A DNA stretch of 32,000 bases. Source: Crocosphaera subtropica ATCC 51142 (GTDB taxonomy: Bacteria; Cyanobacteriota; Cyanobacteriia; Cyanobacteriales; Microcystaceae). Every line of letters begins with the position of its first letter. The stretch's first letter is position 1. The stretch is from assembly GCF_000017845.1 (NCBI RefSeq), contig NC_010546.1, positions 4,860,001 through 4,892,000 of the forward strand. The letters run 5' to 3'. The translations under genes were made by a program, and so were the position numbers. The notes beneath the pieces are model-generated. The model had not been told where the DNA came from and made no database searches. It saw only the letters and a list, made by a program, of their open reading frames with translations. Positions 1-32,000 of this stretch are shown here, in pieces.

Positions 1-957
1 GCTAAAGCTGACGTGGAAAACGCTAAAGCCACTTTAGCCAGCACTGACGCTGAAGTACAAAGGGTACAAGCAGAGCTAACGTTAGCCAAACAAAACTATG
101 ATCGCGCAAAATTCCTTGAATCAGAAGATGTTGTCCCCACACAAACCCTTGACGACGCAACCCGTACCCTCAACGCAACTCAAGCTCAACTGCAATCTAC
201 CATTAAAACCCGTGATGCTTCTAGAGAAGCACTCAACGCACAACAAAATAATTTACAAGCGGCCGAAAGACGAGTTGAGCAAGCATTAGCAAATGTGGAT
301 AGTCGTCGCTCGTCCATTGTTCAAGCGCAAGGACAACAGGGAGCGACGGCAGTGACCCTAGGGTATAATTTCCTAGAGGCTCCCATTACTGGGGTCATTG
401 GTGAGTTTAACGAGAAAAAAATTGGGGATAGTGTCAGCATCGGTGAACGGATCACCACCATTACTGACAATCAAGTTTTTTATCTCAACGTCAATATTCC
501 CATAGAAAACCGCAACCGTCTTCGTCAAGGACTTCCTGTTGAACTGGTTAACCAGGATGGAAGTCCAGGGGTTCAAGGACAAATCACCTATATTGCTCCT
601 CAAGTGGATCAAAATGCTCAGTCGGTTCTGGTGAAAATGGCCTTTCGTAACGATGGTAGCCTACGGGATAGACAGTATGTGCGAGCGAGAGTCATCTGGG
701 ATAGACAACCAGGGGTTTTGGTTCCTACCACTGCGGTTAGTAGTTTAGGGGGACAAAAATTTGTCTTTTTAGCTCAATCAGGAGAGTCTCAAGATGGTTT
801 AGTGGCCAAACAAGTTCCCGTGGAAGTCGGAGCCATTCAAGGTCAATCTTATCAGGTGATTTCTGGCGTTAAACCCGGCGATCGCATTGCGGTTAGTCGT
901 ATTCTTGATTTAAAAGATGGTCGTGCTATTAAAGAAGCCTCTTTAACAACTCAATAA
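1..957 (+). CDS. Efflux RND-type transporter periplasmic adaptor (membrane fusion protein / HlyD family), 5' end outside the window
   Basis: Frame 1 is open from nt 1 (AKADVENAKA...), so the GTG at 13 is not the real start. A long coiled-coil hairpin region (LAKQNYDRAK..., LQAAERRVEQALANV) is followed by barrel-like segments (LEAPITGVIG, GQITYIAPQVD, VLVPTTAV, VKPGDRIAV) typical of MFP adaptors. Stop is TAA at 955-957. Confidence 0.85.
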   Translation, partial: AKADVENAKATLASTDAEVQRVQAELTLAKQNYDRAKFLESEDVVPTQTLDDATRTLNATQAQLQSTIKTRDASREALNAQQNNLQAAERRVEQALANVDSRRSSIVQAQGQQGATAVTLGYNFLEAPITGVIGEFNEKKIGDSVSIGERITTITDNQVFYLNVNIPIENRNRLRQGLPVELVNQDGSPGVQGQITYIAPQVDQNAQSVLVKMAFRNDGSLRDRQYVRARVIWDRQPGVLVPTTAVSSLGGQKFVFLAQSGESQDGLVAKQVPVEVGAIQGQSYQVISGVKPGDRIAVSRILDLKDGRAIKEASLTTQ

Positions 958-960
958 CGT

Positions 961-1080
961 GAGTTCGATGTTAGGAGTTTGGAGTGCGACTACGTCGTGC
1001 TAAGCAACGGAGCTACTATCAGGTATAGTATTGCAAGAGATTTCATCTCAGTTTTCCATAGATTCTCTTCCGTCGAACTC
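961..1080. repeat. Short interspersed element bounded by GAGTTCGA ... TCGAACTC, carrying a partial IS630-type MITE end at 1013-1045
   Basis: An 8-nt inverted repeat sits at 961-968 and 1073-1080. The right flank CGAACTCAGGTT recurs at 17306-17317. Positions 1013-1045 (ctactatcaggtatagtattgcaagagatttca) match the right-hand third of the MITEs at 2879-2974 and 15145-15241. Confidence 0.4.
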
Positions 1081-1145
1081 AGGTTGGTATAAGATCAATC
1101 CTTCACAATTAACGATAATTCTTCAATTCATGTTGGGTGAGAGCT

Positions 1146-2708
1146 TCAATTGATTTGATAAATATCGAATAAAGGTGTCTCTTCAAATAATTTATATTGA
1201 TGATTAAAATTCTGAAAATTTTTTGAGAGAGACTTTGTTTTCTTCAGTCTATAATCTCCTAATGATTCATATTTGGGATAAAGTAAATAAAAATCCTCTT
1301 CACATTCTGCGACAAAGGTTAAATCTTGTTGATTGACATATTGATTAATATATTCTTGGTTGCGAATGTTTCTATATCTTTCTTGGGGATGACAAACTGT
1401 TGATTGAGGAGGAATTTTTTCCAGTGCTTGACTAATATCAGAGGTATTAGGAACCCTGGGCATTCCGCCACGACTACTAATATAGTTAGCAAAATATTGA
1501 ATATTAATTAATAGGGAAATTGTGATACAGATGATAATAAAACCAATCAAGATTTTTTCCAACTTTTTAGAAAAATCAAGATAAGCTAAACTACACATAG
1601 TTAAGAAAATAGGAGCTAAGTAAATTAAAATTTTATAAAATACAGGATTATAAGTTTTTTCTAAATCTGTTGAAGAATAAGCCAATAAAAAGACTCCCCA
1701 AATAATGAATAAGCTATAAAAAATTGTTTTATTTCCTTTAAATTTGTAAATACTAATGACTAAAATTAGTAATAAAAAAATGATAGAAATTAGCAAGCTT
1801 TTTGAAGAATTACCAATAAAATAAACCCCTTGTCCTAAATCAATATAACCTGAAAAAATGGCTTGAAATCTTTGTAGTAAGGAAACACTATGACCCTCTT
1901 CTGTACTAGAGTCAAAAACCAGTTGAATAATTCGCTGTGTATTGATCCAGTTACGTCCAAATTCCCCTATCCAATAAGGTGTTAAAGTTACTAAGGTTGT
2001 AAGAATGGCCAGACCTGGTAAAATCCATCCTTTTTTCTTTTTTCTGTTTTGAAAAATATAGTAAATGATGCTAATAATAGATACAGCAGAAATCACATAG
2101 AGAGCCGAAAAGTGTAAATTAGTAATAATAGCAATCACTAAACCGTAAGTTATCCAGCATAATACCTCTAATTTAGGAGATAGTTTTTCATTGAGTTGGT
2201 AGTCATATAAAATCACTAAACAGAGTAAAAAAAACGGAATCGAAACCGGATTACCGCCTAAACTATCCCCGGTACTCATGACAATATTTCTAAAGAGCAA
2301 AATATACCAAAATCCCGATAATGCTGATAAGAAAAAACGTTTATCTTTTTCAACTCCTTCTAGTAATCTATAAATAGTAAAAGCCAACAAAGGAATAGTT
2401 AAAAAAGTAAACAAAGCATTGGATATGGCTTGAGCAGATAAGTCAGGAGTAAGTAAAGTACCAGGAAACACTAAATAGTAATAAAGGGGAGGTAAATAGA
2501 CATCTCCCACCAGTCCAGACCAAGCAGCAGGCCCAGGCCCTAAAGTTGGCCAAGAACCTTCCCAAATGGCCATTACACGATAAGCATCATTGATTTGATC
2601 TCCACTGTAATTCGTAAAGTTTAGGACAACAAAACTGAGAATAAAGACTCCATAAGCTAACGATAATATAAGTAATAATTTTCCAAAATTTCTTAGATTC
2701 TTTTTCAT
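1146..2708 (-). CDS. Polytopic membrane protein, possibly a GT-C fold (ArnT/PMT-like) glycosyltransferase
   Basis: 520-aa ORF with an ATG start and at least 10 hydrophobic segments. An early loop motif, YLPPLYYYLVFPG, resembles ArnT/PMT-type GT-C enzymes. The gene is visibly more AT-rich than its neighbours. The function is only a guess. Confidence 0.6.
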   Translation of the reverse strand: MKKNLRNFGKLLLILSLAYGVFILSFVVLNFTNYSGDQINDAYRVMAIWEGSWPTLGPGPAAWSGLVGDVYLPPLYYYLVFPGTLLTPDLSAQAISNALFTFLTIPLLAFTIYRLLEGVEKDKRFFLSALSGFWYILLFRNIVMSTGDSLGGNPVSIPFFLLCLVILYDYQLNEKLSPKLEVLCWITYGLVIAIITNLHFSALYVISAVSIISIIYYIFQNRKKKKGWILPGLAILTTLVTLTPYWIGEFGRNWINTQRIIQLVFDSSTEEGHSVSLLQRFQAIFSGYIDLGQGVYFIGNSSKSLLISIIFLLLILVISIYKFKGNKTIFYSLFIIWGVFLLAYSSTDLEKTYNPVFYKILIYLAPIFLTMCSLAYLDFSKKLEKILIGFIIICITISLLINIQYFANYISSRGGMPRVPNTSDISQALEKIPPQSTVCHPQERYRNIRNQEYINQYVNQQDLTFVAECEEDFYLLYPKYESLGDYRLKKTKSLSKNFQNFNHQYKLFEETPLFDIYQIN

Positions 2709-2878
2709 AGTTTTTTATTATAATAGACTGGTTTATTTTGAGGCTCTCCCAATTGTAAATCGGAAGACTGATAAGGAGGGAACTTTGTTGGCGTTATTAT
2801 ACCAATTCTCCTAATAATCTTCATTATTCGGGTGATTAGGATGGTAGAGAGAAACTGTGGGTGAGAGAAATACTCAGA

Positions 2879-2974
2879 TGAAATCTGCTTAATTACTCAT
2901 CATTAAAATCATGACTGCACACCCCTCTTCCTCTGCTTACCTTACTATAAAGTCTAGGATTCAACGAGATTTCA
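2879..2974 (+). mobile_element. MITE (96 nt) with the termini of the IS630-family element in this window
   Basis: Termini are tgaaatctgcttaat... and ...cgagatttca. The left end matches the IS left end (tgaaatccgcttaat). The right end matches the reverse complement of the IS right end (tgaaatccgtttgaa). It has no coding capacity. A TA lies directly after the right end. Confidence 0.7.
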
Positions 2975-3294
2975 TATTACCTCTCTAAACAATTTTTGAT
3001 TGCTTGTTTTGCATCCTAGACAGAAGGTAATGCTATAAAAGTAGGATTAACTGTTGATCTGGTTGCTAAAAATCGTCATTCTTTCACTCTTTTGTCTGAA
3101 GCGATCTCGAAGATATCTGCGTAGCGATGCGCCCATTACTTCCTTACTTTACTGAGTACGGAAATCTACGCCTAAACAGTGTTCAAAACCGAAATCGGAT
3201 CAAAAAAACATGAGCTATCATAGACAGTGGAGGGAGACAAAAGTAGTCAAACTCCAGAAGATAAGAGAAAGTTCTAAATCGGAGGTTAATATAT

Positions 3295-3741
3295 ATGGCA
3301 CTTGTACGTTGGGAACCTTTCAGAGAAATTGACTCTCTACAAAAAGAAATGAATCGCTTATTTGATAGTTTCTATCCCACTGGTTTAGCTAACGGTGACT
3401 TTGATAAATTATCCTTCGTTCCCGCAGCAGAAATGAACGAAACGGAAGAAGCGATCGACCTTAAACTAGAAATTCCTGGGTTAGAAGCCAAAGATTTAGA
3501 CGTTGAAGTTCAAGCGGACTCTGTTAGCATTAAAGGAGAACGGAAATCAGAAGAAAAAACCGAAGAAAACGGGACAACCCGAACTGAATTCCGTTACGGT
3601 AAATTCCATCGAGTTATTCCTTTACCTAGCCGAGTACAAAACAACAATGTAACGGCAGAGTATAAAGATGGTATCCTTCATCTTAATCTGCCTAAAGCAG
3701 AAGAAGAACGGAACAAAGTCGTGAAAGTCAATCTTGGATAA
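3295..3741 (+). CDS. hspA: Small heat-shock protein, Hsp20/alpha-crystallin family
   Basis: 148 aa. The N-terminus MALVRWEPFREIDSLQKEMNRLFD and the alpha-crystallin core (AIDLKLEIPGL...VSIKGER...FHRVIPLP...AEYKDGILHLNLPK) are typical. GGAGG lies 10 nt upstream of the ATG. Confidence 0.95.
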   Translation: MALVRWEPFREIDSLQKEMNRLFDSFYPTGLANGDFDKLSFVPAAEMNETEEAIDLKLEIPGLEAKDLDVEVQADSVSIKGERKSEEKTEENGTTRTEFRYGKFHRVIPLPSRVQNNNVTAEYKDGILHLNLPKAEEERNKVVKVNLG

Positions 3742-3748
3742 ACTAATT

Positions 3749-3783
3749 GGGGGTCAACAACCGTTGACCCCTTATTCTTTTTT
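3749..3783 (+). terminator. Rho-independent terminator of hspA
   Basis: A 9-bp GC-rich stem pairs ggggtcaac (3750-3758) with gttgacccc (3763-3771) around loop aacc. It is followed by ttattctttttt. Confidence 0.75.
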
Positions 3784-3881
3784 GACTCTCAGATAGCAAT
3801 AGAAAAAAAGGATGTTATTAACCTTTGAGCTTATCCCGAATTGACGTTAAAGGTAAACAAACTCCGAACCCAAAATCAAAC

Positions 3882-4622
3882 TTACTGACTCAAAGCCTTC
3901 AAAAAACTTTGTACACTGGCAAAAATGCCCGATTTTTTAGGTTGAGGTTGATCACTATTCTCTTCTTCTCCTTTCAACGCATTATTCACTAAAATATCTA
4001 AAGCTTCTCCCATCGGTTTTTGCCCTTGTTCGGCAATTAATTCATAACCCTCTTCTTTTTCTAAATACACTAACCAAGGAGAAGGATAAGAACGCAACAC
4101 CACTACCCCATCTAACGGTCGAAAATAATAAACCGATTCTAGGGTACTAATAAAGCGTTCTCGCAGTTGTCTAGCAGCGTAACCAATGCCCACAATAGAC
4201 ACATCTTCTAACTGGGGAATCAGCAAAATAACGGGGCGATGGCCCGCTAAATTACACAATTTTTCTACGATTTCCACCTCAACCGAAGAGGGACTGACTA
4301 ATAAAAAGGCTTCGTCTGCTTCAGAAATTTTCTTGTCTATGGGAGTGGCCCGACTGCCTAAGTCAGTTACCTGAAAAGGGGTTTCTCCCCAGTCTCGTCT
4401 GGCTAAAGCTGCAGCGCCGGTATCGGGAAAGATCACTTTTAACCCTGATTCTTGGCCTTTAAATAAGGTGGTAAACTCTAAGGCTAAGGGTTGGGCTTGT
4501 AGGGCAATTTCTGGGATAACAATTTCTAAGCAAATACGTCCTACCCCTGCTTCTAGGGCGAGTTTGGCTGCTTCTTTGGCTTGGGTTACGGCTTGTTCTA
4601 AACTGTTGGGAACTTCAACCAT
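3882..4622 (-). CDS. Conserved cyanobacterial/plastid-lineage protein, DUF1995-like
   Basis: 246-aa ORF with an ATG start and no overlapping alternative. Residue pattern (RICLEIVIPEI..., FPDTGAAALARRDW..., LLVSPSS) recalls the DUF1995 family. The family call is from memory. Confidence 0.7.
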   Translation of the reverse strand: MVEVPNSLEQAVTQAKEAAKLALEAGVGRICLEIVIPEIALQAQPLALEFTTLFKGQESGLKVIFPDTGAAALARRDWGETPFQVTDLGSRATPIDKKISEADEAFLLVSPSSVEVEIVEKLCNLAGHRPVILLIPQLEDVSIVGIGYAARQLRERFISTLESVYYFRPLDGVVVLRSYPSPWLVYLEKEEGYELIAEQGQKPMGEALDILVNNALKGEEENSDQPQPKKSGIFASVQSFLKALSQ

Positions 4623-4714
4623 GATAGGGTTCTTAAAGAGCGATCGCTATTATTGTACAAGAGTACGAGACAATGGAAAATAGACGAGTGAAATGGTGAC
4701 AGTCACATCACATT

Positions 4715-5278
4715 ATGATTGGTATTTTAGCGATCCTTTCTGTATCGGCAGCAGCCGGAATGAGAATTGCGTTACCTTTATTAATTATTGGCTTGCTTCG
4801 TAGTGATTTATGGTCACAGGTTCCTTTACTGGCTGCTATTCCTCCCCAAGTTTTGATTGGGGTTTTAACCAGTTGGTCATTGTTTGAATTATTTGGCTCA
4901 AAAAAATTATTAGGTCAGCGTATTTTACAGATTATCCAATTAATTTTTAGCCCCTTAGTCGGGGGATTATTAGCCGTTGCTCTGGTCAAAATGGCTAATT
5001 TAGAAATGAGTCCGTTATGGTTAATTGGTGTCATTGGGGGATTATTAGCGTTTGTTTTAAAGTTGGTTCAAGTCGGTTGGTTTTTTCGCTTAAGAGGGTT
5101 ACCGATATGGGTAATTTGTATTGAAGATATTGTTTGTATTTTATTGGTTTTATTCGCTTTTGATGCCCCTAAAAATGGAGGGTTAATTGCTTTGATGTTA
5201 TTATGGATAGCCATTAGAAGTTCAACGGCTTGGCGTAAATGGTATCGTCAAAGTAGTCAAGTTTCTGAGCTTAAATGA
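4715..5278 (+). CDS. Small integral membrane protein (DUF4126-like)
   Basis: 187 aa with 5-6 hydrophobic helices. The N-terminus ILAILSVSAAAGMRIALPLLIIGLL resembles DUF4126 proteins. Confidence 0.65.
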   Translation: MIGILAILSVSAAAGMRIALPLLIIGLLRSDLWSQVPLLAAIPPQVLIGVLTSWSLFELFGSKKLLGQRILQIIQLIFSPLVGGLLAVALVKMANLEMSPLWLIGVIGGLLAFVLKLVQVGWFFRLRGLPIWVICIEDIVCILLVLFAFDAPKNGGLIALMLLWIAIRSSTAWRKWYRQSSQVSELK

Positions 5279-5312
5279 ATTTAAAATATGATCACTGATA
5301 ACTGATTTAAGT

Positions 5313-5999
5313 TTATCGTCTTCCTTGACCAAATAAAATCTTTTTTGATGCTTCGGTAATGGTGGCTTCTGTTTTTAGATTTTTTGCTATGTCATAAGCT
5401 TTTTGAACAGCCGGACGATTTTGGATACTTTCAAACCATCTTTTAAGATTAGGAAAATCAGCTAAGTTTTGCTGTTGTTGTTGATGGGGTACAATCCAAG
5501 GATAGACAGCCATGTCTGCAATAGAATAAGCTTGTGCGATGTATTCTCTATCTTTTAATTGTTCATCTAATACCCCATAAAGCCGTTCTGTTTCTTTGAC
5601 GTATCGATCAATAGCATAGGGAACTTTTTCAGGAGCATAATGACTAAAATGATGATTTTGACCTAACATCGGTCCAAGTCCTCCCATTTGCCAAAATAAC
5701 CATTGCATAACGTCCATTTCACCCTGTATATCTGTGGGCAAAAATTGTTGAGTTTTTTTAGCTAAATAATATAAAATTGCCCCAGATTCAAAAATACGAA
5801 TGGGTTCACCACCATCGGTTGGAGAATGATCTACAATTGCAGGAATGCGATTATTAGGAGAGATTTTCAGAAATTCAGGCTCAAATTGTTCTCCTTTAGC
5901 AATATTAATTAAGTTAATTTTATAGTCTAATTGGGTTTCTTCTAGAAAAATAGTAATTTTATGACCGTTGGGAGTTGTCCAATAGTAGAGATCAATCAT
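5313..5999 (-). CDS. Glutathione S-transferase, Nu-class (YfcG/YghU-like)
   Basis: The N-terminus MIDLYYWTTPNGHKITIFLEE...FLKISPNNRIPAIVDH...GGEPIRIFESGAILYYLA...WLFWQMGGLGPMLGQNHHF closely parallels E. coli YfcG as I remember it. Confidence 0.9.
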   Translation of the reverse strand: MIDLYYWTTPNGHKITIFLEETQLDYKINLINIAKGEQFEPEFLKISPNNRIPAIVDHSPTDGGEPIRIFESGAILYYLAKKTQQFLPTDIQGEMDVMQWLFWQMGGLGPMLGQNHHFSHYAPEKVPYAIDRYVKETERLYGVLDEQLKDREYIAQAYSIADMAVYPWIVPHQQQQQNLADFPNLKRWFESIQNRPAVQKAYDIAKNLKTEATITEASKKILFGQGRR

Positions 6000-6032
6000 A
6001 ATAATTTTTAAGGAAATAAAAGTTAACTATCT

Positions 6033-6398
6033 TTAACAAAGCGGTTGATTACTGACCAACATTTTCTGTGCCATTCCTGCACCCACTCCAATATGATTGT
6101 CTTGAATGGCCACAAGAACTGAACCACTGGGTTGCACGCTAATGACTTGAACTTGAGTTCCGGGGGTAAGTCCCATCCCTAATAGTCGACTCCTTCCTCC
6201 TTTTCCGACAAAACCCACTATCCAAACAGATTGTCCTACATAGGTTTGGGAAAGGGGATAATGCTCACTATTTTTTAGGTTTTGTCCTTGTTCGGGGTTT
6301 TCCTCCTGATTTTCATCAAAGTCGCTGAAAAAGTCAAAACTCCAACCCTTACGTTGACGATGGGGAAGACGGCTATTGTGATTAACTTTCCAATCCAT
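6033..6398 (-). CDS. FeoA-domain protein
   Basis: The C-terminal approx 75 aa (VGQSVWIVGF...SRLLGMGLTPGTQVQVISVQPSGSVLVAIQDNHIGVGAGMAQKMLV) form a typical FeoA SH3-like domain. The N-terminal approx 45 aa are acidic and low-complexity. Confidence 0.8.
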   Translation of the reverse strand: MDWKVNHNSRLPHRQRKGWSFDFFSDFDENQEENPEQGQNLKNSEHYPLSQTYVGQSVWIVGFVGKGGRSRLLGMGLTPGTQVQVISVQPSGSVLVAIQDNHIGVGAGMAQKMLVSNQPLC

Positions 6399-6604
6399 CT
6401 TGCTCTCCTTTGCAATTGAGAGATAGTCTTAATTATTCCACTTCAATTTTAGAGTTATTTGTTGAGATAAGCTTGATCCTTGAATTAAGAAAATCTTAAG
6501 AAAGAGCCGTCCTGAATGAATAAAAGCTTAAATTTTTGTCTAAATCTACAAACGGATGGTTTAATATTATTGAGAATATTTTTCATTAAATTAATTTTAG
6601 TTTC

Positions 6605-7444
6605 ATGGCACTCTCTTCCTTTCCTTTCCTCAATGACAGCCTGAATGCGAAAAAATTCCCTAAAATACATCATTGGTTTCGTCCCACCTTGGCCCCGGAA
6701 CAGGGTGTATTTTTGGTATTGTTGGGTTCTTTTTTGACAGGTGCGGCATTAGCACAGCAATGGAATCAATGGACGAATCTAGCCTTGATCTGTGCTTTTT
6801 TGACGTTACAAATGGAGCATCCTTATGTTGTCCAATTGAAACAAAGAAAAAGCTGGAAACCTCGTTTTTTGATTTGGGGGGGAATTTATGGGGTAAGTGC
6901 GCTCAGTTTAGCTATATTGCTTTGGTTGCATTCCCCAGTCTTGTTAGCCATTTATTCCTTAGTCGTAGTCGCCTTGGTTGCTGATGGTATTGCTGTCGTT
7001 CATCAAAAGCATAAGTCCATTGCTAACGAATTGATCAGCTTTGCCACTATTTCTTTAGCAGCCCCCTTAGCTTATGGTGCCACTACAGGAAATCTCTCTA
7101 TCGAAGCAATGGGGATATGGATTTTGAACACTTTATTTTTTAGTAGTGCCATTTATACTATCAAACTAAGGAAGAAAAAAACTCACTCATTGCAACCAGG
7201 AATAATCTATCATGGTGTATCGGCACTCATTTTGGTTGGATTGTACAGCGTAAATTGTTTATCCTTGATTACAGCTTTATCCTTTGCCGTAGCCTTAATT
7301 AAATTTGGTATAGTTCATTGTGTATTGGACTGGTATCGTCAAGCTAGGTTTCACTCAATTGCTATTTTTGAAACACGATTTGCTTTAGTTTATATTGCGA
7401 TTGCTTGTATTAGTGTTCTTCCGGCCCATTTACCCCCTCAATAA
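6605..7444 (+). CDS. Multi-pass membrane protein (possibly YwiC-like family)
   Basis: 279 aa with about 8 hydrophobic helices. It is divergent from the FeoA gene. The N-terminal motif RPTLAPEQGVFLVLLGSFLTGA resembles YwiC-like proteins, but this family call is weak. Confidence 0.65.
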   Translation: MALSSFPFLNDSLNAKKFPKIHHWFRPTLAPEQGVFLVLLGSFLTGAALAQQWNQWTNLALICAFLTLQMEHPYVVQLKQRKSWKPRFLIWGGIYGVSALSLAILLWLHSPVLLAIYSLVVVALVADGIAVVHQKHKSIANELISFATISLAAPLAYGATTGNLSIEAMGIWILNTLFFSSAIYTIKLRKKKTHSLQPGIIYHGVSALILVGLYSVNCLSLITALSFAVALIKFGIVHCVLDWYRQARFHSIAIFETRFALVYIAIACISVLPAHLPPQ

Positions 7445-7581
7445 ATAATAAGGAGAGGGTATATAAATTGGATTTGTATAAGACTATAATTGATCGAATT
7501 TTATCTTTATACCTAATCCTTTCTCCTCATCTTTAAAATAGAGACTATAATGATTAAGGTAATCAACTAAGATTAACCTTA

Positions 7582-9681
7582 ATGGAAAATTTGTTATCTA
7601 TTTTACGAAGCAATCCGCTTGTTTCCTTCACGATCTTATTATTGGTTATTTTGACGTTACCCCCTATTTTTGAACGGTTACGTCTTCCGGGATTAGTGGG
7701 ATTACTATTTGCTGGTGTTATCTTAGGTAAAGATGGGTTATATCTCTTAGATGCTGACTCAGAAAGTATAGACCTGTTGGCTGAGATTGGTAAAATTTAT
7801 CTCATGTTTGTGGCCGGTTTAGAGATAGATTTAGCTGAATTTCGTAAAACAAAAGATCGATCGGTAGTGTTTGGGTTTTTAACTTTTTGTTTTCCGTTAC
7901 TGATGGGAACTTATGTCGGTCTTAATTTTGGGTTTGGCTTAAATTCTTCTATTTTGATTGGTTCTTTATTAGCATCTCATACTCTTTTAGGATTTCCCAT
8001 TGTCCAACGGTTAGGAATGGTCAAAAATGAAGCGGTTATGGTAACCATTGGGGCGACAATTTTTACCGATATTGCTGCATTGTTAGTGTTAGCCATTTCT
8101 GTTTCTATTCATCGCGGAAATTTTTCTCCGGTTAGCTTGATTATTCAACTGGTGGCTTTAGGGTTTTATTCTATTATTGTTCTGTTTGGTTTCGACTGGT
8201 TGGGTAAAGAATATTTTAGACGCACAGGAGACGAAGAAAGTAACCAATTTTTATTTGTTTTATTAGCAGTATTTTTAGCATCTATTGGCGCACAATTAAT
8301 TAATGTTGATAAAATTGTCGGGGCATTTTTGGCCGGTTTAGCGGTTAATGATGTCGTGGGGAATGGTCCCGTTAAAGAGAAGATAGAATTTGTGGGAGGA
8401 ACCTTATTTATTCCCTTCTTTTTTGTGGGGATGGGACTATTATTAGATATTCCAGCTTTCATCAAAACCATTCGATTTGAACTCCCTTTAGTGATTGGTA
8501 TTGTTGGTGGTTTAATTGTGGCAAAATTTATGGCTGCAATAGCTGTAAAGTTTATTTATCGCTATACTTGGCCTGAATTATTTACCATGTGGTCTTTATC
8601 ATTGCCCCAGGTAGCTGCCACATTAGCTGCAGCCTTAGCAGCCTATCAAATCCAAAATGTAGCAGGGGAAAGATTGATCAATGAAGCTGTTTTTAATAGT
8701 GTCATTGTCTTAATGTTAATTACCTCAATTTTAGGCCCTGTATTAACTGCCCAATTTGCCACAAAATTGCCTTTATCTAAAACCATAGAAAATGAAGCAC
8801 CTGGCACAATACGAAGTACATTAGATGAATGGTTACCTCAGTTAAAATCGGAAACCAAGAATGATAGTTTTAATATTGTTATCCCTATTTATAATCCCCA
8901 TACCCAACGAGATTTAATCGAAATGGGGGCGTTATTAGCTAAAAAAGAGTCAGGAATTATTGTACCGGTTTCCATTGCCACTGCTGGTGTTCATATGGAT
9001 GATCCACAACTGGATGGAAACTTAAAACGAAGTCAAATGTTATTAGATCGAGCCAGAGAAATTAGTCAAGAATTTAGTGTCGATACTGAGCCAATTATTC
9101 GTATTGATGATGATATTGCTTATGGAATTAGTCGCACAGCAAAAGAAAAAAATGCTCACTTAATTATTATGGGATGGAGTAGAAATACGGGGTTAAAAGC
9201 ACGACTCTTTGGTACCGTTTTAGATACGGTATTTTGGTCATCTCATTGTCCCGTTGCCGTGATGCGTTTATTAGATAATCCGACTAACTTACATCGCATT
9301 TTATTGCCAGTTAAAAACCTCAGTAAAGCCACCTTAGAAACGATTAAATTTGCTAAACTCTTCGCTGATGCAAACCAGGGATCAATTACTCTATTACATA
9401 TCAGCGATCGCCAAACCCCAAGTCAACAAGTAACGGAATTTAAAACCGCTTTATCTAATCTCGTTACTGACTATGAATTATCCGAAAAATGTAAAATTAA
9501 AATGATTATTCATGATGCTCCAGCACAAGTCATTATTCGTGCCTCTCATCAATTTGATCTCGTTATTTTAAGATCCTTCCGTCGTCGTACTGCCGGGGGG
9601 TTAGCAGTAAGTGATATTACAACAGAAGTTCTCAAAAAATTAAGTTGTTCTTTAGTATTATTTGGTCAACCCCATTCTTAA
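7582..9681 (+). CDS. Cation:proton antiporter (CPA-type Na+/H+ or K+/H+ exchanger) fused to two C-terminal universal stress protein (USP) domains
   Basis: The N-terminal approx 400 aa form a polytopic Na_H_Exchanger-like domain (LPGLVGLLFAGVILG, IYLMFVAGLEIDL, GAFLAGLAV). The C-terminus has two USP-like modules (FNIVIPIYNP...HLIIMGWS...CPVAVMR and HRILLPVKN...FDLVILRS...CSLVLF). Confidence 0.9.
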   Translation: MENLLSILRSNPLVSFTILLLVILTLPPIFERLRLPGLVGLLFAGVILGKDGLYLLDADSESIDLLAEIGKIYLMFVAGLEIDLAEFRKTKDRSVVFGFLTFCFPLLMGTYVGLNFGFGLNSSILIGSLLASHTLLGFPIVQRLGMVKNEAVMVTIGATIFTDIAALLVLAISVSIHRGNFSPVSLIIQLVALGFYSIIVLFGFDWLGKEYFRRTGDEESNQFLFVLLAVFLASIGAQLINVDKIVGAFLAGLAVNDVVGNGPVKEKIEFVGGTLFIPFFFVGMGLLLDIPAFIKTIRFELPLVIGIVGGLIVAKFMAAIAVKFIYRYTWPELFTMWSLSLPQVAATLAAALAAYQIQNVAGERLINEAVFNSVIVLMLITSILGPVLTAQFATKLPLSKTIENEAPGTIRSTLDEWLPQLKSETKNDSFNIVIPIYNPHTQRDLIEMGALLAKKESGIIVPVSIATAGVHMDDPQLDGNLKRSQMLLDRAREISQEFSVDTEPIIRIDDDIAYGISRTAKEKNAHLIIMGWSRNTGLKARLFGTVLDTVFWSSHCPVAVMRLLDNPTNLHRILLPVKNLSKATLETIKFAKLFADANQGSITLLHISDRQTPSQQVTEFKTALSNLVTDYELSEKCKIKMIIHDAPAQVIIRASHQFDLVILRSFRRRTAGGLAVSDITTEVLKKLSCSLVLFGQPHS

Positions 9682-9766
9682 CCTAAAATGACTCAATTAC
9701 CGCCAAAAAAACGTTACCCTAAGAAACAACAGAGTCAACCTTAAATTACACTGTGGAGTATTTTAA

Positions 9767-10417
9767 ATGGCAGATATCACAAGAGAAGAAATGCGCGATC
9801 GTCTAGGGAATATTGAACAAATTCGTGACTTATTATTTGGTAACACCATCCGAGAATACGATAAGCGTTTTCAACAGTGTGAGCAAAATATCGATAAATT
9901 AACCAGAGAATTCTCTTTATTTGAAACAGAAACCCGCGATCGCCTCGATCAACTTCAAGATTCTTTAACAACAGAAATTCGCTCAGTGGTCAATTCTTTA
10001 GAGAAAAAACTGAAATATTTGAGTATGACCACTCACGAACAAATTAACCAATTAGAAAAAGAACTTGATTCAACCGCTAAAAATAATTCTCGAAGTATTG
10101 AATCGTTGAATCAAACTATCACAGGACAAACGAACTTTTTAAGAAATGATCTGGTTCAAACAAGAGATAAATTAGAAAAATCAATGCAATCTTTACGAGA
10201 ACAGGTATTTGAAGCCATACAAAATGAATTAGTTGATCTTCAAGATAAAAAAGTTGCTCGAACTGATTTAGCTGATATTTTATTTGAACTTTGTGTCAAA
10301 ATCAAAGGGGATGAATTGGTTACAGATTTTCCCGAAAATACCGAACAGCATAGCCATACTGAATTATTTTTACCCGAACAACAAGCCAGCTTAGAATCAG
10401 AACACAATGACGAATAA
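9767..10417 (+). CDS. Coiled-coil protein of unknown function (first gene of the GTPase/c-di-GMP cluster)
   Basis: 216 aa with a GGAG 10 nt upstream of the ATG. Heptad-like, charge-rich sequence runs through most of the protein (LDQLQDSLTTEIRSVVNSLEKKLKYL..., QINQLEKELD..., RDKLEKSMQSLREQVFEAIQNELVDLQ). Confidence 0.75.
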   Translation: MADITREEMRDRLGNIEQIRDLLFGNTIREYDKRFQQCEQNIDKLTREFSLFETETRDRLDQLQDSLTTEIRSVVNSLEKKLKYLSMTTHEQINQLEKELDSTAKNNSRSIESLNQTITGQTNFLRNDLVQTRDKLEKSMQSLREQVFEAIQNELVDLQDKKVARTDLADILFELCVKIKGDELVTDFPENTEQHSHTELFLPEQQASLESEHNDE

Positions 10418-10443
10418 ATGAACATGATTGAGGATTGATAGAG

Positions 10444-10797
10444 ATGGCATTACCCGATAAAAACTCCTTTGACAATTCATCACTATCCCCTGATTCTGAT
10501 GAGAATTCTGTAAAAGCATTAGAAAATTTGTTAGGATTATTAACAGAATTAGAAATGCTAGATCAAGGAGATGAAGATGAAATAAGAGAAAATAAGATGA
10601 GTCAAAAATTAGAAGGAATTCAACCCAAAAATAGATACTCAAAATTGTCTCAATCTTCTCAAAAAGTACAGGTTCCAAGAAAAAGTAAGTATCACGAGTC
10701 TCTTGCTATAAAGATAAGTCAATTAGAGCAGAAAGTTAATCAATTAGAAAAAAAAAAGATGACCCCGAAGAAGTTATTAACCTTGTACTACCTTTAA
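10444..10797 (+). CDS. Small hypothetical protein with an acidic N-half and a basic coiled-coil C-half
   Basis: The ORF runs to TAA at 10795-10797, which overlaps the next ATG (TAATG). I prefer the ATG at 10444 (GAGG 12 nt upstream) over the TTG at 10435 in the track. An A10 tract lies at 10748-10757. Confidence 0.55.
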   Translation: MALPDKNSFDNSSLSPDSDENSVKALENLLGLLTELEMLDQGDEDEIRENKMSQKLEGIQPKNRYSKLSQSSQKVQVPRKSKYHESLAIKISQLEQKVNQLEKKKMTPKKLLTLYYL

Positions 10798-12548
10798 TGA
10801 CAGAATTGTTAGCTTCTCCTTCGATATCAGAAGAAACAATTAAGCAAGCTATTACCCCTGTTATTGATCAAATTATCAAAGAAAGATCCCAACAAGATCG
10901 CCTAAAAATGAGTCAAGCGATCGCCGATATTTTACCAACAGCCATTGCCCAAGAAATTGAAAATTCCCCTCAAGAAATAGCCAAAGCCATTGCCCCAGAA
11001 ATGGCTTTAGCCATACAAAACCAAATTCAACTGGATCGAGAGGCGATCGCCCAAACTTTAGGCCCAGAAATGGGACAAGCCATTAAACATCAAATCGAAG
11101 TAGAACGAGATGCCATGGTGGATGCACTTTATCCAGTGATTGGTAATACTATTTCTAAATATATGGTAGAACTCGCTAAATCTATTAATGATAAAGTAGA
11201 AAATGCACTTTCAATGGATGGGATTCGGCGAAAAATACAAGCCAAAATACAAGGGGTTTCTGAAGCAGAATTGATTTTACAAGAATCTATTAATTTTTCG
11301 GTTCAAGCTGTTTTATTAATCCATAAATCATCGGGTTTAATTATAAGTCAAGTCCAATCTGCATCTCAGCCAATAGAAGAAGTAGATTTATGGGCAGCAA
11401 TGTTAACTGCAATTCGTGATTTTGTTAATGATTGTGTTACGGTAGAAGGAAAAGTATCTGAGCTTCATGAAATTGAATACGATGATGCCAAAATTGTCTT
11501 AGAAGTCGCAGGGTATTGCTATTTAGCCGTTATTATAAAAGGAGAACCTTCCCAAACTTTTCTCAATCAAATTCGTCAAACATTAAGCCATATCATTCTT
11601 AAAAGCGGTCGAACCATTGAAGACTTTAATGGAGATCAATCTACCATCCCTCAATTTATTCACCCTCAACTCAAGGCATTAATTACCTTTTGTACTGACT
11701 CAAAAACCTCTAACCCTCCTATTACTTTAATTTTCATTTTCTCACTCATTATTATTAGTGTTGGGACAATTGTTTATCGTCATCAAATTACTAATTCCTG
11801 GGAAAAAGAAGTATTAAAGGCCTTAGATGCTGCGCCAGAATTATCGGTTTATCGTATTATTCCCGAAGTAAAAAGAAGGCAATTAATATTAAGAGGACGA
11901 GTCCCTAACCTGGCTTTAAAAAAACAAGCAGAAAATATCACTCATCAAGTTACCCCTCATTTAACCCTAGATAATCAAATTGTTGCAGTTAATATCCCCC
12001 CTGATGATCAAGCTATCGCAGGAGAAGTTCAACGGGTGACAGAAATTTTTAACCAAACTGAGGGAGTAGCTATTAATACGAATTATCAAGATCATAAGGT
12101 CACTATTACAGGATTCGTCCTCAATATTAGTCAAAGTAATCAACTTTCCCAAGCCTTTCAACAAATTCCAGGAATTGAGCAGGTAATTAGTACCTTTCAA
12201 ACCCAACCCTATTTAGAAACTCGTATTTATTTTGATCAAAATTCTAGTCAGTTTCAAACTGATAATATTAACCAAAAAGTTAAAACTATTGAAAAATTTT
12301 TAGCGGAACATCCTCGCATTCATCTTATAATAATAGGTCATAGTGATACAACAGGTTCAGTTGCTCAAAATGAATCACTAGCTAAGGCTAGGGCTAAAGC
12401 CGTAGAGCGAGTTTTACTGCAAAATAAGGTGGATTCTCGTCGCTTAAGGATTGCTGTGAGTCTTCAACCTCCGCCTGGTGTAACCAGCAATCAACCCTTA
12501 TGGTTAAGTCGGTGTGTGCGCTTTGAAATTTCGATTCCGCCCAATTAG
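10797..12548 (+). CDS. Bitopic envelope protein: cytoplasmic repeat region plus a Roadblock/LC7-like module, one TM helix, two BON-like domains and a C-terminal OmpA/MotB-like peptidoglycan-binding domain
   Basis: 583 aa. An approx 21-aa repeat occurs twice (AIAPEMALAIQNQIQLDREAI / TLGPEMGQAIKHQIEVERDAM). Residues approx 165-271 have a beta-alpha-beta-beta-alpha pattern (VLLIHKSSGLIISQV, DLWAAMLTAIRDFVNDC, AKIVLEVAGYCYLAVIIKG, FLNQIRQTLSHIILK). The TM helix is ITLIFIFSLIIISVGTIVY. The OmpA-like block is IYFDQNSSQF...IIIGHSDTTGSVAQNESLAKARAKAVERVLL. Confidence 0.85.
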   Translation: MTELLASPSISEETIKQAITPVIDQIIKERSQQDRLKMSQAIADILPTAIAQEIENSPQEIAKAIAPEMALAIQNQIQLDREAIAQTLGPEMGQAIKHQIEVERDAMVDALYPVIGNTISKYMVELAKSINDKVENALSMDGIRRKIQAKIQGVSEAELILQESINFSVQAVLLIHKSSGLIISQVQSASQPIEEVDLWAAMLTAIRDFVNDCVTVEGKVSELHEIEYDDAKIVLEVAGYCYLAVIIKGEPSQTFLNQIRQTLSHIILKSGRTIEDFNGDQSTIPQFIHPQLKALITFCTDSKTSNPPITLIFIFSLIIISVGTIVYRHQITNSWEKEVLKALDAAPELSVYRIIPEVKRRQLILRGRVPNLALKKQAENITHQVTPHLTLDNQIVAVNIPPDDQAIAGEVQRVTEIFNQTEGVAINTNYQDHKVTITGFVLNISQSNQLSQAFQQIPGIEQVISTFQTQPYLETRIYFDQNSSQFQTDNINQKVKTIEKFLAEHPRIHLIIIGHSDTTGSVAQNESLAKARAKAVERVLLQNKVDSRRLRIAVSLQPPPGVTSNQPLWLSRCVRFEISIPPN

Positions 12549-12570
12549 ATAAGTTAAGTATTTATAGTCT

Positions 12571-13116
12571 ATGATTAGTAAAAAAATCTGTCTGATTGGT
12601 GATTTTGGCGTAGGAAAAACTAGCTTAATTCGTCGTTTTATAGAACATCAATTTAGTGAAGAATATTTATCTACCATTGGAGTCAGCATTTCTCGTAAAT
12701 CAGTGATAGTATCCTCCTCCCATGAAAAACAAGACCCCGAAATAGTACAGTTATTAATTTGGGATATTGAAGGAAAAACAAAATTTCAAAAGATTTCTCC
12801 TAGTTACTTAAAATCTGCTCAGGGGATTATCATCGTGGCTGATTTTAGTCGTCAAGATACCATTGCTAATATCCCTTTTCATGTTGATTTAGTCCGTTCA
12901 ATCAATCCTGAAAGACTGACCCTAAGCATTGTTGTCAATAAAATTGATCTCGTTGCAGAACATTTGCCGACCCTTTTACTCCAACAGTATCAAATTCCTA
13001 ACCAGTTTCCCACCATCCCGATCTATCATACCTCTGCAAAAACAGGAGAAAATGTCGAAATCATGTTTCACCAATTAGCTCAGAGTATGATGGAAAAAAA
13101 CAACCAAAATTATTGA
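12571..13116 (+). CDS. Ras-superfamily small GTPase (Rab/Ras-like)
   Basis: G1 is GDFGVGKT and the switch I Thr lies in STIGV. G3 is WDIEGK, with Lys where Ras has Gln61. G4 is NKID and G5 is TSAK. Length is 181 aa. Confidence 0.9.
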   Translation: MISKKICLIGDFGVGKTSLIRRFIEHQFSEEYLSTIGVSISRKSVIVSSSHEKQDPEIVQLLIWDIEGKTKFQKISPSYLKSAQGIIIVADFSRQDTIANIPFHVDLVRSINPERLTLSIVVNKIDLVAEHLPTLLLQQYQIPNQFPTIPIYHTSAKTGENVEIMFHQLAQSMMEKNNQNY

Positions 13117-13213
13117 CGGATTTAAAAGTTCAATTAAAATAGCGTACATTCCCTTATTGTTGTTCCTTGACTCAAAAGATGCTGTTATTTGTTGTCTTCA
13201 TTTATTTATCTAT

Positions 13214-15142
13214 ATGGCACAAGAAAAGTCGATATCCCTCAACTCCCACTTAGTCTCTGTCGAAGCATTAATTAGTGAACATACTGAGAAACTTAATCAA
13301 GCCAAAGAACACTTACAACAACTTACCATTCACTTAGATCAATTAACCCATACTAATCTTCAACTATCAGAAGATATCTATCACTGCCAAAAGTTAGACG
13401 AAGAACTGAGACTAAATGAGCAAGCTTTACAGCTTAATCAAGAACGACTTCACAGTATTCTTGGCTCCATTGATGATGTGGTGTGGTCGATTGTTCCCCA
13501 AACTAGCCAAATTCTTTATCTTAATCATGCCACCGAGACGGTGTATGGTCGTCCCATTGCAGACTTTTTAGATAACTTAAATTTATGGCAAGAAATTATC
13601 TATGCAGACGATCAACAACGGGTTGAAGAGTCCCAACAACTTCTTTATAAAACAGGAATACAAGATATTGAATATCGCATCCTTTGGCCCAATGACGAAA
13701 TACATTGGATTAGGGTTCGGAGTCGTTTGATTAAAGATGATCAAGGAAACCCCATCCGTATCGATGGACTCACCACAGAAATCACCGAATATAAACAAAT
13801 TAAAGACCAACTACTTCATGATGCCTTGCACGATAATTTAACGGGCTTACCTAACCGAACCCTATTAATGGATCGCATTGAACAAGGGTTGAAACGGTGT
13901 CAACGGGATAAAAATAGACGGTTTGCTCTGCTGTTTTTGGATTTAGATGGATTTAAGCTCATTAATGATAGTTTAGGACATTTAACCGGGGATCAGCTAT
14001 TAATTATCCTCAGTCATCGGTTTAGTCGATGTTTGCGGGCCGAAGATACCTTATCCCGACTTGGAGGAGATGAATTCGTCATTTTGTTGGAGAATTTAAG
14101 CAATATTGATGAAGCGATCGCCATTGCTGATCGTATCCATAACATTCTCAAAGAACCGATTTTGTTACAAAACGAAGAAATTTTTATCAGTGTTAGTATT
14201 GGCATTGTTTTAGGCGGAGAACAATCCGTTTATAATAATCTCGATCAAGTGGCTGAATTGCTACGAGATGCAGATACTGCCATGTATCGAGCTAAGGCCA
14301 AAGGACCAGGAACCTCAAAAGTCTTTAAACCCTCGATGCACACCCATGTTATGAAACGGTTACAGGTGGCTAATGAGTTGCAAAGGGCCATTGAACGTCA
14401 AGAATTTATTGTTTATTATCAACCGATTATTTCCCTAGACAGCGATCGCATTGATGGGTTTGAAGCCTTAGTCCGTTGGCAACACCAAGAGAAAGGATTG
14501 ATTGCTCCTACGGATTTTATTCCCATCGCTGAAGAAACAGAAGCCATCTTAAAAATTGATCAATGGGTGTTGCGTCATGCTTGCACTCAATTAGGTCTTT
14601 GGCAACAACAATTCCCAAATCTAGGATCTTTGACCATGAGTGTTAATCTTTCTAGTAAACATTTAGCCCATCCCAGTTTAATTGAAGTATTAGATGAGAT
14701 TTTAGCCGAAACCGGGTTAGGAGGAAGCTCTTTAAAAGTAGAAATTACCGAAAGTTTTGTCATGGAACAAAGCAAAACATCCCTTGATATTCTAGAGCAA
14801 ATCAAACAGCGAAAAATTGAACTGTGTTTAGATGATTTTGGGACAGGTTATTCTTCGTTGAGTTATTTAGATTGCTTTTCTTTTAATATTTTGAAAATTG
14901 ATCGCTCTTTTATTAAACGGTTAGTCGCAGAACAAGATAGATGCGAAATTATTAAAGCGATTGTGGATTTAGCCATAACCTTAAATATGCAAGTGGTAGC
15001 GGAAGGGGTAGAAACTAATGTGCAACGGAAGAGATTAAAAGCTTTAAATTGTGGTTATGGTCAAGGTTATGGCTTTTTTCCCCCTTTAGATAGTCAAAAC
15101 ATTACCCGTCTTTTAGAGCAGCAAGATACACCCATCAACTAA
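13214..15142 (+). CDS. Coiled-coil/PAS-GGDEF-EAL c-di-GMP turnover protein
   Basis: A PAS-like region (LHSILGSIDDVVWS...IEYRILWPNDEIHWIRV) is present. An intact GGDEF motif (RLGGDEF) has an RxxD I-site 5 aa upstream (RAED). The EAL domain is intact (FEALVRWQH, DDFGTGYSSLSYL, EGVET). The first in-frame ATG is 13214, and the track start at 13157 is a TTG. Confidence 0.92.
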   Translation: MAQEKSISLNSHLVSVEALISEHTEKLNQAKEHLQQLTIHLDQLTHTNLQLSEDIYHCQKLDEELRLNEQALQLNQERLHSILGSIDDVVWSIVPQTSQILYLNHATETVYGRPIADFLDNLNLWQEIIYADDQQRVEESQQLLYKTGIQDIEYRILWPNDEIHWIRVRSRLIKDDQGNPIRIDGLTTEITEYKQIKDQLLHDALHDNLTGLPNRTLLMDRIEQGLKRCQRDKNRRFALLFLDLDGFKLINDSLGHLTGDQLLIILSHRFSRCLRAEDTLSRLGGDEFVILLENLSNIDEAIAIADRIHNILKEPILLQNEEIFISVSIGIVLGGEQSVYNNLDQVAELLRDADTAMYRAKAKGPGTSKVFKPSMHTHVMKRLQVANELQRAIERQEFIVYYQPIISLDSDRIDGFEALVRWQHQEKGLIAPTDFIPIAEETEAILKIDQWVLRHACTQLGLWQQQFPNLGSLTMSVNLSSKHLAHPSLIEVLDEILAETGLGGSSLKVEITESFVMEQSKTSLDILEQIKQRKIELCLDDFGTGYSSLSYLDCFSFNILKIDRSFIKRLVAEQDRCEIIKAIVDLAITLNMQVVAEGVETNVQRKRLKALNCGYGQGYGFFPPLDSQNITRLLEQQDTPIN

Positions 15143-15144
15143 GA

Positions 15145-15241
15145 TGAAATCTCTTTGAACACTATACTTGATAGTAGGGTAAGCAGGGGGAGGAGGGGTT
15201 TGCCGTCATGATTTTAATGATGAGTCATTAAGCGGATTTTA
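15145..15241 (-). mobile_element. MITE (97 nt), same family as 2879-2974 in the opposite orientation
   Basis: Its reverse complement aligns end to end with 2879-2974, with 13 substitutions and 1 gap by hand alignment. It begins 3 nt after the GGDEF-EAL stop and ends 7 nt before the next ATG. A TA follows the end at 15242-15243. Confidence 0.7.
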
Positions 15242-15248
15242 TATAAGG

Positions 15249-15869
15249 ATGCTAAACAAAAACTATCGTTATCTTTTATTCAATAAACCCTATGGTGTTT
15301 TATGTCAATTTACTGATAATACCGAAAATCCTCGACCGACCCTTAAGGACTATATCCCAGTTCCCGATGTTTATTCTGTGGGGAGACTAGATAGGGATAG
15401 TGAAGGGTTGCTTTTTTTAACCAATAATGGTCTATTAAAACATCGTTTATCCCATCGCCAATTTGCTCATCCTCGGACTTATTTAGTGCAAGTCGAACGG
15501 ATTCCTGATGAAACCACCCTAAATCAATTGCGTCAGGGTGTTGCGATTAAAGATTACAAAACACGGCCAGCTAAGGTTAAACTGCTCAAGAGTCCTCCTG
15601 CCATTCCCCCTCGTGATCCTCCCATCCGTTACCGCAAAACCGTTCCTACTGCTTGGTTAGCAATGACCTTAACCGAAGGACGCAACCGACAGGTGAGACG
15701 AATGACAGCTGCTGTGGGTTATCCTACCCTAAGATTGATTAGAACCGCCATAGGGGTGCAAACACAAGGAAAGATAACAAATTTGACCCTAGAAGGCTTA
15801 AACCCTGGTCAATGGCGAGAATTAACCCCCTCTGAGCTAATAATTTTTAAGGGTTGGACTGGTTCTTAA
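15249..15869 (+). CDS. Pseudouridine synthase, RsuA/RluE family (no S4 domain)
   Basis: The catalytic motif [17 protein letters not shown] is present, together with RTYLVQVE and [10 protein letters not shown]. Length is 206 aa. Confidence 0.9.
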
Positions 15870-16061
15870 GGTGATATGAAATCCGCTTAATCACTAAACG
15901 CAAGTATGAACGGTTGGCCACCAATGAAAACAAGTTAATCCACGAATGAATTCGGGCTGTTTCATTAACACCTTAAGGCGAGGAATTAAAACTTCTTCTA
16001 ATTCTTCTATTGTTTCAAAAGAACGATTCACAATTGGTTCGTTTGTCAAAGGCCACAGTCT

Positions 16062-16110
16062 GCTTGCTCCGTCCCTATGTCTGAGGGAACCTCAGACGGG
16101 GCGGTGCGCT
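16062..16110. repeat. 49-nt GC-rich hairpin mini-insertion inside the transposase gene
   Basis: The sequence is gcttgctccgtccctatgtctgagggaacctcagacggggcggtgcgct. A perfect 8-bp stem pairs gtctgagg with cctcagac around loop gaa, with an outer ccgtccc/ggggcgg stem. Deleting exactly these 49 nt joins ...PELQPAE to RLWPL... in frame. Confidence 0.75.
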
Positions 16111-16859
16111 TTCAGCTGGTTGTAATTCAGGAGAATAGGATGGTAAAAATTCTAGATGTATGCCTTCAGGAATTTTTAATGATTTACTCGTATGCCATCT
16201 CGCCCCATCCAAAACTAACAACACCTCCTTATTTTTTCCAATTTCAAAATGTTGAGCAAAATCAGCTAAAACTTGGCTAAATACTTCATGATTAACTAAT
16301 GGCATTAACCACCAATAAGTTTCTCCTGATTCTGGGTTCACGAAACCATAAAGCCAAACCCATTTATATTGCCACTTAATTTTTGCTGTTGGCACATCTG
16401 ACCAACTTACCCAGATTCTTCTATAAATTGGCTTTAATCCAATTCTATGTTCATCTTCTGTCCATAATTCTACTTTCTTCTCTGGATATTTTTCTTGTAT
16501 TTCTTTTACCCTAAAGGCGAGTTTTTTTTCCACTCTTCTTGCTCAATTAAATCGGCTTTTTGGTTTTCAGGACGGGGTATTCTTAAGCGGTATTCCATTG
16601 CTTTCAAATATTCCCAACCTCTTTGTGGCCAGACTCGGTATCCTAAAACTTCACTCATCCAATCTGCTACTTTTCTTCCATTCCATAATCCTCCATCTGG
16701 GGCTGGCCCTTGAATCACTTGTAGGAGTTGTGCTATCTGGACTTCATCTAATAATGGTTCTTTTCCTGGATTATTTTCTCTATGATCCCCTAATCCTTCA
16801 ATTCCTGAATGATTATAACGTCTGGCTAATTCTCTCACCCAGTACACTGTATATCCTGT

Positions 16860-16891
16860 GGCGGTCTCGCCCTTGGCGAGTGCGGCTGCAC
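16860..16891. repeat. 32-nt GC-rich hairpin mini-insertion inside the transposase gene
   Basis: The sequence is ggcggtctcgcccttggcgagtgcggctgcac. A 6-bp stem pairs ctcgcc with ggcgag around loop ctt. Deleting exactly these 32 nt joins ...KKTEEVA to TGYTVYWVRELA... in frame. Confidence 0.7.
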
Positions 16892-17102
16892 CGCTACTTC
16901 TTCTGTTTTTTTTCCACTAGCTAATAGCCAGATTATCTGATACTGACTTCTAGTTACTGGATTTTTTGCCTCTCGATATCTAGCTTGTAATTCAGATACA
17001 CTCAGGTGTTCGGCTATCTCAATTCTTTTTGGCATCTGGAGGGCGATCGCTTATTAACTCTACCCTCTTATTATACATTAACTTTTCAAACGGATTTCAT
17101 AT

Positions 17103-17312
17103 GAGTTCGGGATAAGGTTAAAGGCTAATTCTATCCTTGTCTGAACAACTGCCGTGGGACGACGGTTGGGTCACATCCGCAATAATGCTCTAATACCAAA
17201 TCCGCAAACAAAAACCGACTTATAGATTTCTCTCTCCCTACTCCTGCGCTCCCTGCTTTTACAAAAGAGGGTTATGGCAATCGGATTTAGTATAACTCCG
17301 AACTCCGAACTC
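17103..17312. repeat. Composite repeat bounded by GAGTTCGG ... CCGAACTC, with a diverged IS630-type MITE-like core at about 17197-17289
   Basis: The same end motifs occur at 961-1080, and CGAACTCAGGTT follows both. The inner segment is bounded by caaatccg (17197-17204) and cggattt (17282-17288). It contains ctccctgctt, resembling the MITE core. CTCCGAA is tandemly duplicated at 17296-17309. Confidence 0.4.
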
Positions 17313-17472
17313 AGGTTACTTACCTATGGGAAATTCTTATAAAAAGATAATATTTTATCAAAACACTGTATATGAGGGACAATCCTCTGTACGATGAGGA
17401 AAATTCCGTTTATTATATGAATAGAGAACCAGTATAAACACCTAAACAGAAAGTTGAGCTTAATTCTAAGCA

Positions 17473-18357
17473 ATGCCCAACGATACTTGCCATGTTTTAT
17501 TAATAGAAGATAAATTAGAGAATATTGAGTTATTACAAGATTTATTGTCTCGCAGTGAACACAGTTCTCTAGCTAAGGGTTTAACTTTTCCCATTACTTC
17601 CGCCACAACTTTAACCGAGAGTTTAAAATCCCTAGAAGCTCAGAAATTTGATGTAATTTTACTGGATTTAGATTTACCAGATAGTCAAGGATTGGATACC
17701 TTAATAAAACTAAGAGGAAAAGCAGCAAATATTCCCATTATTGTAGAAATGGATGAACAACGTGAAGGCAAAGTTGTCGAATCTTTTCAATTGGGTGCTG
17801 ATGGTTACTTACAAATAAAAACCCTTGATAGTAATCTCTTAATTCATGAGATTCGCTTAAGTATTGAACGGCAAAAATACCGTGCTAAAATCAATAAACA
17901 GCAGGAAGAAATGCGTCAGGCGCAAGAATTTGCCGATCTCGATGATCTCATTAAAGCGAGTCGGGAAACCAGTGTAACAGCACGATTATTTGGAGCTTAT
18001 CCTCTCAAAGAGAGCTTACCCGATGTCTTTATGGAATTAACAGAAGCGTATGGTAAGTTATTAGAATTATCTTTAGAACAACGAATGTTTAAAGTAGATT
18101 ATAATATCTCTGAGCAACTACGAATCTTAGGCGATAAATTAGGCTTTCTGAAAGCGAGTCCTAGAGATGCTATTGAAATTCACACAAAAGTTTTAAAGGA
18201 AAAAAGTCAAGATGTTACTGTGGCTAAAGCCCAAGCCTATGTTGCGGAAGGAAGACTGATGATTTTAGAATTAATGGGGTATTTAGCTTCATTTTATCGT
18301 AAATACTATATCGGTCTTAGTAACATTAACCTATCGATCCGAAAAGATTATCCGTGA
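17473..18357 (+). CDS. kaiA3: Chimeric KaiA-like protein (KaiA3 type): N-terminal response-regulator receiver domain plus C-terminal KaiA-like domain
   Basis: The receiver-like N-terminus includes HVLLIEDK and DVILLDLDLPDSQGLD. The C-terminus aligns by eye with the KaiC-binding domain of S. elongatus KaiA (AIEIHTKVLKE vs VVEIHMELMDE; EGRLMILELMGYLASFYRK vs DYRLTLIDVIAHLCEMYRR). The gene lies immediately upstream of kaiB and kaiC. Confidence 0.75.
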   Translation: MPNDTCHVLLIEDKLENIELLQDLLSRSEHSSLAKGLTFPITSATTLTESLKSLEAQKFDVILLDLDLPDSQGLDTLIKLRGKAANIPIIVEMDEQREGKVVESFQLGADGYLQIKTLDSNLLIHEIRLSIERQKYRAKINKQQEEMRQAQEFADLDDLIKASRETSVTARLFGAYPLKESLPDVFMELTEAYGKLLELSLEQRMFKVDYNISEQLRILGDKLGFLKASPRDAIEIHTKVLKEKSQDVTVAKAQAYVAEGRLMILELMGYLASFYRKYYIGLSNINLSIRKDYP

Positions 18358-18362
18358 ACTTT

Positions 18363-18647
18363 ATGAATAAATATCTACTCAAGCTATATATTACAGGGAA
18401 TACTGTCAACTCTCAAAGAGCGATCGCCAATCTCTTTCGTATCTGTCACGAAGAGTTACAAGATCAATATACCGTAGAAATTATCGATGTTCTCGAACAA
18501 CCGCAACAGGCCGAACGAGAAAAAATTTTAGTCACCCCCACCCTGATTAAACAGTTACCTCCACCCCTACAACGTATCATTGGAGATATGTCTAACACCC
18601 AAAAAGTTCTCTTAGGATTAGATTTAGTTTCCCAAAATAAAAATTAA
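18363..18647 (+). CDS. kaiB: Circadian clock protein KaiB (KaiB3-like by context)
   Basis: The sequence YLLKLYITGNTVNSQRAI...IIDVLEQPQQAEREKILVTPTLIK.LPPPLQRIIGDMS...KVLLGLDL carries the KaiB signature. An alternative GTG start at 18354 overlaps the kaiA3 stop (GTGA). Confidence 0.92.
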   Translation: MNKYLLKLYITGNTVNSQRAIANLFRICHEELQDQYTVEIIDVLEQPQQAEREKILVTPTLIKQLPPPLQRIIGDMSNTQKVLLGLDLVSQNKN

Positions 18648-18728
18648 CTAAGGTTTCTTGGCAATAGGAAAAGAAACAGGCAAAATAAACAATGAACAAT
18701 TCACCCTCTATTTCCTAAAAAAACACGA

Positions 18729-20243
18729 ATGACTCCAGAAAACGAACTAGACTATATTGAGAAATTAGAAACCGCTATTCCAGGGTTTGATTTTTTGTCA
18801 GAAGGTGGCCTCCCTAAAGGACGGGCTACTTTAGTCGCTGGAACTGCTGGAAGTTCTAAAACGGTTTTTGCTTGTCAGTTTTTAGCCGAAGGAATTAAAC
18901 GAGGGGAAAACGGTGTTTTTGTCACTTTTGAAGAACCACCCAAAGCCTTACGACGAAATATGCGAGGGTTTGGCTGGAATATTGCCCAATGGGAACTGGA
19001 ACGAAAATGGGCTTTTGTCGATGCCTCTCCCCAACCCGGAGAACCGATGATGGTAACGGGAGACTACGATCTCGGTGCGTTGATCGCCCGTATCGAGTTT
19101 GCTATCCGTAAGTATAACGCTCAACGAGTATCGATGGACTCTTTAGGGGCAATTTTTAGCCATTTAAGCGATAGCGCGCAAGTGAGAAGCGATCTCTTTC
19201 GTATGGCTTCGGCGTTACGAGAATTAGGGGTCACAGCCATTATGACGGCCGAAAGAACGGAAGAATATGGGGATATTAGTCGGTTTGGGGTAGAAGAATT
19301 TGTGGCCGATAATGTTGTTATTCTACGCAATGTCTTAGCGGATGAAAAGCGTCGTCGTACCATCGAAATTTTGAAATATCGGGGCACCGATCACCAAAAA
19401 GGCGAATATCCCTTTACCATTGTTCCCCGTCGTGGGGTGGTGATTATTCCTTTATCTGCCATTGAATTAGAACAAAAATCCTCTAATATTCGGATTACCT
19501 CCGGTAGTCACGAGTTAGATAGAATGTGCGGTGGTGGGTTTTTCCGAGATTCGATTATTTTAGTGTCGGGGGCCACCGGAACCGGCAAAACGTTAATGGT
19601 AACAGAATTCATGGCGGGTGGGGTGGTTAATGACGAACGATGTTTAATTTTTGCCTTTGAAGAAAGCCGAGAACAACTATTTCGTAATGCCACCGGTTGG
19701 GGGGTAGATTTTGAAGAAATGGAAAAACAAGGAAAATTAAAAGTGGTCTGTCGTTATCCAGAAACCACAGGGTTAGAAAATCACCTAATCAATATGAAGG
19801 AAACCATCGAAACCTTTAAACCGAATCGGGTGGCAGTAGACAGTTTATCAGCGTTAGAACGGGTTTCTACTTTAAAAGGATTTCGAGAGTTTATTATTGG
19901 TTTAACGTCTTTTATTAAACAGCAAGAAATCGGCGGTTTATTTACCTCAACTACTCCGACTTTATTGGGCGGATCTTCCATTACAGAGGCGCATATTTCT
20001 ACCATTACCGATTCTATTATTTTATTGCGTTACGTCGAAATGTATGGGGAAATGCGCCGTGGTATTACGGTTTTAAAAATGCGGGGTTCGATGCACGATA
20101 AAGATATTCGAGAATTTTCCATTGATAATAAAGGAATGCACATCGGTAAACCTTTCCGCAACGTAACCGGCATTTTATCCGGTTCGCCGATGTATACCGC
20201 ACAAAACGAAGTAGAACGATTAAGTAATTTATTTGAAGAGTAA
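18729..20243 (+). CDS. kaiC: Circadian clock ATPase/autokinase KaiC (KaiC3-like)
   Basis: The RecA-like domain is duplicated. The Walker A motifs are GTAGSSKT (CI) and GATGTGKT (CII). The catalytic EE pairs lie in TFEEPP and AFEESRE. The phosphosite block is TEAHISTITDSIILL. Length is 504 aa. Confidence 0.95.
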   Translation: MTPENELDYIEKLETAIPGFDFLSEGGLPKGRATLVAGTAGSSKTVFACQFLAEGIKRGENGVFVTFEEPPKALRRNMRGFGWNIAQWELERKWAFVDASPQPGEPMMVTGDYDLGALIARIEFAIRKYNAQRVSMDSLGAIFSHLSDSAQVRSDLFRMASALRELGVTAIMTAERTEEYGDISRFGVEEFVADNVVILRNVLADEKRRRTIEILKYRGTDHQKGEYPFTIVPRRGVVIIPLSAIELEQKSSNIRITSGSHELDRMCGGGFFRDSIILVSGATGTGKTLMVTEFMAGGVVNDERCLIFAFEESREQLFRNATGWGVDFEEMEKQGKLKVVCRYPETTGLENHLINMKETIETFKPNRVAVDSLSALERVSTLKGFREFIIGLTSFIKQQEIGGLFTSTTPTLLGGSSITEAHISTITDSIILLRYVEMYGEMRRGITVLKMRGSMHDKDIREFSIDNKGMHIGKPFRNVTGILSGSPMYTAQNEVERLSNLFEE

Positions 20244-20368
20244 AATCCCAAATCTTAATCATTCTCTTTTGTATTGAACTCCTGACTCCCTTAATTTTCC
20301 CTGTTTCCTATCTCAAAAGGCGTTATCCTAAAGAGTAAAGATGACGGTTAAGTGTAAGTGACCACCCT

Positions 20369-21553
20369 ATGTCAAAAATAGAAACTAGAACCGAACCCAT
20401 GGTATTGAACATGGGGCCTCATCATCCCTCAATGCACGGGGTATTACGTTTGATCGTCACGTTAGACGGGGAAGACGTAGTAGACTGTGAACCTGTAATC
20501 GGGTATCTTCATCGAGGGATGGAGAAAATTGCGGAAAATCGCACCAATATCATGTACGTTCCCTATGTGAGTCGTTGGGATTATGCGGCCGGAATGTTCA
20601 ATGAAGCGATTACCGTTAACGCCCCTGAACAATTAGCGGATATTGAAGTTCCCAAACGGGCCCAGTATATTCGGGTGATTATGTTGGAACTGAACCGCAT
20701 TGCTAACCATCTACTGTGGTTAGGCCCCTTTTTAGCAGACGTTGGCGCACAAACTCCCTTTTTCTACATTTTCCGTGAACGGGAAATGATTTACGATCTT
20801 TGGGAAGCAGCCTCCGGAATGCGTTTAATTAATAATAATTACTTCCGTGTGGGTGGGGTAGCGGTAGATTTACCCTACGGTTGGATCGATAAATGTGAAG
20901 ACTTCTGCGATGCGTTTGACCCCAAAGTAGATGAATATGAGAAGTTAATCACTAATAATCCCATTTTCCGCCGTCGTGTCGAAGGAGTAGGAACCATTAC
21001 CCGTGACGAAGCCATTAACTGGGGACTGTCTGGCCCAATGTTACGGGGTTCTGGGGTTCAATGGGATCTGCGAAAAGTAGACCATTACGAATGTTATGAT
21101 GACTTCGACTGGGAAGTTCAATGGGAAACCGCAGGAGACTGTTTTGCCCGTTATCTCGTTCGTATTCGGGAAATGCGCGAATCGGTTAAAATCATTCGTC
21201 AGGCGTTAAAAGGCATTCCAGGGGGTCCCTATGAAAACCTCGAAGCCAAACGCATGATGGAAGGTAAAAAGTCTGAATGGAATGATTTTGAATATCAATA
21301 TATTGCCAAAAAAGTCGCCCCTACTTTTAAAATTCCTGAAGGTGAACATTATGTTCGCATGGAAAGTGGAAAAGGAGAATTAGGGATCTTTATTGTGGGT
21401 AATAATGATGTCTTCCCCTGGCGTTGGAAAATTCGCGCCCCTGACTTTAATAATTTACAAATTCTGCCCCATCTCCTTAAAGGGGTAAAAGTTGCTGATA
21501 TTATGGCAATTTTGGGTAGTATTGATATTATTATGGGTTCTGTTGACCGTTAA
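20369..21553 (+). CDS. ndhH: NAD(P)H-quinone oxidoreductase (NDH-1) subunit H
   Basis: 394 aa. [25 protein letters not shown]...[15 protein letters not shown]...[14 protein letters not shown] matches the NdhH/NuoD family throughout. Confidence 0.97.
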
Positions 21554-21583
21554 AGGTTTTCTATCCATAATTATTAATTTTTT

Positions 21584-21608
21584 GAGGGGTTTTTCCCCTC
21601 TTTTTTTT
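21584..21608 (+). terminator. Rho-independent terminator of ndhH
   Basis: gagggg (21584-21589) pairs with cccctc (21595-21600) around loop ttttt. T8 follows at 21601-21608. Confidence 0.8.
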
Positions 21609-21775
21609 ACACAATAATAAAAAAAGACATACTCATAGCAGTTTTCATTTGCATAGAATATAAACTTTTTAGCTTTGAGGCAGGAGTTAGATTCCTAGAT
21701 TTTCCACTCAATTGAAAATCGCTGTAAAAATAGAGAAAGAAGACTGTGATTATAACAATCTTCTTTATGTATAAA

Positions 21776-23587
21776 CTATTGAGGATCTAATTTCAACACT
21801 GCCATAAACGCCTCTTGAGGAACGTCTACTGTCCCGATCGCCTTCATGCGTTTCTTACCCTTTGCTTGTTTTTGTAGCAGTTTCTTCTTACGGGAAATAT
21901 CCCCCCCATAACACTTAGCTAACACATCTTTACGCAAAGCCGGAATATGTTCACTGGCGATGACTTTAGAACCGATCGCAGCTTGAATAGGAACCTTAAA
22001 CTGATGACGAGGGATCAACTCTTTTAACTTCTCGGTTAAAGCGCGACCCACATAATAAGCTTTATCACGATGAACAATCATGGCCAAGGCATCCACACTG
22101 TCCCCATTGACCAGAATATCTAATTTTACCAGAGGATTTTCTCGATAACCGATCAATTGATACTCCATACTAGCGTAACCCCGTGATCTTGACTTTAACT
22201 GATCAAAAAAGTCTGTCACCACTTCTGCTAAAGGTAACTCATACACCAAGGAGGTTCTTGAGAGGGTAAAATAACGCATATCCTTAAACACCCCTCGACG
22301 ACTTTGACACAACTCCATCAACGTTCCCACATAGGTTTCTGGGGTGATCATTTCCACTTCAATATAGGGTTCTTCTACCTTTTCCCGTTCTTGGGGAGAG
22401 GGCAGTAAACTGGGGTTATCCACTTGGATCACTTCCCCATCAATAGTAGTGACACGATAAATTACAGAAGGGGCAGTGGTAATTAAATCGAGATCATATT
22501 CCCGTTCTAAGCGTTCTTGAACAATTTCCATGTGGAGTAACCCCAAGAACCCACACCGAAAACCAAACCCCATCGCGCTAGAGGTTTCTGGTTCGTAGGA
22601 AAGGGCTGCATCGTTGAGTTTGAGGCGGTTTAATGCCTCTCGTAAATCTTCGTATTGATCGGCATCCGTGGGGAATAACCCACAAAAGACCATCGGTTTC
22701 GCTTCGGTGTAACCTGGTAAGGGTTCTTTTGCTGGTGCTTCAGCTAAGGTGATAGTATCCCCTACCCTTGCATCTTCAACTGCTTTAATGGCTGCAGCAA
22801 AATAACCCACTTCCCCTGCATGGAGTGATTCTACCTCTATTTGATTGGGAGATAATACCCCTAACTCATCGATTTCGTATTCTTTACCAGAAGCCATTAA
22901 GCGGACGCGATCGCCAGTTTTCACCGTTCCATCCATAACCCGAAAATAAACGATCACACCCCGATAAGGATCGTAATAGCTATCAAAAATCAAAGCCCGC
23001 AACGGCTTATCCACCGTATCACTAGGAGGGGGAACCAAATGCACAATGGATTCTAAAATTTCGTCCACCCCAATTCCTGCTTTGGCTGAAGCTTTAATAA
23101 TTCCCGTACAATCTAACCCCACCACTTCTTCTATTTCATTGGCCACCCGTTCCGGTTCTGATCCAGGGAGGTCAATTTTATTCAAGATTGGGATAATCTC
23201 TAAGTTATTTTCTAAGGCTAAATAGACATTAGCCAGGGTTTGCGCTTCAACCCCTTGAGATGAGTCCACCACCAATAACGCCCCTTCACAAGCAGCTAAG
23301 GAACGGGACACCTCATACGAAAAATCCACATGACCGGGAGTATCAATCAGGTTAAGAACGTAATCTTCCCCATCTTTCGAGCGATAATTCATCCTGGCCG
23401 CTTGGAGTTTGATGGTAATCCCCCGTTCCCGTTCTAAGTCCATATTATCAAGGAACTGCTCTTTCATTTTCCGTTGAGCAACGGTTTCAGTCATTTGTAG
23501 CATTCGATCGGCTAGGGTTGACTTACCATGATCGATATGAGCAATGATACAAAAGTTGCGAATGCGAGAAACAGGAACGTCGGTCAT
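21776..23587 (-). CDS. lepA: Translation elongation factor 4 (LepA)
   Basis: 603 aa. [28 protein letters not shown] and NKIDL are present, along with the LepA-specific C-terminus ([31 protein letters not shown]). Confidence 0.97.
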
Positions 23588-23677
23588 AAAATCTGTGGGT
23601 GGGGTAAGTTTACAAAAATTACAAAAGTTGGCTTTATGTTTTAGTGTAAGATTTTTTTGTTTTACTTACCACCAATT

Positions 23678-23704
23678 AAGGGGGCATTTAGTCCCCCTTT
23701 TTTT
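23678..23704 (+). terminator. Orphan Rho-independent terminator (no upstream + strand gene)
   Basis: aaggggg (23678-23684) pairs with ccccctt (23693-23699) around loop catttagt. A T-run extends to 23704. The nearest upstream gene, lepA, is on the other strand. Confidence 0.6.
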
Positions 23705-24051
23705 AGGATTGCTGTGCTGTGTGTTTGCGGTAAGCTAGATAAGCTACCATTAATGGTTTTGCGTCCCTCGTCTATGACCATTTTTTCTAATATTATTAGA
23801 GCTACATTTAGGACAGTTCATTTTCCTTTTTTAGTTGGCACACCGCAAAGCGGATCTCTTCGACATCGCTAATCATAAAAAATTATTTTTGATTATAAAT
23901 CATCCTCTAATGGTGCAACGCCAGAAGTAATGCTTTGTTAAGGGATAGGGGATCAATAATTTGCAAAATGCAAAGTTATCTCCTCGAACTGTCAACTATC
24001 CACTACAATAGAAACAATAGATAAGTAAATGTACTATCACAATAAATACTT

Positions 24052-24324
24052 ATGACCAGTGCCAAGTTTCAAAACCCTGTGTCTCTCTCTGGCCGAGAAA
24101 TGCAAATTCTGGATCTCGTTTCAACTGGTTTGACTAATCTCGAAATTGCCCAGAAACTTGAGATTAGTAAACGTACTGTTGATAATCATATCAGCAATAT
24201 CTTAACCAAAACGAAAACAGAAAATCGTGTAGAATTAGTTCGTTGGGCATTACAATGGGGTAAAGTTTGCCTCGATGATGTTAATTGTTGTCTTCTTCCC
24301 CCCAATGGTGAAGTTGCATCCTAA
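24052..24324 (+). CDS. LuxR-family helix-turn-helix protein (DNA-binding domain only)
   Basis: 90 aa. LSGREMQILDLVSTGLTNLEIAQKLEISKRTVDNHISNILTKTKTENRVELVRWALQ is a complete LuxR/GerE-type HTH with no receiver or sensor domain. Confidence 0.85.
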   Translation: MTSAKFQNPVSLSGREMQILDLVSTGLTNLEIAQKLEISKRTVDNHISNILTKTKTENRVELVRWALQWGKVCLDDVNCCLLPPNGEVAS

Positions 24325-24874
24325 AGGGTTTACTGGTTACGTCAAACTTTTAAGTCAGATTATTCTTATGAGTTTAGTTGGGTGTACTAACTCAGGATTT
24401 ATTACCCCTCCCATTCAACCATTAGGAAATAGTTTAAATACGCGATCATCTGAACAATATCCCCGTTTTTCTTACGAGGGTAGATATTTAGTGTTTGCCT
24501 CAGACCGTCAAGGGAAGCGTAGCATTTGGCTATACGATCAAGTCAATGGTCGCTTGTTACCTTTGCCTGGATTAAATCAGCCCGGCACTATCCAAGATCA
24601 ACCTGATATTAGTGCTGACGGACGTTATATCGTTTATGTTTCCGAACAAGAAGGAAAACAAGATATTTTTGTTTACGATCGCCAAACGTCACGGGCTGAT
24701 AATATTACTAAAAATATAATAGGAGAAGTGCGCCATCCCACTATTAGCGGAAATGGTCGCTTAATTGCGTTTGAGTCCAACCGTTTAGGACAATGGGATA
24801 TTATTATTTATGATCGCGGTTTAAATACCCCTTTATCCCTTCCTTCTCAGTCGGATATCGGGAGTCAGGAATAA
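24305..24874 (+). CDS. TolB-like beta-propeller (PD40 repeat) lipoprotein
   Basis: Three PD40-like repeats are present (PRFSYEGRYLVFASDRQGKRSIWLYD, PDISADGRYIVYVSEQEGKQDIFVYD, PTISGNGRLIAFESNRLGQWDIIIYD). A lipobox-like LVGC follows a basic and hydrophobic leader. The start is uncertain: ATG 24305 is preferred, while the track gives 24275. Confidence 0.8.
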   Translation: MVKLHPKGFTGYVKLLSQIILMSLVGCTNSGFITPPIQPLGNSLNTRSSEQYPRFSYEGRYLVFASDRQGKRSIWLYDQVNGRLLPLPGLNQPGTIQDQPDISADGRYIVYVSEQEGKQDIFVYDRQTSRADNITKNIIGEVRHPTISGNGRLIAFESNRLGQWDIIIYDRGLNTPLSLPSQSDIGSQE

Positions 24875-24893
24875 TAATGTAAAGCTTGAAACT

Positions 24894-24935
24894 GGGGTAT
24901 AGGGTGTAGGGTGTGGGGTGTAGGAAGTAGGTAGC
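24894..24935 (+). repeat. Tandem heptanucleotide repeat (about 6 units, consensus RGGGTGT), STRR-like, with a G-quadruplex-compatible G-tract pattern
   Basis: The units are ggggtat agggtgt agggtgt ggggtgt aggaagt aggtagc. Four G3-4 tracts separated by 3-4 nt lie at 24894-24918. The repeat sits in the 87-nt spacer between convergent genes. Confidence 0.7.
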
Positions 24936-24961
24936 TTAACTCTACTCTTTCTCTTTTGGTG

Positions 24962-26059
24962 TTACAATTCCATTTCTTCTCCTGATGACAGTTTAGAAAA
25001 AGGATTATAAAAGAGACTACCGGTTTGGGGGGGTAAGGTGGGATCTCCAATAATTTCTGTTATCCCTTTAATCACTCCCGTTAAAGGAATAGCGAGAATG
25101 ACCCCTAATAAACCGCCAATTTTTGCCCCTAATAATAAAGCAATAAAAATCATAACCGGGGGAAGTCCGGTTAAATTTCCCATGATTCTTGGGGCAATTA
25201 AATTATCTTTCACTTGTTGAATAATAACGGCCGTCACTAATACTTGTACGGCTAACCACCAATTAATAAATGTCAAAATAATAGTAACGGTTCCAATGCC
25301 TAACGTTGCCCCAATAAAAGGTAGAATCTCCATGATACCGATGAAAACAGCAAAGAGAAGAAAAAAGGGAATTCCTAACAACCGAAAGGCAATAGTTAAG
25401 CTAACAGCCATAAATAAACCTAAGATTAGTTGGCCGGTCAAAAATCGTTGTAAATTCTTTTCTAATGTAGTGGTTAAAACCCCACGAATTTGAGGAGAGA
25501 AAAAGTTTATTATACTTTTCCAAATCTTCTCCCCATCTAATAACATATAAAAAGAAACAACAATAACAACAATTAAATCAATAAACCAGTTAAATGTTCC
25601 TAAAACTAACCCGAAACCAGTGGAAGCAATATCTTTTGTTTGTGCTTCTATTTTCGTTAATATTTGAGAAGCCAAAAACTCAAGATCAATTGGCAAATTT
25701 TTAGTGTTAATTAGTGCTTGTAATGTCACTAATTGTTGTTCTCCTTCTTCTAATAAACTGGGTAATTTAGTAATTAACTGTTTTCCTTGATTAACCACAG
25801 GAGGAAGTAAGGTTATTGCCAAGAAAATAACAATAAAAATTGCTCCTAAATAAACTAAGGTAGCAGCTAGAGAACGAGGTAAAACGGTTTTTAAACCTCT
25901 TACGGGATAGTTGAGTAAAAAAGCAATTAAAGAAGCGGTTAAAATTAAACTAATTAAGCCACCAATATAACTTAAAGTTTTAATTGTTAACCAACCTGTA
26001 ACTAATATGAGTAACCAAGTAACTAGAATTTTTTGAGGGCGGGAAAACCAAGAATTCAT
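24962..26059 (-). CDS. AI-2E family transporter (PerM/UPF0118)
   Basis: 365 aa with about 8 TM helices. The family-typical C-terminal region is IAPRIMGNLTGLPPVMIFIALLLGAKIGGLLGVILAIPLTGVIKGI. Confidence 0.9.
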   Translation of the reverse strand: MNSWFSRPQKILVTWLLILVTGWLTIKTLSYIGGLISLILTASLIAFLLNYPVRGLKTVLPRSLAATLVYLGAIFIVIFLAITLLPPVVNQGKQLITKLPSLLEEGEQQLVTLQALINTKNLPIDLEFLASQILTKIEAQTKDIASTGFGLVLGTFNWFIDLIVVIVVSFYMLLDGEKIWKSIINFFSPQIRGVLTTTLEKNLQRFLTGQLILGLFMAVSLTIAFRLLGIPFFLLFAVFIGIMEILPFIGATLGIGTVTIILTFINWWLAVQVLVTAVIIQQVKDNLIAPRIMGNLTGLPPVMIFIALLLGAKIGGLLGVILAIPLTGVIKGITEIIGDPTLPPQTGSLFYNPFSKLSSGEEMEL

Positions 26060-26090
26060 GAGTTAGTTTTAATGATGGACAACAAAAAAT

Positions 26091-27449
26091 TTACGATGAT
26101 AAATCACTGACTAAAGGGGTAGGATAAGCATTAAAATGAGCCTTTCTGAGAGCTTCAATCACTGACTGATCATTTTGTACCCAATAATCTTGTCCCAAGC
26201 GAATTAATTGGCGATTTTCTCCACTTCCGATAATAGCGATAACAGGAACTTTTGCCTTATTTTTATCTCCAGAATGTTCTTGAAGAATCCCTTTTAAACT
26301 ATGATATGAAACTTGATTTATTGCTTGTTCAAGACTTAAGTTTACCATCACCATTCTCACGGTTTCTACGGGTTCAGCATCTTCAACAATTAATTGAACT
26401 TTATCATCTCGATAATCAACTTTTCCCCATACAATAAGGCGAGAATCTTCAATTAAAACTTCTCGAATTCTTTTATAACTTTCAGGAAAACAAACCGCAT
26501 CTACTTGTGCTGAACCATCTTCTAAAACTAAGAAAGCCATTTGATCACCCTTTTTAGTGGTGTATTGCTTCACTTCGTTAACCATGATAACAGCACTGAC
26601 TTTTGTTTTTGCTTTTTGTTCTCCCATTTCATTTAAGTTAATAGGAGATAGAATTTTAGCAGCTTTTTTGACAGCCGTTAAAGGGTGTTCTGAAACATAA
26701 AAGCCGAGGTGTTCTTTTTCTAGTTTTAATTTATCTTGCAATGAATAATCTTCTACAGAAGATGCACTGGGAGCTTGTTTAAAATCCGTATTTGCTTCAG
26801 TTGATTCTGTTGTATTGCCACTCATTAAGTCAAAAATATTTAACTGTCCACTTTCTTTTTCTTTGGTTCGTTTTTGCGCCCAAGGAACCACTAATTCTAA
26901 ATCATTAATTAATTGTTTACGATTGGGGTAAATAGCATCAAATGCTCCAGCATAAATTAACGTTTCTAACGCTCTTTTATTCACAGAACGTAAATCAACA
27001 CGACAGCAAAAATCCGCCAGAGATTCAAACTGTCCTTCTGCTTCTTCCCGTGCTTTTAAAATGTTATCAATTGCTCCTTCACCTAAATTTCTAACTGCCG
27101 AAAAACCAAAGAGAATTTGTTTGCCTACAGGGGTAAAATCTTTTTGTGAGCGATTGATATCTGGGGGTAAAACATCAATGCCCATTTTTTGGCAGTTTTC
27201 CCGATATTTTTCGACCTTATCCTGATTGTCGCTACTGGCGGTTAATAAAGCCGTCATGTATTCAACGGGATAATTAGCTTTTAAATAAGCAGTTTGATAG
27301 GTGACATACGCATAAGCTGTTGAGTGAGATTTATTAAAGCAGTTAGAAGCAATTAAGCCATTGTGGAGTAAGAAATTATGCTCTTTTTCTACTCCAATAT
27401 CATAGACCTTTTGCACGCCTAACGACTGACGACCAATGATTTTAACCAT
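26091..27449 (-). CDS. dnaE: DNA polymerase III alpha subunit, C-terminal half, preceded by the split DnaE intein C-fragment
   Basis: It starts with the 36-aa IntC ([36 protein letters not shown]) followed by the extein [25 protein letters not shown]..., the conserved Pol III alpha region. An OB-fold-like C-terminus is also present. Confidence 0.95.
27342..27449 (-). other. Split intein C-fragment (IntC) of the DnaE trans-splicing intein
   Basis: The 36 codons end in ...HNGLIASN and are immediately followed by Cys+1 (CFN). They closely resemble the Npu/Ssp DnaE IntC (MIKIATRKYLGKQNVYDIGVERDHNFALKNGFIASN) as I remember it. Confidence 0.9.
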
Positions 27450-27500
27450 AATGTTTCGACTAATGATACTCTAAGAAAAGTTAGCAAATTCAGTAAGAAA

Positions 27501-28475
27501 ATGGACTTAGCCATTGTTATTATTAACTATAGAACCCCTCATCTGGTGATCGACTGTTTACAATCCCTTCAACCCCAGATAGATAGTTCACGTCATCGTG
27601 TTCTATTAGTAGATAATAATTCTGGGGATGACTCCGTTCCTATTTTAGAACAAGCTATTGAAGATTATCACTGGAAATCTTGGGTAAACTTAATTCCTTC
27701 CCCTGTTAACGGTGGGTTTTCTGCGGGTAATAATATGGGAATGAAAGCAGTGACCGCTAAAGCTTACTTGCTACTTAACAGTGATACCATTGTTAGGCCA
27801 GGAGCGATCGCTTCTCTCGAAAACGCTTTAAACAAGCATCCCGAAGCAGGATTAATTAGTCCTCGTCTCGAATGGCCCGATGAAACCCCACAAATTAGCT
27901 GTTTTCGCTATCATTCTCCTCTGAGTCAGTTCATCGATGGTGCAGCAACGGGTCTTATTACTAAGCTACTCAATGCTTATAATGTCCCCATATCCGTCAG
28001 GGATACCCCTTTTGAACCTCAATGGACCAGTTTTGCTTGTGTATTAATTAGACAAGAAGTTATCAAGGAAATTGGGTTCATGGATGAAGGTTATTTTATG
28101 TATTTTGATGATATTGATTATTGTCGTCGTGCGAGAAATGCCGGATGGACGGTTCTTCATTGGCCTGATGCTAGAGTGGTTCATCTACGAGGGGGAAGTG
28201 GTTCGGTAAAATCAGAGGTAGCGGCCCGTAAGCGTCCCCGTCCCTATCTCTATGCGTCCCGTTCTCGCTATTTTGCTAAATTTTATGGAAGATTTGGTCT
28301 TTGGGTTACTAATTTTTGTTGGTTATTGGGACGGAGTATTGCCTGGATACGAGAATTGATTAACAATAAACAACCCCATACTTGTCAATACCAAGAACAA
28401 GATATTTGGATGAATTGGAAAGAACCTTTAAAATTGCCTATTTTACCTGCTAGTAATCATGAAAAAACTGCCTAA
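27501..28475 (+). CDS. Family 2 glycosyltransferase
   Basis: LAIVIINYRTPHLVIDCLQSL, VLLVDNNSGDDS, NGGFSAGNNMG, LLLNSDT and FMYFDDIDYCRRARNAGW together form a GT-A / GT2 (rhamnosyltransferase-like) signature. Confidence 0.9.
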   Translation: MDLAIVIINYRTPHLVIDCLQSLQPQIDSSRHRVLLVDNNSGDDSVPILEQAIEDYHWKSWVNLIPSPVNGGFSAGNNMGMKAVTAKAYLLLNSDTIVRPGAIASLENALNKHPEAGLISPRLEWPDETPQISCFRYHSPLSQFIDGAATGLITKLLNAYNVPISVRDTPFEPQWTSFACVLIRQEVIKEIGFMDEGYFMYFDDIDYCRRARNAGWTVLHWPDARVVHLRGGSGSVKSEVAARKRPRPYLYASRSRYFAKFYGRFGLWVTNFCWLLGRSIAWIRELINNKQPHTCQYQEQDIWMNWKEPLKLPILPASNHEKTA

Positions 28476-29340
28476 CTTTATTATTATTGGTGCGATGAAA
28501 TGTGCAACCAGTTCTCTCCATGAACAATTAAACCAACAACCAGGAATTTTCATGAGTGAACTGAAAGAACCTAATTTTTTTAGTAACGATGAAGAATATA
28601 GTAAAGGGTTAAACTGGTATTTATCCCATTTTAAAGAAGCTAATATTAATGATTTACGAGGAGAATCTAGTACCCATTATAGTAAATTACCCACCTATCC
28701 CCACACCATTGAACGACTACAAAAACATCTCCCGAATGCTAAATTTATTTATGTGATGCGTCATCCCATTAATCGTTTAGTCTCTCAATATATTCACGAA
28801 TGGAGTCAACGGGTTATTTCTGAAGAAATTAATGAGAGTCTTGATCGGTATCCTGAATTGATTGAATATAGTTTATATACAAAACAATTACAACCCTACT
28901 TTGATACTTTCGGAAAAGAGAGGGTATTACCGATTTTTTTTGAGAGAATGTTAACCACTCCTCAAACAGAATTAGAAAAAATTTGTCACTTTATTGGATA
29001 TACCAACAAACCTCGATGGGATGAACAATTAAATGCCAGTAATGTCTCCAGTGAACGGATGATTAAAAGTGATTGGCGAGATGCTATGGTAGAAGCACCA
29101 GGGTTAAAACAATTACGGCGTTTACTCATTCCAAAAAGCTTCCGAACTTGGGTAAGAAGTCTTTGGACAATTAAGAAAAAACCTGAATTAACCTCAGAAA
29201 ATATTGAAAAATTAACAAAAATTTTTGATCAAGATTTAGCTGTTTTAGGCAGTTGGTTAAGGGTTGAATTAACCTGTGATAATTTTCAAGAAACGGTTAA
29301 ACATTCATCTTTAAATTGGGTTAATACAACTCGTATTTAA
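28459..29340 (+). CDS. Sulfotransferase family protein
   Basis: A 5'-PSB-like motif (PNFIIIGAMKCATSSL) and a 3'-PB-like motif (FIYVMRHPINRLVSQY) are present. The start overlaps the GT2 gene by 17 nt. Confidence 0.85.
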   Translation: MKKLPNFIIIGAMKCATSSLHEQLNQQPGIFMSELKEPNFFSNDEEYSKGLNWYLSHFKEANINDLRGESSTHYSKLPTYPHTIERLQKHLPNAKFIYVMRHPINRLVSQYIHEWSQRVISEEINESLDRYPELIEYSLYTKQLQPYFDTFGKERVLPIFFERMLTTPQTELEKICHFIGYTNKPRWDEQLNASNVSSERMIKSDWRDAMVEAPGLKQLRRLLIPKSFRTWVRSLWTIKKKPELTSENIEKLTKIFDQDLAVLGSWLRVELTCDNFQETVKHSSLNWVNTTRI

Positions 29341-30448
29341 GCAAAGTACAAGGTAAAGAACCATTATATACAGGAATACGTCCAGAGGTTCTTAAGCCAA
29401 TTTTTTTGGTTAATTCCTTATTTCCACTTAAAACATAAGCTGTCCACCCCTTAAAACGCTGTTTAAATACATCTCCTAATAGTTTATATAATGACCCTAA
29501 TTCTTGGGAGTTTCCTAACCGTTTGCCATAGGGAGGATTACAAATAATAATACCATGATCCGTGGGGGCTTCAATATTTTCTAAAGCAACTTGGGTTATT
29601 TTAATGTGATGATCAAGATCAGATTTTTTTGCGTTTATTATTGCTTGTTGGACTATTTCAAAGTCTTGATCACTACCAAAAATAGGTGCGTCTAGTTCAT
29701 GTTTTTGTTGCTGAATCGCATCATCAATTATTTGATCACATAACGCTGCATCAAAGTCTGGCCACTGTTCAAAATTAAAACGATTTCTCGATAAACCAGG
29801 AGCAATATTCAAGCTTTTCAGTGCAGCTTCAATAGGTAAGATTCCTGACCCACACATGGGGTCTAAAAAGGGAATATCAGGTGTCCAGTTTGCCATCTCT
29901 AATAGTGCAGCAGCTAAGCTTTCTTTGAGGGGCGCAACTCCCATTGCTGGCCGATATCCTCTACGGTGTAAACTGTCTCCTGAACTATCTAAACTAAGAA
30001 TACATTGATCTTCGTAAATATGAGCATTGATTAAAATATCGGGGTTTTTAACATCAATATTAGATCGTCTATTGTAACGCTCTCTTTGTTGGTCAACAAT
30101 GGCATTTTTTATCTGTAATGCTGTAAAATGACTGTGATTGAGTTCTTGATTTTTTCCTGTACAGTTAACGGCAAAGGTTTGATCAATTTGTATATAGTCA
30201 GACCAATCTATTTTTCTGGCGTTATTGTATAAGTCTTCTGCATTTTTACTATTAATGGTGTGAATCGGTACTAAAATCCGAAAGATAATTCTTGACCAGA
30301 TATTAACTTTATATAGTAAGGCTTTATCTCCTTCAAAATAAACCCCAGTAAAGTCAGGATTAACATTTTTGGCTCCTAATTTTTCTAATTCTTTAGCAGC
30401 AATTTCTTCTAACCCTCTGGCTACGGTCGCAAAATATTGATTAGTCAT
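29321..30448 (-). CDS. THUMP-domain class I SAM-dependent RNA methyltransferase (RlmL N-terminal-like, m2G type)
   Basis: It has a THUMP-like N-terminus, the SAM-binding motif LDPMCGSGILPIEAA and the catalytic NPPYGKRLG. Its 3' end overlaps the convergent sulfotransferase gene by 20 nt. Confidence 0.9.
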   Translation of the reverse strand: MTNQYFATVARGLEEIAAKELEKLGAKNVNPDFTGVYFEGDKALLYKVNIWSRIIFRILVPIHTINSKNAEDLYNNARKIDWSDYIQIDQTFAVNCTGKNQELNHSHFTALQIKNAIVDQQRERYNRRSNIDVKNPDILINAHIYEDQCILSLDSSGDSLHRRGYRPAMGVAPLKESLAAALLEMANWTPDIPFLDPMCGSGILPIEAALKSLNIAPGLSRNRFNFEQWPDFDAALCDQIIDDAIQQQKHELDAPIFGSDQDFEIVQQAIINAKKSDLDHHIKITQVALENIEAPTDHGIIICNPPYGKRLGNSQELGSLYKLLGDVFKQRFKGWTAYVLSGNKELTKKIGLRTSGRIPVYNGSLPCTLLKYELY

Positions 30449-30578
30449 TATTTTCTTTTCTATTTATACTTGTGAGGCACGGTGTTTTTAGTTTTTGAGC
30501 ATAGGAACTAGGAAATAGGAAAAAATTAAAGTGTACCTCATGAGTCTGAGAAAGGCGATGAATTTTTAAAATCGTCTT

Positions 30579-31562
30579 TTAACCTAATCCCAATTCCCGT
30601 TTCAAGAGATTAATGGACTTTTCTCCGATGTAATATTCAGAACAAATGACATCTGGGGGACGAATTAAATCATCTCTTACGGTTAAGATGGCTTCTTTAA
30701 CCAAAGAATAGCTGGCAGGATCACTGATAATAGTTTGTGCTGATCGCACTAAGGTTAACAATTGACGGCGATCGCTCACCTGTGCCGTAATTAATAATAA
30801 ATCATCTCCCCGTAAACTATGAATCAGAATTTCGGCAACTCGAATAATTCCTGGACTTAAACTAACAATTCCTAAACGGGTGTCCCTTGGTAATTCTTTA
30901 ATAATAGCCAGTTCTTTCCCATAATCGTAAATATCGATGGGAAAAACACGAGTCGCATGGGGAGATCCAATAGATTCTGCTTCAGGAATAAAATATCGGC
31001 TAGTGACCACAGTCGCTGATTTGGTTTGAGATAAGACTTTATCCAAGTCTTCTATGGGGACTAACTCAACAGGAATAGCTAGAGCTTTTTCTAACTCTTG
31101 TAAAATCAGTTCTCCGGCCCCCATATCCCGACGAGGGACAGTGACTAATACCTGTGCGCTACATCGTAACCGCCAATCAATGATCGCTAAAAATAATTCT
31201 TTGGCTTGGGAGAGGGTTAACCCTTGTTTGAGAAGTTCATCTAAGCTTTTATGAACCAGTTGACTTTCTTGGGGATATTGGGTGAATAAGGGAGACTCAG
31301 GAAGGGAAATTTCTTCGTTATTTTGAGCCTTAACATATATTCCTGAACCCGCAATGGATTCTACTAAGCTGGCTTCTTCGAGTTGTTGATAAACTTTACT
31401 GATGGTGTTGCGATGTAGTCCTGTCATGGTCGCCAGTTGACGGGTACTGGGTAAGCGATGACCTGGAGGATATTGACTAGAAGCGATGGCAAACCGAATC
31501 TGATCAAACAGTTGTTTAGAGGCGGGAATATCACTATCGGATTGTATTTTGAACTGAAGCAT
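30579..31562 (-). CDS. GntR-family transcriptional regulator with a cyanobacteria-type C-terminal domain (PlmA-like)
   Basis: The N-terminal winged HTH is FDQIRFAIASSQYPPGHRLPSTRQLATMTGLHRNTISKVYQQLEEASLVESIAGSGIYV. The approx 250-aa C-terminal domain does not resemble the FadR, HutC or MocR types. ATG 31562 is preferred over the TTG at 31580. Confidence 0.8.
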   Translation of the reverse strand: MLQFKIQSDSDIPASKQLFDQIRFAIASSQYPPGHRLPSTRQLATMTGLHRNTISKVYQQLEEASLVESIAGSGIYVKAQNNEEISLPESPLFTQYPQESQLVHKSLDELLKQGLTLSQAKELFLAIIDWRLRCSAQVLVTVPRRDMGAGELILQELEKALAIPVELVPIEDLDKVLSQTKSATVVTSRYFIPEAESIGSPHATRVFPIDIYDYGKELAIIKELPRDTRLGIVSLSPGIIRVAEILIHSLRGDDLLLITAQVSDRRQLLTLVRSAQTIISDPASYSLVKEAILTVRDDLIRPPDVICSEYYIGEKSINLLKRELGLG

Positions 31563-31723
31563 AGCTACCACGCCGAACAAACCATATCAGATTTATCGAC
31601 ATTATTTTACCGTGAATCGTTCCTGATCTAACTAATTTCAAGAAAAAGTAGGTTATGGTAAAGTTGGGGTGTTGCTGAGTCACCGAGTCAAAAGATTAAA
31701 TATTAAACTAAATTATTCGAGTA

Positions 31724-32000
31724 ATGGAACCTCTTGATTCTAGTTCTTTAGGAATCGCTTTACAAAAGATTATTGATCAATTGGGACAGCTTTTAAAAGT
31801 TGATTGCTGTATTTTGCGTCCATTTCATGCCCATTGTTTAATTAAAAATAGTATTTTCTATTATCCAAATAAAAATCAAGAAGAGTTATCACTCTTAGAA
31901 AAAACAATTATTCCAATTGAATATATAGAAGTTATTACATCTACAGATAATTTCCTGACTCTTGCTCAACCGAAAACTTTAGAAGAAACTCAAAGGAAAA
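31724..32000 (+). CDS. 5' part of an ORF running off the window (possibly a GAF-type sensor N-terminus)
   Basis: The ATG at 31724 is followed by 92 stop-free codons to the window edge (MEPLDSSSLGIALQKIIDQLGQLLKVDCCILRPFH...). LGxxLxxIxxxLxxLLxVDxxxI is a typical start for a GAF domain. The ORF is absent from the track because it is open-ended. Confidence 0.45.
   Translation, partial: MEPLDSSSLGIALQKIIDQLGQLLKVDCCILRPFHAHCLIKNSIFYYPNKNQEELSLLEKTIIPIEYIEVITSTDNFLTLAQPKTLEETQRK

Follow-up and report, generated by a model that had tools for sequence, protein, structure and literature searches.

The closest described relative of the locus analysed here is the four-gene 'Group 1 Rup' neighbourhood of Wuichet & Sogaard-Andersen (2014, Genome Biol Evol; PMC4316618), which consists of a coiled-coil protein (DUFY), a DUFX-TM-OmpA protein, a Rup GTPase without the catalytic glutamine and a signalling output; the OmpA partner binds peptidoglycan, and the output is a diguanylate cyclase/phosphodiesterase or a histidine kinase. 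In that survey the DUFX domain was called unknown, Rup GTPases were stated to be uncoupled to MglB homologues, and an invariant Gln of the output was proposed as a GAP element supplied in trans; MglB-type GAPs, as summarised there, position the GTPase's own Gln and Arg, and the conservon GTPases belong to the MglA family (PMC4316618). No experimental study of any member of a Group 1 Rup system was found in the literature after the 2014 survey. The window (the whole 32-kb stretch of DNA analysed, from Crocosphaera subtropica (Cyanothece) ATCC 51142) holds a cluster which the initial annotation did not regard as a described system; the exact locus (cce_4705) is, in fact, in Table S2 of PMC4316618, where the GTPase is given as Rup Group 1, 181 aa, and it has the same four components in the same order with a diguanylate cyclase/phosphodiesterase output. 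With a probability of roughly 0.75, the cluster represents the Group 1 Rup module in Crocosphaera, made up of DUFY, a wall-anchored Roadblock-OmpA protein, the Rup GTPase and a signalling enzyme, with gene 2 likely recoded; this reading is carried by the set of genes and its synteny, by domain folds and motifs, and by the earlier description. The cluster is a known, uncharacterised system, to which two incremental new observations are added.

Five ORFs with tiny gaps were confirmed on the + strand, with spacings of 26 nt, a TAATG overlap, 22 nt and 97 nt, and both coordinates and spacings were as first annotated. The count of five genes was revised: ORF2 (10444..10797) and ORF3 (10797..12548) form a single gene in nearly all relatives examined, and by this comparison the cluster therefore comprises four genes. 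DUFY (cce_4705), encoded by the gene that opens the Group 1 Rup neighbourhood (9767..10417, + strand; Table S2 of PMC4316618), is a coiled-coil cytoplasmic protein of 216 aa, which coiled-coil families in Pfam matched only below threshold; at most loci its orthologue is encoded upstream of the OmpA gene. The order coiled-coil / Roadblock-TM-BON-OmpA / GTPase was conserved in essentially every cyanobacterial locus examined, and a relative was present in at least 474 species genomes, and 2,617 clusters at 50% identity matched the module.

The GTPase (12571..13116, + strand; 181 aa, Rup Group 1 in Table S2 of PMC4316618) was recognised as a Ras-superfamily member in both analyses, with a Pfam Ras/Roc match (E 2e-28) and intact G1 (GDFGVGKT), G3 (DIEG, then Lys), G4 (NKID) and G5 (SAK) motifs; its best PDB relatives were Rab1, Sec4 and Ypt7. 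Among the nucleotide-binding residues checked in 79 orthologues, the equivalent of P-loop Ser17 (Thr), T35, D57, G60, NKxD and SA were invariant, the Ras-Q61 position was occupied by H, Q, K or R (Lys in the window), and Phe stood at the Ras-G12 position in 77. Judged by these motifs the GTPase is of Rup type (DxxG, Rab-like), not MglA type, so that the analogy with MglA/MglB or conservons extends to logic but not to family membership.

The gene downstream of the GTPase (13214..15142, + strand) encodes a coiled-coil-PAS_3-GGDEF-EAL protein of 642 aa, a clade-specific putative output in which the RxxD-x5-GGDEF, EAL, DDFGTG and EGVE motifs were all intact, in agreement with the GGDEF, RxxD I-site and EAL annotated initially. 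The coupling to c-di-GMP turnover proposed at the same time fits the gene found at this locus but is not a general property, and the gene-neighbourhood comparison, which bore out the triad order across cyanobacteria, showed the PAS-GGDEF-EAL neighbour to be clade-specific (syntenic in L003-L007, L038 and L074 only). The GTPase gene is nearly always followed by a signalling gene in the same orientation, frequently with a 4-nt overlap between the two, and in 65 of 79 loci this downstream gene encodes a PAS-histidine kinase, a GAF-cyclase or a GAF-GGDEF protein with a common N-terminal domain of ~130 aa that has an invariant Gln. This domain was absent from the PAS-GGDEF-EAL protein, in which the locus differs from Group 1 Rup as described, and from the whole 32-kb window; the 97-nt gap before the gene, where most other cyanobacteria have the 4-nt overlap, holds a promoter-like TTGACG-16-TAAAAT (10/12 match), and at certain loci the downstream genes are unrelated (NeuB, HNH, glycosyltransferase). 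It is thus quite conceivable, if somewhat short of even odds, that the PAS-GGDEF-EAL gene is an independent neighbour of a core made up of the coiled-coil, Roadblock-OmpA and GTPase genes, and that the canonical output either was lost or has its gene at another locus. Against such independence, (CBS or coiled-coil)-PAS_3-GGDEF-EAL orthologues occupy this position in the loci of Crocosphaera, Hydrococcus and the Acaryochloridaceae type, with a divergence like that of the core genes (53-59% identity), no terminator-like site was found on the + strand within the cluster, and DGC/PDE fusions are a typical Rup output in the 2014 survey (PMC4316618).

The split of the Roadblock-OmpA gene by a conserved frameshift in ten adenines is one of the two new observations and is unmentioned in the Group 1 Rup paper. 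The frameshift-detached N-terminal segment (10444..10797, + strand; 117 aa, cce_4706), initially annotated as a small acidic/basic protein in its own right, is colinear with the N-terminus of the fused C. chwakensis protein P0002 (705 aa), carries a conserved LxxLLxLLxELE helix and matched no Pfam family; it was fused in frame at almost every locus with upstream sequence, and the majority of homologues have 700-1000 aa. What was annotated as a TAATG overlap is a stretch of ancestral sequence coding for Leu-Met, which reads TTA ATG in in-frame relatives. Frame comparison with relatives placed the -1 frame change at an A10 run (10748..10757, + strand), a candidate site of transcriptional slippage or -1 frameshifting whose zero frame reads GAA AAA AAA AAG and contains A_AAA_AAG, the dnaX slippery heptamer; a run of ten A is within the length range that causes RNA-polymerase slippage. 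Addition of one A gives a colinear ORF of 701 aa, and the junction peptide across A10 of the full-length product would contain …KKKDDPEEVINLVLPLM…. The run was identical in an independent assembly (SRR26036489), and the same A10 with the same shift was found in L006 and L086/L087.

Between the run and the ATG of ORF3 lie 13 codons in the ORF3 frame (DDPEEVINLVLPL; 10758..10796, + strand), which encode the family-wide motif PxELINxLLPL and for which no canonical start codon is available in that frame. When the ATG is included with these 13 codons (14 in total), the substitutions that separate the three frameshifted lineages were distributed 10/2/16 over codon positions 1/2/3 of the ORF3 frame. 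This frame is under selection upstream of the ORF3 ATG, and the codon-position patterns suggest recoding at the A10 run. Despite the frame change, full-length protein would most likely still be produced from a fraction of the messages, either because transcriptional slippage extends A10 to A11 or because ribosomes shift by -1 on A_AAA_AAG. The zero-frame A_AAA_AAG and the run of ten A are shared with dnaX-type frameshifting and poly-A slippage, whereas the candidate site differs from dnaX in that neither an SD-like element upstream nor a stimulatory RNA structure downstream (z between -0.15 and -0.95) was seen, and in that L006 has A_AAA_AAT. The missing downstream structure would also suit an explanation considered unlikely here, namely that a plain inactivating or gene-splitting mutation arose at a hypermutable poly-A and left a pseudogene, or pieces translated from their own starts, with no programmed recoding. 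Poly-A runs are indel hot spots, an ATG of its own is available to ORF3 in the window as well as in L086, in L008 the same linker region is interrupted by an ordinary in-frame stop, and the repaired 701-aa product or a fused protein was absent from all assemblies searched. A simple mutation sits poorly, however, with the retention of exactly A10 and two open halves in three lineages with ~21% DNA divergence, with the 10/2/16 pattern and the family-wide motif in codons out of reach of a canonical in-frame start, and with the ATA that replaces the ORF3 ATG in L006. Because the Roadblock-OmpA gene is interrupted, the module could be impaired in ATCC 51142.

The body of this gene (10797..12548, + strand; 583 aa, 'DUFX:OmpA' of the 2014 paper) was 100% identical to cce_4707 and to P0001 and matched Pfam OmpA and BON. 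It carries 4-5 copies of a helical repeat (aa 15-129, 10839..11183, + strand) with the pattern [IM]AxA[IL]xPxxxxAIxxxI and helices of ~22 aa each in the AF2 model; the initially reported repeat is present, but its period is 23 aa and not ~21 aa (BLOSUM autocorrelation z = 8.2 at lag 23 and 4.4 at lag 46). A single transmembrane helix (aa 307-327, 11715..11777, + strand) contains the only segment of at least 1.6 in all five proteins (Kyte-Doolittle 19-residue maximum 2.55 at aa 309). It is followed by two periplasmic BON stretches (11802..12206, + strand; Pfam BON, E 1e-8, best stretch aa 336-387) and an OmpA-like peptidoglycan-binding domain (aa 478-552, 12228..12452, + strand; Pfam OmpA, E 2e-14) with the motif GHSD...NxxLAxxRAxxV at aa 514-536 and PDB matches to OmpA, Pal and MotB, so that the bitopic BON-BON-OmpA layout first proposed was upheld; the periplasmic half should bind peptidoglycan.

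Between the repeats and the membrane lies the module (aa 156-270, 11262..11606, + strand) for which a Roadblock/LC7 fold was predicted from AF2 models and Foldseek; the fold predicted for DUFX is the other new observation. Two AF2 models covering residues 150-275 (mean pLDDT ~76; alignments of cyanobacterial sequences only) gave an alpha-beta-beta-alpha-beta-beta-beta-alpha topology with a module pLDDT of roughly 75-94 and a domain-only pTM of 0.70. The top 50 matches of two Foldseek searches were solely of Roadblock/LC7/longin type (TM about 0.6-0.68), among them MglB (including chains from MglA complexes), MglC, Ragulator/LAMTOR, Rag C-terminal domains, a Streptomyces Roadblock/LC7 domain and longin domains; MglB 3t1r_C was matched with E 4e-5 and TMq 0.67, and 6izw_C with an rmsd of 2.9. 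The Roadblock-like module of the initial annotation is therefore borne out as a predicted fold but not by sequence profiles (Pfam Robl_LC7, PDB profiles), which detected no Roadblock domain. On this prediction, the OmpA partner has a GTPase-platform fold of the Roadblock (MglB-like) kind. Instead of regulating the GTPase, the module might help an envelope protein to dimerise or to sense, while DUFY or the output protein (Gln in trans) controls the GTPase; this appears rather improbable: no sequence similarity to MglB was found, Rup lacks the Gln and Arg that MglB-type GAPs position, and the invariant Gln proposed as a GAP element (PMC4316618) is visible in the alignment of the output N-terminal domain, but most characterised Roadblock/longin matches partner small GTPases (MglB, Ragulator, Rag C-terminal domains, Mon1-Ccz1), conservation within the OmpA protein is highest in the module, and the gene that encodes it always adjoins the GTPase gene.

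For the Group 1 Rup reading, the following mechanism is proposed. The product of gene 2 would be bitopic in the inner membrane, with the 23-aa repeats and the Roadblock/LC7-fold module in the cytoplasm and BON-BON-OmpA in the periplasm; the module probably dimerises, like other Roadblock domains, and would form an immobile, wall-anchored platform. The Rup GTPase, with its catalytic glutamine missing and Phe at the Ras-Gly12 position, would bind guanine nucleotide. We infer that the platform contacts this GTPase and controls its nucleotide state or location, that signalling then runs from the GTPase to the adjacent enzyme, and that GGDEF-EAL acts as this enzyme, which would serve c-di-GMP turnover in the Crocosphaera clade and whose place would be taken by a histidine kinase or a nucleotide cyclase in the majority of other cyanobacteria. 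An undescribed polarity switch tethered to the cell wall and coupled to c-di-GMP, as initially annotated, is very improbable: both the Roadblock fold and the close linkage of the genes hold up, but system and locus are already in PMC4316618, the c-di-GMP coupling is clade-specific and a polarity role is without support in this analysis.

The MglA/MglB and conservon logic invoked initially stands for a Roadblock fold beside a GTPase, not for family membership. In MglA/MglB (Myxococcus, Thermus) a small Ras-superfamily GTPase gene likewise adjoins that of a Roadblock-fold partner, and the MglB chains 3t1r_C, 3t12_B, 6izw_C and 6h5b were among the best structural matches of the module; in contrast, the cluster GTPase has a Rab-like DIEG-K where MglA has TVPGQ/GTPGQ, sequence similarity of the module to MglB/Robl_LC7 was not found, and MglB is a free protein of ~130-160 aa whereas the module shares one chain with helical repeats, a TM helix and BON-BON-OmpA. 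Actinobacterial conservons (CvnA-D / Mfp) are similar in operon logic, with a membrane sensor, a Roadblock protein and a small GTPase as one signalling unit, and the Streptomyces Roadblock/LC7 domain 3kye_A closely matched the module in structure (rmsd 2.9 over 113 columns); there, however, the GTPases are of the MglA family, whereas the cluster has neither a CvnA-type histidine kinase nor CvnC (DUF742) by Pfam and joins anchor and Roadblock module in one polypeptide with a peptidoglycan-binding ectodomain. Eukaryotic Rag GTPase-Ragulator/LAMTOR and longin-type Rab GEFs are also membrane-anchored Roadblock/longin platforms that recruit and regulate Rab/Ras-like GTPases, and 5x6v_F, 6b9x_B, 6ehp and 5ldd were among the top Foldseek matches; the likeness is limited to fold and logic and does not extend to sequence, and Rag-Ragulator uses a lipidated p18 anchor instead of a TM helix and the cell wall. 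ArfA/OmpATb (Rv0899) and the BON proteins OsmY/DolP, which are without a cytoplasmic Roadblock module or a linked GTPase, resemble the periplasmic half in its TM-BON-OmpA-like layout, and the family profile aligned with BON and OmpA of Rv0899/ArfA (2l26_A, E 1e-12) and with OsmY (8rjx).

The cluster at 9767–15142 consists of five plus-strand open reading frames (ORFs) at 9767–10417 (216 aa, coiled coil, cce_4705), 10444–10797 (117 aa, cce_4706), 10797–12548 (583 aa, 100% identical to cce_4707), 12571–13116 (181 aa, GTPase) and 13214–15142 (642 aa). Their spacing of 26 nt, a TAATG overlap, 22 nt and 97 nt was as described in the initial annotation; the count of five genes given there was corrected to four, since the second and third ORFs are a single gene in relatives and are split here at a run of ten adenines (A10, 10748–10757). 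Most homologues of the 583-aa OmpA protein have 700–1000 aa. The 705-aa orthologue of C. chwakensis starts with the sequence of the 117-aa ORF, and the 583-aa frame, extended 5' of its ATG, reads KKKDDPEEVINLVLPL and matches KKNDLEEVINILWPL in that orthologue. The two frames join inside the A10 run, the sole homopolymer of at least 9 bases in the window, and addition of one A to the run resulted in a 701-aa ORF that was colinear with relatives; this repaired product was present in none of the assemblies searched. A single fused protein was encoded in almost all fetched loci that have upstream sequence, the exceptions being the window strain, L006 (a MAG), L086/L087 (metagenome/MAG) and L008. 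Based on the fused gene in relatives and the colinear repair, the 'small acidic/basic protein' of the initial annotation is the detached N-terminal segment of the OmpA protein, and the TAATG overlap is ancestral Leu-Met coding sequence. Neither of the two small upstream ORFs matched a Pfam family. L008 (1–350, low-coverage MAG P01_G01_bin.49) is another instance of the N-terminal segment cut off from the body of the OmpA protein, caused by an in-frame stop in the variable linker and not by a frameshift. A sequencing error as the origin of the split gene was rejected, as an independent assembly of run SRR26036489 was identical over 4,752 nt, A10 run included.

The A10 run and the stretch downstream of it show an identical −1 frame change in the window (10748–10797), L006 (6952–7000) and L086 (148–200). 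Exactly ten adenines, at the same position and requiring the same shift, are found in the window strain, the L006 MAG and L086/L087 (Crocosphaera clade), three lineages that are ~78–79.5% identical to one another in DNA over 1.8 kb (~21% divergent). Each half of the gene is an intact ORF in the window as well as in L006, and the L086/L087 contig ends within the upstream half. Only one sub-branch, which shares 87% identity with the window, has the gene in frame (A8 in C. chwakensis, A5 in strain SU3), so that the shifted state is most parsimoniously ancestral. The 13 codons between the run and the ATG of the OmpA frame contain no ATG, GTG or TTG in that frame and encode the family-wide motif PxELINxLLPL, and L006 carries ATA where the window has this ATG. 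Substitutions among the three lineages in the 14 codons after the run (ATG included) were counted as 10/2/16 at codon positions 1/2/3 of the OmpA frame, a small sample with non-independent lineage pairs; read in the upstream frame, most of them would land on second positions. The pattern indicates that the stretch between the run and the ATG is translated in the OmpA frame, which would require recoding at the A10 run. The predicted junction peptide, DDPEEVINLVLPLMTELLASPSISEETIK, could not be produced by initiation at the ATG.

Candidate mechanisms for the recoding step are −1 ribosomal frameshifting and transcriptional slippage. A zero-frame slippery heptamer of the type X_XXY_YYZ is present (A_AAA_AAG in the window and L086, A_AAA_AAT in L006), and A_AAA_AAG is the slippery heptamer of dnaX. 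Frameshifting of the dnaX type is, however, stimulated by a downstream stem-loop, and none that was significant or shared was found here (minimum free energy z-scores of −0.15 to −0.95 for 70 nt in the three lineages). As the heptamer differs in L006, no structure is shared and slippage depends on run length alone, transcriptional slippage on the A10 run is hypothesized in preference to ribosomal frameshifting. The predicted conserved recoding site in the Crocosphaera clade goes beyond the searched literature, and the conserved frameshift at the A10 run is a modest, easily tested candidate case of programmed recoding in cyanobacterial DNA.

The initial annotation had taken the cluster for an undescribed system. 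This was refuted by the survey of Wuichet & Sogaard-Andersen 2014 (PMC4316618), which divides prokaryotic small Ras-superfamily GTPases into MglA and Rup families, catalogues the window GTPase as Rup Group 1 and gives this very locus. The Group 1 Rup neighbourhood is described there as conserved and made up of four genes, including those for a coiled-coil cytoplasmic protein, for Rup and for a signalling output, which as a rule is either a histidine kinase or a fusion of diguanylate cyclase and phosphodiesterase, and the whole system is likened to the actinobacterial conservon (PMC4316618). The G3 glutamine is absent from Group 1 Rup proteins, and an invariant Gln of the output's N-terminal region was proposed to be supplied in trans to Rup (PMC4316618). 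Members also occur in Bacteroidetes, Chloroflexi, Nitrospirae and several proteobacterial classes, the loci of Flavobacteria and Chloroflexus being without OmpA, and none had been characterized experimentally as of 2014 (PMC4316618). Later work on Group 1 Rup was not found in the searchable literature, locus-tag searches included, where 'Rup' appears after 2014 in passing citations only. The cluster is an already known, uncharacterized system.

The 181-aa protein matched Pfam Ras/Roc (E 2e-28) and has the motifs GDFGVGKT, T, DIEG, NKID and SAK, with G3 in the context WDIEGK; its designation as a Ras-superfamily GTPase was confirmed by this match and by intact G1, G3, G4 and G5 motifs. Like Group 1 Rup proteins, it is small (<240 aa), belongs to the Rup clade and has Ras-like G1–G5 motifs, a DxxG with Asp and no catalytic Gln after DxxG (Lys69 here). 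Two other parts of such a neighbourhood are also present: the coiled-coil protein (DUFY, 9767–10417) and the DUFX domain with a transmembrane helix and OmpA in the neighbouring gene, split here by the A10 frameshift. A GGDEF-EAL fusion adjoins the GTPase, but the N-terminal domain with the invariant Gln was not detected in it. The nearest solved structures of the GTPase were Rab1, Sec4 and Ypt7, and Rup proteins are the nearest bacterial kin of eukaryotic Rab/Ras/Rho/Ran. When 79 distinct orthologues taken from the fetched loci were aligned, the nucleotide-binding positions examined were invariant: the P-loop Ser17 equivalent (Thr in the window), T35, D57, G60, all three fixed residues of NKxD and the SA of G5. 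The position of Ras Gln61 was occupied by His (61), Gln (11), Lys (5, window included) or Arg (2), and that of Ras Gly12 by Phe in 77 of the 79. Going by what is known of Ras, the lack of Gln61 together with a bulky side chain at position 12 speaks against an arginine-finger GAP; slow intrinsic hydrolysis with an unconventional activator may be inferred.

For structure prediction of the cytoplasmic half of the OmpA protein, aa 1–300 of the 583-aa protein were modelled with AlphaFold2 (AF2) from an alignment of 70 family members. The model has helices until ~aa 152, followed by a module of a1 (156–164), b1, b2, a2 (196–213), b3, b4, b5 and a3 (253–270) with a pLDDT of ~75–94. The top matches of this model in a Foldseek search against the PDB were only Roadblock/longin proteins: chain 5x6v_F of the human Ragulator-Rag heteroheptamer (E 7e-5, target-normalised TM 0.62, 105 columns, rmsd 3.4) and, further, the RagA C-terminal domain, MglC, MglB, MP1/p14 and longin domains. 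A second AF2 model containing the domain only (aa 150–275, pTM 0.70) matched best to Thermus MglB (3t1r_C, E 4e-5, TMq 0.67), and also to a Streptomyces Roadblock/LC7 domain (3kye, rmsd 2.9 over 113 columns), Myxococcus MglB from MglA complexes (6izw_C and 6h5b_C, rmsd ~3), LAMTOR subunits and Asgard Roadblock proteins; its 50 best matches were Roadblock/LC7-type folds without exception. At the level of sequence, Pfam Robl_LC7 was not matched at E ≤ 1 by the window protein or 24 family members, and Pfam, NCBIfam and PDB sequence and profile searches yielded OmpA and BON proteins only and no Roadblock protein, the PDB profile searches being dominated by the periplasmic half, as the alignments held full-length rows. 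The Roadblock-like module of the initial annotation is therefore supported as a predicted fold but not by a sequence profile match of the 583-aa protein: the module has a predicted Roadblock/LC7 fold, yet is no detectable member of the Robl_LC7 sequence family. It is the most conserved portion of the protein, and in an exhaustive search it matched 2,617 clusters at 50% identity, 948 of them at E ≤ 1e-10. In the 2014 survey the DUFX domain was called unknown and Rup GTPases were stated not to be coupled to MglB homologues (PMC4316618). The predicted Roadblock fold of DUFX goes beyond the searched literature, that paper included; a Roadblock-OmpA fusion beside a GTPase in cyanobacteria was not found described there.

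A likeness to MglA/MglB switches and conservons had also been put forward; it holds for the Roadblock-GTPase pairing at fold level and fails for the G3 motif and the conservon components. An MglA/MglB module would have a partner with the Roadblock/LC7 fold, as is predicted here, but the window partner lacks a match to the sequence family of MglB, and the module was rejected on the G3 of the GTPase, which is WDIEGK and not TVPGQ or GTPGQ, the MglA-type motif without Asp (PMC4316618). An actinobacterial conservon was rejected because the CvnA-type kinase and CvnC (DUF742) are missing, neither HATPase/HisKA nor DUF742 being detected by Pfam in any of the five ORFs.

The cytoplasmic part of the OmpA protein contains an internal repeat as initially annotated, but with a period of 23 and not ~21 aa (z = 8.2 at lag 23). 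Ahead of the Roadblock module, four to five tandem 23-aa helical repeats of the pattern [IM]AxA[IL]xPxxxxAIxxxI were located (10839–11183); they matched no known repeat family and are highly conserved across the OmpA-protein family. A single hydrophobic helix (aa ~307–327) precedes the periplasmic part, for which the BON-BON-OmpA-like assignment was correct: Pfam identified two BON stretches and an OmpA domain at aa 478–552 (E 2e-14; 53.9 bits versus a cut-off of 27.2). The OmpA motif GxxD...NxxLSxxRA with its conserved Asp and Arg is intact (GHSDTTGSVAQNESLAKARAKAV at aa 514), and its D, N, L, R and A hardly vary among family members.

Since the OmpA motif is intact and the periplasmic layout resembles that of Rv0899/ArfA, the BON-BON-OmpA half should fix the protein to peptidoglycan. 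Most of the matched Roadblock proteins work as dimers that partner small GTPases; by analogy, the cytoplasmic module would be a fixed platform on the inner membrane, to which Rup would bind and which would govern the nucleotide state or the position of Rup. The adjoining signalling enzyme would next be acted on by Rup-GTP, and DUFY may serve as scaffold or second regulator. MglB-type GAPs position the GTPase's own Gln and Arg (PMC4316618), both of which Rup lacks; possible by analogy are a Ragulator-like or anchor role of the module, or a Gln supplied in trans by the output, as proposed in 2014. If DUFX is a Roadblock platform, it would be a concrete, testable candidate regulator of Rup GTPases, and the GTPase-Roadblock partnership would be a shared ancestral feature and not a speciality of MglA.

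In a scan with one genome per species, relatives were found in at least 474 genomes, and the best 80 of these were essentially all cyanobacteria. In those loci and in metagenome contigs, the order coiled coil, Roadblock-TM-BON-OmpA and GTPase was found wherever the sequence reaches far enough, with a DUFY orthologue upstream in most loci. Nostoc punctiforme (Npun_F1891 cluster) and Anabaena 7120 (locus spelled 'alr03030' in Table S2 of the 2014 survey) are among the relatives that have this triad. Conservation of the proposed gene order was thus borne out for this triad across cyanobacterial loci, but the PAS-GGDEF-EAL gene is syntenic in one clade only. Directly downstream of the GTPase there is nearly always a same-strand signalling gene, often overlapping the GTPase gene by 4 nt; the encoded architectures were PAS-HisKA-HATPase, PAS-GAF-adenylate/guanylate cyclase, PAS-GAF-GGDEF and hybrid kinases of very large size. 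Of 79 downstream proteins, 65 begin with an unannotated domain of ~130 aa whose final helix bears an invariant Gln. The domain had no Pfam match and evidently corresponds to what the 2014 paper calls the 'N-terminal region'. Its pattern, EYLxxDxxxxIxExSxGVxRFAD…FPELxGxE…LYxDLY…ExTExMxxxQxLxQxxNE, occurs with any type of output domain, and the domain lies in the first ~135 aa of the protein encoded after the GTPase (11482–11880 in the fetched locus L001; also in L053, L055, L068, L073, L079, L081, L035, L040, L045, L075 and L083).

The 642-aa protein of the window is a PAS_3-GGDEF-EAL protein (Pfam). Its GGDEF, RxxD I-site and EAL were confirmed as intact, with GG(D/E)EF, RxxD five residues upstream, EAL, DDFGTG, EGVE and KID all present in the putative enzyme. 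Orthologous proteins, (coiled-coil or CBS)-PAS_3-GGDEF-EAL, were found at the same place only in Crocosphaera, Hydrococcus and Acaryochloridaceae-type loci (L003–L007, L038, L074), so the c-di-GMP link is conserved within a clade and not general to the system. The ~130-aa domain was detected neither in this protein nor anywhere else in the 32-kb window, and the window's putative c-di-GMP enzyme thus is without the domain thought to couple outputs to Rup. Of the coupling to c-di-GMP turnover claimed initially, a neighbour conserved within the clade stands; generality does not, and the presumed coupling domain was not detected. In a promoter and terminator scan that was at chance level as a whole, no plus-strand terminator-like site was found in the cluster, and a promoter-like 10/12 match (candidate promoter at 13113–13140) was located in the 97 nt ahead of the GGDEF-EAL gene. 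An RRXRR/HNH endonuclease gene, which looks like a mobile insertion, directly follows the GTPase in two Microcoleus loci (L034, 9535–10803, and L036), where relatives have a histidine kinase. L033, a contig labelled as an Actinomycetota MAG and probably cyanobacterial DNA that was mis-binned, contains a typical Microcoleus-type locus with 62% identity to the query module and a 4-nt overlap between the histidine kinase and GTPase genes.

A joint reading of these results is tentative (rough probability 0.3). In it, the pairing of Roadblock and small GTPase would be common to MglA/MglB and Rup/DUFX, and hence to both prokaryotic Ras-superfamily branches, the membrane-anchored eukaryotic Roadblock/longin platforms (Ragulator, Mon1-Ccz1, TRAPP, DENN) would descend from a pre-assembled bacterial module, and A10 recoding in Crocosphaera would lead to a short and a long product. 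In this reading, the bacterial form of the module would be bolted to the wall and would report to second-messenger enzymes. The system is found in at least 474 species genomes, a very wide spread, lies beside the root of the Ras-like GTPases of eukaryotes, and links the cell wall with c-di-GMP enzymes, cyclases and histidine kinases; given this spread and connection, its function likely matters for envelope sensing or spatial organization.

Scans of the window for Rfam families, tRNAs and tandem repeats gave no hits. At 16075–17035 (minus strand), a transposase with HTH_32/HTH_33 and DDE_3, possibly of IS630 type, is broken into three short ORFs (66, 113 and 152 aa), of which the last appears truncated; the element is an insertion sequence that is either degraded or dependent on a frameshift. 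The lowest G+C content (0.30 versus ~0.33–0.46 in the other 1-kb windows) was measured at 1001–2000, inside a 520-aa minus-strand ORF (1146–2708). At 17473–20243, a response-regulator protein whose C-terminal half is uncharacterized precedes a 504-aa double-domain ATPase of the KaiC family, possibly a KaiC paralogue that has a regulator of its own.

Follow-up and report, generated by a model that had tools for sequence, protein, structure and literature searches.

A cluster of three genes in Crocosphaera subtropica (Cyanothece) ATCC 51142 forms, with a probability of about 0.93, a kaiA3-kaiB3-kaiC3 operon, which provides a second post-translational Kai oscillator beside the canonical kaiAB1C1. 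It lies on the forward strand of the window, i.e. the whole 32,000-nt stretch of DNA that was analysed, and comprises the following genes:

17473..18357, + strand: kaiA3, a receiver/KaiA-like chimera of 294 aa (open reading frame; WP_009543244.1; by its position directly 5' of cce_4715)
18363..18647, + strand: kaiB, putatively of the KaiB3 type, annotated as kaiB2, cce_4715 (94 aa from ATG; Pfam KaiB and PDB KaiB matches)
18729..20243, + strand: kaiC, probably of the KaiC3 type, group III, annotated as kaiC2, cce_4716 (504 aa, two RecA-like domains, phosphosites S424/T425)

A preliminary description of this DNA had claimed three co-directional genes, with kaiC 81 nt past kaiB; the open reading frames are found at these places (kaiB as 18354-18647, 97 aa, when read from a GTG), and the 81-nt spacing is correct. 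kaiA3 adjoins a kaiB-type gene on its 3' side and kaiC comes next, so that the arrangement typical of KaiA3 (the Sll0485 family) is present; judging from the gene spacing only, kaiA3, kaiB and kaiC would be co-transcribed as one operon.

The 294-aa product is 100% identical to a protein of ATCC 51142, and the same sequence, WP_009543244.1, is entered as a KaiA3 ortholog (by reciprocal BLAST) in Dataset S1 of Kobler 2024 (PMC11372060). Sll0485 from Synechocystis aligns with it collinearly over the full length (BLASTP: 49% identity over 286 aa, E=1e-92). Combined with KaiB-Cy2 and KaiC-Cy2 of this strain, WP_009543244.1 yields a self-sustained rhythm of KaiC phosphorylation in vitro (Mukaiyama 2025, PMC12081879); KaiB-Cy2 (ID 086) is presumably the kaiB product of the window, judging by the name it bears and by KaiC-Cy2 as its partner. 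The homology to Sll0485 along its whole length, the ortholog entry and the published rhythm all uphold the KaiA3 (Sll0485)/KaiB3/KaiC3 architecture that had been proposed for the locus. The refuting outcomes named in the preliminary description were gone through one by one, and none of them speaks against this architecture. The KaiA3-KaiB3-KaiC3 clock of ATCC 51142 is thus a real finding, though already published and not new, because the exact proteins have been catalogued and shown to oscillate in vitro; the earlier remark that the architecture has been little explored outside Synechocystis no longer holds for ATCC 51142.

The C-terminal domain of the 294-aa protein

18019..18324, + strand: KaiA-like four-helix C-terminal domain, aa 183-284 (AlphaFold models, Foldseek, PF07688, PDB profile matches)

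In the AlphaFold model, the C-terminal domain is predicted to form a bundle of four helices (residues 183-206, 212-225, 230-244 and 250-284), with pLDDT values of 88-98 throughout (averages over 10-residue blocks). As searches of the PDB with the full-length protein, both by profile and by Foldseek, are dominated by receiver domains, they were rerun with the C-terminal part alone. The profile search then returns three KaiA C-domains at the top (1q6a, 5jwr and 1v2z, E about 0.1), and Foldseek on the modelled domain returns KaiA C-domains at ranks 1-7 and 9 (probability 0.96-1.0, E 0.05-0.3), with target TM-scores of 0.32-0.73 that are at least 0.51 except for the full-length KaiA chain 1r8j_B. 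The Pfam model of the KaiA C-terminal domain, PF07688, matches residues 206-277 with E=0.013 and 16.2 bits (range 16.2-17.9), under the gathering score of 22.2; it matches 22 of the 27 family members (best E=2.4e-4). KaiA thus comes first by three independent methods, each of them weak or sub-significant by itself, and their agreement supports a KaiA-like C-domain. This is what the preliminary description had claimed, proposing an AlphaFold model as a check, and the model, with KaiA C-domains as its top Foldseek matches, bears it out. The domain is also the part of the protein where conservation is concentrated: 30 positions are conserved to at least 95% in aa 150-294, versus 3 in aa 1-149.

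In the source annotations, the 294-aa protein is called a 'two-component response regulator, NarL subfamily' or a 'response regulator transcription factor'. Taken at their word, these names would make it an ordinary NarL-type transcriptional regulator, leaving kaiB-kaiC as a KaiA-independent hourglass; the best NCBIfam match is indeed NarL, but its 46 bits fall far short of the cut-off of 250. The C-terminal part, which is the most conserved of the protein, instead matches KaiA and RsbU_N, and in the oscillation reconstituted in vitro the 294-aa protein served as the KaiA component (PMC12081879). Neither Pfam nor NCBIfam finds an HTH or GerE DNA-binding domain in the protein; its identity as a NarL-type transcription factor is therefore rejected as effectively refuted and retains hardly any probability.

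The receiver domain

17494..17853, + strand: receiver (REC), aa 8-127 (Pfam Response_reg, E=4.8e-14)

The N-terminal receiver with its acceptor-Asp context, already recognized in the preliminary description, is substantiated by the Pfam match and by the presence of D65; the AlphaFold model has the beta/alpha fold and Foldseek matches it to REC structures at E about 1e-7. Of the residues involved in phosphorylation, E12, D13 and D65 (acidic pocket and acceptor Asp) are present. The deviation suspected at the Thr and Lys positions is real: Met93 occupies the position of the family-consensus Thr, and Ile115 that of the canonical Lys, with Lys116 one residue on. Some non-cyanobacterial homologs have PAS domains in place of the receiver.

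These residues bear on how the receiver would act. As a working phosphoacceptor, it would be phosphorylated by some histidine kinase at Asp65, which would tune KaiA3 and give the clock an entrainment input; this is a sub-hypothesis on the input, compatible with the main explanation, and we regard it as tentative, at somewhat less than even odds. While E12, D13 and D65 are kept throughout the Crocosphaera clade, Asp65 has given way to S, N, G or E in some 37% of the sequences of the wider family, and the clade member studied here carries Met93 for the conserved Thr/Ser and Ile115 for the canonical Lys. The full set of catalytic residues is kept in 7 of 8 non-cyanobacterial homologs, but no more than 24 of the 119 close protein clusters and 7 of the 32 cyanobacterial species representatives retain all four scored positions; about three quarters of the cyanobacterial KaiA3 receivers are incomplete. 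The role of phosphoacceptor has also been proposed for KaiA3 of Synechocystis (Kobler 2024, PMC11372060); against it, the recombinant protein works without any phosphodonor (Mukaiyama 2025, PMC12081879).

The same census, with Met93, Ile115 and the losses across the family, fits a pseudo-receiver in the making: phosphorylation would have been lost, and the domain would work by contacting proteins or ligands, like the PsR domain of canonical KaiA. The chances of this come close to even. The concentration of selection on the C-domain points the same way, and canonical KaiA, with its receiver fold devoid of the Asp, offers a precedent (PMC11372060). The conservation of the acidic pocket and of Asp65 in the Crocosphaera clade, which suggests continued constraint, runs counter to it; moreover, Lys116 could stand in for the missing Lys115.

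The pattern across the family suggests that the phosphorylation machinery of the receiver is dispensable and eroding in cyanobacteria, and that the KaiA-like domain is strongly constrained. It is conceivable that, in the Crocosphaera clade and in most cyanobacteria, the receiver of KaiA3 is degenerating into a pseudo-receiver; we give this conjecture rather less than an even chance. Were it true, KaiA3 would represent a still-living intermediate stage in the acquisition of the PsR domain by canonical KaiA, and the clock input of Crocosphaera would bypass Asp phosphorylation.

KaiB and KaiC

The kaiB product contains a KaiB domain (Pfam E=2e-30; NCBIfam PRK09301, 110.4 bits, just above its cut-off of 110) and is matched by the KaiB (KaiB1) structures of the PDB at 95-103 bits. 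A KaiB is recognized by its KaiB domain, a length of roughly 90-105 aa and the residues K, G and D, which have been tied to fold switching (Schmelling 2017); these residues are kept, and the motifs EKILVTPTL and LLGLDLV are seen in the sequence. The gene context, on which alone the subtype is assigned, points to B3.

As regards the start of kaiB, the preliminary description had noted a possible GTG overlapping the kaiA3 stop. The overlap exists: the GTG at 18354 overlaps the TGA of kaiA3 and would yield a KaiB of 97 aa. As a start, this GTG is probably wrong, because the relatives within Crocosphaera have the kaiB ATG 6 nt past the kaiA3 stop, equivalent to window position 18363 and a protein of 94 aa, and because kaiB likewise has 94 aa in another assembly of this sequence, where genes were called independently; the true start is thus probably the ATG at 18363.

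The kaiC product matches the KaiC domain with E=1e-120 in Pfam and with 752 bits in NCBIfam (PRK09302). The CI domain carries the P-loop GTAGSSKT (aa 38-45) and the EE pair 68-69; the CII domain carries the P-loop GATGTGKT (aa 281-288), the EE pair 311-312 and the phosphosite block T419-x-x-x-I-S424-T425. The protein thus has the two domains of KaiC, with the Walker A motif and the EE pair of each and the S/T phosphosites intact, and these positions agree with the motifs that had been claimed as kept. Alignment to KaiC1 structures likewise agrees with the differences that had been listed, namely 504 versus 519 aa and a CI P-loop of GTAGSSKT versus GTSGTGKT: the latter form is found in the aligned KaiC1 structures, and GTAGS[A/S/G]KT in 76 of the 80 nearest KaiC relatives. 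These relatives, each at least 71% identical to the KaiC of the window, come from one scan of genome contigs with KaiC and are close KaiC3-type proteins only, the source genome and Synechocystis being outside the set. In 52 of their 80 loci, a kaiA3-like gene and kaiB lie directly 5' of kaiC; the loci with this arrangement span Cyanobacteria, Chloroflexota, Latescibacterota, Nitrospinota and others.

The protein scores 740 bits against the reconstructed ancestor of groups I-III (ancestral KaiC-beta), versus ~602 bits for KaiC1 structures and ~301 for Rhodobacter KaiC, and in the tree of Mukaiyama 2025 (PMC12081879) it is placed, as KaiC-Cy2, in group III with Synechocystis KaiC3 (KaiC-Sy3). 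The KaiC3 lineage that had been claimed is in line with the scores, the kaiA3-kaiB context of the relatives, the clade-specific CI P-loop and this placement; that the protein is not of the KaiC1 type is supported, and by the published tree and the gene context it is probably the ortholog of Synechocystis KaiC3 (Slr1942).

The upstream region

17320..17472, + strand: conserved upstream region of kaiA3 (blastn against six relatives)

Upstream of kaiA3, blastn against six Crocosphaera relatives finds 75-88% identity beginning at window positions 17320-17430, and the segment 17320..17472 is presumed to hold the native promoter and 5' UTR of kaiA3. The DNA from 15861 to about 17320 is absent from the same six relatives. 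It contains the IS630 copy already reported upstream of the operon, now confirmed by inverted repeats at 15874-15888 and 17088-17102, with a transposase (HTH_33/HTH_32 and DDE_3) that is broken over three open reading frames. By this comparison, the insertion is specific to the strain and has left the conserved 150-nt region upstream of kaiA3 intact. Scans for promoter and terminator consensus sequences in 16900-20450 give counts not above the mean of shuffled sequence, and therefore say nothing on how the genes are transcribed as units. Neither Rfam models nor a tRNA search have any match in the whole window.

The oscillator

In Synechocystis, the orthologous KaiA3 interacts with KaiC3 and stimulates its phosphorylation, KaiB3 acts as an antagonist and a ternary complex is formed; KaiA1 and KaiB1 cannot substitute, the system being specific against them (Kobler 2024, PMC11372060). 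For ATCC 51142, we infer the individual interaction steps and the role of the receiver as follows. The 504-aa KaiC would assemble into a hexamer of two rings, with autophosphorylation and autodephosphorylation at S424/T425. The four-helix C-domain of the chimera, probably dimeric, would bind KaiC and drive its autophosphorylation; KaiB would bind the phosphorylated KaiC, recruiting the chimera and sequestering it in a large KaiA3-KaiB3-KaiC3 complex, so that KaiC would be switched to dephosphorylation. The outcome would be a phosphorylation cycle of roughly 24 h, to which the N-terminal receiver would contribute as an input module that the core cycle does not need. An effect of the 294-aa protein on KaiC phosphorylation, which had been named as a decisive point, is given by the published rhythm in vitro, where exactly WP_009543244.1 was used; no in vivo work on KaiA3-KaiB3-KaiC3 in ATCC 51142 was found in the literature.

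This strain, Crocosphaera/Cyanothece 51142, is a model for the temporal separation of photosynthesis and nitrogen fixation, and its possession of two Kai oscillators, already published for strain and proteins, bears on that physiology. Small additions by the present analysis are the correction of the kaiB start, the strain-specificity of the IS630 element with the upstream region intact, and the census of receiver residues across the family.

Comparison with known systems

The closest known system is that of Synechocystis sp. PCC 6803, KaiA3 (Sll0485)/KaiB3 (Sll0486)/KaiC3 (Slr1942). Both have the chimera of REC and KaiA-like domain, at the 49% identity over the full length given above, adjacent kaiA3 and kaiB3, and the KaiC phosphosite block, with S424/T425 in the window and S423/T424 in Synechocystis; both also have a canonical kaiAB1C1, whose presence elsewhere in the ATCC 51142 genome, raised as a question in the preliminary description, is documented in the literature (cce_0424, cce_0423, cce_0422). 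They differ in that Synechocystis kaiC3 lies elsewhere in the genome, whereas the genes of the window are all contiguous; in that the Thr position is occupied by Ser in Sll0485 but by Met93 in the window protein, which also has Ile115 at the Lys position; and in the IS630 element upstream in the window.

With canonical KaiABC (Synechococcus elongatus PCC 7942; Thermosynechococcus), the locus shares the three-component logic, the order A-B-C, all catalytic motifs of KaiC, a KaiB that scores 95-103 bits against KaiB1 structures and, by the model, the fold of the KaiA C-domain. Unlike the PsR domain of KaiA, however, the N-terminal domain has retained its acceptor Asp, and the identity to S. elongatus KaiA is about 17% (Mukaiyama 2025, PMC12081879); KaiC is of 504 instead of 519 aa and has another CI P-loop, and its C-terminal tail differs and is shorter. 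As the 294-aa protein stays under the gathering score of PF07688 and has the Asp, it is therefore KaiA-like in its working, but not a canonical KaiA.

The KaiBC hourglass of Rhodobacter sphaeroides/Rhodopseudomonas (KaiC2-type) is also a KaiB-KaiC pair distinct from the canonical clock, but the KaiC of the window scores only ~301 bits against Rhodobacter KaiC, is without the extended C-terminus, and has a KaiA-like partner of its own in a system reported to be self-sustained. The N-terminal domain of RsbU from Bacillus subtilis, finally, bears a faint resemblance in sequence and fold to this helical bundle: Pfam RsbU_N is found in 10 of the 27 family members, and 2j6z appears at Foldseek rank 50 with the C-domain of the window; its scores are, however, always under those of KaiA, and its gene context, that of a partner-switching phosphatase, is unrelated.

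Organization of the operon and its upstream region

Three co-directional ORFs lie exactly where the preliminary description had placed them, with the same 81-nt spacer between kaiB and kaiC; its observation of a KaiA3-KaiB3-KaiC3-type operon is confirmed and its interpretation supported. The three genes are probably co-transcribed.

Features of the kai operon and the element upstream
17473-18357, +, kaiA3, ORF of 294 aa
18354-18647, +, kaiB, ORF of 97 aa counted from GTG
18729-20243, +, kaiC, ORF of 504 aa
15874-15888 and 17088-17102, inverted repeats bounding an IS630-family element

The kaiB product clearly matches Pfam KaiB (E=2e-30). A GTG overlapping the kaiA3 stop had been proposed as its possible start; in Crocosphaera relatives, however, the ORF opens with an ATG 6 nt past this stop (94 aa), and a separate gene call in a second assembly with identical sequence agrees with this version. 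The start is thus most likely ATG 18363, not GTG 18354, although kaiA3/kaiB overlaps of 4-8 nt are real in more distant relatives.

In six Crocosphaera relatives, a GGDEF/EAL gene is followed by a pseudouridine synthase gene and then kaiA3, the last spacer measuring ~120-170 nt. In the window, ~1,460 additional bases (15861 to ~17320) separate the latter two genes; they are wholly missing from the six relatives compared and represent a strain-specific insertion. It contains the IS630 copy already noticed upstream of the operon, whose transposase (HTH_33/HTH_32 plus DDE_3) is fragmented over three minus-strand ORFs (16075-17035), and ~220 nt of unassigned sequence beyond the element (17103-17320). 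The conserved ~150 nt directly 5' of kaiA3 are still present despite the insertion.

Elsewhere in the window, co-directional genes form a run at 9767-13116 (+), close upstream of one encoding a PAS-GGDEF-EAL protein (13157-15142). Among the products of the run are a 583-aa protein with BON/OmpA domains and a small GTPase of Ras/Roc type (181 aa); Pfam gives no match to two of its ORFs nor, at E<=1e-4, to a 520-aa ORF at 1146-2708 (-) in a stretch of 30% G+C. The gene at 26091-27449 (-) encodes DNA polymerase III alpha in part, namely its C-terminal half with HHH_6 and an OB fold, and this product begins with what is presumably a split-intein C-fragment (36 residues, followed by CFNK); split dnaE is known in Synechocystis and other cyanobacteria.

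KaiC and its relatives

KaiC is a clear double-domain protein (752 bits to NCBIfam PRK09302) with all the motifs listed in the preliminary description: the P-loop GTAGSSKT (aa 38-45) and EE pair (68-69) of CI, the P-loop GATGTGKT (281-288) and EE pair (311-312) of CII, and the phosphosite block T419-x-x-x-I-S424-T425. It scores 740 bits against the reconstructed ancestor KaiC-beta, ~602 against KaiC1 structures and 301 against Rhodobacter KaiC. A scan with one genome per species yielded 80 loci, every one at least 71% identical. In 52 of these, kaiB and a gene with the KaiA3 C-domain lie immediately upstream of kaiC; this arrangement is spread over Cyanobacteria, Anaerolineae/Chloroflexota, Latescibacterota, Nitrospinota, Geobacteraceae and other groups. 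In Microcystis, Pannus and Geminocystis, kaiC is solitary, consistent with the literature. The CI P-loop, previously read as a clue to the KaiC3 lineage, has the form GTAGS[A/S/G]KT in 76 of the 80 loci, as against GTSGTGKT in the aligned KaiC1 structures, and is thus a real clade signature. The formal orthology to Slr1942 (Synechocystis KaiC3) is based on the published tree and the gene context.

The KaiA-like domain

A protein of Crocosphaera subtropica ATCC 51142 (formerly Cyanothece sp. ATCC 51142), entered in the annotation as a NarL-subfamily response regulator, shows 100% identity to the kaiA3 product (294 aa). The latter aligns over its full length with Sll0485, its Synechocystis ortholog (49% identity, E=1e-92). 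Its receiver domain spans aa 8-127 (E=4.8e-14, Pfam/NCBIfam search). The proposed KaiA-like C-terminus is indicated by three approaches, each weakly. The match to the KaiA C-terminal domain (aa 206-277) is sub-threshold (E=0.013; 16.2 bits, cut-off 22.2). Pfam KaiA is hit by 22 of 27 family members taken singly (best E=2.4e-4), and RsbU_N, which is structurally related to it, by 10 of the 27. When a profile built from the last 145 residues of these 27 members was searched against all PDB sequences, the best three matches were KaiA C-domains (1q6a, 5jwr_E, 1v2z; E about 0.1). The AlphaFold model of the C-terminal part (pLDDT 83, pTM 0.74; ten-residue blocks of the bundle averaging 88-98) predicts four helices (aa 183-206, 212-225, 230-244, 250-284); against the PDB, Foldseek places KaiA C-domain structures at ranks 1-7 and 9, with probabilities of 0.96-1.0, E-values of only 0.05-0.3, rmsd of 2.6-4.1 A over ~100 columns in the better-fitting ones, and target-normalised TM of 0.51-0.73 where the chain is a C-domain by itself, 0.32 where it is full-length KaiA (1r8j_B). 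Jointly, and with the published biochemistry, these singly weak signals favour a KaiA-like domain.

In eight of the 80 loci (L066, L068, L071, L073, L074, L075, L077, L080), from Chloroflexota/Anaerolineae, Geobacteraceae and related genomes, PAS domains fused to the KaiA3-like C-domain replace or join the receiver (PAS-KaiA-like, 3xPAS-KaiA-like, REC-PAS-PAS-KaiA-like), the gene lying upstream of kaiB-kaiC. This suggests exchangeable input modules on a conserved KaiA-like output. L074, an Anaerolineae MAG, has two kaiB genes at one locus: upstream of kaiC, one is accompanied by a short receiver gene, and downstream of kaiC the other is paired with a REC-PAS-KaiA-like gene. In Lusitaniella coriacea (L061:3347-3946), a 199-aa receiver-KaiB fusion immediately precedes a KaiC3-type kaiC; a KaiA3-like gene was not detected within 4 kb of flanking sequence.

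Possible erosion of the receiver

The receiver, a putative input module, retains E12, D13 and D65. The suspected deviations at the Thr and Lys positions are borne out by the alignment: Met93 stands at the family-consensus Thr position and Ile115, next to Lys116, at the canonical Lys position, a signature kept throughout the Crocosphaera clade.

Conservation in the KaiA3 family (scored receiver positions: D/E13, D65, T/S93, K115)
Asp65 present: 107 of all 171 family sequences
All four scored positions canonical: 24 of 119 close protein clusters; 7 of 32 species representatives from cyanobacteria; 7 of 8 REC-type homologs from outside the cyanobacteria
Positions with conservation of 95% or more: 3 in aa 1-149 (N-terminal part); 30 in aa 150-294 (C-terminal part)

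Asp65 is exchanged for S, N, G or E in ~37% of family sequences, and only ~20% of the close clusters keep all four scored positions; the catalytic residues of the receiver are incomplete in the majority of cyanobacterial KaiA3. Kobler et al. 2024 (PMC11372060) mention Asp loss solely for Pleurocapsa and Microcystis and do not discuss the Thr and Lys positions. Since no phosphodonor is required for the recombinant Kai proteins to oscillate (Mukaiyama et al. 2025, PMC12081879), phosphorylation of the receiver is unneeded for the core cycle.

Relation to the known KaiA3-KaiB3-KaiC3 system

The definition of KaiA3 (Sll0485) as a chimera of receiver and KaiA is due to Kobler et al., who list the present sequence, WP_009543244.1 of Cyanothece sp. 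ATCC 51142, as an ortholog (Supplementary Dataset 1; 48.6% identity, E=1.6e-88); kaiA3 lies upstream of kaiB3 in every cyanobacterial genome analysed there, and kaiC3 usually extends the cluster, with Synechocystis and Microcystis NIES-843 as exceptions. The ATCC 51142 annotation names the genes adjoining kaiA3 kaiB2 (cce_4715) and kaiC2 (cce_4716); the canonical kaiA, kaiB1 and kaiC1 (cce_0424, cce_0423, cce_0422), described in the literature as a kaiAB1C1 operon, are located at another site. In the KaiC tree of Mukaiyama et al., KaiC-Cy2 of this strain and Synechocystis KaiC3 both belong to group III. These authors used WP_009543244.1 as the KaiA homolog with KaiC-Cy2; the in vitro experiment proposed in the preliminary description has therefore already been performed and published with these proteins.

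Under the published KaiA3B3C3 model, adopted here for the ATCC 51142 proteins, KaiC would be bound by the KaiA-like domain, which is probably dimeric and would promote autophosphorylation at S424/T425; KaiB would then bind phospho-KaiC and bring KaiA3 into a large ternary complex, whose formation would switch KaiC to dephosphorylation, with a period of ~24 h. The overall KaiC rhythm has been demonstrated with the ATCC 51142 proteins (PMC12081879), the single steps with the Synechocystis orthologs (PMC11372060), from which they are carried over by analogy and may apply here. For ATCC 51142 itself the label 'little explored' is outdated: its system is not new, having been catalogued and reconstituted before, and the apparent erosion of receiver catalytic residues in cyanobacterial KaiA3 is the sole mildly new angle.
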